Positions 1-59,405 of a DNA stretch of 59,405 nt are shown piece by piece. The notes below the pieces were generated by a model. It made no database searches and was not told where the DNA came from. It saw nothing but the letters and a program-made list of their open reading frames with translations. The stretch comes from a virus. Lineage: Duplodnaviria; Caudoviricetes. Position numbers and translations under genes: made by a program. The stretch lies in IMG/VR virus record IMGVR_UViG_3300025528_000008, positions 1 through 59,405 of that record. One strand, written 5' to 3'. How positions within the stretch are numbered: position 1 is the first letter of the stretch; each line of letters opens with the position of its first letter.

Positions 1-108
1 CGTCACCGCGGCCGATGAGCCCGCAGTGCGCGCCTGGCTGGACCACCGCGCAAAGGCCATCGCGGCCATCTGGGAGCCGATCAGCCTCACTCACAGCGGT
101 GAGCGCCG

Positions 109-471
109 ATGAACAACCAGTGCCCGCCGTGGTGCACCGTCAACCACGACTGCCCCCTGCGGAACCCGGACGGCACCCCCATCACCCTGCCGGACGGCCG
201 GCCGCTGCTCCGGGACGCCCACGAATCCGCCCCGTACTGGACCGACCACGGCATGCACGCCGCCCTCTACCAGGGGCCCAGCCGGCCGGTGCAGGTGGCC
301 CTGTCCGCCCCCTTGTGCACGGTGCTGCTACCGGAGCGGGTGGCGCGGGACCTGGCTGAGGTGCTGGCCGCCGGCGGCGTCGCCGAGGTGGCCGACGTGA
401 TCCGCCGGGCCCTGGCCCGCCTGGACGAGGGTGAGGACACCGGCACCGGCCAGGCCGGGGGTGAGGCATGA
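109..471 (+). CDS. hypothetical phage protein
   Basis: 120-aa ORF, CPPWC start motif, stop overlaps next start (ATGA). Confidence 0.6.
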   Translation: MNNQCPPWCTVNHDCPLRNPDGTPITLPDGRPLLRDAHESAPYWTDHGMHAALYQGPSRPVQVALSAPLCTVLLPERVARDLAEVLAAGGVAEVADVIRRALARLDEGEDTGTGQAGGEA

Positions 472-746
472 GCACCCCACTGCGCGTCCCCTACGAATCC
501 CCACTGCACGCGGTTGCAGACAAGCTGATCGGGCTGTACTGCGCCCTGTTTCGGGTCGCGTCTGCACAGCGGCTGCACTGCGACAAATGCGGCTGGACCG
601 GCCAGTGGATGACCCAGAGGCAGCAGCGGCAGCTAGCCGCCGGTGTCCCGGTGACGTGCGGGCGGTTGACGTGGGGCCGCCGGGTGTGCACCGGCCATCT
701 GCAGACGGTGGCCTGCGCCGAGCGTGAACGGAGGGCAGGCCGATGA
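468..746 (+). CDS. small Cys-containing hypothetical protein
   Basis: CDKC and further Cys; coupled to both neighbours. Confidence 0.55.
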   Translation: MSTPLRVPYESPLHAVADKLIGLYCALFRVASAQRLHCDKCGWTGQWMTQRQQRQLAAGVPVTCGRLTWGRRVCTGHLQTVACAERERRAGR

Positions 747-1096
747 CCCGTCGCATGCCGCTGGTCGACTACGTCGAGATGCTCGGGGAGGCAGCCGAGT
801 CCGGGCTGATCGACCGAGGCGAAGCCGCCCAGCTCCTCGCCGACTACTCCGACGGCAAGTTCACCCCGCTGGGGGCTGCGCGGGCGCTGCAGCGGCATCG
901 CACCTACCGGCAGGAGATCCGCGGGCTGCTGATCAGCGCCGAGCAGCTGCTGAGCGCGCTGACCGCTCTGCAGCAGGCGACCACCGAGGCCGAGCGGGAC
1001 GCGGCGTTGACTGCCATCCGGTCCGTCGAGGACCAGATTTTCGCCAAGCAGCGGGAGGAGCTACGGCAGCGGTTGCGGGAAGGCGGTGGCATCTGA
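743..1096 (+). CDS. hypothetical protein
   Basis: 117-aa helical ORF with overlapping start/stop. Confidence 0.6.
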   Translation: MTRRMPLVDYVEMLGEAAESGLIDRGEAAQLLADYSDGKFTPLGAARALQRHRTYRQEIRGLLISAEQLLSALTALQQATTEAERDAALTAIRSVEDQIFAKQREELRQRLREGGGI

Positions 1097-2070
1097 TGGT
1101 GCAACTCACCTACTACCCCAGCCGGGAAACTAGCGAGGGCACACAGGCATGGCAGCCGGCCCCAGATGACGTGCACACCCTCCGCTACGGCTACAACCTC
1201 GCTGACTTGGACCGGTTGGCACGGATCGCCATGAGCCGCAGCATCGGCCAGATCCTGGACCCTCATCTCCGGTACGAGCTTGCCTGGTCTGGGATAGTCG
1301 ACTTCCTGTACTCAGCCGAAACACCCCCGGAGCCTGTCGACCTGATAGGTGCCGGGCACCGTGAGATTCTCACTCATCTGCGCTACCTCCGGCATGACCG
1401 CGGCATAGACAGCCGTGATCCACACAAGGGAAGCAAGCGCTTTGCCGCCTACTGGGAGTGGGCGGCCCGCCGTGTCCCCAGCCATGAGGACAAAGTGGTA
1501 GACCGCACGGCGCTGTGGCAGATTTGGCCGCTCCTGACTGATGGGCAACGTCGGGTTCTAGCCGCGCTTGCTGCCTGTGGGACTTACCAGGAAGCGGCCC
1601 GCTCATTGGGCTTGACTACCGGCGGGTTTGTTTCATCCGTCGTGGCGGCACGCCGTGCCTTTTTGAAGTTGTGGCACGAAGGAGAAACCCCATCAAGGGT
1701 GTGGGGAGTTGACCGGCGGGTGGCTACCGGAGATAAGCCGAAGGCTGAACGCCGGTCCGTTACCAGGACCGTTGCTCGTCGTAGTGGGAAACCCCGCAGA
1801 ACACCCCAACACGGCAAGACCAGTACTTATAACCTGCATGGCTGTCGGTGTGTTGAGTGCACTGCCGCGGTTGCCCGCCAAGCTCTCAAGAGCAGGATCC
1901 GCAGGCGACTTCGTGAGCAGCGCCCTCTCTCGAGGACTCAGATTGAGTTCCTTCAAGCGCGTCACGCTGCAGGCGAGTCGATCGAGGACATAGCTCGGGA
2001 CATGCGGGTCGACGTTTCTCTTATCTCTGACCTGCTGTCCTCTGATCCAGATAAGGAGCGTGCCGCATGA
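1096..2070 (+). CDS. sigma70 region 4-like HTH protein with HG..Y..GCRCxxC motif and C-terminal HTH
   Basis: ATG overlaps previous TGA; LTDGQRRVLAALAACGTYQEAARSLGL; HGKTSTYNLHGCRCVEC; AGESIEDIARDMRV. Confidence 0.6.
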   Translation: MVQLTYYPSRETSEGTQAWQPAPDDVHTLRYGYNLADLDRLARIAMSRSIGQILDPHLRYELAWSGIVDFLYSAETPPEPVDLIGAGHREILTHLRYLRHDRGIDSRDPHKGSKRFAAYWEWAARRVPSHEDKVVDRTALWQIWPLLTDGQRRVLAALAACGTYQEAARSLGLTTGGFVSSVVAARRAFLKLWHEGETPSRVWGVDRRVATGDKPKAERRSVTRTVARRSGKPRRTPQHGKTSTYNLHGCRCVECTAAVARQALKSRIRRRLREQRPLSRTQIEFLQARHAAGESIEDIARDMRVDVSLISDLLSSDPDKERAA

Positions 2071-2522
2071 GCAGCTCCACATCTCAGAGCACCCAGCGTC
2101 GCCCAGTCTCAATTGAGACAGTCCGTCTCTCCCAAACAGCCAAAGGGCAGCTCCTCAAGCTTAAGCGAATCACCGGCATCAAGAACTGGAACATCTTGTG
2201 CCGGTGGGGACTGTGCATCGCATTGGCAGATCCGTCACCCCCGCTGGTGCGGGAGATCGTCACTGATTCCAACGTCGAGATGACGTGGAAGACGTTCGCC
2301 GGGGCCTATGGCGACATTTACCTGGCGCTGCTGAGGATGCGATGCGAACAGGAGGGCGGAGACCCAGACGACCCGGCCGCCGTCGCCCACACCCTCACCG
2401 TGCATTTGCACCGGGGGATCGGGCTGCTGGCAGGCCGCACAGACCTGACCGGGATCACCGACCTGATCGCTCTCGCAATCTCCCAGCCGCTGCCGAGCAA
2501 CGCGCCGGGGGTGATCGAATGA
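2067..2522 (+). CDS. dndE: DNA phosphorothioation protein DndE homologue (orphan)
   Basis: IETVRLSQTAKGQLLKLKRITGIKNWNILCRW and DSNVEMTWKTFAG match the DndE family as I recall it. Confidence 0.85.
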   Translation: MSSSTSQSTQRRPVSIETVRLSQTAKGQLLKLKRITGIKNWNILCRWGLCIALADPSPPLVREIVTDSNVEMTWKTFAGAYGDIYLALLRMRCEQEGGDPDDPAAVAHTLTVHLHRGIGLLAGRTDLTGITDLIALAISQPLPSNAPGVIE

Positions 2523-3091
2523 CCGTCCCGTTGCGTGTGGAGTACGGCGTGGCCGTCCACCACCCCGGTTGCAATTCCCCGGAGATCCGCCCGGTCAGCT
2601 CTCGAGAAGAGATGGCAGAGGCCACCGAGAGCCTCCGCCACTGGGGAATGGTGGCCGAACCAGTCGCCCGGCGCGTCACCGCATGGACCCGCGTCCCGGT
2701 CGGCTCCGAACCGCACCCCCTGGAGAAAGCCACCCAAAGCCTGCTGGAAGGGGATGAGCAGCGGCGCAGCACCGCCCTGTACCTGGCCGGCCTGCACCTG
2801 ACCGGGATGACGGACCTGGCGGACATGTCCACCTACGTCGCTGACATGCTCGGCCGGCTGGCCTCTCATCTCGACGGCACCGCCCGGCAAGAGTGGTTCG
2901 ACCGGCTGTGCGCTGCGATGCGGGACCACGCCCACGCCCAGGTCACCGGGGATCAGACGTCCGCCGGTGAGGCCGCGGCCCGCCGGGACGAAGCCCTGAA
3001 CGTTCTCACCTCCCGCGAGACCACTACGACCTCCTCGTCTCGCCGTCTTCCCCCGGCGCACGGCGAGGTCCTTGAAGGAGGCCCCTGCTGA
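2519..3091 (+). CDS. hypothetical protein
   Basis: ATG overlaps dndE stop; ORF coupled to next gene. Confidence 0.55.
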   Translation: MTVPLRVEYGVAVHHPGCNSPEIRPVSSREEMAEATESLRHWGMVAEPVARRVTAWTRVPVGSEPHPLEKATQSLLEGDEQRRSTALYLAGLHLTGMTDLADMSTYVADMLGRLASHLDGTARQEWFDRLCAAMRDHAHAQVTGDQTSAGEAAARRDEALNVLTSRETTTTSSSRRLPPAHGEVLEGGPC

Positions 3092-4155
3092 TGGTGCTCA
3101 AGACCCGCAGGCCCACTGGCGCTGTTCCCTGGCCGCTGATCCTCCTCGAAGGGCCAGAGAAGGTCGGGAAGAGCTACGCCTGCGCCCAGCTGTCGGCTTC
3201 TTCCAAGGTCGGCGACACCTACTGGATCGATATCGCCGAAGGCGCCGCCGATGAATACGGCGCCGTCCCCGGCGCCGACTATCTGATCGTCGAACACGAC
3301 GGGTCGTTCGGCTCCATCTACGGCGCCGTCACCGAGATCCACGCCCTCGCCCAGGCAGCTCTTGACGCCGGTGACAAACCGGTGGTGCTGGTCATCGACT
3401 CGATGACCGCCGAGTGGGAGCTGCTGAAGGACTGGGCCACCCAGCGCGCGAAGGGTTCCAAGGCCAACAGGGCGAAGCTGGCCCGGGACCCCATGGCTGA
3501 GATCACCGTCAGCCAGGTCTATTGGAATGACGCCAACGCCCGGCACCGCCGGCTGATGAAGCTGCTGATGACGTTCCCGGGCATCTGCGTGATGACCGCC
3601 CGCGGCAAGTACGTGACGGCGGTCGGGGAGAACGGGCAGCCGATCGAGGGGCAGAAGGAGTACCGCGTCGAGGGGCAAAAGAACCTGGCCTACGACGCGT
3701 CCTGCTGGGTGCGGCTGTCCCGTGAGGAACCGGCGATCGTGGTCGGCGCCAGGTCGGTGCACGCCGGTATCCGCCCAGGCCGGGATGAACCCAAGCGCCT
3801 CCCAGCGGACTGGTCGCTGGAGTGGCTGATCTTTGAGGCGCTCCAGTGCGACCCGAGCAGGGCGCATGCCCGGGAGCTGGTGGAGGCGCACCCGGAGCGT
3901 TCCCCCGAGCAGATCCGGGATGAGGTCATCAACCCTGCAACTTCGTTCACCCGGCTGCGTGAGCTGTTCGCCGAAGCCAAACGCACCGGTTATGAGGGCG
4001 TGATCGTCAGCGACGAGCGAGGCCAAGAGGTGCTGCTGGTCGACTTGATCACCCGGCTTGGCCGTGAACGCAAGCCCCAGGAAACAGCCAGCGAGAAGAG
4101 GCAGATCTCTGCTGACCAGGCGGGTCAGCCTGATGGTTCGGAGACCGCAGCGTGA
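3091..4155 (+). CDS. AAA ATPase, Sak4-like phage recombinase
   Basis: Walker A GPEKVGKS, Walker B VLVIDS; early-region position. Confidence 0.75.
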   Translation: MVLKTRRPTGAVPWPLILLEGPEKVGKSYACAQLSASSKVGDTYWIDIAEGAADEYGAVPGADYLIVEHDGSFGSIYGAVTEIHALAQAALDAGDKPVVLVIDSMTAEWELLKDWATQRAKGSKANRAKLARDPMAEITVSQVYWNDANARHRRLMKLLMTFPGICVMTARGKYVTAVGENGQPIEGQKEYRVEGQKNLAYDASCWVRLSREEPAIVVGARSVHAGIRPGRDEPKRLPADWSLEWLIFEALQCDPSRAHARELVEAHPERSPEQIRDEVINPATSFTRLRELFAEAKRTGYEGVIVSDERGQEVLLVDLITRLGRERKPQETASEKRQISADQAGQPDGSETAA

Positions 4156-4673
4156 ACCTCAAAGAAGCCGCCTTGCGCGCCGCAGTAATCAAGCGGCTCA
4201 AGGAACTGCTGGATGAGGCCGACAAGGAAGGCCGCACCGAAACCCTGTCCCTGTTCCTGGAGGCCCGCCAGGCCCTTGGGGTGAAGTCGGTGGACATCAC
4301 CCTCCCCACCGGAGAGAAGATCGCCACCGCCACTCTGCCCGCTCCAAGGCCGAAGGTGGACGTGGATGAGGGCGCCTTCCTGGAGTGGGTGCGCCGGGAG
4401 CACCCCGAGGAGCTGGTGGTAGAGGTCCGGGAGTCGTTCCGCCGCGCGCTTCTCAAAGACCTGGTCGCCGTCGACGATCAGGTCGTCAACAAAAAGACCG
4501 GCGAGGTAGTGCCGTGGGCGTCGGTCCGCCCGGCCGCCGAACCGTCCTCGTTCACGGTGCGGTTCACCCCCGCCGGCCGCGAGGCGATCGAAGAGGCGTG
4601 GCGGTCCGGGCAGCTCGGCTTGCTGGAGTACGTCGCGCCCCGCCAGCTCGAGGCCGGGGGTGATGCGGCGTGA
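4152..4673 (+). CDS. hypothetical protein (recombination module)
   Basis: 173-aa coupled ORF after the AAA recombinase. Confidence 0.6.
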   Translation: MNLKEAALRAAVIKRLKELLDEADKEGRTETLSLFLEARQALGVKSVDITLPTGEKIATATLPAPRPKVDVDEGAFLEWVRREHPEELVVEVRESFRRALLKDLVAVDDQVVNKKTGEVVPWASVRPAAEPSSFTVRFTPAGREAIEEAWRSGQLGLLEYVAPRQLEAGGDAA

Positions 4674-5017
4674 ACCCGGCGGCAATCGAGCAGCAGCTCG
4701 GAGCTCTCAGCACGCAGCTGGATGAGGCAGTCAGAACGCTGGGAGAACTGGAGCAGACCGCAGTCGAAGCCGAAGGCGACTACAAGGTCAAGTTCTCCCA
4801 GGTGTTTCGCGAAGCGGTGGGTTCGGTTGAGGACCGCAAGCAGATCGCCACCGCCGAGTGCGACGCCGAGTGGCGCACCTGGGGGAAGGCCGCCGCAGCG
4901 GTCCGCCTGCAAAAGGAACTGATCAAGGCCTTGCATGCCCGGATCGACGTGGGCCGCACACTGGCGTCGACCGCACGGGTCGAGGCCACTTTGACCAGGT
5001 CGGAGTGGACGCCATGA
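4670..5017 (+). CDS. coiled-coil hypothetical protein
   Basis: 115-aa coupled ORF. Confidence 0.6.
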   Translation: MNPAAIEQQLGALSTQLDEAVRTLGELEQTAVEAEGDYKVKFSQVFREAVGSVEDRKQIATAECDAEWRTWGKAAAAVRLQKELIKALHARIDVGRTLASTARVEATLTRSEWTP

Positions 5018-5388
5018 CCCGCGGGCGAAACACCGGACCGGACCGCGCCACACGGGAGCTGTGCGCGGCACGGGACTGGAACTCGTGCGCCTGGTGTGGC
5101 CGGCCCCTGCAGAACACACTCCGCAGCCTGCAGCACCGCAAGGCCCGTGGTCTCGGCGGCACCACCGACCCCGCCATCAACCGCCCATCCAACCTGATCT
5201 GGCTGTGCGGGTCGGCGACGACTGGCTGCCACTACCGAGCCGAGCAACGCACTCTTGAAGGGCATCGCCTGGGTTTCTGGTTGTGGTCCTGGCAGGACCC
5301 CACCCAAGTCCCGGTGCGGCACGCCATCCACGGATGGGTGCTGCTCGCCGACGACGGAACCGTCACCCCCGCAGAAAGGGCCGCGTGA
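5014..5388 (+). CDS. HNH endonuclease
   Basis: CAWCG..QHRKARGLGG..NRPSNLIWLCGSATTGCH. Confidence 0.75.
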   Translation: MTRGRNTGPDRATRELCAARDWNSCAWCGRPLQNTLRSLQHRKARGLGGTTDPAINRPSNLIWLCGSATTGCHYRAEQRTLEGHRLGFWLWSWQDPTQVPVRHAIHGWVLLADDGTVTPAERAA

Positions 5389-5516
5389 TGGCTGGACGAC
5401 ACCGCAAGCCGACTCGATGGCAGCGCCTCGTCGCCTGTTGTGAGCGCCGCTGGCAGGCCCGCCACCGCACCACTAACCCGCCGCGGGAACTGCCCGCACC
5501 CACCACCACCGCCTAG
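5388..5516 (+). CDS. small hypothetical protein
   Basis: MAGRHRKP start overlapping previous stop. Confidence 0.4.
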   Translation: MAGRHRKPTRWQRLVACCERRWQARHRTTNPPRELPAPTTTA

Positions 5517-5527
5517 GGAGGACCCCC

Positions 5528-5770
5528 ATGACTGACGGCCCGATGACCACGCAGGTGCCGCCGGCGGCGCTGCTGGCCGGGGACGTGCTGCTGGTCGACC
5601 CCGACGACCCCGACCGCCAGGTCCGCTGGCAGATCACCACGGTCGGCCGTGAAGGCGACGTCGTCGTCGCCGACTACGTCACCTCGGACGGCTGGGAAGG
5701 CCGCCACGGCTTCGAAGACCCCGAGCAGCTGCTGACCGTACAGGTCAGGGACATGCGAGGTGCGGCGTGA
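5528..5770 (+). CDS. hypothetical protein
   Basis: GGAGG RBS, 80 aa. Confidence 0.6.
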   Translation: MTDGPMTTQVPPAALLAGDVLLVDPDDPDRQVRWQITTVGREGDVVVADYVTSDGWEGRHGFEDPEQLLTVQVRDMRGAA

Positions 5771-6330
5771 GCAGGCTACGCAGCCGCCGAGACAAGGACA
5801 CCGGCGAACAGCCGGCCACGGCAGGGGAGACGGGGGACAGTATCGTGCCCGGGCTTGAGACACGCACCGATGAGTCTCTCGACCAGCTGTGGGCGCTGCA
5901 CCTGCAGGCGAAGGCCAACGCTGATGCTCTCGCCGAGCAGGCTGCCGCAGCTGAGCGACGTCAGGAAGCGGCCCGGCAGCGCGCACAGCAGCTACGAGAT
6001 CAGGCTGCCGAGCTGGTGCGCCAGGCCGAAGAGGCTGACGCTGCCGAGCGCGCGGAGGCCGAGCGGGTAGCGCGGCTGCGCGCGGACGAGGCCCGCGCCC
6101 GTGCTGTGGCCGCTGACCACGCCGACACCGTCGAACTGAAGGTGAGGACCTCAGGCCGGCAGCACCCGGCCGAACGCGCCCAGAACCCGCAGGTGACCCA
6201 CCCGGACGTTCCCGGTGCGCTCGTGGCCACCCACGGCCCCGAAACCCAGGGCATGCCGGTCATCTCCCCGGATGATCCGCTGGGCACGGGCGGCTACCCC
6301 ACTGTCCCCGCGAACGGAGCACCGGCATGA
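5767..6330 (+). CDS. coiled-coil hypothetical protein
   Basis: Ala/Glu/Arg-rich coupled ORF. Confidence 0.55.
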   Translation: MSRLRSRRDKDTGEQPATAGETGDSIVPGLETRTDESLDQLWALHLQAKANADALAEQAAAAERRQEAARQRAQQLRDQAAELVRQAEEADAAERAEAERVARLRADEARARAVAADHADTVELKVRTSGRQHPAERAQNPQVTHPDVPGALVATHGPETQGMPVISPDDPLGTGGYPTVPANGAPA

Positions 6331-6662
6331 GGATCCGTATCCCCCGCCCGGTGAACACCTTCCTGGACTGGGTGATGTTGAACCCGGACGTCGTGGTCGG
6401 TGCCGTATGGGTGATCGCTGCTCTGATCGCCGTGTTCACTCAGCGGGCAGGCGTGGCGTGGACGGTCACCGGTGTCGGCGCGGCCGTATTCCTGGTCCTC
6501 ACCCACACGGTGGGGAAGGCCGCCCGCCTGGCCGAGCAGCGAGACGCGCTGCGCTACGAGAACGGAGCGTTGCGCGCGGAGATCAACCGGCTGCGGCAGG
6601 GGGACCCGACGGCGCGGACGGCGCAGCTGCACTCGATCGGCGATTTCGGGGAGCCGACATGA
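6327..6662 (+). CDS. membrane protein
   Basis: two hydrophobic segments followed by a coiled coil. Confidence 0.6.
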   Translation: MRIRIPRPVNTFLDWVMLNPDVVVGAVWVIAALIAVFTQRAGVAWTVTGVGAAVFLVLTHTVGKAARLAEQRDALRYENGALRAEINRLRQGDPTARTAQLHSIGDFGEPT

Positions 6663-6925
6663 TCACCCGCATCGCACGGTGGCTGTACCGCAACCCGGAC
6701 GCTGTGATCGCCGCTGTCTGGCTGCCCGGTTCCTCCGCCCTCACCCTCTACTCGATCCCCGCTGGGGTGGCGGTGAGTGTGATCGGCCTGGTCGGCTTCA
6801 CCGTGGTCGGCAACCGGGTGGGGGAGGTCGCCCGGCTCCGGAACGAGGTGACCTGCTACCGGGAGCTCCTCCGCGAAACACAGGCGTCCATCAGTGAATG
6901 CGGTGGCGGCAGGTGGTTGCCGTGA
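6659..6925 (+). CDS. membrane protein, probable paralogue of previous gene
   Basis: W..NPD.V motif, two TM segments and ARL..E tail shared with 6327-6662. Confidence 0.55.
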   Translation: MITRIARWLYRNPDAVIAAVWLPGSSALTLYSIPAGVAVSVIGLVGFTVVGNRVGEVARLRNEVTCYRELLRETQASISECGGGRWLP

Positions 6926-7377
6926 CCGCCCACGAGCCGGCGTGGACGGCAGGTCGACCCGGGTCCCTGCCCTCCACGCCGACCACCGGCCGACAGTGGC
7001 GCATCGAGTTCCCCCCAGGCCAGGAACTCCTTAACGCCAACCGGCGGCTCCACCACTTCCGGCATGCCGCAATCGCCCGACAGTTGCGCGCAGACGCCTA
7101 CCGTCTGGCCAAGCATCACAAGATCCCGCGGCTGGAGCGCGCCCAGGTCGATGGGATCTACGAGCCGCCGGACCGGCGCCGCCGCGATTCCTCTAACTGG
7201 AACCCGACCTACAAGGCCATGGTCGATGGCCTCGTCGACGCCGGGGTCCTCGAAGACGACGATCACACCCGCCTGGTCGGCCCTATCCCGCACATCGGTG
7301 ACCCACACCCGAAGGGCCGGATCGTCCTGGTCATCACCGAACTCACCCCCGCAACCCCCGCACAGGAGAAGACGTGA
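6922..7377 (+). CDS. rusA: RusA-like Holliday junction resolvase
   Basis: RRDSSN..KAMVDGLVDAGVLEDDD. Confidence 0.75.
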   Translation: MTAHEPAWTAGRPGSLPSTPTTGRQWRIEFPPGQELLNANRRLHHFRHAAIARQLRADAYRLAKHHKIPRLERAQVDGIYEPPDRRRRDSSNWNPTYKAMVDGLVDAGVLEDDDHTRLVGPIPHIGDPHPKGRIVLVITELTPATPAQEKT

Positions 7378-7439
7378 GCGTCCACACCCTCAACATCGAC
7401 CAGCTGCGCCGCTTCGAGATGAAGGAGCGGCAGCCGTGA
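7374..7439 (+). CDS. 21-aa coupling micro-ORF
   Basis: AGGAG RBS; GTGA overlap at both ends; MSVHTLNIDQLRRFEMKERQP. Confidence 0.35.
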   Translation: MSVHTLNIDQLRRFEMKERQP

Positions 7440-7927
7440 CCCTCTGCGCGCTCACTGTCCGGCAGCCGTGGGCAGCCGCTATCGCCCACCACGGCAAGGA
7501 TGTCGAGAACCGCACGTGGACGACCAGCCACCGCGGCCTGATCGCCATCCACGCCGCCGCCGGCGTCGACTCCCGGCACCTGTACTCCATGCAGGTCTCC
7601 CAGGTGGCACACCTTGCTCGGGCTCGGGAAGAGCAGGTCCGCACAGCGGCGGCAACACGCGGTGCTGTGATCGCCGTCGCCTGCTTGTCGGATGTGTGCG
7701 CTGAAAGCGCGTCCAGCACTCCTGTGGAGATCATCAGCGCCCCGTACTTGAGGTGCGGGTGCGGCCGGTGGGCGGTCGCCTGCCAGTACCACTGGCACCT
7801 GACCGGCGTCCGCGCGCTGCCGGAGCCGGTGCCGGCCAAGGGGGCGCTCGGGGTGTGGACGCTGCCGGACGAGGTGGAGGACAGGGTCCGCGCTCAGCTC
7901 GACACGCTTGAGGAGGTGGCCCGGTGA
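7436..7927 (+). CDS. ASCH-domain protein
   Basis: ALTVRQPWAAAI..GKDVENRTW..RGLIAIHA. Confidence 0.8.
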   Translation: MTLCALTVRQPWAAAIAHHGKDVENRTWTTSHRGLIAIHAAAGVDSRHLYSMQVSQVAHLARAREEQVRTAAATRGAVIAVACLSDVCAESASSTPVEIISAPYLRCGCGRWAVACQYHWHLTGVRALPEPVPAKGALGVWTLPDEVEDRVRAQLDTLEEVAR

Positions 7928-7955
7928 GTGGCTACCGCCCCAAGGGGAGTGCGTC

Positions 7956-9035
7956 ATGAGCGACGGCACCAAGATCGAATGGAGCGACGCCACCTGGTCA
8001 CCGATCATCGGCTGCGACAGGGTCTCACCAGGCTGTGACAACTGCTACGCCGTCACCAGCGCCTACATCCGCGCCAACAACCCCAACCCGAAAGTCGCCG
8101 CGGCCTTCGAAGGGCTCACCCACCGCACCAGCGGCGGCTTGGACTGGACGGGCCGCGTCAACCTCTTGAGCGACCGGCTGATGCAGCCGCTGCGCTGGCG
8201 CAAGCCCCGCAAGATCTTCGTCAACAGTCAGAGCGATTTGTTCCACGACGCGGTACCGGACGAGTTCATCGCCCAGATCCTCGCCGTCATGGCGCTGACC
8301 CCCTGGCACACCTACCTCGTCCTGACCAAACGCCACGGCCGCATGCGGTCCTTCCTTGCCAACCCGCCGAAGAGCGACAACGGCGAGTACGAGACCAGCG
8401 TCGGCTGGCTGCCCGGAGCAGGAGCCAAGTGGATGGTGGCCGATGCACTGGAGGGGATCAGCCAAAGCCCCGATGTGCGGCTGACTGAGGAGCAGTGGGC
8501 ACTGGTCAAACGGCCCGGTGCCCGACTGGAGTGGCCCCTGCCCAACCTGTGGCTGGGGGTCTCGATCGAAAACCAGAAGTGGGCTGACATCCGCCTCCCG
8601 GCGCTCGCCGCCACTCCTGCCGCGGTCCGGTGGGCGTCCATCGAACCACTGCTCGGCCCCATCGACCTGGGGATCGGTGATCCGCACGTCGGCCACGACA
8701 GCGACACCATCCACGGGGATCCGCACCAGCGGATCTGCCTGGACTGCTCCGACCCCGACAACGGCATCGAAGTGCCGTACTGGCGGCGCGACCCCCAGCC
8801 GGACTTGCTGGACTGGGTCGTGGTCGGTGGCGAGTCCGGGCCGGGCGCCCGGCGCATGGACCTCGCTTGGGCGCGTGACCTGCGCGACCAGTGCGCTCGT
8901 GCCAAGGTCCCGTTCTTCTTCAAGCAGCTCGGCTCCGCCCTGGCACGCGAGCTGGGATGCACAGACCGCAAGGGCGGCACCCCTTCTGAATGGCCCGAGC
9001 CGTTCCCCCGCGAGTACCCCGAAGGTGCGGCGTGA
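7956..9035 (+). CDS. DUF5131 (phage Gp37/Gp68) family protein
   Basis: TKIEWSDATWSPIIGCDRVSPGCDNCYA; FVNSQSDLFH; WVVVGGESG; FFKQLG. Confidence 0.9.
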   Translation: MSDGTKIEWSDATWSPIIGCDRVSPGCDNCYAVTSAYIRANNPNPKVAAAFEGLTHRTSGGLDWTGRVNLLSDRLMQPLRWRKPRKIFVNSQSDLFHDAVPDEFIAQILAVMALTPWHTYLVLTKRHGRMRSFLANPPKSDNGEYETSVGWLPGAGAKWMVADALEGISQSPDVRLTEEQWALVKRPGARLEWPLPNLWLGVSIENQKWADIRLPALAATPAAVRWASIEPLLGPIDLGIGDPHVGHDSDTIHGDPHQRICLDCSDPDNGIEVPYWRRDPQPDLLDWVVVGGESGPGARRMDLAWARDLRDQCARAKVPFFFKQLGSALARELGCTDRKGGTPSEWPEPFPREYPEGAA

Positions 9036-9220
9036 CCACTAACCGGACCGTCCAGGATTTGTGGGATGACATCGCCGCCGAACTGTGCGACGTGATCGTC
9101 ACTGCCGCCGTCGCCTTGGCCACCATCACCGGCCCCGAGCAGGCCGGCGTCCACCTGGATTCCAAAATCGCCGCCCTCATGGCCCGCGCTGGCCTCACCA
9201 CCGTGGAGGTGCACCCATGA
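9032..9220 (+). CDS. short MazG-like protein, possibly truncated
   Basis: DIAAELCDVIVTAAVAL resembles the C-terminal half of MazG-like NTP pyrophosphohydrolases. Confidence 0.45.
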   Translation: MTTNRTVQDLWDDIAAELCDVIVTAAVALATITGPEQAGVHLDSKIAALMARAGLTTVEVHP

Positions 9221-9741
9221 CCACCCCTCGACTGCCCGACGCTCCCACCCTCCGGATCGGCGCGTTGGACTGGCAGCGGGACGCTGCCTGTGCCGGCGAA
9301 GACCTGGCCCTGTTCTTCGGCGCCGAAGGCGAGCGCGGATTTGAGCGCGCGCTCCGTGAACGCGCCGTCAAGCGGATCTGCGCCCGTTGCCCGGTGCGGG
9401 AGCAGTGCCTGCAGCACGCCCTGGACACCCCGGAGAAGTACGGCCTGTGGGGCGGCCTGAACGAGGAGGAACGCGCCGTCGAACGCCGCCGCCGCAAACG
9501 ACGCGTGCACCCTAAGCCGCTGCCGCCGGTGGTCCTGGAGCCGCAGCATCGCCCCCAGCCGCCCTCCAAGGACGTCAGCGACGGCTACTACGGGATGGGC
9601 CGCTGCGAGTCGTGTGGCTACTCCCAGCGGCTGACCAAGACCGGGCTGGTCATCTCCCACCGCCCCAAAGGGACGACGGTGGAGTGCCCGGGGACTGGCC
9701 GCCCGCCGATGACGGGCGTGGAGGAGGCGGTGGCCTCATGA
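9217..9741 (+). CDS. whiB: WhiB family Fe-S transcription factor with C-terminal Zn-ribbon extension
   Basis: WQRDAAC..LFF..KRICARCPVREQCL..YGLWGGLNEEER. Confidence 0.9.
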   Translation: MTTPRLPDAPTLRIGALDWQRDAACAGEDLALFFGAEGERGFERALRERAVKRICARCPVREQCLQHALDTPEKYGLWGGLNEEERAVERRRRKRRVHPKPLPPVVLEPQHRPQPPSKDVSDGYYGMGRCESCGYSQRLTKTGLVISHRPKGTTVECPGTGRPPMTGVEEAVAS

Positions 9742-10157
9742 CCGCCCCTCACCCCCTCATCAAGCGGCTCTGTGACCTGCGTCTGGCTGCGGGCATGTCC
9801 CAGCGGGAGGCCGAACGCCGCGCCGGCCTCGGCAAGGGAACCATCTCGCTCTGGGAAGCCGGCCGCTACGGCGCCCAGGTTGAGAACCTGGCACGGTACG
9901 CGGCCCTGTTCGGCCTCACCCTCGCCCTGGTCCCCGCCGCTGACGACGAGGACGACGTCCTCGGGGAGCAGCTCCCCTACGGGCAGGTGATCGTCGGCGA
10001 TGGGGAGAAGTGGTGCGGGGGCTGCAAGCAGGTGCGGTCGGTTCGGGCGTTCCACCAGGACCTGTCACGCCGGGATGGGCTGAAGTCGCGATGCAAGTAC
10101 TGCCTGAAGGAGCGGCGTGAGCGCCGTGCCCGCCGGCAGGCGGAGGAGGCGGCGTGA
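9738..10157 (+). CDS. XRE HTH regulator with C-terminal Cys finger
   Basis: LRLAAGMSQREAERRAGLGKGTISLWEAG; KWCGGCK..CKYC. Confidence 0.75.
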   Translation: MTAPHPLIKRLCDLRLAAGMSQREAERRAGLGKGTISLWEAGRYGAQVENLARYAALFGLTLALVPAADDEDDVLGEQLPYGQVIVGDGEKWCGGCKQVRSVRAFHQDLSRRDGLKSRCKYCLKERRERRARRQAEEAA

Positions 10158-10159
10158 GG

Positions 10160-10408
10160 TCACGTTTGTTGTTCAGCGCGCCGCTGTCTCTCCTGCCGGA
10201 TCAGCCGCGCCACGTAGTCATACGTGTAGACGTGTCCGATCGCGCGGACGATGCTGGCCGGCGTCTCACCGCGCTCGAACGCGGCTCGCAGGATCGCCGC
10301 CTTCAGCCTCTTGGGGGCCTCCACGTAGGCCCTTGCGGCCTCTTCAAGCTCAGTCTCGGTCGCCTTGTCCACACCGTTCAGGGTCTCACAGGCCTGCATA
10401 GTGTTCAC
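10160..10408 (-). CDS. small antisense putative DNA-binding regulator
   Basis: fills the gap between + genes; AFERGETPASIVRAIGHVYTYDYVARLI is HTH-like. Confidence 0.55.
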   Translation of the reverse strand: MNTMQACETLNGVDKATETELEEAARAYVEAPKRLKAAILRAAFERGETPASIVRAIGHVYTYDYVARLIRQERQRRAEQQT

Positions 10409-10416
10409 GATACAGG

Positions 10417-10447
10417 TTGACGAACTCAGTTCGCGTACTGATACATT
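10417..10447. promoter_or_regulatory. candidate divergent promoter/operator
   Basis: TTGACG overlapping perfect palindrome CGAACT-C-AGTTCG (10421-10433) in an AT-richer gap. Confidence 0.4.
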
Positions 10448-10516
10448 GATCTAGGTTCGTAACTGGGCGTGGCCCAACCTCTTGTCCGCGAACTAGCTGG
10501 GGGAGCACACCACCCG

Positions 10517-11623
10517 ATGGCTGGACGTAGCGAGGCGAGGATCTTCGCCTCCATCTGGAATGACCCGACCTTCCGGGCCCTGACGCGCCGGCAGCAGGGC
10601 ATGTACCTGTTCCTGCTGTCTCAGCCGGACCTGAGCTTCTGTGGTGTGATCTCCCTGCGCCCCCGCCGCTGGGCACAAAAAGCCAAGGACCTCACCCCCG
10701 ATCAGGTCTGGGAAGACCTGAAAGCTTTGGCTAACCCCTTCCCGGAAGGGCCGCCGGAAGGGATTCCGGAAGGGACCGGGAAGCCCTTCATCGTCCTCGA
10801 CGAGATCGAGGAAGAGGTGTTCGTCCGATCCCTCATCCGCAACGACGGGATCTGGAAGCAGCCGAACCTTCTGAAGGCGGCACGAGAGGCCGCCAAGCAG
10901 GTCACCTCTCCGAGGATCCGGGCCGCGATGCTCGACGAGCTGAAGCGCATCCCCATGCACGAGAGCTCATCGGCACTGGCCAAGGAAGTCATGGCGAACT
11001 TCATCCAGGACCTGGAGAAGACTCTCGGGAAGCCTTCCGGGAACCCTCCCGGGAAGGGGACGGCCGATCCTCGCATCGACCAACGAGGCGAAAAGGAGCG
11101 TTCCAGCGCTGCGGCTACGCCCCCCTCGCTTCCCAGCTCATCCGAAAAGGCCACCGCCAGCGGCCGCGCATCATCGCAAGCGGGCGACGCAAACCTCGAC
11201 ACCACTGGCGGCGAGCTTCCCGGAATGCCCCCAGCACCGCCGAAACCCCCAGCACCCGGCAGCGACGACGACCCGGCCTGGCGGGAGTTCTGGGAGGTCT
11301 ACCCCCGCAAGGTCGACAAGAAGAAGGCCAGCCAAGCCTGGGCGAGGGCCGTCAAAGAAACCGCCCCGTTCGTGATCATCGCCGGGGCGAAACGCTACCG
11401 CGACCAAGTGAACCGCGAAGGCCGTGAGAAGCGGTTCATCAAGCACCCGACCACCTGGCTGAACGGAAAGTGCTGGAACGACGACTACACCCCTGACGAA
11501 CAACCGGCCCAACCGCGACAGCAAGGCAACTACAACTACCGTCCTTGGGCCGGCGGACCCCGCTCCGACGTCAACGCCGTCGACTGGTCCCAGGGCTTCA
11601 AAGTTGGAGGAACTCGGCGATGA
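10517..11623 (+). CDS. phage replication initiator
   Basis: ARIFASIWNDPTFRAL N-terminus; FWEVYPRKVDKKKA..HPTTWLN C-terminus; precedes loader and helicase. Confidence 0.8.
   Translation: MAGRSEARIFASIWNDPTFRALTRRQQGMYLFLLSQPDLSFCGVISLRPRRWAQKAKDLTPDQVWEDLKALANPFPEGPPEGIPEGTGKPFIVLDEIEEEVFVRSLIRNDGIWKQPNLLKAAREAAKQVTSPRIRAAMLDELKRIPMHESSSALAKEVMANFIQDLEKTLGKPSGNPPGKGTADPRIDQRGEKERSSAAATPPSLPSSSEKATASGRASSQAGDANLDTTGGELPGMPPAPPKPPAPGSDDDPAWREFWEVYPRKVDKKKASQAWARAVKETAPFVIIAGAKRYRDQVNREGREKRFIKHPTTWLNGKCWNDDYTPDEQPAQPRQQGNYNYRPWAGGPRSDVNAVDWSQGFKVGGTRR
10742..11055 (+). repeat. 12-bp-period repeats (candidate iterons) inside the initiator gene
   Basis: CCGGAAGGG at 10742, 10754, 10766; CGGGAA at 11026, 11038, 11050. 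Confidence 0.55.
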
Positions 11624-12174
11624 GTCCCGACGAGTACGAGGAATTCATCCGCGATCAGACCGAGATGCGCCTGGCTCTGTTCTACCAGCGGCGACCCGCC
11701 GAGTTCGCCGCCCGCGGCTGGCTCGACAACCGCATTCACACCTGGCTGGAAGGCATGGTCCGCGGCGAAAACCGCACCCTTCTGATCGGAGGCCACACCG
11801 GCACCGGCAAGTCCTGGTCCTTGTGGAAGGCGGTAGAGACCCTTCTGCACAACGGTTGGCGCGGCCGGTGGGAGATCATCAACGCCGACACCTTCCGGCA
11901 GGTGACCACCCCGCCGGTTGACGAGGAACGCTTGGACCGAATCCGACGCTGCGAGCTCCTCGCCTTCGACGACCTCGGCGCCATGCGGGTCAGCGAGTGG
12001 GTCGCCGAGAACCTCTACAGCGTCGTCGATTACCGCTGGTCTCACCAGCTCCCCCTGGTCATCACCAGCAACGAGAGCGATATCGACGCGCTGGTGGGCC
12101 CGCGTATCGCCAGCCGCCTCTGCCAGGACTTGAGCACCATCGTCCTCGACGGCCCAGATCGGAGGGTCTCATGA
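11620..12174 (+). CDS. DnaC/IstB-like ATPase, helicase loader
   Basis: GHTGTGKS; LLAFDDLGA; VITSN. Confidence 0.85.
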   Translation: MSPDEYEEFIRDQTEMRLALFYQRRPAEFAARGWLDNRIHTWLEGMVRGENRTLLIGGHTGTGKSWSLWKAVETLLHNGWRGRWEIINADTFRQVTTPPVDEERLDRIRRCELLAFDDLGAMRVSEWVAENLYSVVDYRWSHQLPLVITSNESDIDALVGPRIASRLCQDLSTIVLDGPDRRVS

Positions 12175-13532
12175 AAGCCGCCGGCGACCCTCGCCTGGCC
12201 GCCGAACGTTCGCTGGTCGGCGTGGCCATGTCCTCCACCGACACGGCCCTGGCCGTCGCCGAACTCATCCAACCCCGTGACCTTGCCCTAGGCGCCCACC
12301 AGATCATCCTCGAAACCATCATCGACCTGCTCGGCGAAGGCCACCAGGTCACCCCGAACACCGTTATCGCCGAACTGTCCAAGACCGGCAAGGTCACCCA
12401 GGCGGGCGGCGCCTCATACCTGCACACCCTGTTGGAACAGGCCGCTCTGCCGTCCCAGATCAGCTACTACGCCAAGCAGGTAAAAACCCAGGCCTGGAAG
12501 AGAAGTCTCGCCATCTTCGCCACTCGCTGCTCCCAGCTCGCCGAAACCGGTGACACCCCACCTGAGGCCGACCTGGAGCAGCTTGGCTCGTGGCTGGACG
12601 AACTGACCACGGGCACTGCCGAATCCAGCACGGTCCGCGCCGCCGATCTGGTCCACACGGTCCTGGATGAGATCGAACGCGGCGCCGATGCCGACGCGGT
12701 GGAAACCGGCTACCTCGACCTGGACGCAGGTCTGTCGGTGCGTCCCGGGCAGCTCATCGTCGTCGGCGCACGACCCGGCATTGGGAAGACCACGTTCGGT
12801 ATGGACGTCGCCCGGCACGTGGGGAACCGGCTGCAGCAGCCGGTGTACTTCCTGTCGCTGGAGATGTCCCGCAATGAGCTAATGAAGCGGATGATCTCCG
12901 CTGAGGCTCGGGTGCCGCTGCACAGCATCCTGCACCACCGAGCCGACAAGCCGCTGCTGACTGACGGCGATTGGGTGAGGATCGCCAAGGCCACCGAGAT
13001 GATCGGCCAATCAGGCATCGTCATCGACGACACCCCGGGCGCAGGGCTGGCTCACATCCGCGCACGGCTGCGGCATATGCAACGCCACGGTGGTGTTCGC
13101 TTGGCGGTCATCGACTATCTGGGCATCCTCGCTACCCCCGGCAGACAAGAGAACCGGCAGCAGGCCGTGGCGGAACTGACCCGTGGACTCAAGCTCCTCG
13201 CCCGCGAGATCGGTATCCCGATCTTTTTGCTGGCTCAGCTGAACCGGCAGGTCGAAGGCCGATCTGACCGGCGCCCTGTCCCATCCGACCTGAAGGACTC
13301 CGGGGCGATCGAGGCTGACGCCGATGTAGTGATCCTGCTGCACCGCGAGGACGCCTACGACCGGGAGTCCCCACGCGCCGGCGAGATCGACCTGATCGTT
13401 GACAAGTCACGGCACGGCCCCCAGTTCACCGCAACCGCGGCATTCCAAGGCCACTACTGCCGGATCGTCAACATGGCAACCGGCCCGGACCCCTCACCGG
13501 CAACCAAAGGCCATCTAAGGCCCGTCTCCTAA
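12171..13532 (+). CDS. dnaB: replicative DNA helicase
   Basis: GARPGIGKT, SLEMS, IDYL, LAQLNR, DLKDSGAIEADAD. Confidence 0.95.
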   Translation: MKAAGDPRLAAERSLVGVAMSSTDTALAVAELIQPRDLALGAHQIILETIIDLLGEGHQVTPNTVIAELSKTGKVTQAGGASYLHTLLEQAALPSQISYYAKQVKTQAWKRSLAIFATRCSQLAETGDTPPEADLEQLGSWLDELTTGTAESSTVRAADLVHTVLDEIERGADADAVETGYLDLDAGLSVRPGQLIVVGARPGIGKTTFGMDVARHVGNRLQQPVYFLSLEMSRNELMKRMISAEARVPLHSILHHRADKPLLTDGDWVRIAKATEMIGQSGIVIDDTPGAGLAHIRARLRHMQRHGGVRLAVIDYLGILATPGRQENRQQAVAELTRGLKLLAREIGIPIFLLAQLNRQVEGRSDRRPVPSDLKDSGAIEADADVVILLHREDAYDRESPRAGEIDLIVDKSRHGPQFTATAAFQGHYCRIVNMATGPDPSPATKGHLRPVS

Positions 13533-13550
13533 CCCCCGTGGAGAACTGCA

Positions 13551-13964
13551 ATGACCGAACTCGAATTCCTGTGCGATGCATGCGGCAGGCCGGTCGAGGA
13601 CGGGCACGGTTCGCTGTACGTGCTGTTCTCCGAGCTGCACGAGCGCCGCAACGCGATGTCCGCCTGGAAGGCGGCATCCGAACCGGGCACACCACGGCCC
13701 GCGGTAAGCCTGGTGGAGGCGTTGCAACTCCCGAGCCCGGCACCATGGCACATCCACCACGACAGATGCCGCCCCCGTCACGAGGGCGACGGCTACCACA
13801 TCGACGTGGAACGGATCCGCTCGTGGCGGGACCTGGTGCGCTGGACAGCGCACCTGATGGAGAAGAACTGGCTAGGCGACACGAACTGGCAGGTGCTGCT
13901 GGGGAACGCCGCAGATGGCCGGGACCAGCGGATCGTTGAACTGGCCCGAGGCGACGCGGCATGA
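13551..13964 (+). CDS. hypothetical protein
   Basis: GGAG RBS; CDACG motif. Confidence 0.6.
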   Translation: MTELEFLCDACGRPVEDGHGSLYVLFSELHERRNAMSAWKAASEPGTPRPAVSLVEALQLPSPAPWHIHHDRCRPRHEGDGYHIDVERIRSWRDLVRWTAHLMEKNWLGDTNWQVLLGNAADGRDQRIVELARGDAA

Positions 13965-14185
13965 GCCGGCCACGGAAAACCACCACCCCCCTGCAGGTGC
14001 TGGAGCGGCCGTGCGGACGGTGCGGACACCAAAACGCCGTCCACACCGGCGGCCGTGACCGCAGCAGGTGGGCGCCCTACGACCCGGTGTGGGTGAACGC
14101 CACCGGCCGATGCAACCAGCCCGGATGCGACTGCCCGGCCCGCACAGCGTCTGCAGCCGGGACGGCGAAGGGTGATGCCGCATGA
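13961..14185 (+). CDS. small Cys-rich protein
   Basis: CGRCGH..H..C...GCDC; coupled. Confidence 0.5.
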   Translation: MSRPRKTTTPLQVLERPCGRCGHQNAVHTGGRDRSRWAPYDPVWVNATGRCNQPGCDCPARTASAAGTAKGDAA

Positions 14186-14640
14186 CCGAGCAGCACCCGT
14201 TCCGGGTGCTGGTGACCGGATCACGCACCTGGAACGACCATGACACCGTCCAAGCCGCACTCACCGCCATCGTCTACCGGAACCTGCCCGCCGTAATCGT
14301 CCACGGCGCATGCCCGCGAGGAGCCGACGCGATCGCATCCCAGTGGGCACTGCGGATGGGAAGGACTTTGGCCATCTCCGAGGAACGCCACCCCGCAGAC
14401 TGGCGTACCTACGGCAAAGCAGCCGGGCCACGACGAAACGAACACATGGTCGCACTGGGTGCGGACGTGTGCCTGGCCTTCCTCGCCCCCTGCAGGAAGC
14501 CCAACTGCCACCTGCCTCGCCCGCACGCCTCCCACGGCGCTAGCCAAACCGCGTCCCTCGCAGAGCAGGCCGGGATCCGAACGTACCGCTTCCCCTTCGA
14601 CGTGTACGGCGCCACCAACCCGCCCTGGCCCCGCCGGTAA
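14182..14640 (+). CDS. SLOG family (YspA/DUF2493) protein
   Basis: RVLVTGSR..VHGACPRGAD..HPADW..GKAAGPRRN. Confidence 0.85.
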   Translation: MTEQHPFRVLVTGSRTWNDHDTVQAALTAIVYRNLPAVIVHGACPRGADAIASQWALRMGRTLAISEERHPADWRTYGKAAGPRRNEHMVALGADVCLAFLAPCRKPNCHLPRPHASHGASQTASLAEQAGIRTYRFPFDVYGATNPPWPRR

Positions 14641-14656
14641 CCCCCAGGAGCTTTAG

Positions 14657-15340
14657 ATGACCAACCTTCCAGCCGGCGCCCAGTCCGGCATAGAGCAGCA
14701 GGTCCAAGACATGCTGGACCTGCCCGACGATACTTTCGCCACCCTCGTAGAGCGCAACCTCGGCGAGAACGCCCCCGCCGCCCTGTGGCAGCTGCTGCTG
14801 CACCCGATGGTGGTGCACCGCACCCACGAGGTCCTCACCACACGGTTCCGTGACGTGGAGGACCAGCTCGCCCAACGCCGAGCCCACCTGGAGGCGTTCC
14901 GGCAAGAGTGCTGGCAGATGGGCCAGGCTGGCAAGGAGCCCTGGTTCTCCGCCTTCGGCGAATACCAGCAGTGGAGACGCAAGGCCCTCGGCTACCACCG
15001 GCTGCTGTCACAGCGGCTGAGGCAGACGAAACAAGCGATCTCCGGGGCCGAAACGTCTTCCCATCTGATGGCCCCGGCCCGCAAAGCTCGACTGATGGAC
15101 ACGATCTTCCGCCTCGCATGGGAGATCAACACCCACCGGCAGCGAGTTCTCGAAGCCGGGGTGGTGCCGGACGACTACGACGTCCGGCTGTGGCGGGCAT
15201 TGGAAGCCATCGAGGTGCAGACCACTAACGGCGTCATCCCCGTGGCGAAGTTCCTGGCCGACGTCATGGGCAAGCCGGGTTTCCGGCCGCCGGCCGAACT
15301 TCCGCTGCCCGCCGAGGAGTCGGAAGAGGAGGTCGCGTGA
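14657..15340 (+). CDS. hypothetical protein
   Basis: AGGAG RBS, 227 aa. Confidence 0.65.
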   Translation: MTNLPAGAQSGIEQQVQDMLDLPDDTFATLVERNLGENAPAALWQLLLHPMVVHRTHEVLTTRFRDVEDQLAQRRAHLEAFRQECWQMGQAGKEPWFSAFGEYQQWRRKALGYHRLLSQRLRQTKQAISGAETSSHLMAPARKARLMDTIFRLAWEINTHRQRVLEAGVVPDDYDVRLWRALEAIEVQTTNGVIPVAKFLADVMGKPGFRPPAELPLPAEESEEEVA

Positions 15341-15621
15341 ACACCTCCATTCAGCACAATCCGACCGTTGAGTGTGCGCGTGTCCACTGCAACTTCCACC
15401 ACGTGGACGAACCCGCCAGCTCCCCCTATCGGGTGTGCTTCGAATGCGGCCACGTCTACCCGACCGCCCGGGACCTACGCCGCATCTACCGCCGCAAGTT
15501 CTGGCAGATGTCACGCGGAATGCCTTGGCGGAGGCAGCTGTGGCGGTTGCGGCGCGTGATGACCGTCCGCGCTAGCCAAATCGGCTTCTGCCAGTACTGC
15601 ATCCACGACTTCCTGGTGTGA
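15337..15621 (+). CDS. Zn-finger-like hypothetical protein
   Basis: CFECGH and CQYCIHDF. Confidence 0.55.
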   Translation: MNTSIQHNPTVECARVHCNFHHVDEPASSPYRVCFECGHVYPTARDLRRIYRRKFWQMSRGMPWRRQLWRLRRVMTVRASQIGFCQYCIHDFLV

Positions 15622-15633
15622 AGAAACTGCGCC

Positions 15634-16098
15634 ATGACATCACCGAGGGACAACCTGCACGACTGGCTGGAGATGGTCGTGCCGCTGCGGATGGTCGAGC
15701 TGCGCGACCGCAGCGCCGAAGAGCTCGCCGCTCTTGGCCGCGCCCAGACGGCGGTGATCGCAAGCAGAGGGGACGTGCTGCAGTTCGGTGGCCGTGGTGC
15801 CGCTCAGGCCGCCGCCGCGCTCGCCACCGGCCTGGCTGCTCTCGCACTCACCTCAGAGGGGGGAGTGACGTTCGGGCCGCTGCACTGGTGCTCAACCGAA
15901 CACGCCGACTGCCCGTCCCGCCCCGCCCTGGCGCACCTCGGCCCACGCGCGTTGCCTGTCCCGGTCACGCCTACGAGTCCTCGCCCCGTGCAGGACATCC
16001 CACTGCCCGGCCCTGAAACCCTGCAGGCCAGGCTGGCTGACTCCTCTTCAGCGGCGAACTTGCACGTGCAAGACAGCTTGTTCGAGGAGTCCGCATGA
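15634..16098 (+). CDS. hypothetical protein
   Basis: 154-aa ORF coupled to next gene. Confidence 0.55.
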   Translation: MTSPRDNLHDWLEMVVPLRMVELRDRSAEELAALGRAQTAVIASRGDVLQFGGRGAAQAAAALATGLAALALTSEGGVTFGPLHWCSTEHADCPSRPALAHLGPRALPVPVTPTSPRPVQDIPLPGPETLQARLADSSSAANLHVQDSLFEESA

Positions 16099-16361
16099 CC
16101 TCACGTGGCACCGAGAGCAGTGTTGCCGATCCCGCTACCGAAGAGGCGTACACCCTCGCCGACATGTTCCGCGCGACTGCATCACTGATCCGCACCGAGC
16201 ACGGCCCCACCTGCCCGGACCACCGCGCCTGGCTCCAACACGCCACCCACCTGGAGGAGACCGCGGACCGCCTCGACCGCGGCGAACAGGTGAACACCAG
16301 CGGTGCTTACGGCATCGCCAACGCCTACCTCACCGCCTCTACGGGGGAAAAGACACGATGA
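16095..16361 (+). CDS. hypothetical protein
   Basis: 88-aa coupled ORF. Confidence 0.5.
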   Translation: MTSRGTESSVADPATEEAYTLADMFRATASLIRTEHGPTCPDHRAWLQHATHLEETADRLDRGEQVNTSGAYGIANAYLTASTGEKTR

Positions 16362-19318
16362 ACCAGCTCGCTCCCCGCCCCCACCAGGCACTTGCCCTGC
16401 AAGCACTCCACCGAACCAGCGCACCTCGCATGCAGCTGCGGATGGCATGCGGCGCCGGGAAAACCCTCATCGGACGCTGGTACGCCGCCGATATCAACGC
16501 ACAGCAGACCGTTGTGCTGTGCCCATCCCTGGCCCTGGTAGCGCAAACCCTGAGGGAATGGCGGCGCCCCGCAGACTGGCCATTCGAAGCGCTGGTGGTC
16601 TGCTCCGACCCCACCACCAGCGCCGGCGCAGCCGAACGAGCCGGGCACGAGGGCGCATACACCCAACTCGACATCCCCACCTGGGCAAAGGCACGCGCCC
16701 GCGTCACCACCAACCCTCAAGTTGTCTCTTCCTTCCTTGCTTCGCGTCGAGAAGGACGACCACAGGTGATCTTCTCGACGTATCACTCAGCCCCCGCCGT
16801 CGTTGCAGCGACCAAGACCACTCCCACCGTCTTCGACCTAGTGGTGTGCGACGAAGCACACCACCTGGCTGGCAGGCCCCGCGCCGAGTTCCGCGCCACA
16901 TGGGAGATTTCAGCCAAATCATGGCTGTTCATGACTGCCACCCCGCTGATCTTCACCGGGGCCTCTGACAAAGACGTCATCTCCATGAACGACCCGGAAA
17001 AGTTCGGCGCAGTCGCTCATACCCTCACCTTTGGATCAGCGATCGACGCCGGACTGCTCACCGACTACCGGGTCTTTGTTCGCGGCAGTGTCGGACACAA
17101 CCCAGCTCATGTTCTCCCCGGCTGCATCATCGAGGCAGCAGAACGGCATGGATTGCGTTCGTTGATCACCTACCACGGGCGCAACACCAAGGCAGCCGCG
17201 CTCGCCGAAGCCCTGGACGGGGTACGCACCCCGACAGGGTGGACGATCCGTGCCCGTCACATATCCGGAGCAACCCCGGCATCCGAACGTTCCGCCACCC
17301 TCGCGTGGCTCGGAGAACCGTCCGATGAAATCAGGATCGTCACCAACGTCAACTGCCTTATCGAAGGGGTCGACGTGCCCTCAGTGGACGGTGTGGCGCT
17401 CTGCGATCCCCGTACCTCCACTGTCGGTATCGTCCAGGCCATCGGCCGTGTGCTGCGCCCAGCCCCTGGCAAGCTCCGCGGAGCAATCATCCTCCCCATC
17501 ATGCTTCCCCTCCACGGGGATGACGACTCCGCGCTGCTCGCTTCGCGATTCGGCCACGTGTGGAAGGCGCTGCGCGCACTACGCGCCCATGACCAGCGCT
17601 TGGCCTCCGAGCTGGACGCCGCAGCAGCCGACTGGGCACGCAGAGCTAGTGAAGATGAGATGGCCGGCCTGAGCTATCGGGGAGCTAAGCGGCCGACCAG
17701 CCGGGTCCACTTCGAACTACCCGGTGACATCGATATGAGCCGGGTGTACCTGCGCATGGTGCAGCAGACCGCTACCAAGAACGCCTACTTCTACGGGCTG
17801 CTGCTGGACTGGGCCGACCACTCCGGTGGCCGCACAGTGCCCTGGACCCTGACCTGGAAGGGGGAACGGCTTGGGCGCTGGGCTGAACAACAACGCCGCG
17901 CCTACCAGAAAGGGCTCCTCGACAAGGAACAAATCGCCGCGCTGGAAAGCGTGCCCGGCTGGGCCTGGGACCGGAAAGAAGGGGTGTGGCGTGACTCCTA
18001 CCGGATCCTAAAAGACCTGGCCACTCAGCTCGGCAGCCTCCACCAACCTCCCGACGGGCCGTCCATCTACGCCGGTATCAAGGACGCCACCAATTTGCCG
18101 CTCGGGCACTGGGTCGCCGAACAGCGGCAGTTGTACCGCGACGGGATGCTGTCCGATGAGCGGGCGCAACTGCTGGAGGAACTGCCCGGCTGGACGTGGG
18201 ACGGCGGGCTTCCCGACGACGACGTCGCCATGATCCAGGCGCTGCGCGTCTACTGCGAGTTCGAAAAACACGCTGACGTCCCCGAGGCACACCTCGAGGA
18301 TGGCCTTCCCCTGGGCCGATGGGTGTGGGCGGTGCGGCGCCGCCGCCTGGTGGGGCGGCTGCACCCGACTCTGGAAGAAGAGATCGCTGCCGCTACCCCC
18401 CGCACCGCCAAGGGTGAACCGTCGTTCGCCTGGCATGTGGCTGAAACCCGCTGGCGGTTGGCCTACTCGGCGCTGCGGCAGTACACCAGACGCGAAGGCA
18501 CCGCCACCCCGCCCTGCTCGCACCGCGAGACGCTTCCTGACACGACGGTCGGCCTTGGCCAGTGGGCGTCCCTGCAACGGTGCCTTTACCGGAAAGGGAA
18601 ACTCGAGGAACGGTACATCCGCTGGCTGGAAGCGCTTCCAGGATGGCGGTGGGAGGCACCCAGGACCCGCAAAGAGTACGGGGAACCCCTCGACTTGGGC
18701 GACCACCCGCACGGTACCGCCAAAGGCATCGCCGCCGGCTGCCCCTGCAAGGAGTGCATGGACGCCGCACGGGCCAGGCAGCGCCAGTACCTGGCCCGCC
18801 GCCGCGCCCTCAAGGACGGCGTCCCCGCCGGCAAGGCACGCCGCCACATCAACCGCCTAACCAAAGCCGGATACACCCTGGCGGCCATCAACGCCGTATG
18901 CAGCGTGCCAGTCGGCGTACTGCGGGACGTGGGGTCCGGCAAAGCCGACCAGATCAGCGCACGCCACGAGGCCGCTGTTCTGGCAGTCACCCCGGCCATG
19001 TGTGCTTCTGTCCCCACCAGGGTCGGCTCACGTGGACGAGTGAGAGCGGCATCCAGCGAACAAGTCCCAGCAGCCCCCACCCGCCGACTGCTGGAAGACC
19101 TTGCTTCCCGCGGATTCGGACCTGCGTGGGTGGCCCGTGAACTGGGCTATGACCGCAAGGTCCAAATCGGCCACGACAAGGTTCTTCGCCGCATGGCCGA
19201 AGCCGTCGCCGACCTGCACGCCAGGGTCGGGGACCTGGTCGCCCCGCCAACCTCAGGCCGCCGAATGCCACCGCCGCTGGCCGAGCTACTGAACCGCCCG
19301 CGGGGTGAGGCCGCGTGA
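16358..19318 (+). CDS. SF2 (DEAH/ResIII-like) helicase with helicase-associated (HA) repeats and a C-terminal Cys/HTH module
   Basis: MACGAGKT, DEAHH, MTATP, EGVDVP, QAIGRVLR; four LGxW repeats. Confidence 0.85.
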   Translation: MNQLAPRPHQALALQALHRTSAPRMQLRMACGAGKTLIGRWYAADINAQQTVVLCPSLALVAQTLREWRRPADWPFEALVVCSDPTTSAGAAERAGHEGAYTQLDIPTWAKARARVTTNPQVVSSFLASRREGRPQVIFSTYHSAPAVVAATKTTPTVFDLVVCDEAHHLAGRPRAEFRATWEISAKSWLFMTATPLIFTGASDKDVISMNDPEKFGAVAHTLTFGSAIDAGLLTDYRVFVRGSVGHNPAHVLPGCIIEAAERHGLRSLITYHGRNTKAAALAEALDGVRTPTGWTIRARHISGATPASERSATLAWLGEPSDEIRIVTNVNCLIEGVDVPSVDGVALCDPRTSTVGIVQAIGRVLRPAPGKLRGAIILPIMLPLHGDDDSALLASRFGHVWKALRALRAHDQRLASELDAAAADWARRASEDEMAGLSYRGAKRPTSRVHFELPGDIDMSRVYLRMVQQTATKNAYFYGLLLDWADHSGGRTVPWTLTWKGERLGRWAEQQRRAYQKGLLDKEQIAALESVPGWAWDRKEGVWRDSYRILKDLATQLGSLHQPPDGPSIYAGIKDATNLPLGHWVAEQRQLYRDGMLSDERAQLLEELPGWTWDGGLPDDDVAMIQALRVYCEFEKHADVPEAHLEDGLPLGRWVWAVRRRRLVGRLHPTLEEEIAAATPRTAKGEPSFAWHVAETRWRLAYSALRQYTRREGTATPPCSHRETLPDTTVGLGQWASLQRCLYRKGKLEERYIRWLEALPGWRWEAPRTRKEYGEPLDLGDHPHGTAKGIAAGCPCKECMDAARARQRQYLARRRALKDGVPAGKARRHINRLTKAGYTLAAINAVCSVPVGVLRDVGSGKADQISARHEAAVLAVTPAMCASVPTRVGSRGRVRAASSEQVPAAPTRRLLEDLASRGFGPAWVARELGYDRKVQIGHDKVLRRMAEAVADLHARVGDLVAPPTSGRRMPPPLAELLNRPRGEAA

Positions 19319-20136
19319 CCAAACCGCACGGTACTTACGCCCGAGCAAAAAGCGGCTGCACCTGCACGCCCTGCAAGGACGCGTCCCGCCGCTACAACAA
19401 ACGCCGGGAACTTCTCATCGCCACCGGCCGGTGGCAGCCGTTTGTGGACGCTGAACCTGTCCGCGCCCACGTCCGGAGGCTCGGCGAATACGGGATCGGC
19501 TGGAAGAGCCTCGCCCAGGCCGCCGGTGTCCCACGAGGCGTGATGTGGAGGCTGCTGTACGGGGACCGCGACCGCGGCCCTTCCAAACGGGTCCGTGCCG
19601 CCACAGCAGAGGCAATCCTCGCCGTCCAGCCCACTCTCGACATCCTCCCCGATGGGGCCCGGGTGGACGGTGCCGGCACCCGGCGCAGGCTGCAAGCACT
19701 GATCGCACTCGGCTACTCCCAGGCCCGTCTTGCCAGTTTGCTGGGCTTCAGCAAAAGAGGCATAGGGGACTTGCTGAGCTCCGACTCTCGCGTGGAAGCC
19801 GGCACCGCACGCGCCGTCCGCACCTTGTATTCCCGACTGTGGGACCAACCACCCCCCGAGCAGACCCCGCCGCAGCATCGCGCCGCCAGTCGCGCCCGCG
19901 CCTACGCACGGCGGCAGGGCTGGCCACCACCAACAGGGTGGGACGACGACCTCATCGACCTCCCCGACGACGAACTGGAGGCGGTGTTGCGCCGCCGGGC
20001 CAAGGCGATGGACAACAACGAAGTCGCCCGCTGCTATCGGGCACACCGCAACGGCGACCTGAGCCTGCTGGTCACCGCTGGTGCACGCGAGTACCAGCGA
20101 CGTAGAACACGGTCCCGCAAGGAGGGCGCGGCGTGA
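19315..20136 (+). CDS. HGTY-CxCxxC / double-HTH protein, paralogue 1
   Basis: HGTYARAKSGCTCTPC; WQPFVDAEPVRAHV; LGYSQARLA. Confidence 0.7.
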   Translation: MTKPHGTYARAKSGCTCTPCKDASRRYNKRRELLIATGRWQPFVDAEPVRAHVRRLGEYGIGWKSLAQAAGVPRGVMWRLLYGDRDRGPSKRVRAATAEAILAVQPTLDILPDGARVDGAGTRRRLQALIALGYSQARLASLLGFSKRGIGDLLSSDSRVEAGTARAVRTLYSRLWDQPPPEQTPPQHRAASRARAYARRQGWPPPTGWDDDLIDLPDDELEAVLRRRAKAMDNNEVARCYRAHRNGDLSLLVTAGAREYQRRRTRSRKEGAA

Positions 20137-20966
20137 CGAGCCCTCACGGAACCTACACGCGCCACATGTGCTACGGCTGCTCCTGCGAGCCTTGCCGCGC
20201 CGCGGCCAGGGACTACTGGCGGGACCGTAACCGGGCCATCGCCTACGGCCGCTGGCAGCCGTGCGTGGATGCCGAACCTGTCCGCCAGCACATCCTCACC
20301 CTCCGCGCCCACAACGTCAGCGCACGGCAAATCGCACGTCTCGCCGGCGTCCCCTACAGCACTGTCTACCGCATCCTCCACGGCGAGGCCGGATACCCAC
20401 CACCCGCCAAAATCCGCGCCGCCACCGCAAAAGCAATCCTCACCGTCAGTCCCACCCTCGACGACCTCGCCGACGGCTCACACGTCCCCATCGACCCCTA
20501 CCGGCGCCGTCTCCGTTCTCTCTTCGCCGCAGGCTGGCCCTACAGCAGGCTCGCCGAACACCTCGGAATGGACGACAGCAACCTGCGGAAACTGCTAAAC
20601 AAAAGCAAGATCACCGCAGCCACCGCCCGCGCCATCCGCGACCTGTACACCCGGCTGGAGCACACCAACCCGGCCGACCATGGCGTGCCCACGGCCAGCA
20701 TCACCAAGGCCCGCAACCTCGCCACCCGCCGCGGCTGGCAGGTCCCCGGGGCATGGGACCCCGAATGGCTGGACCTCACCGACTCCCAGCTCGAGGCAGA
20801 GCTGCAGCGCCTAGCAGCCGACATGACCGACACGGATGTCTCCCGCTGCTACCGCGCCCACCTCGCCGGCGACAACACACCCCTCACCGTCGCGGCAGCC
20901 CACGAGCACCTCCGCCGGCGCAGAATCCGCCGACACACCACCAGCACGGAAGGAACCGCAGCATGA
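20133..20966 (+). CDS. HGTY-CxCxxC / double-HTH protein, paralogue 2
   Basis: HGTYTRHMCYGCSCEPC; WQPCVDAEPVRQHI; colinear with previous gene. Confidence 0.7.
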   Translation: MTSPHGTYTRHMCYGCSCEPCRAAARDYWRDRNRAIAYGRWQPCVDAEPVRQHILTLRAHNVSARQIARLAGVPYSTVYRILHGEAGYPPPAKIRAATAKAILTVSPTLDDLADGSHVPIDPYRRRLRSLFAAGWPYSRLAEHLGMDDSNLRKLLNKSKITAATARAIRDLYTRLEHTNPADHGVPTASITKARNLATRRGWQVPGAWDPEWLDLTDSQLEAELQRLAADMTDTDVSRCYRAHLAGDNTPLTVAAAHEHLRRRRIRRHTTSTEGTAA

Positions 20967-21355
20967 CCAGACCACAGAGGATCCAACGGAAGCGCACAAA
21001 GGGCTGGCGCATGCCACCCAATGCGATCTACGTCGGCCGCGGCACCAAGTGGGGCAACCCCTTCCGCGTGGGACAACCCATCACCGCCCCGTTCTTCGGT
21101 GGTGTGACGATCAACGGCGTGCCTCTCTCCCGGCAGGGCGTCGTTGAAGACCGTGAGCACGCTGTCGAGCTGTTCCAGTGGTGGCTGCTGACCGAAGCGC
21201 CTTACACCGAGGAAGACGTCCGCCGCGAGCTGGCCGGCCGGGACCTGGCCTGCTGGTGCCCGCCCCCAGAGCCCGGCCAACCCGACCACTGCCACGCCGC
21301 GCTGCTGCTGGCCATCGCCAACCAGCCCCGCGACGAGGAGGTCACCCGATGCTGA
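20963..21355 (+). CDS. DUF4326 family protein
   Basis: RIQRKRTKGWRMP..YVGRGTKWGNPF..LAGRDLACWCP..CHA. Confidence 0.85.
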   Translation: MTRPQRIQRKRTKGWRMPPNAIYVGRGTKWGNPFRVGQPITAPFFGGVTINGVPLSRQGVVEDREHAVELFQWWLLTEAPYTEEDVRRELAGRDLACWCPPPEPGQPDHCHAALLLAIANQPRDEEVTRC

Positions 21356-21648
21356 TGGCACGACTGTCCGACGGGCGCAAAGTCCCGCTGCACACGTGCT
21401 GCTTCGTCCTTCGGGACGCCTGCGGTTGCCCCCGAGGTGTCGTCCACGCCGCTACCGGCAACCCCGAACAGGTCATCTGCGTAGACGACGCCTGGCGTGC
21501 GCTCCTCCCCAACGCGCAGGACCGCGCCCGGGCACGCCAAGCCGGCATGCAAGTGGAGCTGATGCCCCAAGAGCGCTGGCTCCAGGAGATCGCGCTGCTG
21601 CTGCAGAACTACTGCCCGCACAGCAGAAAGGGAGCCGCCGATGCCTGA
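21349..21648 (+). CDS. hypothetical protein
   Basis: GGAGG RBS. Confidence 0.5.
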   Translation: MLMARLSDGRKVPLHTCCFVLRDACGCPRGVVHAATGNPEQVICVDDAWRALLPNAQDRARARQAGMQVELMPQERWLQEIALLLQNYCPHSRKGAADA

Positions 21649-21976
21649 GATCCCCCAGCCAACCGTCAGGATCACCCGATACGAGGTTTCCTGCCTCCCC
21701 GAAGACGACATCAACGCGGCAGCTTTCACGCTCACCGTGGAGTACCGCGGCAACGGCAAGTGGGCGGTGTGCCGCCGAGGATCCTGCCTTAGCGCCGACG
21801 GTAAATGGGACTACGAACCTTCCTCCTCCAACCGCTCTGACGAATGGCTGAGCAGCCACCGATTCGACCTGGATACCGCGCTTCGACTGGCCCGTGAAGC
21901 CGCACCGAAGGTGCGTGTCAACGGCTACACAGTCGCCGACGCGCTCGCCACGGCACAGGAACCCACCCGCGGTTGA
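21641..21976 (+). CDS. hypothetical phage protein
   Basis: GKWDYEPSSSNRSDEWL..RFDLDTAL. Confidence 0.65.
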   Translation: MPEIPQPTVRITRYEVSCLPEDDINAAAFTLTVEYRGNGKWAVCRRGSCLSADGKWDYEPSSSNRSDEWLSSHRFDLDTALRLAREAAPKVRVNGYTVADALATAQEPTRG

Positions 21977-22221
21977 ACAACACACCGAACGCTGACCGAC
22001 TGGCTCAAGACGAAGGAGCACCGGTGATCTGCTCATCGTGCCGGAACGCCAACCACCCGGCCTGCGAAACCCCTGACTGCTGCTGTGGTCACGCCGGCAG
22101 TCCAGTCCGCTCTCTGACAGGTGAGGAACGCCATGCCCGCGCCCTGGGCTTGCACAGCGACATCGTCCGTCCCGCCAACGGTTCACCCGCATCAAACCGA
22201 GTCGAGAGAACAGCCAAGTGA
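21973..22221 (+). CDS. small Cys-rich protein
   Basis: coupled ORF, ICSSC..HPAC..CCCGH. Confidence 0.4.
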   Translation: MNNTPNADRLAQDEGAPVICSSCRNANHPACETPDCCCGHAGSPVRSLTGEERHARALGLHSDIVRPANGSPASNRVERTAK

Positions 22222-22454
22222 ACACCTCAAATGAGAGGGACATCATGACCGAACGATGCAATCCCGATAAACCCCACCGCTGCCCGCGCTGCCACACCGT
22301 GACTGTCCACTACCCGGCGCGAGTGCGGCGGTGGAGGCGCTACCGATGCTGCCAGTGCCGGACAGTCTTCACCCGGTGGCCACTGCTTGCCCGGCTACTA
22401 CCGCTGCACGAGTGCAACGCACCAAGTCACAAGGAAGCTGAGAGCACATCATGA
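22218..22454 (+). CDS. Zn-ribbon protein
   Basis: CPRC..YRCCQC. Confidence 0.45.
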   Translation: MNTSNERDIMTERCNPDKPHRCPRCHTVTVHYPARVRRWRRYRCCQCRTVFTRWPLLARLLPLHECNAPSHKEAESTS

Positions 22455-22720
22455 ACGCCAGCAAGCTCGCAGACGCTGCTGGTATCACTTACCGGCAGCT
22501 CGACAACTGGTGCCGATCTGGATACCTCAACCCCCACGGAGGCGAAGGAACCGGCAAGGCCAGAGATTTCCCTCCAGGGGAAGTTCAGGTCGCCATTCTC
22601 ATGGGCCGGTTGGTCCATGCCGGGTTCACCCCTGAGGCTGCGCACACGGTAGCGCGACTCCACAAACCAGGACAGCCCATGAAGTTGGACGACGGCATCA
22701 CATTGACCATCGATCTGTAG
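22451..22720 (+). CDS. MerR-type HTH protein
   Basis: LADAAGITYRQLDNWCRSGYL..GTGKARDF. Confidence 0.7.
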   Translation: MNASKLADAAGITYRQLDNWCRSGYLNPHGGEGTGKARDFPPGEVQVAILMGRLVHAGFTPEAAHTVARLHKPGQPMKLDDGITLTIDL

Positions 22721-22744
22721 CACAATTGAATAAAGTGAAATGAG

Positions 22745-23167
22745 ATGCCTATGCCCCTTTCAAAGCCCGAACCCGGCTGCCTATTCTGCGACCTGACCTC
22801 CCACCGGATCCTGTGCCAGTCGCCAGGCTGGTATGTACGCCACGACAACTATCCAGCGCGTCCAGGACACGTCGAGGCCGTCCCCAAAAGGCACGTCGAA
22901 TCCTTCTTCGCCCTGACCACGGCCGAAGTCGCCGAAGGATACGAGCTGCTCCGCCAAGCCCGCTCCTTGCTGGCCGACGGATATGCCCCGGACGGGTGGA
23001 CGATCGGGATCAATGACGGCCCGGCCGCCGGCCAGAGCATCCCCCACCTGCACATCCACCTCGTCCCCCGCCACTGGGGAGACGTCCCCGACCCCCGCGG
23101 CGGAATCCGCCGCGCGCTGCCGAACTGCAACCCCGACACCTGGGTCACCCCCACGAAGGAGAGCTAA
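22745..23167 (+). CDS. HIT family hydrolase
   Basis: CLFC; GINDGPAAGQSIPHLHIHLVPR. Confidence 0.9.
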   Translation: MPMPLSKPEPGCLFCDLTSHRILCQSPGWYVRHDNYPARPGHVEAVPKRHVESFFALTTAEVAEGYELLRQARSLLADGYAPDGWTIGINDGPAAGQSIPHLHIHLVPRHWGDVPDPRGGIRRALPNCNPDTWVTPTKES

Positions 23168-23170
23168 CCC

Positions 23171-23632
23171 ATGGCAGGCGACACCCAGATCACCCTCGTC
23201 GGAAACCTCGTCGACGACCCCGCCCTGCGCTTCACCTCCAGCGGCCAGGCGGTCGCCTCGTTCCGCATCGCCTCCACCCCCCGCACTTTCGACCGGCAGT
23301 CGGGGGAGTGGAAGGACGGCGAGGCACTGTTCCTGACTTGCAACGTCTGGCGGCAGATGGCCGAGAACGTCACCGAATCCCTGACCAAGGGCGCCAGGGT
23401 GATCGTCCAAGGCCGCCTCAGGCAGCGCTCCTATGAGACCCGGGAGGGGGAGCGCCGCACTGTCTACGAAGTCGAGGTGGACGAGGTCGGCCCGTCGCTG
23501 CGTAACGCCACCGCGAAGGTCGTCAAGGCCGCCCGGCAGGGAGCTGCCCGGCAACCCGGCAACACCGCCCCGGCGCCGGCTCCCGCCCAGGACGACCCGT
23601 GGGCCACATCTCCCGACAACCCCCCGTTCTAG
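23171..23632 (+). CDS. ssb: single-stranded DNA-binding protein
   Basis: [22 protein letters not shown]; DDPW..PPF tail. Confidence 0.95.
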
Positions 23633-23644
23633 GAGAACGTCACG

Positions 23645-23920
23645 ATGACTGAACCTCCCACTCAACCGCCGGCCAGCCGCCCGCTTCGTATCACCGGCTG
23701 GACCCTCGCCTGGACGGCGTGGATCCTGTTCTTCCTCGTCGTCGAGGCCGCGGCGCTGATCCGCAAGGCCCCCGGGGACACGTTCTCTGAGCACTGGTGG
23801 TCCCTGTTTCGGGTGAGGGAGCGGGTGCCGCTGCCGGCCCGGATCGTGCTGCTGGTCGTGCAGGTCGGCTTCGGGATCTGGCTGATCGGCCATCTGGCGT
23901 TCGGGTGGTGGACGCTGTGA
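23645..23920 (+). CDS. membrane protein
   Basis: two TM segments around GDTFSEHWW. Confidence 0.65.
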   Translation: MTEPPTQPPASRPLRITGWTLAWTAWILFFLVVEAAALIRKAPGDTFSEHWWSLFRVRERVPLPARIVLLVVQVGFGIWLIGHLAFGWWTL

Positions 23921-24321
23921 CCAAACCCGAACAGCCTCGACTCAGCCCTGAGGAGTGGATGCGCCGCTGGGAGCAGGCTCCCAACGAGCAGCGCCTCGCC
24001 ATGGTGGCCACGCTTCTGACCGCGGCCCGGGGCGCAGAGCAATGCCTGTACGGCGGGCACGACGAGCTCCAGACCAGGCTGGAAGCGACACAGCGTCGCG
24101 TCACCGACCTGGATGGCCAACTGCAGCGCGCCAAGGAAGCCCTGCGCCGCGCAAAGGAATCCCTGGACCGGGTGCGGGCCGAGCACCGCGATACCTGCCT
24201 GCTCGCTACCGGCAAAGGTAAGAGACCGGCCTGGAGCTGCAGCGTGTGCGATGCCCTCGGCATCACCGCCCCCGAGCCGTCCACGGACGACACCGCAGAC
24301 CAAAAGGACGGCCATGTCTGA
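23917..24321 (+). CDS. coiled-coil hypothetical protein
   Basis: GTGA-coupled start. Confidence 0.55.
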   Translation: MTKPEQPRLSPEEWMRRWEQAPNEQRLAMVATLLTAARGAEQCLYGGHDELQTRLEATQRRVTDLDGQLQRAKEALRRAKESLDRVRAEHRDTCLLATGKGKRPAWSCSVCDALGITAPEPSTDDTADQKDGHV

Positions 24322-24395
24322 GCAGATCCCCACCGCCCCCAGACCTTCGTAATGCATGCAAGAAGGAGAAGAGAAATCGACCACGAGGAGGACCA

Positions 24396-24620
24396 TTGAC
24401 CGCCCGAAAGATCGTTGCCGAAGCCGCCGCCCCCAAGGCCGGCATGACCCTCGATGAGCTCGGTGAACTGGTCAGCCGAGCAATGAAGGCCGGCGCGACC
24501 GGCCGGGAGATCGTGGAGGTGACCGTGTCCGGGGTCCTCCACCAGCGGATCAGGACCGCGAAGGTCACCATCAACCCCGCCACCGAAAAGCAGCCCCCGG
24601 GCACGGACCTTCCCCGATGA
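24396..24620 (+). CDS. hypothetical protein
   Basis: GAGGAGG RBS with TTG start; GMTLDELGELV. Confidence 0.5.
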   Translation: MTARKIVAEAAAPKAGMTLDELGELVSRAMKAGATGREIVEVTVSGVLHQRIRTAKVTINPATEKQPPGTDLPR

Positions 24621-24835
24621 CATGGCGTACCCGCCCGCAAGGCGATAATGGGGCCTACCGGGGCAGCGCGATCAGTCCTGCCTTGCCCGGGCGGGGCCCA
24701 ACCCCCGCAGGAACTGCCTTGAGCGACGCACCACACCTTGCCCCCGAAGCATCCCAGGACGTCACCTTCACCGTGTCCGGACAGAACCACGACGTCAGCC
24801 TCTTCCACCGGCTCACCGGCAAGTTCCGCCTCTAG
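24617..24835 (+). CDS. hypothetical protein
   Basis: coupled 72-aa ORF. Confidence 0.4.
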   Translation: MTWRTRPQGDNGAYRGSAISPALPGRGPTPAGTALSDAPHLAPEASQDVTFTVSGQNHDVSLFHRLTGKFRL

Positions 24836-24878
24836 AAAACACCCAGCCCTGCCACAACCACACGAGGGGGGATCGATC

Positions 24879-25736
24879 GTGGGACGGTACTGGGTCCACA
24901 GCATGCCCGACGACATGCGCGACGACGGCCAGCGCCCATGCGCCCGCGGAGACCGCTGCGCACGCGCCACCGTCACCATCGAAAAGGGGGAGCGCATCTA
25001 CCACCCGGCGCTCACCTACCGGGCCTTCTGCGAAGCATGCTCCGAAGCGGTCCGCAACGCCATCCAGGAACTCCCCGGCTACTACACCGAACTGGGGGAG
25101 CGGATCGGTGACCATGCCACAGGCATCGGCCAGCGAGTCTCAGGCTCCAAGGACCTCCCAACCCCGATCAACCTGACCTTCGACGAACTCCGCACCGAAC
25201 TGGTTAACACCATCTCCGCCTGGGGAACCCGGGTATGCGAGACCGCCAAGCTCTCCGGCCACAGCATCGACTGGCCCACCACCCGACACACCCCGGACAC
25301 CCTCACCCGGATGTGCGAGGTCCTCACCGCCCACCTGGATGCGCTTTTCTCCCTACCGCCGGCCCCGATGACGATCACCGTCCCTCTCGCTGAGGCTGAC
25401 GCTCTCCCCGAGACTGCTGAAGTACGCCGTCACTACGACGCCGGCTACGCCGTAGCCATCGTGGAGCTGGATGGAGCGGACGCGGGCCTTGCCATGCTCA
25501 AGTTGGCGTCCCGCTGCCGCTGGATGCTGGGGCACGTCGGCCGTCCTGAGAGGCTCCAAGGCCGCTGTCTGCACTGCGACATGGTCGGGGCATTGATCCG
25601 CCCCGACCTGTCCACCGGCCTGGCGGACTGGGCCGAGTGCGGGGCGTGCGGAACCCGCTACACAGGAGTCGAGTACCTCAACCTCGTCCGGGCCCTCTAC
25701 GAACAGGAGATCCAGCACCAGCGCGAGGCATCGTGA
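24879..25736 (+). CDS. Cys-motif protein, possible late-gene regulator
   Basis: CEAC, CLHC..CGACG; located at the end of the early operon. Confidence 0.6.
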   Translation: MGRYWVHSMPDDMRDDGQRPCARGDRCARATVTIEKGERIYHPALTYRAFCEACSEAVRNAIQELPGYYTELGERIGDHATGIGQRVSGSKDLPTPINLTFDELRTELVNTISAWGTRVCETAKLSGHSIDWPTTRHTPDTLTRMCEVLTAHLDALFSLPPAPMTITVPLAEADALPETAEVRRHYDAGYAVAIVELDGADAGLAMLKLASRCRWMLGHVGRPERLQGRCLHCDMVGALIRPDLSTGLADWAECGACGTRYTGVEYLNLVRALYEQEIQHQREAS

Positions 25737-26239
25737 ACCCAGAGAAGACGGTCGCAGCGATCGATGCCGCCATTGACGGATGGACCGGCCCTGATCTCTC
25801 GGTCAGCTCTTGTGCAATGCGGTGGGCACCTGAACCACCACCATCGCCCAACCAACCAGCAGGGGAGCAGCGCGGCACACCACTGACCGTTAGCGAAGCA
25901 ACCGCCCTCATCGGTGAGGTGATTTCGGCGTGGATCCCACCGAACGCACCAGAAGGCCTCTACCCGGAGGCCATCCACTCCCTCGCCGAGGTGCACGCCA
26001 ACATCGAGCGAGCATCTGCGGCCTTCACACGAAAGACCCAACTTCTTTCAGAGACGTGGGCCAAGGCTACGCATGAGGCTCTCGCCCAGTGGCACTACGG
26101 CGGCAAGTACCGGAGGCATCGCCGCGGCTGCCGGATCTGCAACCCGCACGGCAACCCGCCCCCCGCACCTTCGAGCATGCGCGCCGCCGAGTACACCCGC
26201 AGGCTCAGACACCGCCGGCGCAGGAACCGGAAGAGGTAA
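25733..26239 (+). CDS. hypothetical protein
   Basis: coupled; AMRWAP; Arg-rich tail. Confidence 0.5.
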   Translation: MNPEKTVAAIDAAIDGWTGPDLSVSSCAMRWAPEPPPSPNQPAGEQRGTPLTVSEATALIGEVISAWIPPNAPEGLYPEAIHSLAEVHANIERASAAFTRKTQLLSETWAKATHEALAQWHYGGKYRRHRRGCRICNPHGNPPPAPSSMRAAEYTRRLRHRRRRNRKR

Positions 26240-26241
26240 CT

Positions 26242-26457
26242 GTGGACCTGCTGCGCCGCCTGCTACGCCTCCCGCCACGGCAGATCACCCTCTGGGCGAC
26301 GGCCCCTCCCGCAGACGGCGACACGGCTCTCGTGATCCTGTCCGAAGGGCGGTCAACGGTGCCGCGACCGGGTGAGAGCCTGCTGGAGGCTGCCGAGCGG
26401 CTAGGCGGGCAGGGGACGAATCGGACTGGCACGGAAGGATGGCCTCATGAAGGCTAA
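26242..26457 (+). CDS. hypothetical protein
   Basis: GAGG RBS with GTG start. Confidence 0.4.
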   Translation: MDLLRRLLRLPPRQITLWATAPPADGDTALVILSEGRSTVPRPGESLLEAAERLGGQGTNRTGTEGWPHEG

Positions 26458-26716
26458 GTTCATCGACGGCCCGATCGATGGCCAATACCTAGACATCCCC
26501 GGCTGGGGCAGATTTCGCGACCACTGGCCCAAGACGTATGAGGTGAAAGCTCCATCGCTTGACGATCTGATCGCCGTCTGGAACGGCGTCACGGACGGCG
26601 ACACACCGGCACGGTTTCGAATCGGCGTCTACCGGCTCGACCCCACCCCTGTTGGCCCCGATGGCGATTGGCGGATCTACCGGTGGGATGGATGGCAGCC
26701 CGATCGGAGCAGATGA
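26447..26716 (+). CDS. hypothetical protein
   Basis: FIDGPIDG start motif. Confidence 0.55.
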   Translation: MKAKFIDGPIDGQYLDIPGWGRFRDHWPKTYEVKAPSLDDLIAVWNGVTDGDTPARFRIGVYRLDPTPVGPDGDWRIYRWDGWQPDRSR

Positions 26717-26744
26717 ACTCTCAGACGAAAGAGGAGATGAGCGT

Positions 26745-27044
26745 ATGAGCGGCGGCACCACGGCGAGTCCACCGATTCAGAAGTTTGTTCTCCCCGACGG
26801 CTTCGTCATCCCCGTCCCAGATGGGAAGGATCCGCGCCGGGTGTGGGCCATGCACGCCTTTGCAGCTGTGTCCGAGGGGAAGTGTCCTATCCACCGCATC
26901 ACCCTGTCCGAACCCTTGGAAGGAGATGAACGCCCCTACTGCAAGGCGTGCGAAAGGTGGTGGTGGGCCAGGTGTGAGGGTGACGACGCTGAGGTTGGGT
27001 GGGAGCTGATGTACGACCCCCATGCGGAGAAGGGATGGTGGTGA
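26745..27044 (+). CDS. hypothetical protein
   Basis: GAGGAG RBS; CP.H..CKAC. Confidence 0.5.
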   Translation: MSGGTTASPPIQKFVLPDGFVIPVPDGKDPRRVWAMHAFAAVSEGKCPIHRITLSEPLEGDERPYCKACERWWWARCEGDDAEVGWELMYDPHAEKGWW

Positions 27045-27105
27045 TCATGGAGTGTGTTGGGACTGAGGCCAAAACCAGTCGTACTCGGCGCCCCCCAGGG
27101 CCGCC

Positions 27106-27342
27106 CTAGCTGGCCACCCACGTGGCGGAAACCTGGACGTGGAGGGCTTCCTCATCCTCATCGAAGTGGCAAGTCAGCCCGCACTCATCCGGCCCGCTGT
27201 GCAGCGCACATTCTCCATCACAGCCGTGCACGCAACCCCGGTCCATCGGAGTTGGCGGCAGCACGAGGGTAGGAAGCAGTTCGCGGCGTAGTGTCTGCCG
27301 GTCGCGCCGGCGCCGGGCACGGTGTCGGCTCATCCTGCGCAT
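27106..27342 (-). CDS. small Cys/His-rich protein
   Basis: AGGAG RBS on the minus strand; CVHGCDGECALH..CGLTCH. Confidence 0.45.
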   Translation of the reverse strand: MRRMSRHRARRRRDRQTLRRELLPTLVLPPTPMDRGCVHGCDGECALHSGPDECGLTCHFDEDEEALHVQVSATWVAS

Positions 27343-27508
27343 GATGCTCTCCTGAATGTGCGCCCTCGAAACCAGGGTGTTCACCGGCATCCTTGCAGCT
27401 CGCTCAGCCGCCCATACAACAACACGTAAGCACCTGCCACGGCTCACGAGTGTTCGGTTTGCGCTCACCCCTGTGACCTGCTGAAATAGTTTTTGTAGGA
27501 CAACTGTG

Positions 27509-27541
27509 CCCTCGGACAGGCTTACGTCTGCCGGGGGTTTT
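27509..27541 (+). terminator. intrinsic terminator-like hairpin after an AT-rich candidate promoter
   Basis: CCCTCGG-ACAGGC..GTCTG-CCGGGGG followed by TTTT. Confidence 0.5.
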
Positions 27542-27562
27542 CGCATGTCAAAGGGGGTGAAC

Positions 27563-27841
27563 ATGCCCCCCGACATGCCCCTGCCCGCCACCGCCGAACA
27601 AGCAGCCCAATCCCTCGGCCGCCCCGCCGCCACCATCCGCGTCTGGGCCCACCGCTACAGAGTCCCCCGAACCCGGCGAGGCCGGCACGTCTACTACGAC
27701 CTGCGGGACCTGCAGGTCATCGAACGCGAGCTGCACCACGGCCACCCGGTACCCCCCACCCCCGAAGAACGCGCAGCGATCCGCCTACACTGCCCCCACC
27801 ACACCACAAACCCTGACGTTCAAACCGCCCAGGCAGCCTGA
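27563..27841 (+). CDS. HTH DNA-binding protein
   Basis: TAEQAAQSLGRPAATIRVWAHRY..YYDLRDL. Confidence 0.65.
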   Translation: MPPDMPLPATAEQAAQSLGRPAATIRVWAHRYRVPRTRRGRHVYYDLRDLQVIERELHHGHPVPPTPEERAAIRLHCPHHTTNPDVQTAQAA

Positions 27842-27854
27842 CCCGACCGAGCGT

Positions 27855-27998
27855 GCGTGCCGCCGACTTCCACGGCGACGACCCTGGCGGCACGCCGGCG
27901 CAAACCCCTGGCCACAGATCCCCCAGGGTTGCGCACTGGCACGGGGCCTGCAGCAACGATCCGCGGGGGGTTGACGCTGCAGGCCCCGGCCACCCCGC
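27855..27998 (+). ncRNA. candidate structured RNA, three tandem hairpins
   Basis: 10-bp IR 27855-64/27886-95; ~12-bp IR 27898-27934; 12-bp IR 27943-54/27976-87. Confidence 0.4.
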
Positions 27999-28052
27999 CG
28001 TGAGGCCATGCTGGAGCCGCACCACCCGTCAGCAGGGGAGGTGGCGCACCCG

Positions 28053-28244
28053 ATGCCAGCAGACCTGCCCGGCAACGTCATCGCCCCCAACAAGGTCCGC
28101 ATCAACGGCATCCCCCTGCTCGTCACCGGGGACGGCATCCAGGTCCACGAGATGCGCATCGGCGGCGCCCCGAACGTCGCCACGGTGACGCTGACGCTGC
28201 TGGCCCGCAGGATCACCGTGGCCGCAGAGGGGAACCTGGAATGA
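28053..28244 (+). CDS. hypothetical protein
   Basis: GGAGG RBS. Confidence 0.55.
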   Translation: MPADLPGNVIAPNKVRINGIPLLVTGDGIQVHEMRIGGAPNVATVTLTLLARRITVAAEGNLE

Positions 28245-28408
28245 GCAGCGACATGCCGCAGGACCCGTTCACCGAGCTCGCAAAGGCCGCCATCCAGCTC
28301 CACGAGCTGTTCAAGGCGTTCCTCGACGCTGGCTTCACCGAACCTCAGGCGATGCAACTGGTGTGCACCGCCCTGACCGCCGGCATCACCAAAGGGAGCC
28401 AGGGGTGA
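28241..28408 (+). CDS. 55-aa phage protein (absent from ORF track)
   Basis: MSSDMPQDPFTELAKAAIQLHELFKAFLDAGFTEPQAMQLV; coupled at both ends. Confidence 0.6.
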   Translation: MSSDMPQDPFTELAKAAIQLHELFKAFLDAGFTEPQAMQLVCTALTAGITKGSQG

Positions 28409-28818
28409 TCCGCGCCCACATCCAAGAAGAACCCGCCACCGACTCCATCGACATCACCATCATCAGGACCCACACCACCCTCGACCAGGACACCGAAAGA
28501 TGGGTCCTCCACTTCACACACTCCGACCCTGCCTCCGCCTTCTGGGATCCCATCCCCGACGACGGACGGCAACCAAAACCAACCCTCCGCCTCACCAACG
28601 AGACCGCTCTCGCCCTGCTGGAAGCCCTGGCCCGCCACTACCACGGCACCGAGAACACCCGCACCCTCCGCAAGGACTACGAAGCCGAACGCCGACGCGT
28701 CGACCAGCTCACCGCTGCTCTCGCCGGCGTCGCCCAGACACTCGCCGAGCAGCATCGCTCGCAGCGTCGCGAGGCCGAGCGGGCGGTGAACACGCACCTG
28801 GAGGCGGCACAGCCGTGA
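28405..28818 (+). CDS. hypothetical protein
   Basis: coupled; LRKDYEAERRRVDQL. Confidence 0.6.
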   Translation: MIRAHIQEEPATDSIDITIIRTHTTLDQDTERWVLHFTHSDPASAFWDPIPDDGRQPKPTLRLTNETALALLEALARHYHGTENTRTLRKDYEAERRRVDQLTAALAGVAQTLAEQHRSQRREAERAVNTHLEAAQP

Positions 28819-29129
28819 ACGGCTGGCCCAAAACCCTCGAAGCCCTCCTCGCCGCGGTCAGAGAGCTGGAACAGGCCCAGGCCGCCGCGGTGGAGAAGTT
28901 CACCCCTTGGACTCCGCATTCACCAGGAAGCATCAGCGGCTTCCTCGGATGGATCCCAGACAGAGACCGCACCAGATTCGGTGGCACCGGTCTCATCCGA
29001 CCAGGTCCACATGGCTCGGAACCCGACCTCAGTAACCTGACCCTCCACCAGGCGCGGGCAGAGGTCACTGACATCATCGCCAAGGCCCGGGAAGAGCAGC
29101 CCCTGCCAAGCCTGGTGACAGCGCGATGA
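28815..29129 (+). CDS. hypothetical protein
   Basis: GGAGG RBS, coupled. Confidence 0.5.
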   Translation: MNGWPKTLEALLAAVRELEQAQAAAVEKFTPWTPHSPGSISGFLGWIPDRDRTRFGGTGLIRPGPHGSEPDLSNLTLHQARAEVTDIIAKAREEQPLPSLVTAR

Positions 29130-29323
29130 GGATCGCCATCCACCTGTTCGGCCGCGAGGTCGCAGCTATCGAGCTCACCACCACCGTCGCCCAACCGGAC
29201 GACGAACCGGAGCCAGGTCCGCCGTTCGGGTTCTCCGGCGCCGCCGGCCTGCACACCGACCTCGCCGAGGACACCTCGACAGAAGACGCCCACACCCAGG
29301 CCCGCCCACGCAGGTCCTGGTGA
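29126..29323 (+). CDS. small hypothetical protein
   Basis: MRIAIHLFGREV..PPFGF. Confidence 0.5.
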   Translation: MRIAIHLFGREVAAIELTTTVAQPDDEPEPGPPFGFSGAAGLHTDLAEDTSTEDAHTQARPRRSW

Positions 29324-29334
29324 CCATCCACTTC

Positions 29335-29421
29335 CAAGCAGCCTGCGGCTAGCTACCGCAGGTCAGGGAGCCCTGGCGACCCCCGAGACGCCAGGGCTCC
29401 CGCTCATCTCGGGGAGACCAC
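29335..29421 (+). promoter_or_regulatory. two-hairpin/pseudoknot 5' leader of tnpB
   Basis: 7-bp and 13-bp stems; loop CCCCGAGA complementary to TCTCGGGG overlapping the RBS; homologous element at 33630. Confidence 0.65.
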
Positions 29422-30732
29422 GTGTCTGAGCAAACCAGATTCCACGCCTTCCGGTACACCCTCGCCCCAACCCCCTCCCAGGAAGCCGCGTTCTTCCGCT
29501 ACGCCGGCGCTGCACTCTGGGCGTACAACCACGCCATCGGGGTGAAGAAAGCAGCACACCAAGAGTGGCGCACCCAGGTTGACGCCCTCGTCGCCTCCGG
29601 AATCCCAGAGGAACAGGCCCGCAAACAAGTCAAGGTCAAGATCCCCAACAGCTTCGAGATAGGGAAGAACTTCAACCGGATCAAGGGAGACTCCCGCGAA
29701 GGCATCGACGGGATCTGCCCGTGGTGGCACGAAGTCAACAGGTACTGCTTCAAGTCCGCGTTCGCCGATGCGGACCAGGCGTGGAAGAACTGGCTGGCCT
29801 CCCTCAAGGGCACCCGCAAGGGCCGCAAGGTCGGCTACCCCCGCTTCAAGTCCAAGCGCCACAGCCGCAGGTCGTTCCGTCTCTACGAAGGCATCCGCCC
29901 AGTCGGCTACCGGCGTCTCCGTCTCCCCAGCTTGGGAGAGATCCGCATCCACGGCACCACCAAACCCTTGGTGAAGCTCCTCAACTCGGGCCAGGCAACC
30001 ATCAAAGCGGTCACGGTATCTCAAGGTGGCCACCGCTGGTACGCCTCCGTCCTCTGCGAGGTCACCACCAACCTCCCCGACGGCCCCACCCGCCGGCAAC
30101 GCTCCCGCGGCACGATCGGCGTTGACATGGGCGTCAAGAACCTCGCCACCCTGTCCAAACCCCTCAACCCCGACGACCCCACGACCGCGATCGTCCCGAA
30201 CCCGCGGCACCTCGAAGCCACCGATCGCCGGCTCCGCAGAGCCCAACGAGCCCTCGCCCGCAAACAGAAGGGCTCCAAACGCCGCGAGAAAGCCGCCCGT
30301 CGTGTGGCCCGCCTGCACCACCAGGTCGCAGTCCGCCGCGCCACCGCCATCCACGAGCTCACCAAGCAACTCGCCACCAGCTTCGAAGCGGTCGCGATCG
30401 AGGACCTCAACGTCCAGGGCATGACCCGCACCGCCAAAGGCACCATCGACCGCCCTGGGCGGAACGTCAAAGCCAAAGCCGGCCTCAACCGCGCCATCCT
30501 CGACGCAGGCTTCGGCGAGCTCCGCCGCCAACTGGAGTACAAAACCACCTGGTACGGGTCACGGCTGCTGACGGTGGACCGCTGGATGCCATCGTCGAAG
30601 ACCTGCTCGGGCTGCGGCTGGAAGGCGCCCGAGCTGCTCTTGCAGACCCGAGTGTTCCGCTGCGGCGGTTGCGGCCTGGTCCTGGACCGGGATGTGAACG
30701 CCGCCCGCAACATCGAACGTCACGCCGCTTGA
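29422..30732 (+). CDS. tnpB: TnpB RNA-guided endonuclease, RuvC triad intact, CRISPR-adjacent
   Basis: FRYTLAPTPSQE N-terminus; GYPRFKSK; RuvC-I GVDMG, RuvC-II IEDL, RuvC-III DRDVNAARNI; CSGC..CGGC Zn finger. Confidence 0.95.
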   Translation: MSEQTRFHAFRYTLAPTPSQEAAFFRYAGAALWAYNHAIGVKKAAHQEWRTQVDALVASGIPEEQARKQVKVKIPNSFEIGKNFNRIKGDSREGIDGICPWWHEVNRYCFKSAFADADQAWKNWLASLKGTRKGRKVGYPRFKSKRHSRRSFRLYEGIRPVGYRRLRLPSLGEIRIHGTTKPLVKLLNSGQATIKAVTVSQGGHRWYASVLCEVTTNLPDGPTRRQRSRGTIGVDMGVKNLATLSKPLNPDDPTTAIVPNPRHLEATDRRLRRAQRALARKQKGSKRREKAARRVARLHHQVAVRRATAIHELTKQLATSFEAVAIEDLNVQGMTRTAKGTIDRPGRNVKAKAGLNRAILDAGFGELRRQLEYKTTWYGSRLLTVDRWMPSSKTCSGCGWKAPELLLQTRVFRCGGCGLVLDRDVNAARNIERHAA

Positions 30733-30742
30733 CCGGCGGGAC

Positions 30743-30912
30743 CGTCGCCTCTGGTAGAGGGGAGACGTTAAACGCCCGTGGAGCCCACGTAAGACCTGCC
30801 CCCTCCGGGGTGGTGGGCAGAGGGCGTTGAAGCGGGAAGACACCATCCTCTTTGGGTGGTGCCACCCCAGCAGAGTGATCTGCTGGCAGTCCGCACATTT
30901 TCGTGGAGCGGA
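30743..30912 (+). ncRNA. omegaRNA/tracrRNA-like scaffold ending in an anti-repeat
   Basis: stems AACGCCC/GGGCGTT, CTGCCC/GGGCAG, CACCATCC/GGGTGGTG, CCAGCAGA-GTGA-TCTGCTGG; 30889-30912 is an inverted copy of the CRISPR repeat. Confidence 0.7.
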
Positions 30913-30937
30913 GGGGTAAAACCGCAGGTCGTTAAGG

Positions 30938-31210
30938 GTCCGCTCCACGTGTACGTGGCTGACCCGTGTCTGAAATGTCCGATTCTGGGGTGCCGAGGGT
31001 CCGCTCCACGTGTACGTGGCTGACCCCACCCCGCAGGCTCCCCACGGAGGGGAGACCCGGTCCGCTCCACGTGTACGTGGCTGACCCCCATCTCTCTGAC
31101 TAGCGCCGCCTCGTGCTCCTGTCCGCTCCACGTGTACGTGGGTTGACCAGATATATAGCGCCTCCCGAAGGCTGCCGTCTGAGCTCGCTCCACGTGTCTG
31201 CGGTCTGACT
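30938..31210 (+). CRISPR. CRISPR mini-array, 5 repeats and 4 spacers
   Basis: GTCCGCTCCACGTGTACGTGGCTGACCC exact at 30938, 30999, 31060; variant at 31121; degenerate at 31183; four unique 33-nt spacers; CCACG/CGTGG hairpin. Confidence 0.92.
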
Positions 31211-31293
31211 GGCAACCAATAGGACGTGCCTCGCCGCCGGGCTCGCTTTCACACGCGCAGGCTCCCCGCACCACACAGGGAGGTGACCCGGGC

Positions 31294-32001
31294 ATGACCG
31301 ACCGCTACATCATCCCCTGTGCCGGCGACGGCAACCGGTGGACCGAACAAACCGGCACTCCCAAACAACTCGTCAAACTCTGCGGCGAACCCATCCTCTA
31401 CCGCACCGTCCGCCAACTCCACGAACGCGGCGCCACCGACATCCGCATCATCGTCAAAGACCTCACCGACCCACGCTTCAAAATCCCCGGCACCCGCCGC
31501 GCCACCGCCAAACTCAACCCCGACAACGGCCCCGCCGACAAGTTCTGCTCCTCCCGCCACCTGTGGAACCGCAACGGCCGCACCACCATCCTGTTCGGCG
31601 ACGTCTTCTTCACCGACCAAGCCATGGACACCATCGTCAACCCCGACGACGGCGGTGACTGGCGCGTCTACGCCCGCTTCGGCCCCTCCAACATCACCGG
31701 CTGCAGGCACCCCGAACTGTTCGGCATCACCCTCCACCCCGACCACCACACTCTCGCAGACCAGGCCATCGCCTACTGCGTCGACCTCCACCAGCGCGGC
31801 CTGCTCAAAGGCTGGTCGGGAGGCTGGCAGGTCTACGCCGCCATGTGCGCAGACACCGACCTCAAAGCCCGCGACCGCGGTCACTCCGTCACCATCGACG
31901 ACTGGACCGAAGACATGGACTGGCGAGTGGACTGGGAACGCTGGTGCTGGCACTACGCCAAAGCCGACCCCGCCGACCGGCCCTCCCGCTACATCCCATG
32001 A
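31294..32001 (+). CDS. nucleotidyltransferase (NTP-sugar pyrophosphorylase/LicC-like fold)
   Basis: IIPCAGDGNRW..PKQLVKLCGEPILYRTVRQL; ILFGDVFF. Confidence 0.75.
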   Translation: MTDRYIIPCAGDGNRWTEQTGTPKQLVKLCGEPILYRTVRQLHERGATDIRIIVKDLTDPRFKIPGTRRATAKLNPDNGPADKFCSSRHLWNRNGRTTILFGDVFFTDQAMDTIVNPDDGGDWRVYARFGPSNITGCRHPELFGITLHPDHHTLADQAIAYCVDLHQRGLLKGWSGGWQVYAAMCADTDLKARDRGHSVTIDDWTEDMDWRVDWERWCWHYAKADPADRPSRYIP

Positions 32002-32615
32002 CCCGCATCCACGCACCGGTCGCAGAGGTCTTCACCCACCTGCCAGCCATCCACACCGAAACCGGAATCCCCCCACGAGGCGTCGCCCACGTCGGAGCCC
32101 ACACCGGCCAGGAAGTCCCCGCCTACCGCAGAACCGGCTACCACCCGATCCTTCTCATCGAACCCAACCCCTACCTCATCCCCACACTCCAAACCATCGA
32201 CGACGTCGAGGTCGTCCACGCAGCCGCCGGCACCCACAACGGCACCACCACCCTCCACATCACCGGCTGGGACCAACTGTCCTCCACCCTCACACCCCGC
32301 CCCCTCCTCAACCGGTACAAGGTCACCGAACACATCAACGTGCCCGCCGTCCGCCTAGACACCCTGCTGGACGAACGCCACACCACCCTCGTCATCGACA
32401 CCCAAGGCACCGAACTCGACGTCCTCAAAGGCGCAGACCTGACCGGCGTCCACCTCGCCGTCATCGAATGCTGCACAACCCCCCGCTACGAAGGCGCAGC
32501 AACCACCGACGACATCGTCGACTACATGCACACCGCAGGATTCACACTCCACTCACAGTGGCGACACGGCGCGGTCTCCGACGTGGTCTTCACCCGCCAC
32601 CAGCCAACCCACTGA
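31998..32615 (+). CDS. FkbM family methyltransferase
   Basis: HVGAHTGQE, IEPNP, VRLDTLL, IDTQGTELDVLKG. Confidence 0.85.
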   Translation: MTRIHAPVAEVFTHLPAIHTETGIPPRGVAHVGAHTGQEVPAYRRTGYHPILLIEPNPYLIPTLQTIDDVEVVHAAAGTHNGTTTLHITGWDQLSSTLTPRPLLNRYKVTEHINVPAVRLDTLLDERHTTLVIDTQGTELDVLKGADLTGVHLAVIECCTTPRYEGAATTDDIVDYMHTAGFTLHSQWRHGAVSDVVFTRHQPTH

Positions 32616-32631
32616 ACACCCGGGGGGATGC

Positions 32632-33033
32632 ATGGCTGTACAGCACTGGAAGCACGGGTGGATCCCACTCACCCCTCAGGCCATGCGGCAGAAGAATCAC
32701 GGCTACAAACCCGGCCCCGACTCCAAGATCACCAAGACGGCAGAGCAGGCCATCCGAGAAAAAACCGCCGCCGCCAAAACCCGCCGCTCTGGACGCCGAG
32801 GAACCACCCCCACCGGCGGAGGCAAAGGAGGCACAGGCGGCAACCGCGGCACCTCCCAAACCCCAAGCCCCGACAACGACATCAAGGCAGCAGCCGCAGC
32901 GATCCGCCCCGGCGCCCCCGCACGCGCCGTCAACCTCCTCACCCGCGCGATGAACAACACCAAGGACCCGCGGGAGAAACGAGCGGTCAAGAAGCGCCGC
33001 GACGAACTCGCTCGCCGCATCATGGGCCGCTAA
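32632..33033 (+). CDS. basic hypothetical protein
   Basis: WKHGWIPL start; Lys/Arg-rich. Confidence 0.55.
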   Translation: MAVQHWKHGWIPLTPQAMRQKNHGYKPGPDSKITKTAEQAIREKTAAAKTRRSGRRGTTPTGGGKGGTGGNRGTSQTPSPDNDIKAAAAAIRPGAPARAVNLLTRAMNNTKDPREKRAVKKRRDELARRIMGR

Positions 33034-33072
33034 CCCAGCATCTCCCCACCAGCTCAAAGGAGATGACCACCC

Positions 33073-33300
33073 ATGGCCGACACCACCCCCGGCGACCGCA
33101 ACGCACTCGAACGCTACTGGAAGTACGGCGAAGGCGCGATCAAGATCCGCTGGGGCACCGACGGAGACTGGACCCGCTGCCACCGCCACCTCATCAAGCA
33201 CGTCGGAGACACCCGAGCCCGCCGCATCTGCGCACAGTGGCACTTCGAGATGAACGGGTTCTGGCCCGGGGACAGACGCAACAAGCCCGGCAAGGACTGA
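33073..33300 (+). CDS. small actinophage protein
   Basis: LERYW..GEGAIKIRWGTDGDWTRC..CAQWH. Confidence 0.65.
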   Translation: MADTTPGDRNALERYWKYGEGAIKIRWGTDGDWTRCHRHLIKHVGDTRARRICAQWHFEMNGFWPGDRRNKPGKD

Positions 33301-33306
33301 CCTGCC

Positions 33307-33624
33307 ATGCCTCGAGGCGCTCGGTCCAACCGCGTCACACCACTCCCCAAGGGGTGGAAGAAGACCAGGCAACGCATCCTCAAACGCGACAACCACACCT
33401 GCCAATGGCCCATGCCAGGAGGCGGGATCTGCGGCGCCTACGCCTACCGCGTCGACCACAAGAGCCCCGCACACCTCAACGGCAGCGACGACGACGACAA
33501 CCTGTGGACCTTGTGCGACACCCACACCCGCTACAAGGACGCCTCCGAAGGAGGCCGAGCAGCAGCAGCGAAGCGGATCCCCCGCCGCCGGCCACCAGAA
33601 CCACACCCCGGCCTGATCCGCTGA
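33307..33624 (+). CDS. terminase-associated HNH endonuclease
   Basis: WKKTRQRILKRDNHTCQ..VDH..DDDNLWTLC..H..K; upstream of the packaging genes. Confidence 0.8.
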   Translation: MPRGARSNRVTPLPKGWKKTRQRILKRDNHTCQWPMPGGGICGAYAYRVDHKSPAHLNGSDDDDNLWTLCDTHTRYKDASEGGRAAAAKRIPRRRPPEPHPGLIR

Positions 33625-33629
33625 ACCCT

Positions 33630-33715
33630 CAAGCACCCGCGGCTGATCACCGCGGGTAGGAAGCCCCGATTCTCTCCCGGGAGTCGGGGCTTCCGCTTTC
33701 CCGGGAGCCACACAA
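33630..33715 (+). promoter_or_regulatory. second copy of the two-hairpin/pseudoknot leader
   Basis: 8-bp and 11-bp stems; loop CTCCCGGGA complementary to TCCCGGGAG covering the RBS. Confidence 0.65.
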
Positions 33716-34616
33716 GTGAACACATGCCCTGAATGCGGCACACCCCTGGTGAAGAAGAGCCGCGGACCCGCCCCGACGTATTGCTCAGCAACCTGCCGTG
33801 CCAATGCCGGATGCCGCAGGGCCAAAGCCGACGGCAGGTACGCCAACCGGGAAGCAGCCGCAGCAGCTAGGAAACGAGCCGAGCGAGAAGCAAACGCTCG
33901 ACCTTGCCTCTACTGCGGTGACCCTCTACCACCGCGTCCAGTGCGGCAAACCAGAGCGCAAACGCCTCTGGAACAACGAACGCAACCTCGCCTACCAACG
34001 CAAGTACAAAGCCGAACACGGCATCTACAGGAGCCACAGCTACACCTACGAACGCACCTGCATCCACTGCGGCAAGGTCTGGCTCGCTAAGAGCCGCACA
34101 GCCAAGTACTGCTCCAACGCATGCCAGGCCACCTACGAGCACGGACTCAACCGCAAGCCGAGGCTGAGCAGAACTGAGAGACGACGGGCAAGAGCACGCC
34201 GCATCCTCGCCGCCGCGGCCCGAGGAACACGCAGCCGCAGAACTTTCGTCGCAGGCACATGCTTCTACTGCGGCACCACAACGATCTCCACACGGAAACC
34301 AGCCAGCAGCGCCTTCTACTGTTCTCGCCGCTGTTATCAGCTCACGAAGGCCAGCGCACGCCGAGCACGTAGCAGGAACACTCACATCGACCGGCAGTCC
34401 ATCTACCAACGCGACAAATGGAACTGCCGGCTATGCGGCAAACCAGTAGCCAAAACCAAGACGCCACCGCATCCCAAGGCCCCAGTGCTCGACCACATCA
34501 TCCCCATCGCCGCCGGAGGCGAGCACACACCGGCCAACCTGCAACTGGCGCACTTCCTGTGCAACAGCATCAAGCGCCACCTCGGGGGTGGAGAACAACT
34601 GATGCTGTTCGGGTGA
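33716..34616 (+). pseudogene. Zn-finger/HNH endonuclease split by a frameshift near 33925
   Basis: N-terminal CPECG..YCSATC..CLYCG in one frame; CIHCG..RDKWNCRLCG..DHIIP..NLQLAHFLCN in the +1 frame. Confidence 0.7.
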
Positions 34617-34629
34617 CCGTCACAGACTG

Positions 34630-34720
34630 TGACGACACCTGGGGGGGACCAAGATCATTTAATCGAGGGCGACCGGAACCGTGTTGCACCTCGGGGTCGC
34701 TACGGGTTTCAGGGTCCGCG
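34630..34720. other. probable packaging (cos/pac) region
   Basis: noncoding, G7 run at 34641, between HNH and terminase; strand composition flips from C/A-rich to G/T-rich here. Confidence 0.55.
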
Positions 34721-34826
34721 AGATCCTGCGGTGATCACTGAGCGTGATAACAGTCGGTGGTGTTCGCTGGGTTGTTCTTGCTGGTGGTGGCTTGGAAAGC
34801 GTTACACCGGCTGCTAGGGTGGTCGC

Positions 34827-35405
34827 GTGGGTGTGACGAAGTGTGAGCACTGTGGCGGGGGGATGCCTCTGCTGAAGCGCCGGCACGCCCGCTACTGCAG
34901 CACTCGCTGCCGGGTTGCTGCTCACCGTGCCCGCCGGGCGCTCCCGCGTGAGATGACGTCCCGGAAGCGGTGGGTTCGCCGGGATGCTGCGAAGGCGCCG
35001 CGCACTGTCACCGGCCGGCGAGCTTCCTCGACCAACCCGGCGACTTGGTCGTCTTACCGGGAGGCTGTTAAGAGCCGTGCTGGCGTTGGCCTCGGCTATG
35101 TCCTCGCTGGTGACGGCATCGTCTGCTTGGACCTGGACCACTGCCTGAAGGGCGGGCGGCTCGCCCCTTGGGCTCAGGCGATCCTCGACCGGTGCCCGCC
35201 GACCTACATCGAGGTGTCGCCGTCGGGGGATGGCCTGCACGTGTGGGGTCTGGGCACTGTCGGCCGCGGCCGGCGGGTGCGTGTGGGCGGCGGCCAGGTC
35301 GAGGTGTATGACCGGGGCCGGTATATGACCGTCACCCGCCAGCGGTTCGGGCAGGCTCCGTCCAGGCTGGGCCGCCTGGACGATGTGATCGCCGCCTTGG
35401 TCTAG
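34827..35405 (+). CDS. stand-alone primase-polymerase (AEP-like) domain with N-terminal Zn finger
   Basis: ASSTNPATWSSY; CLDLDHC; EVSPSGDGLHVW; EVYDRGRYMTVT. Confidence 0.75.
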   Translation: MGVTKCEHCGGGMPLLKRRHARYCSTRCRVAAHRARRALPREMTSRKRWVRRDAAKAPRTVTGRRASSTNPATWSSYREAVKSRAGVGLGYVLAGDGIVCLDLDHCLKGGRLAPWAQAILDRCPPTYIEVSPSGDGLHVWGLGTVGRGRRVRVGGGQVEVYDRGRYMTVTRQRFGQAPSRLGRLDDVIAALV

Positions 35406-35875
35406 GGCTGCTTGGCGAACCAGGCGGCTACGCGTTCGAGGGTGTCCTCGGCGCGGCGGCCTTCTAGGTGGGTCTCGTAGTCCTGTTGGCCGAGGTTGTG
35501 CTGCGGCTGGTCCCCGTGGGGGAGTTGGGCGGCGGGCCGCCACTTGATGGTGACGTAGGCAGAGGGGTACCGGCGGGGGTAGGTCCGCGCGTTGTGCTTC
35601 TCGATGACCAGGGCTCTTTGGTGGCCGTAGCGGTTGCGGGCGTAGCGGATGGCGGGGAGTAGCTGCCCGTCGGGGTCCTTCTGCCGATCGTCTAGGTACT
35701 TCTGGTTCTTGCCGCCGTTGTCGTCTTTGCTGAGTTCTTCGTCGGCGCTGACGGCCCAGCACAGCGCTTCGACGAGTGGCAGCAGGATCTCTTCGGCGGG
35801 GCTGTTCCTGGTGGAGTGCTGCCGGAACCGTTCGAAGGCTTGGTGAACCCGGTGATCGCCAGCCGGGTGCGTCAC
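35402..35875 (-). CDS. antisense accessory gene with HEPN-like Rx4H motif
   Basis: AAGGA RBS with GTG start; helical; AIRYARNRYGHQ. Confidence 0.55.
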   Translation of the reverse strand: MTHPAGDHRVHQAFERFRQHSTRNSPAEEILLPLVEALCWAVSADEELSKDDNGGKNQKYLDDRQKDPDGQLLPAIRYARNRYGHQRALVIEKHNARTYPRRYPSAYVTIKWRPAAQLPHGDQPQHNLGQQDYETHLEGRRAEDTLERVAAWFAKQP

Positions 35876-35972
35876 TTTTTGTCCTTGTCGCTCATGTGAG
35901 CCATCATCCTCAGCCCGCCAGCGGCTGGTGGGTGGATTAGCGGATTCACCGAACCAGTGGGAGGTGGTGGCG

Positions 35973-36410
35973 GTGGGAACTCGTGGTCCTGTGCCCAAGC
36001 ACAGCAGTGAGCGTCGCCGTCAGAACAAGCCTGAGGGCGGCGAGATCACTGTGGTTCGTGCTCGGTTGGGGGCCGTTGAGCAGCCGCCTGCGTCGCCGGA
36101 TTGGCACCCGATCGCCAGGGACTGGTATGAGTCGCTGGCGGAGTCGGGGCAGGCGCAGTTCTATGAGCCGTCGGACTGGCAGACCGCCCGGTACATCGCC
36201 GAGGCGATGACCCGGAATCTTGAGGCGGGGCGGTTCTCGGCCCAGTTGTTCGCTGCAGTGCTGTCCGGGATGACGGAGCTGCTGACCACGGAGGGTGCTC
36301 GGCGACGGGCCCGGTTGGAGATCGAACGGGCCTGTGCTGGGGACGGTGGGAACAGACAGCCGGCTGGGGTGACGGCGCTCAATGACTACCGAAACGCTCT
36401 CGGCGGCTGA
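35973..36410 (+). CDS. terS: terminase small subunit
   Basis: GTRGPVPK; WHPIARDWYESL..SGQAQFYEPSDW; precedes terL. Confidence 0.85.
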   Translation: MGTRGPVPKHSSERRRQNKPEGGEITVVRARLGAVEQPPASPDWHPIARDWYESLAESGQAQFYEPSDWQTARYIAEAMTRNLEAGRFSAQLFAAVLSGMTELLTTEGARRRARLEIERACAGDGGNRQPAGVTALNDYRNALGG

Positions 36411-38145
36411 CTCTGCTGCGGTTGATCTTTCCGCGTTGGAGCCGGTGCGGATCGGCCCCACTTGGCAGCGGGATGAGCAGGGGCGCTGGCTGCTGCCGAA
36501 GTGGTCGTTGGGCTGGCACATCCTGGCGTGGACCAGTGAGAACCTGCAGCACAGCAACGGCGATGACTGGCGGTACACGCTTGAGCAGGCGCGGTTGACG
36601 TTGTGGTGGTACGCCGTCGATGAGAACGGTGAATTCATTTACCGCGACGGTGTGATCCAGCGTCTGAAGGGCTGGGGGAAGGATCCGCTGGCGGCGACGT
36701 GGTGTGCGGTGGAGTTCATCGGCCCGTGCCGCCCGTCGGGGGAGTACGCCAAGTTCGACGTTCCGGACTGGGTCGATCCTTACCAGCCGGTGGGCCGGCC
36801 GCATCCTGAGGCGTGGGTGCAGATCGCGGCGGTGTCGAAGGACCAGACGCGTAACACGATGACGTTGTTCCCTGGTCTGTTCAAGAAGTCGACGATCGAG
36901 GAGCACCACATCGATCTCGGCAAGGAGATCATTTACGCCAACCGGGGGCGGCAGCGTATTGAGGCGGTGACGTCGTCGCCGCGTGCGCTTGAGGGTGCTC
37001 GTGCCACGTTCGTGGTGCGGAATGAGACGCATCACTGGCTCTCTAACAACGAGGGCCATGAGATGGAAGCGGTCATCAGCCGGAACGCGGACAAGTCCAC
37101 GGACGGGTCGGCCCGCGCGATCTCGATCACGAACGCTTTTGAGCCTGGTGAGGATTCGGTGGCCGAGCGTGCCCGGGACGCCTATGAGGAGGTGCTGGCG
37201 GGCCGGGCAGTCGACACCGGGATGCTGTACGACTCGCTGGAGGCTCCACCTGAGGCGCCTTTGACGGCGGAGGCGGCGCCGAAGGTGATTGAGATGGTCC
37301 GTGGGGACTCGACGTGGCTGAGTGTTCCCCGGATCGTCAAGTCGATCCTGGACACGAGGAACCCCCCGTCCCGGTCGAGGCGGTTTTGGTACAACCAGAT
37401 CGTCGCGGCTGAGGACGCGTGGATCACTCCTCAGCAGTGGGACGCGTTGGAGCGTAAGGACCGGCTGCTGGAGGACGGCGAGAGCATCTGCGTGTTCTTC
37501 GACGGGTCCAAGAGTGACGACGCGACGGTGCTGGTGGGGTCGTGTGTGTCGGATGGGCACGTGTTCCTCATCGGCTGCTGGCAGCGGCCGATTGGGCTGG
37601 ACCCGAAGCTTCCCTGGTCGGTTCCCCGGCATGAGGTGGACGCCGCTGTTGAGCGGATGTTCGACACCTGGGATGTGGTCGGGTTTTTCGCCGACCCTGG
37701 TGGCGGCCACGATGAGTCGGGGGAGCGGTACTGGGATGCTCACATTGACAGGTGGGCGAACCTGTATGGGGATCGGCTGCTGGTCAAGGCGACGAGCACA
37801 AAAGGCCGGCAGCACGCGGTGATGTGGGACATGGGTTCCCCGGCCCGGCAGCAGGAATTCACTGAGGCTACTGAACGCTGCTACAGCGACATCGTCAGCA
37901 CGAGGACCCTGACACATGACGGGAATCGGATTCTTCGGCAGCATGCGGTGAATGCCCGGCGTCGGCCTAACAAGTGGGGTGTGGCGATCGGGAAGGAGCA
38001 CCGGGAGTCTGCGAAGAAGATCGACGCGATTGTGGCGGCGATCGGTGCGCGGATGGTGCGTCGGCTGGTGTTGTCGTCACCTAGCTGGACGGGGCGTTCC
38101 TCTGCGAGGAGGAAACGCAGCGGCCGGGTGTACGGATTCTCCTGA
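36382..38145 (+). CDS. terL: terminase large subunit
   Basis: RLKGWGKDP, QIAAVSKDQT, NETHHW, FDGSKSDDAT, KIDA. Confidence 0.95.
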   Translation: MTTETLSAADSAAVDLSALEPVRIGPTWQRDEQGRWLLPKWSLGWHILAWTSENLQHSNGDDWRYTLEQARLTLWWYAVDENGEFIYRDGVIQRLKGWGKDPLAATWCAVEFIGPCRPSGEYAKFDVPDWVDPYQPVGRPHPEAWVQIAAVSKDQTRNTMTLFPGLFKKSTIEEHHIDLGKEIIYANRGRQRIEAVTSSPRALEGARATFVVRNETHHWLSNNEGHEMEAVISRNADKSTDGSARAISITNAFEPGEDSVAERARDAYEEVLAGRAVDTGMLYDSLEAPPEAPLTAEAAPKVIEMVRGDSTWLSVPRIVKSILDTRNPPSRSRRFWYNQIVAAEDAWITPQQWDALERKDRLLEDGESICVFFDGSKSDDATVLVGSCVSDGHVFLIGCWQRPIGLDPKLPWSVPRHEVDAAVERMFDTWDVVGFFADPGGGHDESGERYWDAHIDRWANLYGDRLLVKATSTKGRQHAVMWDMGSPARQQEFTEATERCYSDIVSTRTLTHDGNRILRQHAVNARRRPNKWGVAIGKEHRESAKKIDAIVAAIGARMVRRLVLSSPSWTGRSSARRKRSGRVYGFS

Positions 38146-38194
38146 TCACCTTCCCTGTCTTGATGTTTGGTTTCGGCGCTTGTGAGGGGGTGCT

Positions 38195-39640
38195 GTGGCG
38201 CTCTCTGTGGAGCAGGCGGTCGATACCGCGAAGCGGCTGCTGGAGATCCGGGAAGGTGAGCAACGCCGTCTGAACAAGATTGCCGCGTACATGCGCGGCA
38301 GGCAGGACAGCGTGTATGTGCCGCGGGGCGCCCAGCAGGAATACCGGTGGCTGATCAAGCGGGCGAAGGTGAACGTCCTGCCGTTGGTGGTCACCGTGGT
38401 CGCCCAGGCCTTGTTCGTGGAGGGGTACCGGCCGGAGAAGGCGTCTCAGAACGCCAAAGCGTGGGAGTACTGGCAGGCGAACCGGATGGATGCCCGCCAG
38501 CACGGGCTGCACCGGGCGGTGCTGAAGTACGGGGTTGCCTACGCGGTGGTGCTGCCGGGACGGCTGGATGGTCGGCCGATGCCGGTGATCACTCCGAAGT
38601 CACCTCGGCGGATGACGGCCTACTACGAGGATCCGGTTGAGGACGAGTGGCCGATTTACGCGGTCGAGGTGAAGAAGGAGAACCTTCCGAACGGTAAGTG
38701 CCGGAAGGTTGTGCGGCTGTATGACGATGAGGCCCGCTACTCGCTGGTGACGGACGAGGACGACAAGGGCCTTCTGCAGCCGGCGGAGCCGGAGTGGGTT
38801 GCCGAGCACAATCTGGGTGTATGCCCGGTGGTCCGCTATCTGAACGGTGATGACCTGGACGGCGATGAGGAAGTCATCGGCGAGGTCGAGCCGCTCTTTG
38901 ATATGCAGGACCAGCTGAACAGCACAACGTTTGGCCGGATGATGGCCGAACAGTTCGCGGCATTCCGGCAGCGGTACGTGTCCGGGATGGTCATCGAGGG
39001 CGAGGAGGGCCGTCCTAAGGCGCCGTTTGCTGCGGCTGTGGACCGGCTGTGGGTGGCGGAGGACCCGGATACCCGATTTGGAGAGTTCGAGCAGACCGAC
39101 CTGTCCGGGTATCTCAGGAGTGCCGAGGAGACGATCCGGCATATCGCGACGGTGTCGCAGACCCCTCCGCATCACCTGCTCGGGCAGATGACGAACCTGT
39201 CCGCGGATGCTTTGAACTCTGCTCGTGACGGGCTGAACTCCAAGGTGGCGGAGAAGCAGTCTGTTTTTGGAGAGTCGCACGAGCAGATGCTGCGGCTGGC
39301 GTCTCTGGCAGCCGGGGATCGAGACGGGTGGCTGGACACCGCCGCGCAGGTGGTGTGGCGTGATACCCAGTCCCGTTCGCTGGCGCAGACGGTGGACGCC
39401 TTGGGCAAGCTGGTGCAGATGCTGCAGGTGCCGCCGCAGGTGTTGTGGGAGCGGATCCCCGGGGTGACGCAGCAGGATGTGAAGCGCTGGCTGGCCGCTG
39501 CGGCTCAGGCGGACCCGATGGCGCAGTTGAACGCGATGGTGGAGCGGCAGATGAACGGCCTGCCCGCCGTCGACACCGTTCCCGCCGAGCAGGAGGAGCC
39601 GGCGGAGCTGGCCGGGGTGACCGGTGACGACACCGCCTGA
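38195..39640 (+). CDS. portal protein
   Basis: follows terL; WQANRMDARQ, AFRQRY, NLSADAL. Confidence 0.9.
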   Translation: MALSVEQAVDTAKRLLEIREGEQRRLNKIAAYMRGRQDSVYVPRGAQQEYRWLIKRAKVNVLPLVVTVVAQALFVEGYRPEKASQNAKAWEYWQANRMDARQHGLHRAVLKYGVAYAVVLPGRLDGRPMPVITPKSPRRMTAYYEDPVEDEWPIYAVEVKKENLPNGKCRKVVRLYDDEARYSLVTDEDDKGLLQPAEPEWVAEHNLGVCPVVRYLNGDDLDGDEEVIGEVEPLFDMQDQLNSTTFGRMMAEQFAAFRQRYVSGMVIEGEEGRPKAPFAAAVDRLWVAEDPDTRFGEFEQTDLSGYLRSAEETIRHIATVSQTPPHHLLGQMTNLSADALNSARDGLNSKVAEKQSVFGESHEQMLRLASLAAGDRDGWLDTAAQVVWRDTQSRSLAQTVDALGKLVQMLQVPPQVLWERIPGVTQQDVKRWLAAAAQADPMAQLNAMVERQMNGLPAVDTVPAEQEEPAELAGVTGDDTA

Positions 39641-40673
39641 GCCCACGCCTCGGGGCGGTCAGGCGACGCTGGCTGCGTTGACCACCGCTTACATCGCCCA
39701 GCAGCGGCTGCTGTCCGTGGGGCTGGTGCGGGACCTGGTGGAGCTTTTGCGGACGGTGTTCCGCCCTGGTGATGTGGACGGGTCGTGGCGTGCGGTGCGG
39801 CGGGCAGCCGCGGCGATGATCCGGGAGCGACGCCAGTTGGCGGGTCGGCTGGCGGGACGCTACTACCTGCAGGTTCGTGGGTTGTCGCTGGCGCCGCGGC
39901 CGGGCCGGTTGAGGGAGCCGCGGTTGCTGCCGGGCATGCCCGGTTTGGATGAGCTGACCGAGCTGGCCGGGCTGGGTGATGACGCGACTCAAATCCGGCG
40001 GCTCGCCGAGGAGGAGAGGCGGGAGGTCCTTCGGCTGCAGGAGCGGATCGAACGGGAGCTGCAGCGGGACCTGGACCGCGCCCCCGACCTGGCTGCGGCC
40101 ACCGATGCCGCTGGGCGGCGGCGTGGACGTGCCCGGATTGAGGTGGCCGAGCCGGACGAGGTGCCCGATGAGCGCCTGGAGGCCACCCTGCATGCGACCG
40201 GGCTGGCGGTGTACCGGCGAGCCTTGGAATCGGGACGCACCGAGGAGCAGGCGCGGGATTCGATGGCGGTGACGATGCCGGGGGCCGCGCAGATGCTGGT
40301 GCAGGAGGCCGCCCGGCAGGTCATTCGTGACACCACCGAGTCTGATCGTGAGGCGATCGGGTGGATGCGGGTCAGTGACGGTGATCCGTGCTCTTGGTGC
40401 GCCATGCTCATCTCCCGCGGCGCCGTCTACAAGAGCGCGCAGACGGCGGGCCGTGCCCAGGCGAGCCGGTTTGAAGGGGTGAGCCCGTTCCGGTGGCACA
40501 ACTGGTGTTCTTGCCAGGCCGTGCCGGTCTTTGACGCCGATGATCCTCGACTGGCGCGGGCTGAGGCGCTGTATGACCAGTGGCTTGAGGTGACGGCGGG
40601 CCGGTCGGGAAAGGACGCGGTCAATGCGTGGCGGCGCTACTGGGAGAACCGCGAGGACCGCTCGGCAAGCTGA
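39624..40673 (+). CDS. head morphogenesis / minor capsid protein (MuF-like)
   Basis: WMRVSDGDPCSWCAMLISRGAVY..HNWCSCQAVP. Confidence 0.75.
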   Translation: MTTPPEPTPRGGQATLAALTTAYIAQQRLLSVGLVRDLVELLRTVFRPGDVDGSWRAVRRAAAAMIRERRQLAGRLAGRYYLQVRGLSLAPRPGRLREPRLLPGMPGLDELTELAGLGDDATQIRRLAEEERREVLRLQERIERELQRDLDRAPDLAAATDAAGRRRGRARIEVAEPDEVPDERLEATLHATGLAVYRRALESGRTEEQARDSMAVTMPGAAQMLVQEAARQVIRDTTESDREAIGWMRVSDGDPCSWCAMLISRGAVYKSAQTAGRAQASRFEGVSPFRWHNWCSCQAVPVFDADDPRLARAEALYDQWLEVTAGRSGKDAVNAWRRYWENREDRSAS

Positions 40674-40689
40674 GGGCCTGCGGGGTGAG

Positions 40690-41133
40690 GTGGTGTTGGT
40701 GTGCGGGCCACCGGCCGCCGGCAAGACCACCTGGGTACGCAAGCATGCTCGCCCGGGTGACCTGGTGATCGACTTCGATGAGATCTGCAGGCAGCTCGGT
40801 TCCCGCTCTCGCTACGACCATCCGCCGCAGGTTCGGGCGATGGCCAAGGTGATTCGCCCTGAGCTTGAGCGGATGGCGGCTGAAGCACCGGGCCGTGCGT
40901 TCATCATTCGTAGCCTTCCTGATCCGCAGGATCGGGCCGCGGTTGCGCGGCGACTGGGTGCACGGGTCGTGGTGCTTGCCACCCCTGTCGAAGAAGCCAT
41001 CAAGCGCGCGCGTGCGGACCACCGTCCTGCATGGACCGAACGAGCGATCCAGAGCTGGTGGGATCGGTACGCGCCGTCCCAGGTCGATGAGGCCTCTGAG
41101 GAGGTGTTTTCCGGTGGCGGGCTACAGGGCTGA
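40690..41133 (+). CDS. small P-loop kinase/ATPase
   Basis: VVLVCGPPAAGKTTWV..DLVIDFD. Confidence 0.75.
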   Translation: MVLVCGPPAAGKTTWVRKHARPGDLVIDFDEICRQLGSRSRYDHPPQVRAMAKVIRPELERMAAEAPGRAFIIRSLPDPQDRAAVARRLGARVVVLATPVEEAIKRARADHRPAWTERAIQSWWDRYAPSQVDEASEEVFSGGGLQG

Positions 41134-41377
41134 GGTGCTGCGCCGTCTCGTGGAAGAGGGGAAGGCAATGCCGGCGCCGGGTCAAAGCCGCCCCGGCAGG
41201 TTTCCTATCGCCACCCGCGAGGACTTGGAGAACGCGGTCCGCGCGGTCGGCCGGGTCGCCGGTGGTGAGGCCGAGCGTGCGAAGGTGCGCAGGTTCATCA
41301 TGCGCCGTGCTCGTGAGCTCAGGCTGACCGAGCTGATCCCCGACACCTGGCGTGCGGACGGCTCCCTGAAGAGCTAG
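41114..41377 (+). CDS. small head-module protein
   Basis: GAGG RBS; FPIATREDLENAVRAVGR..IMRRARELRLTELIPDTW. Confidence 0.6.
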   Translation: MAGYRAEVLRRLVEEGKAMPAPGQSRPGRFPIATREDLENAVRAVGRVAGGEAERAKVRRFIMRRARELRLTELIPDTWRADGSLKS

Positions 41378-41483
41378 CCGACCGCACCCCACCACACGCG
41401 AGCTTCCCGGGCCGTAATCCCGCGGCACCGGGTCTCTGGCATGCCCGCGCGATGCGGGCTGCCTGCTTTTCGGAGGAATTCAG

Positions 41484-42263
41484 ATGACGCAGGACGCGAT
41501 GTCCACGCCGTCGAATACGACCAGCACTCCCCCGGAGGCGGCCCCGGCGACCGGGGACGATCTCCATGCTCAGCAGTTGCTGGCCGATGCGGTCGCGGGT
41601 GCGACGCCCGGTGATTCCGCTCAGGCTGCTGCTCAGCCCGCATCTCAACCCGCCGGTGGTCCCGCTGCTGCTCAGCAGCACTCCACCCAGCAGCCCGCCC
41701 AATCCACGCAGCCTGCGCAGTCTGCTCAGGTCACGCAGCCCGCTCAAGACGACGGCGATGGCCGAGGCGACGGCGACAGGCAGCAGGGCGAGGACCGGCT
41801 CGGGGAGGCAGGGAAGCGCGCCTTGCACACCGAACGGCAGGCCCGCAGGGCGGCGGAGAGAGAACTGGCTGAGCTGCGTAAGCGGCTGCAGGCCTACGAA
41901 GACCGAGAGAAGACCGAACTTCAGAAGGCCCAGGAGGCGGCGGAACGCTACCAGGCCGAGCTGAGGGCGGCGCGGGTGGCGAACGCCCGGCTGATGGCCG
42001 CGGCGATGCACAACATCCCCCCGGACCTGATCGACCTGCTGGGGGATGGCACCGACGAGGAGATCGAGGCCCGAGCCAAGCTCCTAGCCGAACGACTCGC
42101 CGCCGCCCAGCAGCCCGCGCCCACGCCCGCTCCTGCGCCGGCGCAGCGTCCGGAGCCGACCCGGCCGGTGGAGTCACTGACGCCGGGTGGACAGCCCGTC
42201 GAGGACGCCACCGCCCGGGAGGACCCGGACACGTGGATCCGTCGCCTGGCCGGGCGCTTGTAG
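41484..42263 (+). CDS. capsid scaffolding protein
   Basis: low-complexity N-terminus, LGEAGKRAL..KTELQK coiled coil; precedes capsid gene. Confidence 0.8.
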   Translation: MTQDAMSTPSNTTSTPPEAAPATGDDLHAQQLLADAVAGATPGDSAQAAAQPASQPAGGPAAAQQHSTQQPAQSTQPAQSAQVTQPAQDDGDGRGDGDRQQGEDRLGEAGKRALHTERQARRAAERELAELRKRLQAYEDREKTELQKAQEAAERYQAELRAARVANARLMAAAMHNIPPDLIDLLGDGTDEEIEARAKLLAERLAAAQQPAPTPAPAPAQRPEPTRPVESLTPGGQPVEDATAREDPDTWIRRLAGRL

Positions 42264-42273
42264 CCCTCTGATC

Positions 42274-42313
42274 GCAGCACCGGTCCCTATCGAGCCACTG
42301 GGCCCGGTGCTGC
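42274..42313 (+). promoter_or_regulatory. hairpin upstream of capsid RBS
   Basis: GCAGCACCGG/CCGGTGCTGC 10-bp IR. Confidence 0.45.
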
Positions 42314-42339
42314 CGTGCGTCTGAAAGGAGTAAGGCCCA

Positions 42340-43299
42340 GTGGCGGACTACGACCAGATCATTTCGCGGGATCCCACCGACGACCCGCTTGTCCCCACCC
42401 CGGTGTCCGCGCAGATCATTCAGGAGATGCCGACGCAGTCGGCGATCCTGCAGCGGGCACGTCAGGTCCCCATGAGCACGAAGACCCAGCGCATGCCGGC
42501 GCTGGACGTGCTGCCGTTTGCCTACTTCGTGGGCGGCGGCGACACCGGGATGAAGAAGACCACCAAGCAGGACTGGAAGAACGTCAACCTGGTGGTCGAG
42601 GAGATCGCCGCGATCGTGCCGATCCCCGAGTCCTACCTGGACGACGCGCAGGTGCCGATCTGGGACGAGGTCCGTCCCCGCATGGTGGAGGCCATCGGCT
42701 CGGTCCTGGACGCGGCCTGCCTGTTCGGGGTGAACAAGCCGTCGACGTGGCCGTCGGCGATCTACCAGGCCGCAGTCGCCGCTGGGAACACGGTGGCCGT
42801 CGGCACTGGGGGCGACCTGGCTGTCGACGTCGCCAACGTCGGCGAGAAGCTCGCCCAGGACGGCTACTCGATCAACGGGTTCATCTGCCGTCCCGGGTTC
42901 CGGTGGCGGTTGAACGCGCTGCGGTCCAAGGACGGCGCCCCGATCTACCAGCCGGACCTGCAGGGCGGCATGGGCTCCACCCTGTATGGGTTCGGCCTGT
43001 CGGAGGTGAACAACGGCGCCTGGGACGCCAACGAGGCCGAGCTGATCATGGGGGACTGGTCCAAGTGCCTCATCGGACTGCGCCAGGACATCACGTGGAA
43101 GGTGTTCACCGAGGGCGTCATCTCCGACGATGACGGCAAGGTGATCCTGAACCTCATGCAGCAGGACGCCGTCGCGCTGCGTGTGGTGATGCGGGTGGCG
43201 TTCGCCACCGCCAACCCGGTCACGCGGCTCAACGCGGACTCGGCGACCCGGTACCCGTTCGGGGTGCTGCAGTCCGCCACCGGCGGAGGGTCGTCCTGA
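42340..43299 (+). CDS. major capsid protein (HK97 fold)
   Basis: EEIAAIVPIPE, GDWS..IGLRQDIT, NLMQQDAVALRVVMR; position. Confidence 0.9.
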   Translation: MADYDQIISRDPTDDPLVPTPVSAQIIQEMPTQSAILQRARQVPMSTKTQRMPALDVLPFAYFVGGGDTGMKKTTKQDWKNVNLVVEEIAAIVPIPESYLDDAQVPIWDEVRPRMVEAIGSVLDAACLFGVNKPSTWPSAIYQAAVAAGNTVAVGTGGDLAVDVANVGEKLAQDGYSINGFICRPGFRWRLNALRSKDGAPIYQPDLQGGMGSTLYGFGLSEVNNGAWDANEAELIMGDWSKCLIGLRQDITWKVFTEGVISDDDGKVILNLMQQDAVALRVVMRVAFATANPVTRLNADSATRYPFGVLQSATGGGSS

Positions 43300-43318
43300 C
43301 TCTCGGTGGTGCGGTGAT

Positions 43319-43349
43319 CCCGGGCAGCAGGATGCCCCTGCTGCCCGGG
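43319..43349 (+). terminator. 13-bp hairpin after capsid gene
   Basis: CCCGGGCAGCAGG-ATGCC-CCTGCTGCCCGGG, no U tract. Confidence 0.5.
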
Positions 43350-43370
43350 GGCCGGGAGAGGGTGTGAGCG

Positions 43371-44372
43371 GTGGTCCACGTGTTGGCGATGGTGCCGTCC
43401 TACCCGCCGCTCTCGGGTGTCGGGTCGTGGGTCATGACCCATCAGATGCTGCGCTATCTGGTCGGCCATGGCCACGAGGCGGACGTGGTGCTCACCAGCA
43501 CCAGTGGCGCCCCCTACGCCCTGGATGGGGTGCGGGTGTGGCCGCATACCGGGAAAGCCGATCCGTTCAGGTTTCTGAACGATGCGGATGTGATCGTCTC
43601 GCATGCGGACGCGGCGAAACGCGCGACGATCCTGGGAGACATCCACGGCGTGCCGGTGGCGAGGCTGGTCCACAACGCTCTGGCGCCCACCGCCTCCATG
43701 ATGGCCAAATACCCGGCAGCGTTGACGGTGTTCAACTCCCAGTACGTCGCACGCCAGTTCGCCGGCCAGGTCGGCCGGTGGATCATCGTGCGGCCACCGG
43801 TGCACGCCGCCGACTACGCCACCACCCCCGGCCGGTGCGTCACGCTGGTGAACCTGTCCGCGGACAAGGGCGCCGAGGTGTTCTACGCCCTGGCCGAACG
43901 GTTTCCCCACCGACAGTTTCTGGGGGTGCGGGGCGGCTATGGGGTGCAGATCCTGCCCCGCGGGCCGGACGATGTGCCGAACGTGGAGGTCTTGCCGCAT
44001 GTGCGGCCGGACCGGATGCGGGACGAGGTGTACGCGCGCACCCGGGTCCTGCTCATGCCGAGTGCGCACGAGTCGTGGGGCCGGGTCGGGGTGGAGGCGA
44101 TGTGCTCGGGCATCCCGGTGATCGCACACCCCACACCCGGTCTGCGGGAGTCCCTTGGGGATGCGGGGATTTTCGCCGACCGGGGCGATCTGGACGCCTG
44201 GGAGGAGGCGCTGCGGCGGCTGCTGGACGGGCGCCGGTGGCGGGCCGCGTCCCGCCGCGCGAAGGCCCGAGCAGCGGAGCTGGACCCGTCCGCCGACCTG
44301 GAGGTGTGGCGGGAGGAGATCGAGCTCCTGGCGAGGAGGAGGGTCCGTGGCTGCTCTGGCATCGCCGGCTGA
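43371..44372 (+). CDS. GT-B (family 4-like) glycosyltransferase
   Basis: LLMPSAHESWGRVGVEAMCSGIPVIA (Ex7E motif). Confidence 0.85.
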   Translation: MVHVLAMVPSYPPLSGVGSWVMTHQMLRYLVGHGHEADVVLTSTSGAPYALDGVRVWPHTGKADPFRFLNDADVIVSHADAAKRATILGDIHGVPVARLVHNALAPTASMMAKYPAALTVFNSQYVARQFAGQVGRWIIVRPPVHAADYATTPGRCVTLVNLSADKGAEVFYALAERFPHRQFLGVRGGYGVQILPRGPDDVPNVEVLPHVRPDRMRDEVYARTRVLLMPSAHESWGRVGVEAMCSGIPVIAHPTPGLRESLGDAGIFADRGDLDAWEEALRRLLDGRRWRAASRRAKARAAELDPSADLEVWREEIELLARRRVRGCSGIAG

Positions 44373-44964
44373 TGTGGAGGCCCGGCTCGGCCGGCCCTTC
44401 ACCCCAGTCGAGGAAGCCCGCATCGACGCGCTGCTGGAGGACGCTTCTGCGATCATCCGCGCCTACACCGGGCAGTCCTTCGAGCGGGTCGATGACGATG
44501 TGGTGGTGCTGCGCGCGGTCGGTGGACGACTGACGTTGCCGCAGCGCCCGGTCATCGAGGTCACCCGCGTGGAGGCGGTCGGCGGCGGCGAGGGCCTGCC
44601 GGACTTTGCCCTCACGGATTGGACATTCGATGGGATCGACACGATCCGGCTCGGTGATGGCGCGGTGATCATCAACCTGCCGGAGGCGTGGTGGGACGAG
44701 GACGGTTATCCGGGCACCTACCGGGTCACCTACTCCCACGGCTGGGAGCAGGTGCCGGGGGATGTGCTGGCCGTGGTGTGCGCGATGGCCACCCGAGCCC
44801 TGGCGAATCCGAACAATCTCCGGTCGGAGACGGTGGGGTCGTACTCGGTGACGTATGCGGTGCCGACGACCGGTGATCAGTTGGGGTTGAACCTGACTCG
44901 GTATGAGCGGTCCACCTTGGACCGGTATCGCAACAAGGCCGCCACGGTGAAGGTGGTCCGCTGA
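44347..44964 (+). CDS. head-to-tail adaptor
   Basis: LASPADVEARLGR..LLEDASAIIR; SETVGSYSVTY. Confidence 0.8.
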   Translation: MAALASPADVEARLGRPFTPVEEARIDALLEDASAIIRAYTGQSFERVDDDVVVLRAVGGRLTLPQRPVIEVTRVEAVGGGEGLPDFALTDWTFDGIDTIRLGDGAVIINLPEAWWDEDGYPGTYRVTYSHGWEQVPGDVLAVVCAMATRALANPNNLRSETVGSYSVTYAVPTTGDQLGLNLTRYERSTLDRYRNKAATVKVVR

Positions 44965-45278
44965 TGCTCGGTCCGCACACGGTCACCGTGGTCCGCCCTC
45001 CCGAGCGGGACGGGTGGGGCAACCAGCAGGGGACAGGGTCGTCGACGCCGGTGTCGGGGTGTTTTTGGCAGCCAGTGTCCACGGACGAGCAGCAGGTCGG
45101 CGCCGACACCGTCACCGTGGTTGCCCGCGTGTTCATGCCTCCCACGGCTGATGTGAGGGCCACGGACCGGATCGTCTTCGAGGGCCGCGAGTACACCATC
45201 GAGGGCCGCCCGAAGCTGTTCCACACCCCGGCCGGTCCGCATCACTACGAGATCGACCTACGCGACGTCGAAGGGTAG
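44964..45278 (+). CDS. head-to-tail stopper
   Basis: TVTVVRP..DVRATDRI..YTIEGRP; position. Confidence 0.75.
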   Translation: MLGPHTVTVVRPPERDGWGNQQGTGSSTPVSGCFWQPVSTDEQQVGADTVTVVARVFMPPTADVRATDRIVFEGREYTIEGRPKLFHTPAGPHHYEIDLRDVEG

Positions 45279-45287
45279 GCGGGGGTT

Positions 45288-45596
45288 ATGGCTGCACGGA
45301 TCCGGTACGAGCCGAACTACCGCGGGGTGGGGAGGCTGATGCAGAGCCGGCAGATGGCAGCGATGCTGGCCCGCCGTGCCCAGGCCGGCAAAGCGTGGGC
45401 CGAGTCGGTGGCGCCGGTACGCACCGGCGAGTACAGGTCCTCTTTCGGGGTGTCGTCGACCACCCGCGGCACGGGGCGTTGGTCTGATCGGGCCGCCGCC
45501 TACCTGTACAACACTTCGGATCATGCCACTGCGGTGGAGTGGCAGAACGATGAGCGTGTGCTCGGCCGCGCCGTCGATGTGATCGAGGGCCGCTGA
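45288..45596 (+). CDS. neck protein (HK97 gp10-like)
   Basis: APVRTGEYRSS..HATAVEW. Confidence 0.7.
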   Translation: MAARIRYEPNYRGVGRLMQSRQMAAMLARRAQAGKAWAESVAPVRTGEYRSSFGVSSTTRGTGRWSDRAAAYLYNTSDHATAVEWQNDERVLGRAVDVIEGR

Positions 45597-45988
45597 TGCC
45601 GGTGCTGGACGCGTGGCCGAAGGCCGTGCGGGTCGTCGCCGACATCCTCGCGCCCCTCGGGCTGGTGGTGGGGGAGACCGGCACCGACCTGCAGCAGCAG
45701 ATCACTACGCACGGGCAGGTGATCCGGGTGCGCAGGGTCGGCGGCGCCGATGACGGCATCACCGACGCGGCTCGTATCGACGTGCGCGTGTACGCCGCCG
45801 ACCTGTCGGATGCCGAAGACACCGCGGAGGTGGCACGGCAAAGGCTGATCTCCAAACCGTGGGCCACCGCCCACGGCGTGCTGGACCGTGCGGAGACCGA
45901 GGTCGGCCCGCAGGAAACCCCCAGTCCGGACCCCGAGCATTACCGGGTGGTGTCCGCCACCTACCGGGTCAGTGTCCGCCGCCGCTGA
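45596..45988 (+). CDS. tail terminator
   Basis: IRVRRVGGADD..ARIDV; position. Confidence 0.7.
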   Translation: MPVLDAWPKAVRVVADILAPLGLVVGETGTDLQQQITTHGQVIRVRRVGGADDGITDAARIDVRVYAADLSDAEDTAEVARQRLISKPWATAHGVLDRAETEVGPQETPSPDPEHYRVVSATYRVSVRRR

Positions 45989-46066
45989 CCCGCTCCTCAC
46001 TTAGGCCCGCCAGCCTGCACTGCCCCGCACGCGGGGCGCACACGTGTCCCGACGGAGAGGGAGCTC

Positions 46067-46738
46067 ATGGCTGGTAACGCTTATGACGACGTGCAGCAGC
46101 GCAACGCCGCGCTGATTTTCAAGGCTCTGCAGGGGTCGGTGTTCGTCGCCCCCTACAGCGCGGCAGCGATCACCACGCTGACCGACCCTGCCGACAAGCT
46201 GCTGGCGCCGCTGCCGCAGGGGTATGAGGATGTCGGCTGGGTGTCTGACGACGGCGCCCAGTTCGGCCGGGACGTGGAGACCTCCGACATCACCGGGTGG
46301 GGTGCGGTCGAGCCGCTCCGCTCGGACATCAACTCCGACGTCACCACCCTGCAGATCGCCTGCCTGGAGACCAAGAAGGCCACGATCGGCCTGTACACGG
46401 GCGCGGACATGTCCACCGCTGTCCCCGATTCGACGTCCGGTGAGCTGGGCATCGAAAAGCCCGCCCGGCCGTCCTTCCGCTACTACCGGGTGCTGGCGCT
46501 GGCGGTGGACCTCACCGACGACGGTGAGTACTACGTGGCCCGCTTCCTGCCGAGGGCGCGGGTGACCGACTTCGACGAGCAGGCCTACCAGTCCAGCGAC
46601 GATGCGCCGGTGACCTGGTCGGTGACGCTGACGTCCTACCAGGACCCGGTGCTGGGTTACGCCGAGAAGTACCTGTTCGGTGGACCGGGGTGGGCGGCGA
46701 AGCTGGCCGACATGGGCTTCGCTGCGACCGGTAGCTGA
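46067..46738 (+). CDS. major tail protein
   Basis: GYEDVGWVSDDG..GWGAVEPLRSDI. Confidence 0.85.
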   Translation: MAGNAYDDVQQRNAALIFKALQGSVFVAPYSAAAITTLTDPADKLLAPLPQGYEDVGWVSDDGAQFGRDVETSDITGWGAVEPLRSDINSDVTTLQIACLETKKATIGLYTGADMSTAVPDSTSGELGIEKPARPSFRYYRVLALAVDLTDDGEYYVARFLPRARVTDFDEQAYQSSDDAPVTWSVTLTSYQDPVLGYAEKYLFGGPGWAAKLADMGFAATGS

Positions 46739-46740
46739 TC

Positions 46741-46804
46741 GTCGCGGCGGCCGGCTAGTGCTGGCGGGCCCCGGCCGCCGCGACCCTTCCAGGCCCGCCG
46801 GCAC
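46741..46804 (+). promoter_or_regulatory. predicted H-type pseudoknot after major tail gene
   Basis: stem 1 46741-54/46771-84 (14 bp); stem 2 46758-70/46792-804 (13 bp, one GU). Confidence 0.55.
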
Positions 46805-46821
46805 GTGAGGGAGGCGCACCG

Positions 46822-47037
46822 ATGCCCGCCGCATCTTCCTCTGCTGATCGCCCCCGCTACCCGGTGTATCTCAGCCCGGACGGTACCAGGGAGCAGGTCG
46901 CGGCGACTCCTGCACGTGAGGTGCAGCTCAAGCATGCGGGGTGGCGTCTGGTGAGCCGCCCCCGCACCCCGACACCCGAACCGGCGAGCGACGCCGGTGG
47001 GGGAGCTGCCGGAAAGCCCGGCAGTGACGTTGAGTAG
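46822..47037 (+). CDS. small tail-region protein
   Basis: GGAGG RBS; SPDG..EVQLKHAGW. Confidence 0.55.
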   Translation: MPAASSSADRPRYPVYLSPDGTREQVAATPAREVQLKHAGWRLVSRPRTPTPEPASDAGGGAAGKPGSDVE

Positions 47038-47049
47038 GAAGGCCCGCTG

Positions 47050-47343
47050 ATGCCCGCCAAGCGATACCAGCTCACCCGCTACCGCAAGGAGGCTCTCAAG
47101 CCCGACTTCGAGCTCGTCCTCGACGATGGGGATCCGATCGTCATCAAGTGCCCCACGGTCGAGGAGGTCCTCGACCTGTCGGAGATGACCGATGCACGCA
47201 GCCAGCTGCAGGTCCTCGCCAAGGACAACTACGACCGGCTGGTGGAGGCCATCGGGGGAGAGCCGGGCGGGGTGATCAACAGGATCATGGAGGACATCAT
47301 GGAGCACTTCGGGCTGGGGAAATCCTCCAGGTCGCAGAGCTGA
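47050..47343 (+). CDS. tail assembly chaperone (G)
   Basis: between major tail and tape measure genes; slippery GGGGAAA at 47316-47322. Confidence 0.75.
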   Translation: MPAKRYQLTRYRKEALKPDFELVLDDGDPIVIKCPTVEEVLDLSEMTDARSQLQVLAKDNYDRLVEAIGGEPGGVINRIMEDIMEHFGLGKSSRSQS

Positions 47344-47774
47344 TCGACCGGTACGGCGATGCGATCCGCGCCGATCTGCGCCGGTTCTACGGCGTGGACA
47401 TGCTCGACTTCTTCCGCGGCACTCTCTCACCGGATGCGATCCTCGACTACCTGCACCATCTGCCGCGCACGTCCGCCTACCAGGCCGCGGTCGCCGAGGA
47501 CGATGAACTGGCCGCCGAGCTCGCCGCCCAGCCTGAAGGCAAGCCCGGGGCGCCGCGGCTGACGGAGTTCAGCCCGGAGGTGGAGGCGCTGGCAGCGGCG
47601 GTGGACAGGCTCGGCACCATCACCGCCGTGCTCATCAAGGCGCTCGGTGGCAAACCAGGCAAGCCCAAGCCGTATCCGCGTCCGGAAACCGCGCTGGAGC
47701 GGGCACGCCGCCGGGCCCGCTATGAGAGGCACAAAGCTCTCGCCGCACGCGTCCTTCCTGGGCGCTCTCGGTAA
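47316..47774 (+). CDS. tail assembly chaperone GT extension via -1 frameshift
   Basis: -1 frame open from the slippery site: GEILQVAELIDRYGDAIRADL..HLPRTS. Confidence 0.7.
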   Translation, partial: GEILQVAELIDRYGDAIRADLRRFYGVDMLDFFRGTLSPDAILDYLHHLPRTSAYQAAVAEDDELAAELAAQPEGKPGAPRLTEFSPEVEALAAAVDRLGTITAVLIKALGGKPGKPKPYPRPETALERARRRARYERHKALAARVLPGRSR

Positions 47775-47848
47775 CCACACAGCCTGTGCGGAGGGCGCCT
47801 GCCCTCCTCTCTGAACCACCAGGTCAGACAGGGAGGAGGGCAGGCACG

Positions 47849-50800
47849 GTGGCCGTTGAAGTCGGCGCTGCGTTCATCTCTGTACGCCCCGAGCTTCGGG
47901 GCTTCCACAACACGATCCGCCGTGAGCTGCGTTCCCTGACCCCGGAGCTGACGCGGATCGGCCAGCAGTGGGGCCAGTCTCTGAAAAGAGGTCTGGAGTC
48001 CCAACTCCGCGGTCTCAAGATCGACGTCCACCTCAACACCGGCCGCATCATGGCGCGGCTTACCGCGCTGAACCAGGCGTTGGAGCGGCTGGACGGCCGC
48101 ACCATCAACATCACCGTCAACGTCGACATGGGTGGTGCCGCCGCCCAGCTGGCGTCGCTGAATCAGGTGCTCGGCAGGCTGGACGGCCGCACCATCAACA
48201 TCCAGGTCGACGCCGACACCGCTGGCGCGTTGACGCAGATGGCGGCGGTGCGTGCGGCGTCCTCGTCGCTGGACCGGCAAAGCGTCGGGGTCAACGTGTT
48301 CGCCAGCGTCGGTCCAGCACTGTCGGGGATCGCCTCGGTCCAGACCGCGCTCATCGGCCTGGCCGTCGCCGCGGCACCGGCTCTGGCAGGGATCGGCGCC
48401 GGCGTGCTTGGGCTGGTCGGGCCGCTATCGGCCGCGGCAGCCGGGTTTGGTGGATTGGCGGCCGTGGCGCTGCCCGCGATCAACCGGATCCGGGAGGCCA
48501 CGCAGCAGCAGGAGCGGGCCAGCAAAGCAGCCGCGGGCGCGGCCGGGCAGGAACAGGCTCGGGCGTCTGCGGTGGCCGCGGCCCGCCAGCAGCTTGCTGC
48601 GGCGATCCGGCACGCCGCGGAAGCGCACCGGCAGGCGCTGGAGCGGGTCCGGGACGCTGAACTGGATCTGGCGGATGCGCAGCGGCGTGCCAAGCAAGCT
48701 CAGGAGGAGCTGAACCGGGCTCGGGAGCAGGCCCGGCGGGACCTGCAGGATTTGGCCAACGACGTCGCCTCTGCCCGGCTGGCGGAGCGGCAGGCTGTGT
48801 TTGATCTGCAGGACGCCGAACGGGAACTGGCCCGGCTGCGGGCCGACCCTGCCGCCACCGAGGATCAGATCGCCCGGCAGCAGCTCGCCGTCGACCAGGC
48901 CCGGCAGCGCCTCAAAGAGCAGCGGCTGATGCTGCAGCGGCTCATCCAGGATGAGGAGCGTGCCCGCAAGGCCGGGGTGGAGGGCTCTGACCGGGTGCGG
49001 GACGCCCGGGAGCGGCTGGCAGAGGCCAACCGGAGGATCGCCGAGTCGGAGCGGCGGCTGGCCGAGGCGCGCCGGAACGTGGCCCGTGTCGACCGGGACG
49101 CCGCCGACCAGGTCGCCTCCGCGCGCCGTGCCCTCGCCAACGCCAACCGGCAGGCCGCCGCCTCCACCGGCGCTTTGACCGGGCGGATGGTGCAGCTCAC
49201 CTCTTGGGAGAAGCAGCTCGCCGCCGCGTGGCAGAGCCTGACCGACGTCTTCGAGGAGTGGAACAAGGCGCTGCAGCCGGCGGTGCTCCCCGTGCTGATC
49301 AAGGGGATCACGCTGCTGAAGAATCTGCTGCCGCTGCTGACGCCGGTGGTGAAGGGCGCCGCCCAGGGTTTGGGGCAGCTGCTGGATGCGGCCAACGCCG
49401 CGGCCAAGTCGCCGTTCTGGACGCAGTTCGCTGATTTCCTCGGGCAGACGGCGGGGCCGGCGATCGCCGGGTTCGGGAAGCTGCTGGGCAGCCTGATGAC
49501 CGGCCTGGCGGCGATGGCGCAGGCGTGGGCGCCGGTCGGGTTTGCGTTCCTGGAGGTTCTGCAGATCGTCACCGACCGGTTCGCCGCGGCCATGATGGGC
49601 CTGGCCAACAGCCCGGCGTTCCAGGCTTTCATCGACCAGTTCGTCTCGCTGGTGCCGCTGATGGCTGATACGCTCAGCGCGATCGGCGGGCTGTTCAGCA
49701 GCATTTTCGCAGGCCTGGCCCCGGCCATTGCCGGGTCGTTGGAGCTGCTGCGCGGGTTCGCAACCGCCCTCGGAGACATGTTCCGCGGGCTCGGCCCCGC
49801 CTTCGGCCAGGTATTCAACGCGCTCGGGCCGGCGGTCACCTCGGTGATGAGCGCGCTGGTTCCCGTGGTGGTGCAGCTGGGGAACGCGCTGGCGCCGCTG
49901 CTGGTGCAGCTGATCAACGGGCTGGCACCGATCCTGACCGCGCTGGCGCCGATCCTCAGCCAGGTCATCTCCTACCTGCAGCCGGTCATCGCCTCGCTGC
50001 TGTCGGGGCTGCTACCGGTGCTGTCGTCGCTGGTCCCGGTGATCGGGCTGTTCGTGCAGTTGATCGGCCGGATCCTGGTCGCGCTGGCCCCGGTGGTGAC
50101 GGTGCTGGGCGAGTTCATCGCCGAGCTGCTGTCGGGCCTGCTGCCGATCATGACCCCGATCGTCGACGCGTTTGCGGCGATGGCTGAGGAGATCGCAGCA
50201 GGGCTGATTGTCGCTTTGCGGCAGTCGACGCCGGCGCTGCAGGAGATGCTGCTGGCGGTCGCGTCGCTGCTGCCGGAGCTGGTGCCGCTGATCCCGCTTT
50301 TTGCCCAGTGGATGACCAGCATGCTGCCGCTGCTTCCGGTGCTCATCCGGCTGGCCTCGGCGATCGTCGTGGCGCTGGTGCCGGTGTTGCGGATCGCGAT
50401 CCGTGTGGTGGTGTGGCTGGCCACCACGGTGCTGTCGTGGCTGATCCCGGTGATGCAGCGGCTGGTCGGCGTCGTCACCTGGGTCGGTGGGATCCTCACC
50501 CCGATCGTGCAGGGCATCGGCTGGGTGCTCCGCAGCCTGGGCACGGCGGCGATGTGGCTGTGGCGGAACGCCATCGCCCCTGCTTTCCGCGGCATCGCCA
50601 CCATCGCCCAGTGGCTGTACAGCTTCGTGGTGGTGGTGCTGGTCGCGCCGCTGCTGCTGGCGTTCAAGCTCATCCAGGCCGCGGTGCTGTGGCTGTGGCG
50701 GTCGGTGATCCGGCCGGCGTTCAACGGGATCAGCTCTGCCATCCGCACGGCGTGGACAAGCGTCATCAAGCCGACGCTCAACACGGTCGTCGGTTTCCTG

Positions 50801-52216
50801 CAGCGGACATTGGGCCCGGTCTTCACCTGGATTTATGAGGAGGTCATCAAACCGGTTTGGAACAAGGTCAGCTCGACCGTCCAAAAAGGCTGGAATGATT
50901 ACGTCAAACCAGCCTTCGACTCCATCAAAAGAGGGGTTGGCAAGGTCGGTGATGCGTTCGAGACGGCAGTCACGGCCATTGCGAAGGCATGGGACGGGCT
51001 GAAAGACGCTGCGAAGAAGCCTGTCGCTTTCGTCATCAACACGGTCTTCAACGGCGGCATCGTCAAAATCTGGAACGCCGTCGCGAAGCTGGTGCCCGGG
51101 GTCAAGGAGCTCAGACCCATCCCCGGGTTTGCTTCCGGTGGCATCTACGACATCTACCCGGGGTACACGCCGGGCCGTGACATCGGCCTTGCCGCGGTTT
51201 CCGGTGGTGAGGCCATTATGCGGCCGGAGTTCACCAAGGCCGTGGGTGAGGACTTCATCCATGGCGCTAACGCCGCTGCTCGGGCCGGTGGCGTCAGCGG
51301 CGTCATCCGTTTCCTGACCGGTGTTGGCGACCCCGGCGGTATCGCAGGTGTCCCGTTCGCTGGGCATTTCTTCCTCGGCGGCATCGTCAAGAAGTTCTCC
51401 GACGCCGCCAAGGGCTTCTTTGCTGGCGGGTTGAAGAAGGCCGCGGAGAAGGCGTTCAAGCCGATGCTGGCGCTGACCGACCGCACCTTGGGGAACATGG
51501 GCGCCTTCGGGGAACTGATCGCGGGTGTGCCCCGCGCCATGGTCTCCAAGATCCTGGACTTCTTCGCGCCGCTGGAAGAAAAGCTCGGCGGGCCTGGCCG
51601 GCGGGCGGTGGCCGCGGCGCGCAAGCAGATCGGTGTGCCCTACTCGTGGGGTGGCGGTGGGCTGCACGGCCCTACCCGCGGCATCGGACGCGGCGCCAAC
51701 ACGGTTGGGTTCGACTGCTCTGGGCTGATGCGTTACGCCTGGTATCAGGCCACCGGTAAGGTCGCTCCGCGCACCACCTACCAGCAGATCCCCTGGGTGA
51801 AGCGTATTCCCAAGCCGGTTCCCGGAGCGTTCGGCTTCCCGCACTCCGGCCATGTGTTCATGGCGTCCGACAAACCGGGGAAGATCATCGAAGCGCCGTA
51901 CACCGGTGCGCACGTGCGGGAGACCACCATGCGGCACGCGTGGTGGGGTATGCCGCCGTGGAAATTCGACGACGGTGGATGGCTGCCGCCTGGCATCGGA
52001 ACTTTCGTCAACGCCACCCGCAAACCTGAGGCGATCTTGACCGATGCGCAGTGGCGCAGCATCTCCGAGGCCGTCCGCGGCGGCGACGGGGAGGTGCACT
52101 ACCACGCCCACTTCGACGGGATGACCAAGGCCGCCTACGAAGCGCAGGTCCGTGCCGGCATCCAGGCCGAGATGGTGCTGGCCGCGCAACGGGACCGCAC
52201 TGGACGCCGCAAATAA
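47849..52216 (+). CDS. tape measure protein with C-terminal NlpC/P60 peptidase
   Basis: ~1455 aa, helical repeats; GVPYSWGGG..GFDCSGL..GHV. Confidence 0.92.
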   Translation: MAVEVGAAFISVRPELRGFHNTIRRELRSLTPELTRIGQQWGQSLKRGLESQLRGLKIDVHLNTGRIMARLTALNQALERLDGRTINITVNVDMGGAAAQLASLNQVLGRLDGRTINIQVDADTAGALTQMAAVRAASSSLDRQSVGVNVFASVGPALSGIASVQTALIGLAVAAAPALAGIGAGVLGLVGPLSAAAAGFGGLAAVALPAINRIREATQQQERASKAAAGAAGQEQARASAVAAARQQLAAAIRHAAEAHRQALERVRDAELDLADAQRRAKQAQEELNRAREQARRDLQDLANDVASARLAERQAVFDLQDAERELARLRADPAATEDQIARQQLAVDQARQRLKEQRLMLQRLIQDEERARKAGVEGSDRVRDARERLAEANRRIAESERRLAEARRNVARVDRDAADQVASARRALANANRQAAASTGALTGRMVQLTSWEKQLAAAWQSLTDVFEEWNKALQPAVLPVLIKGITLLKNLLPLLTPVVKGAAQGLGQLLDAANAAAKSPFWTQFADFLGQTAGPAIAGFGKLLGSLMTGLAAMAQAWAPVGFAFLEVLQIVTDRFAAAMMGLANSPAFQAFIDQFVSLVPLMADTLSAIGGLFSSIFAGLAPAIAGSLELLRGFATALGDMFRGLGPAFGQVFNALGPAVTSVMSALVPVVVQLGNALAPLLVQLINGLAPILTALAPILSQVISYLQPVIASLLSGLLPVLSSLVPVIGLFVQLIGRILVALAPVVTVLGEFIAELLSGLLPIMTPIVDAFAAMAEEIAAGLIVALRQSTPALQEMLLAVASLLPELVPLIPLFAQWMTSMLPLLPVLIRLASAIVVALVPVLRIAIRVVVWLATTVLSWLIPVMQRLVGVVTWVGGILTPIVQGIGWVLRSLGTAAMWLWRNAIAPAFRGIATIAQWLYSFVVVVLVAPLLLAFKLIQAAVLWLWRSVIRPAFNGISSAIRTAWTSVIKPTLNTVVGFLQRTLGPVFTWIYEEVIKPVWNKVSSTVQKGWNDYVKPAFDSIKRGVGKVGDAFETAVTAIAKAWDGLKDAAKKPVAFVINTVFNGGIVKIWNAVAKLVPGVKELRPIPGFASGGIYDIYPGYTPGRDIGLAAVSGGEAIMRPEFTKAVGEDFIHGANAAARAGGVSGVIRFLTGVGDPGGIAGVPFAGHFFLGGIVKKFSDAAKGFFAGGLKKAAEKAFKPMLALTDRTLGNMGAFGELIAGVPRAMVSKILDFFAPLEEKLGGPGRRAVAAARKQIGVPYSWGGGGLHGPTRGIGRGANTVGFDCSGLMRYAWYQATGKVAPRTTYQQIPWVKRIPKPVPGAFGFPHSGHVFMASDKPGKIIEAPYTGAHVRETTMRHAWWGMPPWKFDDGGWLPPGIGTFVNATRKPEAILTDAQWRSISEAVRGGDGEVHYHAHFDGMTKAAYEAQVRAGIQAEMVLAAQRDRTGRRK

Positions 52217-52233
52217 GAGAGGGGGTGTGAGGG

Positions 52234-53190
52234 ATGCCGCTGATCGTCAGGACCCATCGGCCGCCCCCACCTCCCGTCTCACCGGCGGATGACCGGTATC
52301 CGATCCAGGTCACCTATATCGACCCGGACGGGGTCGAGTGGCCATGGTCGGACCCGACCTCGGGCATCATCGTCACCTCGGTGACGGGCATCGGCTCACC
52401 ACCGGCGTCGTACACGGGGATCGCGTTGCCGGACGGCGGGTCACTGGCCCAGTCCTACACCGCCGCGTCCCGGCAGATCGTCATCGGACTGCACGTGTTC
52501 GATGAGGAGTCCCAGGCCGGGCTCTTGGACAAGATCGACCGGCTCGCCCGCGCCCTGTGGACGGAGCGTGCCGGGGTGCCGGCGCCGGGAATGCTGGTGT
52601 TCGCTCGTCCAAACGGCACGGTCCGGCAGATCGAGGTGTACTGCACCTCCGGGCCGGAGCAGACCGACACGGACGCCACCCGCAACGCCTACCAGGTCTC
52701 CACCGACTACGCGCTCACGTTCGTCAGCGCACTGGATCCACTGTTTGTGGACCAGGAGGTGGTGGGTCCGATTGTGTTCGAACCGCCTCCGCCGTCGGGT
52801 GCCGGGGTGCCGCCGATGCCGCCGGTGCTCCTCAAGCCGCGGTCATCGCTGGGCACCACTCAGGTGACCAACGAAGGCAACGGCGACGCCTACCCGGTGT
52901 GGAAGCTGTATGGGCCGGGCGCCCCGACTGTCACCAACGTCACCACGGGACGGTCGTTTTCGGTGGAGGAGCTGTCGGAGGGGGAGGTGGTGACGGTCGA
53001 CACCCGCCCGGGCCGGCAGTCCGCCATCGACCAGGACGGCAACGACCGGTGGGGGGACCTGGTGAAGACCTCACCTCGAGACCTGTGGGTGCTGCCATCG
53101 GGGACCTCCGTTCTCGAGTTGGAGATCGCAAACGCCGATGCAGGGGCGAAAATCGAGCTGACGTATGCGCGGCGCTGGCTGAGGGCTTGA
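52234..53190 (+). CDS. distal tail protein
   Basis: follows TMP; NEGNGDAYPVWKLYGP; VTVDTRP. Confidence 0.8.
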   Translation: MPLIVRTHRPPPPPVSPADDRYPIQVTYIDPDGVEWPWSDPTSGIIVTSVTGIGSPPASYTGIALPDGGSLAQSYTAASRQIVIGLHVFDEESQAGLLDKIDRLARALWTERAGVPAPGMLVFARPNGTVRQIEVYCTSGPEQTDTDATRNAYQVSTDYALTFVSALDPLFVDQEVVGPIVFEPPPPSGAGVPPMPPVLLKPRSSLGTTQVTNEGNGDAYPVWKLYGPGAPTVTNVTTGRSFSVEELSEGEVVTVDTRPGRQSAIDQDGNDRWGDLVKTSPRDLWVLPSGTSVLELEIANADAGAKIELTYARRWLRA

Positions 53191-53193
53191 TCG

Positions 53194-54423
53194 ATGGCGG
53201 TGCTGATCGAGGAGTTGCGGCTATCGGACCTGTCCCGCGGCAGGCCGGTCACCTTCCGCAAGATCGATCTGACTCTGACTTGGAATCAGGTCGGCCCGTT
53301 CGTGCTGGAGATGCCCGCCAACGAGCGGAACTGGGAGCTCATCCAGCTGGACGGCAACGGTGATTTGATCCCGGTCGGGCTGACGGTCAACTGGAACGGG
53401 GTCTATGAGGTCCCTCTGCTGGCCGAGGACTGGTCGTTCAAACGCGCCCTGACCGACGGGCGGATCGAGGAGACCCTCACCCTGACCGGCAGCGACTTCC
53501 TCTCCCTGCTGGCCAACCGGATCGCCTATCCGGACCCCACCAAAGCCTGGACGGCGCAGACCACAGGGTCCGTCACCTACACCGACGCAGCCGAGACGGT
53601 CATCAAGACTCTCGTGTCCGCCAATGTGGTGACGGCGGGTGACACCAGCCGGCGTGTGCCGCTTCTGACGGTCGCTCCCGACCAGAAGCGGGGCAGCACC
53701 GTCACCTACAAGGTGACCACACCACAGCCGGAAGCGTCATCCGACACCGAAAACGTCACGGTCGCCGCATCTTTGATGGACATGGTCCGCGCGGTCGACG
53801 CCCAGTCCCGGATAGGAGTGGAGATCACCCTCGGCGCAGGGGAGCTGATCTTCGACTGCTACGAGCCGCGGGACCTGTCCGAAAAGGCAGTGTTCTCCGC
53901 TGAGCTGGGAAATCTGCCAGAGGCGTCGCTGACGGTATCGCCGCCCACAGCCAATGCGATCTTGGTGCAGTCGAAGGTGTCCGGCTCCACCTTCAGCCAG
54001 GCCACCGGAGCGCTGGCGACGAACCCGTGGCGGCGCATCGAACAGTTCCTCGACCAGTCCTCCACCGATACCGCCACCGACGTCAACCTCGCCACCGGTC
54101 AGGCGGTCGCCGCTGGTGCCGGGAAGGTCGGCATCACCGTGACCGTGGTGGACCTGCCGCGGCTGCGGTTCGGCGCCGACGGGGACGGCGTGCAGGGCTA
54201 CCGGGTCGGTGACATCGTCACCCTCGACATCAGGGACGGCGTCACCTACACCGACGTGATCTCCAAGGTGCAGCTCGTCGCCGACGCCACAGGCGACACC
54301 TACACCGAGACGGTCACCCCGACGATCGGCACCGCCGGTGACGAGTCCACCGACCAGACCATCAACTCCAAGCTGTCGGCGCAGCTGCGGCGGGTGGAGA
54401 AGGCCCTGCGCGGCAGCATCTGA
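53194..54423 (+). CDS. minor tail / baseplate hub protein
   Basis: WNQVGPFVL, RRIEQFLD, YRVGDIV; position. Confidence 0.75.
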   Translation: MAVLIEELRLSDLSRGRPVTFRKIDLTLTWNQVGPFVLEMPANERNWELIQLDGNGDLIPVGLTVNWNGVYEVPLLAEDWSFKRALTDGRIEETLTLTGSDFLSLLANRIAYPDPTKAWTAQTTGSVTYTDAAETVIKTLVSANVVTAGDTSRRVPLLTVAPDQKRGSTVTYKVTTPQPEASSDTENVTVAASLMDMVRAVDAQSRIGVEITLGAGELIFDCYEPRDLSEKAVFSAELGNLPEASLTVSPPTANAILVQSKVSGSTFSQATGALATNPWRRIEQFLDQSSTDTATDVNLATGQAVAAGAGKVGITVTVVDLPRLRFGADGDGVQGYRVGDIVTLDIRDGVTYTDVISKVQLVADATGDTYTETVTPTIGTAGDESTDQTINSKLSAQLRRVEKALRGSI

Positions 54424-54481
54424 CCTCATCCGGTGGGCCCTGCGCGGCCCGATCCGCTTCAACTGAAGGGAGGCCCGCGCG

Positions 54482-55417
54482 GTGGGTGACGCGTACCCAT
54501 TCCCTGGAACTACCCAAATCACCACCCAGCAGGAATGGGAGGGCTTTTTCGCCGCCATCGGCAGCGGGGTGATCACGGGTCTCGCCCCGTCCCTGAACTC
54601 CGGGGCACGGCAGGCGGTGATATCTGCCGGCCGGGCCATCGTGCAGGGATTTTTGAAGCCGGTGGAGTCCTCCACAGGAACGGCGATCCCCGCGGCCAGC
54701 CCGCAAAACCGGGTGGACCGGCTGGTGCTCCGGTTGGACCGGGACGCTGTCACCGCTGCCGACCTGGTTAAACCGGTGGTGCTGACGGGCACGCCCGGCT
54801 CCTCGACCCCGCCGGCGTTGACCCGCTCCACCACAGGGAAGTGGGACCTGCCGATCGCACGGTGGACCTCCCAGGCCAACGGCGCTTTGACGGGTCTGGT
54901 GGACGAGCGGGAGTGGCTGGGTAACCGTGTACGCCGCTGCACCTCCACCAGCCGGCCCACCTCTCCGCAGGCCGGTGACATCATCTACGAAACCGACACC
55001 GGCCGGTGGATGGGCTGGCGGGGCACCGCATGGGCGACGCTGGGACCAGTCTCGTCCGAGTCCGCCCAGGTGGCGGCCACTGGCTCCACCCAGTCCGGGT
55101 GGGAGACGCTGGCGACGAGCACGTGGGTGACCCGCTGGGGCGGCGCCGTGCTGCTCCGGCTGGGGTCATTCCGCCGCACCGGGGCCGCCATCAGCACCGA
55201 GTCGCGCCTGCCGGGGCTGATCCCGGCGTCATACCGCCACCCGAACCTAACGTTGCGCACTGCGGTGATGATCGGCAACAGCGGCATCGGTCACGTAACC
55301 GTATACCCCGCCAATCACGAGCGGGCCGGGCAGATGTGGATGACGCTGGGGTCCATATCCACAGGTGTGGTGCTGCAGGGCACGGACATGCACTGGGTGC
55401 TGCCGGGGGTGATGTGA
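54482..55417 (+). CDS. minor tail protein
   Basis: NRVDRLVLRLD..PPALTR..WDLPIA; YETDTG. Confidence 0.75.
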   Translation: MGDAYPFPGTTQITTQQEWEGFFAAIGSGVITGLAPSLNSGARQAVISAGRAIVQGFLKPVESSTGTAIPAASPQNRVDRLVLRLDRDAVTAADLVKPVVLTGTPGSSTPPALTRSTTGKWDLPIARWTSQANGALTGLVDEREWLGNRVRRCTSTSRPTSPQAGDIIYETDTGRWMGWRGTAWATLGPVSSESAQVAATGSTQSGWETLATSTWVTRWGGAVLLRLGSFRRTGAAISTESRLPGLIPASYRHPNLTLRTAVMIGNSGIGHVTVYPANHERAGQMWMTLGSISTGVVLQGTDMHWVLPGVM

Positions 55418-55932
55418 TGGCGCGGTATTTGTTCGGCGGTGGCATCGCCGACTATGTCGTCGCTGACGACAACGGCGTGCTGCTGCTGTCCGCCGGCACC
55501 GAGGTGACTTTCTGGAACGCCGCAACCGGCGGCACCAGGTACACCGACCTGCGGGACCTGTCGGACACCCCGATCAACTCGGTGACCTCGGACGAGCATG
55601 GCGCCATCCCCCAGCTGCGCGGCCCGGACGGGGTACGGAGCATGTGGGCGGACGCCAGCGGCGGCAGTGGCCCACGACGCCTCATGATCGCCGCTGATCT
55701 CCCTGACGATGTTGCGAGCCTGCTGGAACGGGTGGCGCAGCTGGAATCCCTGCTGGCCGCCCATCAAACCCTGCTGAACTACGCGCTGTATGGGATCAAG
55801 TACGACTCGGGGACTGCGTCGTATCCGTCGATCCCGCCGGAGCTGGCCGGCCAGCAGTATCTGGTGTGGATCGGCCCACCGACCCCGACCGGGGCGAGGG
55901 CACGTGACCTGCACATCGACACCGTGGAGTGA
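55417..55932 (+). CDS. minor tail protein
   Basis: MARYLFGGGIADY..TFWNAATGGTRYTDL. Confidence 0.7.
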   Translation: MARYLFGGGIADYVVADDNGVLLLSAGTEVTFWNAATGGTRYTDLRDLSDTPINSVTSDEHGAIPQLRGPDGVRSMWADASGGSGPRRLMIAADLPDDVASLLERVAQLESLLAAHQTLLNYALYGIKYDSGTASYPSIPPELAGQQYLVWIGPPTPTGARARDLHIDTVE

Positions 55933-55935
55933 GGC

Positions 55936-56874
55936 GTGCCACTCATCATCCGGCAGTTGACGCGGACCGGGTGGCGTGACCTGGGTGCGCCGCCACCATC
56001 GCCCACGCAGACGATGCTGGTGGGTGCGACCTGCTACCACCCGCCGCTGTCGGCAAAGAACTCCTGGACCCAGGTCCTGGAGCCGCAGGTAGGCCCGTTG
56101 ACGATCCGCCGCAGTTTCGAATCCGAGGCGACTGGGGTTCCCGCATCATGGGCGGCCAGTGAAGCAAGCATCGATGTCGGAAAGCGCGCCTCAGCGCATT
56201 CCATCCGCCCACCGGTGACGGAGTTCAACACCGGCGCCTACGACACCAAGCTGCGGAACTTTCTGCGCAGCATTCCCGACGACGGCTACCCGAAATTTCT
56301 GATCGGCTGGCACGAGGCCGACAGCAAGGTACGCCGCGGCAACTACACCAGGGTCCAGTTCATCAACGCGTTCAAACGCTTCGCCGACATCGTCCACGAA
56401 GAGGGCGTGCCGAACACCTACACGGCGGTGTGCTACACCGACTGGCTGTTTAACGATCCGAACAAGGTCGCCGGGCAGCCGGAGCAGTACTGGATCGAGG
56501 GTGGCTACATCGACGTGTGGACGATGGACGGCTACCAGTACACCGGGCCTGAGCTCTTCGGCAAGGCTGTGCAGTTCTGCCGGGAGCGGAATGTCCCCTG
56601 GGCTGTCGCTGAGACCGGGAAGACCGACAACGCCAGTGACACATCCATCAAAGCGCAGTGGATTTTGGACATGGCCGACTACTGCGCCTCCCAGGGGTCC
56701 GGGGGATGGCCTTCTGCGGTGTTCATGTGCTGGTTCGATTCCGCTGTCGGCTTCGATGAGTCCGAGGCGCATCTGGCGTATACGCCGACCAGCAGCCCGG
56801 CGAGCATCGCGGCGGCCAACCAGGTCTGCCAGACCTACTACCGCGACCCCAAAACTGTGATCCTGGGAGGCTGA
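55936..56874 (+). CDS. GH26/clan GH-A-like glycoside hydrolase fold protein
   Basis: GWHEAD, DVWTMDGY, WAVAETG (two catalytic-type Glu). Confidence 0.6.
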   Translation: MPLIIRQLTRTGWRDLGAPPPSPTQTMLVGATCYHPPLSAKNSWTQVLEPQVGPLTIRRSFESEATGVPASWAASEASIDVGKRASAHSIRPPVTEFNTGAYDTKLRNFLRSIPDDGYPKFLIGWHEADSKVRRGNYTRVQFINAFKRFADIVHEEGVPNTYTAVCYTDWLFNDPNKVAGQPEQYWIEGGYIDVWTMDGYQYTGPELFGKAVQFCRERNVPWAVAETGKTDNASDTSIKAQWILDMADYCASQGSGGWPSAVFMCWFDSAVGFDESEAHLAYTPTSSPASIAAANQVCQTYYRDPKTVILGG

Positions 56875-56876
56875 TC

Positions 56877-57938
56877 GTGGCAATCGCATTCCGCGCGGCG
56901 GCGTCCGGCTCCGGCGGCAACCGGGTTGATGTGACCGTGCCCGCCACGGTCCAATCCGGTGACGTCTTGCTGCTCATGGCGTATGTCAACGTCGATTGCG
57001 TCATCACCGGACCGTCCGGGTGGACCGTGGTCTCAGCGCAGGAGCAGGCCGAGGAGGGCGGTATCACCGCCGCGGTCTACCGGAGAGTCGCGCAGGCAGG
57101 GGATGCCTCCAGCACCGTGTCCATCGCCAACGACGGCGCTGCCGGCGTCAAAGCAGGGGCGGTGCTGGCCGCCTATTCGGGCGCGGACACGGTGGATCCG
57201 GTGCACGCGGTCAACTCCCGGCTGGACACCGGCGGCACCAACACGATCCCTACTCCGCAGGTGACGACCACGGCGGACGGCTGCTGGATCGTAGAGATGT
57301 GCACGACCAAGTCGTCCAACACCACGGAGTTCTCCGGCTTCCCTGCCGGGTCGACGTCGAGAGTGACGCTGATCGGCACTGGCGGCGGCCACCCGGACGG
57401 CGCAGTCGCCGACCGCGGCCCGGTCTCCCCGGGCACCTACGGTGGCGGCAACTTCACCCAGGACGCCAACCAGAGCAGCGCGATCACCTACACGATCGCG
57501 CTGCAGCCGAGGGCCTCCCAGCAGACGCTGCGTCCCGTGTCCGACGTGACGGTCGGGTCGTACACCGCGGTGCCCGCCCCCGGCGCCGGCGTGCCTCTGG
57601 CCTCCCGGATCGGTGAGGTCGTCCGGGACGACAACACCTACATCCAAACCCCCAACGCGCCGTCGAATGAGGTGTACGAGTGCCGCCTGGCGGCCGGGCT
57701 GGATCCTCAGAGCAGCAGCGACCACACGGTGACGGTGGTGCTGTCCACCGCCGGCGGGGCCACCAGCTCTTCGTGCACGGTGGCGCTGGTGGAGGGCAAC
57801 ACGGTCATCGCCAGTGACACTTTCACCGACATCCCCTCCACCCCGACCGTCTACACGTTCACGCTGGATGGGGTGGACGCCGATGCGATCACCGACTACA
57901 CCGACCTGCGGTTGCGGTTCACCTGGACGGTGAGCTGA
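56877..57938 (+). CDS. minor tail / fibre protein
   Basis: beta-rich; VPATVQSGDVLL..PSGWT; ITDYTDLRLR. Confidence 0.65.
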   Translation: MAIAFRAAASGSGGNRVDVTVPATVQSGDVLLLMAYVNVDCVITGPSGWTVVSAQEQAEEGGITAAVYRRVAQAGDASSTVSIANDGAAGVKAGAVLAAYSGADTVDPVHAVNSRLDTGGTNTIPTPQVTTTADGCWIVEMCTTKSSNTTEFSGFPAGSTSRVTLIGTGGGHPDGAVADRGPVSPGTYGGGNFTQDANQSSAITYTIALQPRASQQTLRPVSDVTVGSYTAVPAPGAGVPLASRIGEVVRDDNTYIQTPNAPSNEVYECRLAAGLDPQSSSDHTVTVVLSTAGGATSSSCTVALVEGNTVIASDTFTDIPSTPTVYTFTLDGVDADAITDYTDLRLRFTWTVS

Positions 57939-57939
57939 C

Positions 57940-58230
57940 GTGGCGACGGGGCTCATCCACTACGCCGACTTCGGTACTCCTCCCGCGACGCGGGGCCGGG
58001 TCCACTATGGGCGGCTGGATCTGCCCGAGCTGCTGGTGGGGCGTATCCATTACGCCACGTTCCAGGTCGGTGCTGCTCCTACCGGTTCGGGGCGTATCCA
58101 CTATGCGCTGTTTGCGGCGCCGGCCGCCCCGGATGCGGTGGCCCCGTCGGGGATCAAGCAGTTCACCAGCAGTGAGGCGTGGCGGGACGTGGCGCCCTAC
58201 CAGCGCGCCATCGCAGGGGAGTGGGTCTGA
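57940..58230 (+). CDS. small protein with four G(R/L)(I/V)HY repeats
   Basis: GLIHY, GRVHY, GRIHY, GRIHY. Confidence 0.55.
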   Translation: MATGLIHYADFGTPPATRGRVHYGRLDLPELLVGRIHYATFQVGAAPTGSGRIHYALFAAPAAPDAVAPSGIKQFTSSEAWRDVAPYQRAIAGEWV

Positions 58231-58334
58231 CTACTCGCCTGGCGAGGGCGGTGTTTGTGTTTTCCGGCCAGATGGAGCTGGCCGTATCGGGACAGCAGGA
58301 AAGACCGGGGCACCAGAGAAGGAAAGGTGATCCC

Positions 58335-58619
58335 TTGTGGCGTGGTCCCGCATGGTTGACGGTGGTCAGGGACGTCCTGTTCCTGCTCATCGGCTCAGCA
58401 GGAGTGGTGTGGCAGGGGTTCGTCGTCCCGCGACCCTCGGTTCCGCTGATCGGGGTGTTCGCCCTGATGATGGCAGGACCGGGGATTTTTGCGGCCTGGT
58501 GGATGATCGGGCAGGGCGGGCAGCCCTTCGGTACCGGGTCGCCATCGCTGCCACCTCAGCAACCGCCGTCACAGCCTCCCTCTACCCACTCTTCCACGCA
58601 CTCCAAAGATCGGGGCTGA
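58335..58619 (+). CDS. membrane protein (holin-like)
   Basis: GAAAGG RBS with TTG start; two TM segments; upstream of endolysin. Confidence 0.5.
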   Translation: MWRGPAWLTVVRDVLFLLIGSAGVVWQGFVVPRPSVPLIGVFALMMAGPGIFAAWWMIGQGGQPFGTGSPSLPPQQPPSQPPSTHSSTHSKDRG

Positions 58620-58620
58620 T

Positions 58621-58884
58621 GTGATGGGGCCGCGAGGACCTCTGACTCCCACGGGGGCGCTGCGTGCACCGTGGGCGGTGCTGATGATCCTGGTCACCGG
58701 TGTGATGATCGCCGTTGGGGGGATCATGTACACCACGCATAACCAGCGGGTGGCTGATCGTCGATGGTGTGAGCTGCTGAGGGCGCTGTCGGATCCGACT
58801 CCACAGCCGGACACCCCCAGAGGCCGGGATCTGCTGAGTGAGTACCGGCGGCTGCACCGCGAGTTCGGGTGTGGTGATCGCTGA
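58621..58884 (+). CDS. membrane protein of lysis cassette
   Basis: one TM segment; RRWCELL..TPRGR..FGC. Confidence 0.6.
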   Translation: MMGPRGPLTPTGALRAPWAVLMILVTGVMIAVGGIMYTTHNQRVADRRWCELLRALSDPTPQPDTPRGRDLLSEYRRLHREFGCGDR

Positions 58885-59405
58885 TGCCGCTGGTGGCCAC
58901 CACATCCCCTGCTGTGTTGTTCGGGGTGGACGTCGCGTCCTGGCAAGGCAAGCCCGACTGGGACAAGGTGCGCGGCGCGGGCATCCGCTTCGCGTTCAGC
59001 AAGGTCACCGAGGGTACCGGCTACACCAACCCCACCTGGGCGCACAACCGTGCCGGGATGCTCGCCCTGGAGGGCTTCGTGCCGGGCGCCTACCACTTCC
59101 TGCGCGCCGACTCCGATGCGGCCGCCCAGGCCCGGCATTTTCACCGCCAGGCCGGGGATCTGAGCGCTTTCGCGGTCGCGCTCGATGTCGAGCCGTCCGA
59201 CACTTCGCGGCCGACTGCAGCACAGGCGAAAGCCTGGGTGGAGGAGTACAAGCGGCTGTCCGGTGGGCATCCGGTGATCGGTTACTTCCCCCGCTGGTAC
59301 TGGGAGCAGATCGGCCGGCCGGACCTGTCGTTCTTCGACACCATCTGGCAGTCCCGCTACGTCAACGGCACCGGCGGCCCCGAGGAGCTGTATGCCAAGG
59401 TCCCG
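58884..59405 (+). CDS. GH25 muramidase endolysin, truncated by window end
   Basis: FGVDVASWQG..FSKVTEGTGY..GAYHF..LDVE. Confidence 0.9.
   Translation, partial: MPLVATTSPAVLFGVDVASWQGKPDWDKVRGAGIRFAFSKVTEGTGYTNPTWAHNRAGMLALEGFVPGAYHFLRADSDAAAQARHFHRQAGDLSAFAVALDVEPSDTSRPTAAQAKAWVEEYKRLSGGHPVIGYFPRWYWEQIGRPDLSFFDTIWQSRYVNGTGGPEELYAKVP

What the first reader, a model, noticed from the sequence alone, without database searches (positions are those of the whole stretch)
29335..33715. Same covarying two-hairpin/pseudoknot leader precedes two unrelated nucleases (tnpB and HNH)
Seen: 29335-29421 and 33630-33715 both begin CAAGCA, then stem 1 (CCTGCGG/CCGCAGG vs ACCCGCGG/CCGCGGGT, 7-nt loops CTAGCTA and CTGATCA), then stem 2 (GGGAGCCCTGGCG vs GGAAGCCCCGA). 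The stem 2 loop is complementary to the Shine-Dalgarno region (CCCCGAGA:TCTCGGGG; CTCCCGGGA:TCCCGGGAG), followed by a GTG start. Sequences differ while pairing is kept. Inference: a cis-regulatory RNA that represses translation of toxic nucleases, or the end structure of a mobile nuclease cassette in which TnpB replaced an HNH. I do not recognise it as a named motif.
Basis: partly seen in the sequence, partly recalled or inferred. Interest (0 to 1): 0.75.

Follow-up and report, generated by a model that had tools for sequence, protein, structure and literature searches.

The report
Structured RNA leader before actinophage nucleases
A roughly 90-base RNA leader of two hairpins, in which the second hairpin's loop pairs with the ribosome-binding site of the next gene, recurs in many phages of actinobacteria, mostly just upstream of HNH nuclease genes, and probably keeps their translation low.

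Summary
Both copies (29335-29421 and 33630-33715) fold as described. They are the only two in the window.

They belong to a real family. Covariance models found about 50 distinct members:
- metagenomic actinophage contigs;
- Streptomyces/Actinomycetes genomes;
- cultured cluster F mycobacteriophages (Mahavrat, Llij, Spartacus).

Rfam 15 has no matching family, and six text searches found no description.

Three helices covary: hairpin 1, hairpin 2, and a pairing between the hairpin-2 loop and the Shine-Dalgarno region. G-U pairs outnumber A-C pairs 19 to 3, which points to sense-strand RNA.

About half or more of the downstream genes are HNH endonucleases, usually at the head of the terminase-portal module. 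The rest include DNA methylases, and twice a TnpB.

Best reading: a cis-acting mRNA leader that occludes the ribosome-binding site. This is analogous, not homologous, to the RBS-sequestering hairpins of T4 homing-endonuclease genes. Repression was not tested. The linker looks too short for a classical pseudoknot on the full stem.

Side finding: the "tnpB" is Cas12n-like. It has a conserved omega-RNA scaffold that is abundant in metatranscriptome contigs, followed by a 5-repeat CRISPR-like array. The same module occurs in a Streptomyces contig.

The parts
29335..29421 (+). Leader copy 1. Hairpin 1 at 29341-29363 (loop CTAGCTA, 29349-29355). Hairpin 2 at 29366-29401. Loop segment b at 29381-29388 pairs with b' at 29407-29414, which overlaps the Shine-Dalgarno GGGGAGA. 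GTG start at 29422.
   Evidence: R1 115 bits; R2 86 bits
33630..33715 (+). Leader copy 2. Hairpin 1 at 33635-33657 (loop CTGATCA, 33643-33649). Hairpin 2 at 33659-33694. Loop segment b at 33674-33682 pairs with b' at 33699-33707, which holds the Shine-Dalgarno GGGAG. GTG start at 33716.
   Evidence: R1 112 bits; R2 102 bits
29422..30732 (+). Gene served by copy 1: a TnpB / Cas12n-like RNA-guided nuclease of 436 aa.
   Evidence: Pfam OrfB_IS605, Cas12f1-like_TNB and HTH_OrfB_IS605. Best PDB match is 9J09, E 1.1e-92, which a preprint calls Cas12n. 65% identical to the L254 protein.
30733..30893 (+). Omega-RNA / tracrRNA-like scaffold 3' of the nuclease gene.
   Evidence: Conserved with L003 and L004 up to about 30890. 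A metatranscriptome contig at 30726-30964 has depth 62, against about 3 on the flanks.
30935..31209 (+). CRISPR-like array: 5 repeats of about 28 nt, start-to-start spacing 61, 61, 61, 62, last copy degenerate.
   Evidence: A homologous 6-repeat array follows the L254 tnpB.
33307..33624 (+). Small HNH endonuclease gene ending 5 nt before copy 2.
   Evidence: PHROG 333, E 1.3e-24. GC3 supports this frame.
33716..34616 (+). Gene served by copy 2: a zinc-ribbon N-terminus (33716-34090) that continues in another frame as the HNH ORF (33798-34616).
   Evidence: DNA contigs of two other runs show no insertion or deletion here.

Best explanation
Each copy is a cis-acting leader in a polycistronic phage mRNA. 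It starts a few bases after the stop codon of the gene before it.

Structure:
- Hairpin 1 has a 7-8 bp stem and a 7-8 nt loop with a GATC or AGCT core.
- Hairpin 2 has an 11-16 bp G+C-rich stem.
- The apical loop of hairpin 2 carries an anti-Shine-Dalgarno-like stretch (b, typically UCUCCNGG).
- Segment b pairs with b', which lies 3-7 nt after hairpin 2. Segment b' is the Shine-Dalgarno sequence plus its 5' flank.

Proposed function: this third pairing hides the ribosome-binding site, so the downstream gene is translated only weakly, or only after something opens or cuts the structure. That gene is usually an HNH nuclease, and here it is also a Cas12n-like TnpB.

Shown here: the three pairings, their covariation, the family's spread and its gene association.

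Inferred: that the pairing represses translation, and what relieves it.
For: 1. The fold is real. Both copies fold far better than shuffles.

2. Homologues exist.
- R1 hits 7 of the 13 loci fetched through HNH relatives.
- R1 gives 48 matches at E<=0.01 in the 64 loci fetched by two DNA patterns.
- That makes 47 distinct elements.
- R2 adds 5 full-length members among 120 bacterial-genome loci, all Streptomyces or Actinomycetes.
- R2 also finds 3 cultured mycobacteriophages.

3. The two hairpins covary (42 sequences).
- 99.2% of cells form a standard pair.
- 14 of 18 pairs change on both sides.
- 0 of 500 shuffles reach these values; slid controls give 34-55% paired.

4. The structure is strand-specific. 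There are 19 G-U cells against 3 A-C cells.

5. The third helix covaries, and it was never part of any model or pattern.
- The longest loop/downstream complement averages 7.9 nt in cognate pairs against 4.9 nt in non-cognate pairs.
- 0 of 10,000 permutations reach the cognate mean.
- Many different b/b' sequences occur.
- The mean duplex energy is -13.5 kcal/mol, and b' holds a Shine-Dalgarno-like core in 42 of 44.

6. Position. The element is always in the sense direction, directly upstream of a start codon.

7. Precedent. RBS-sequestering RNA structures regulate I-TevI, I-TevII, I-TevIII, segB and mobE (PMC2988022, passages read).
Against: - No expression data bear on repression.
- Geometry: the linker between hairpin 2 and b' is mostly 3-7 nt (1 and 14 in two members), but it must span an 11-16 bp stem. 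From my recalled knowledge of H-type pseudoknots this is too short unless several base pairs open. The two pairings may therefore alternate rather than coexist.
- In many members b overlaps a weak apical extension of hairpin 2 (GUC[UCCC]GGC).
- In L129 and L121, b' is not the Shine-Dalgarno sequence. In L086 the start codon lies about 20 nt further on.
- Hairpin 1 and its palindromic loop have no role in this model.
- The alignments were fitted to the model, and the pattern scans constrained part of hairpin 2 and the hairpin 1 loop. Those two features are therefore partly circular.
Confidence: 0.6

Rival explanations
1. It is an intercistronic insulator acting on the RNA chain rather than on initiation. 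It would be a partial, U-tract-less terminator, a processing site (for example for RNase III on the roughly 20-bp stack of hairpin 2 plus b:b'), or both. This would set mRNA ends and stability at the border of the packaging operon.
For: - The element starts just after a stop codon.
- It is G+C-rich and very stable.
- In at least 20 of 44 elements a large terminase lies among the next three genes.
- Several members follow a T-run terminator-like site.
- An RNA-library contig of X16 ends at 33711, the 3' end of copy 2. This is only a weak hint at depth 3-5.
Against: - The consensus terminator scan finds nothing at either copy.
- No room is left for a promoter between hairpin 2 and the Shine-Dalgarno sequence.
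- An RNA-library contig runs through copy 1 (29090-29786).
- A terminator or processing role does not explain why the loop covaries with the Shine-Dalgarno flank.
Confidence: 0.2
2. It is a processive antitermination RNA in the manner of HK022 put. The two hairpins in the nascent RNA would modify RNA polymerase so that it reads through the long late operon, or the repeat array.
For: - It has a two-hairpin architecture.
- In 10 records searched whole there is usually one strong copy per genome.
- It often sits at the head of the terminase-portal-capsid operon.
- Copy 1 precedes a hairpin-rich repeat array.
Against: - The tight coupling to a start codon and the covarying Shine-Dalgarno pairing are not expected of a put-like element.
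- Some members sit inside structural operons, after capsid or terminase genes.
- The resemblance to put is recalled, not tested.
Confidence: 0.07
3. It is a DNA-level site: a protein-binding palindrome, a cruciform, or a homing or packaging (cos-proximal) signal that travels with the nuclease gene.
For: - Hairpin 1 loops hold the palindromes TGATCA or TAGCTA, or a GATC/AGCT/GCGC core, in 43 of 43 parsed loops.
- The same holds in about 15 members found without constraining the loop.
- In cluster F phages the element lies near the right genome end.
- Upstream genes are diverse, as expected for inserted cassettes.
Against: - G-U outnumbers A-C 19 to 3 in the helices, so selection acts on one strand.
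- The third helix involves the Shine-Dalgarno sequence.
- Orientation always matches the downstream gene.
- The loop palindrome is offset from the stem's symmetry axis, so hairpin 1 is not one long DNA palindrome.
Confidence: 0.08
4. It is the left end of an IS200/IS605-type transposon that carries tnpB.
For: - It lies directly upstream of tnpB in the window and in L254.
- IS200/IS605 ends carry subterminal hairpins (recalled).
Against: - The two closest TnpB relatives (59-60% identity) share a different conserved upstream end with no such hairpins.
- R1 finds no element in the 24 of 66 TnpB loci that I scanned.
- Most members precede HNH genes.
- The two tnpB-linked leaders are only 72% identical, while the L254 leader is 87-88% identical to HNH-linked ones.
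Confidence: 0.02

Closest known systems
RBS-sequestering RNA hairpins of T-even phage homing-endonuclease genes (I-TevI/II/III, segB, mobE of Aeh1)
   Same: Both are a stable RNA structure just upstream of a phage nuclease gene that pairs with its Shine-Dalgarno sequence. In T-even phages this limits translation (PMC2988022, passages of section 12 read).
   Different: - There is no sequence or structural homology.
- Here the Shine-Dalgarno sequence pairs with a hairpin loop in a pseudoknot-type topology, not with the other arm of a simple hairpin.
- A second hairpin with a palindromic loop is conserved.
- No internal late promoter was found (sigma-70 consensus only).
- The hosts are actinobacteria.
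- The motif is conserved as one family across many phages.
Loop-to-Shine-Dalgarno-region pseudoknots of IncB / IncI-alpha plasmid rep mRNAs (recalled, not looked up)
   Same: A hairpin loop pairs with a sequence next to the Shine-Dalgarno sequence of the regulated gene.
   Different: - In those plasmids the pseudoknot activates translation.
- The partner lies far downstream.
- An antisense RNA targets the loop.
- Here b' is the Shine-Dalgarno sequence itself and lies 3-7 nt after the hairpin.
HK022 put antitermination RNA (recalled)
   Same: Two adjacent hairpins in a nascent phage transcript, with few copies per genome.
   Different: Put has no link to a ribosome-binding site. I did not test for similarity beyond the Rfam scans, which gave nothing.
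Cas12n (type V-U4) and TranC systems (for the gene behind copy 1, not for the leader)
   Same: - A TnpB-sized RuvC nuclease whose best solved relative is 9J09, named Cas12n in a preprint.
- It lies next to a short CRISPR array.
- A guide-RNA scaffold is encoded at and after the 3' end of the gene.
   Different: - At 436 aa it is shorter than the 540-aa 9J09 chain.
- Its closest relatives, at 59-60% identity, look like ordinary array-less tnpB copies with their own conserved upstream end.
- No significant spacer match was found.
- Adaptation genes were not looked for.

Membership tests
Any Rfam 15 family | A covariance-model match at the family's gathering score | tested here: not met
   There were 0 matches in the whole window at gathering thresholds. 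In the E-value scan of 29000-34800 the only hit is sar RNA, at 24.1 bits against a gathering score of 43.
T4-type RBS-sequestering leader of homing-endonuclease genes | The Shine-Dalgarno sequence is base-paired in a stable RNA structure | tested here: met
   The loop/Shine-Dalgarno complement is present in 44 of 44 parsed members (5-14 nt, mean 7.9) and covaries. Segment b' holds a Shine-Dalgarno core in 42 of 44. This evidence is computational only.
T4-type RBS-sequestering leader of homing-endonuclease genes | An internal late promoter gives transcripts that lack the sequestering arm | tested here: inconclusive
   The sigma-70 consensus scan of 28800-34800 found 0 promoter-like sites. Actinophage late promoters are not covered by that scan.
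T4-type RBS-sequestering leader of homing-endonuclease genes | The downstream gene is a homing endonuclease | tested here: inconclusive
   An HNH domain is present in 24 of 47 downstream proteins by Pfam and in 20 of 39 of the pattern-found set. Homing activity was not tested, and many of these genes are the HNH next to the terminase.
Classical H-type pseudoknot | A hairpin loop pairs with the 3' tail | tested here: met
Classical H-type pseudoknot | The connecting loops are long enough for both stems to exist at once | tested here: inconclusive
   The linker is mostly 3-7 nt against a stem of 11-16 bp. By recalled stereochemical rules it is too short unless pairs open. No 3D modelling was done.
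IS200/IS605 transposon left end | It is conserved with tnpB across related elements and is matched by a right-end hairpin | tested here: not met
   L003 and L004 have a different upstream end. There was no R1 hit in the 24 of 66 TnpB loci scanned.
Cas12n / type V-U (gene behind copy 1) | A TnpB-like RuvC nuclease next to a CRISPR array, with an expressed guide scaffold | tested here: met
   - PDB 9J09, E 1.1e-92.
- Five repeats with period 61.
- The same layout occurs in L254.
- An RNA-library contig at 30726-30964 has depth 62.
Cas12n / type V-U (gene behind copy 1) | Spacers match foreign DNA, and interference activity is shown | tested here: inconclusive
   BLAST of both arrays against 50,697 phage records gave only hits with E>=1. 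Activity is not testable here.

The most novel reading that the evidence does not exclude
The leader is a portable 'safety catch' for DNA-cutting and DNA-modifying genes in actinophages, reused in front of HNH nucleases, methylases and a Cas12n-like TnpB. It is a true switch, not a fixed damper. The always-palindromic loop of hairpin 1 would let two leaders kiss, or would bind a dimeric phage factor. That event would decide whether the hairpin-2 loop holds the ribosome-binding site, possibly in a domain-swapped dimer, which would also resolve the too-short linker.
Probability: 0.15. Interest if true: 0.8.

Novelty: new variant of a known kind. Interest (0 to 1): 0.62.

Why it matters
- It adds a widespread structured RNA family to actinobacteriophage biology, where very few cis-regulatory RNAs are known. 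I found no description of it.
- It occurs in cultured Mycobacterium smegmatis phages (Llij, Mahavrat, Spartacus), so it can be tested directly at the bench.
- It suggests that phages of distant hosts solved the same problem, keeping nuclease genes quiet inside highly expressed operons, with unrelated RNA structures.
- The same leader drives a Cas12n-like TnpB with a mini-array in two loci. This may show how a transposon nuclease was wired into phage gene control as it became a CRISPR-like system.

Tried and rejected
- Megablast and blastn of the region and of single elements against 50,697 phage records gave no element hit. The one partial hit, at the left end of Streptomyces phage Xkcd426, is a hairpin-2-like stem only (R2 23.7 bits).
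- Mycobacterium phage IdentityCrisis has a related gene 1 but no visible element. I judged this by eye only.
- An exact pattern of hairpin 1 plus CAAGCA found nothing in viral contigs.
- A search for relatives of the gene after the array (31294-32001) found none. I therefore could not make a presence/absence comparison around copy 1.
- Of the 120 bacterial loci that matched the hairpin-2 pattern, 115 are hairpin-2-only matches of about 19-31 bits (many from Collinsella). I did not count them as members.
- R2 found nothing in Gordonia phages GAL1 and SweatNTears, Microbacterium phage Footloose, Rhodococcus phage MacGully or record MT837769.
- A strict HNH regular expression missed most HNH proteins (6 of 39). 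I replaced it with an HMM built from the set.
- My guess that the L111 protein is a GIY-YIG nuclease got no Pfam support.
- An upstream TGATCA that could pair with the hairpin 1 loop is present in only 5 TGATCA-loop members, and the motif is mismatched in two others. I rejected it as a general helix.
- Low or absent RNA-contig cover over both leaders in run X17 is not evidence, because depth was about 3.


Full report
**What is in the window**

The window is a whole IMG/VR virus record: 59,405 bp, linear, estimated 85% complete. G+C is about 67%, and nearly all genes lie on the + strand.

Each copy starts 5-11 nt after a stop codon and ends at a GTG start. In order, each holds:
- CAAGCA;
- hairpin 1, an 8-bp stem with a 7-nt loop (CTAGCTA or CTGATCA);
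- 1-2 nt of spacer;
- hairpin 2, an 11-13 bp stem;
- 4-5 nt of linker;
- a stretch complementary to the 3' part of the hairpin-2 loop, which overlaps the Shine-Dalgarno sequence.

The upstream stop codons end at 29323 and 33624. RNAfold gives -51.8 and -52.4 kcal/mol, with z-scores of -3.9 and -6.1. A covariance model of the pair (R1), run with filters off, finds only these two full copies in the window.

**The genes around the copies**

- Copy 1 precedes a 436-aa protein with the Pfam domains OrfB_IS605, Cas12f1-like_TNB and HTH_OrfB_IS605.
- Copy 2 follows a small HNH gene (33307-33624; PHROG 333).
- Copy 2 precedes an ORF that begins with zinc-ribbon motifs (33716-34090). The HNH domain lies in another frame (33798-34616). 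Third-position G+C switches frame near 33860.
- Downstream come a primase-like gene, a PHROG 226 gene, large terminase, portal, protease and major head protein.

Copy 2 therefore sits at the head of the packaging and structural block.

**It is a family**

Rfam has nothing at gathering scores. At E<=5 it gives only a sub-threshold sar hit.

*Relatives found through proteins.* Relatives of the HNH protein in viral contigs gave 13 loci. R1 hit seven of them just upstream of the HNH gene, and L069 a second time before a 72-aa ORF. R1 hit none of the 24 TnpB-relative loci that I scanned, out of 66 fetched.

*Relatives found by gene-blind DNA patterns.* Two patterns (hairpin-1 loop plus the hairpin-2 base) fetched 26 and 38 loci. 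R1 gave 48 matches at E<=0.01 in them.

*Rows dropped before counting:*
- loci that are the same contigs as earlier ones (L084, L092, L108, L125, L144);
- the identical L076 and L139;
- the truncated L071;
- two reverse-strand matches.

This leaves 47 distinct elements. Three of them (L085, L096, L138) are weak or partial, and I left them out of the later structure counts.

*Bacterial genomes.* A second model (R2) was run on 120 bacterial-genome loci that match a hairpin-2 pattern. It found five full-length members: L240, L171, L228, L250 and L254, at 44-83 bits. All are from Streptomyces or other Actinomycetes. The other 115 are hairpin-2-only matches.

*Cultured phages.* BLAST had missed these. 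R2 finds the element between two HNH genes at the right genome end of three phages:
- Mahavrat, 54 bits;
- Llij, 54 bits;
- Spartacus, 53 bits.

Five other cultured phages or phage records tested had none.

*Copy number.* Ten records searched whole had one strong copy each.

**Structure evidence**

On the 42-sequence alignment:
- 99.2% of cells form standard pairs;
- 14 of 18 pairs change on both sides, including all 7 pairs of hairpin 1;
- no shuffle out of 500 reaches the observed values;
- sliding the partner by 1-3 columns drops pairing to 34-55%.

Two cautions apply. The alignment was fitted to the model, and the scan patterns fixed the purine/pyrimidine classes at the hairpin-2 base.

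G-U cells number 19 against 3 A-C cells, so the sense strand is the one under selection.

The third helix was never part of a model or a pattern, so its test is independent. For 44 elements I measured the longest Watson-Crick complement between the apical part of hairpin 2 and the 26 nt after hairpin 2:
- cognate pairs average 7.9 nt (range 5-14);
- non-cognate pairs average 4.9 nt;
- 0 of 10,000 permutations reach the cognate mean.

The partner sequences differ widely. Examples are CCCCGAGA/TCTCGGGG, TCCTCGTG/CACGAGGA, UCUCCGGGU/ACCCGGAGA and CTCCTCATGGGT/ACCCATGAGGAG. Segment b' holds a Shine-Dalgarno-like core in 42 of 44, and the mean duplex energy is -13.5 kcal/mol.

**What does not fit neatly**

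- The linker from hairpin 2 to b' is mostly 3-7 nt, yet it would have to run the length of an 11-16 bp stem. From recalled rules for H-type pseudoknots this needs several pairs to open. The two pairings may therefore alternate.
- In L129 and L121, b' is not the Shine-Dalgarno sequence. In L086 the start lies further downstream.
- Hairpin 1 loops always hold a palindrome. Of 43 parsed loops, 19 have TGATCA, 18 have TAGCTA, and 6 have only a 4-nt core. That count is biased, because the scan patterns contained those loops.
- In about 15 members found without constraining the loop, all still have a GATC, AGCT or GCGC core. These are the two window copies, six HNH-derived elements, the second copy in L143, four from bacterial genomes and two cluster F types.
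- Self-complementarity in a hairpin loop suggests loop-loop kissing or a dimeric binder. I could not test either.

**Gene association**

Of the 47 downstream proteins:
- Pfam HNH matches 24, Endonuclease_7 matches 2 and HNH_3 matches 2;
- PHROG 1035 matches 27.

Among the 39 elements found by DNA pattern, 20 carry an HNH domain by an HMM built from the set. The other 19 include Cys-rich proteins that may belong to other HNH subfamilies.

Other downstream genes are an N6_N4 methylase and a Dam methylase, a tail-tube protein, small proteins, and in bacterial genomes an HTH protein.

At least 20 of 44 elements have a large terminase (PHROG 9) among the next three genes. Upstream genes are varied: other HNH genes, major head protein, terminase, protease and tail genes. 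So some elements lie inside structural operons, as inserted accessory genes do.

**The tnpB link**

The two closest TnpB relatives (59-60% identity) share a different conserved upstream end and have no leader. L254, a Streptomyces contig, has a leader (80 bits) directly before a TnpB that is 65% identical to the window's. The two tnpB-linked leaders are only 72% identical to each other, while the L254 leader is 87-88% identical to HNH-linked leaders. The leader therefore behaves as a reusable module, not as part of a transposon.

**Mechanism**

The best-supported reading is an mRNA leader that hides the ribosome-binding site of an accessory, mostly nuclease, gene embedded in a strongly expressed operon. 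The documented analogue is the set of RBS-sequestering structures of T-even homing-endonuclease genes (PMC2988022, passages read). It is an analogue, not a relative.

A consensus scan found no terminator or sigma-70 promoter at either copy.

Metatranscriptome contigs are too thin (depth 3-5) to say anything about the leaders. One contig runs through copy 1 and another ends at the 3' end of copy 2.

Six text searches and passages of the 224-motif paper (PMC5737381) gave no prior description of this motif.

**Side finding**

The 160 nt after the tnpB stop are conserved with L003 and L004, as expected of an omega-RNA scaffold. In two RNA libraries this stretch stands far above its flanks: the contig at 30726-30964 has depth 62, against about 3. 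DNA carry-over in those libraries cannot be excluded.

About 45 nt further on lies an array of five 28-nt repeats with a period of 61, 61, 61 and 62 nt. The last repeat is degenerate. L254 has a homologous six-repeat array in the same place. L003 and L004 have none.

The best solved relative of the protein is 9J09 (E 1.1e-92), which a preprint names Cas12n. LaTranC chains match weakly.

By eye, in the sequences:
- the 3' end of the repeat resembles the 3' end of the scaffold;
- a stretch just after the scaffold is complementary to the 5' part of the repeat.

Spacer searches gave nothing significant.

This looks like a phage-borne Cas12n-like or TnpB-derived type V system. That kind is known (PMC10691335, passages read). 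Here it is placed under the nuclease leader.

Noticed in passing
window 30733-31209; L254 6611-7169: The 'tnpB' carries a conserved omega-RNA scaffold and then a CRISPR-like array of 5 repeats (about 28 nt, period 61). The same module, with a 65% identical protein and 6 homologous repeats, is in a Streptomyces contig. The scaffold region is about 15-20 times deeper than its flanks in two metatranscriptome contig sets. The best PDB relative is 9J09, named Cas12n in a preprint. No significant spacer match was found.
   Followed up: partly
window 33716-34616: The HNH gene behind copy 2 is read in two frames: a zinc-ribbon start at 33716-34090 and the HNH part at 33798-34616, with the frame change near 33860-33910. 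DNA contigs from two other runs show no insertion or deletion here, so it is not an assembly error of this record. It may be a decaying gene or need a frameshift.
   Followed up: partly
L098, L103, L091, L097, L090 (8-15 nt before hairpin 1); L091, L090, L110, L254 (further upstream): Five members with a TGATCA loop also have TGATCA(T) just upstream of hairpin 1. Several members follow a hairpin with a T-run, so they may begin a transcription unit. No explanation was found; it is not general.
   Followed up: partly
L150-L264, many Collinsella contigs: Dozens of Collinsella genomes share a stretch of about 96 nt that matches the hairpin-2 pattern on both strands at 19-30 bits. It is probably an unrelated conserved hairpin or terminator.
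   Followed up: no
window 29000-35000: Near-identical DNA (87-99% of sampled words) is held by 15 DNA runs from bioreactor, soil, compost and fertiliser metagenomes dated 2017-2025; the 20 holding runs listed, RNA included, come from 14 studies in all. The phage or prophage is therefore widespread. Two of these runs may be the source sample.
   Followed up: partly
L146 1-59 (Streptomyces phage Xkcd426, left end): A hairpin-2-like stem (GGAAGCCCC...GGGGCTTCC) sits at the very start of the record, without hairpin 1 and without the loop/Shine-Dalgarno complement.
   Followed up: partly
L143 7577-7813; L096 6306-6584: Two elements precede small (79-93 aa) proteins that look alike at the N-terminus in the listing (read by eye). 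Their family was not identified.
   Followed up: no
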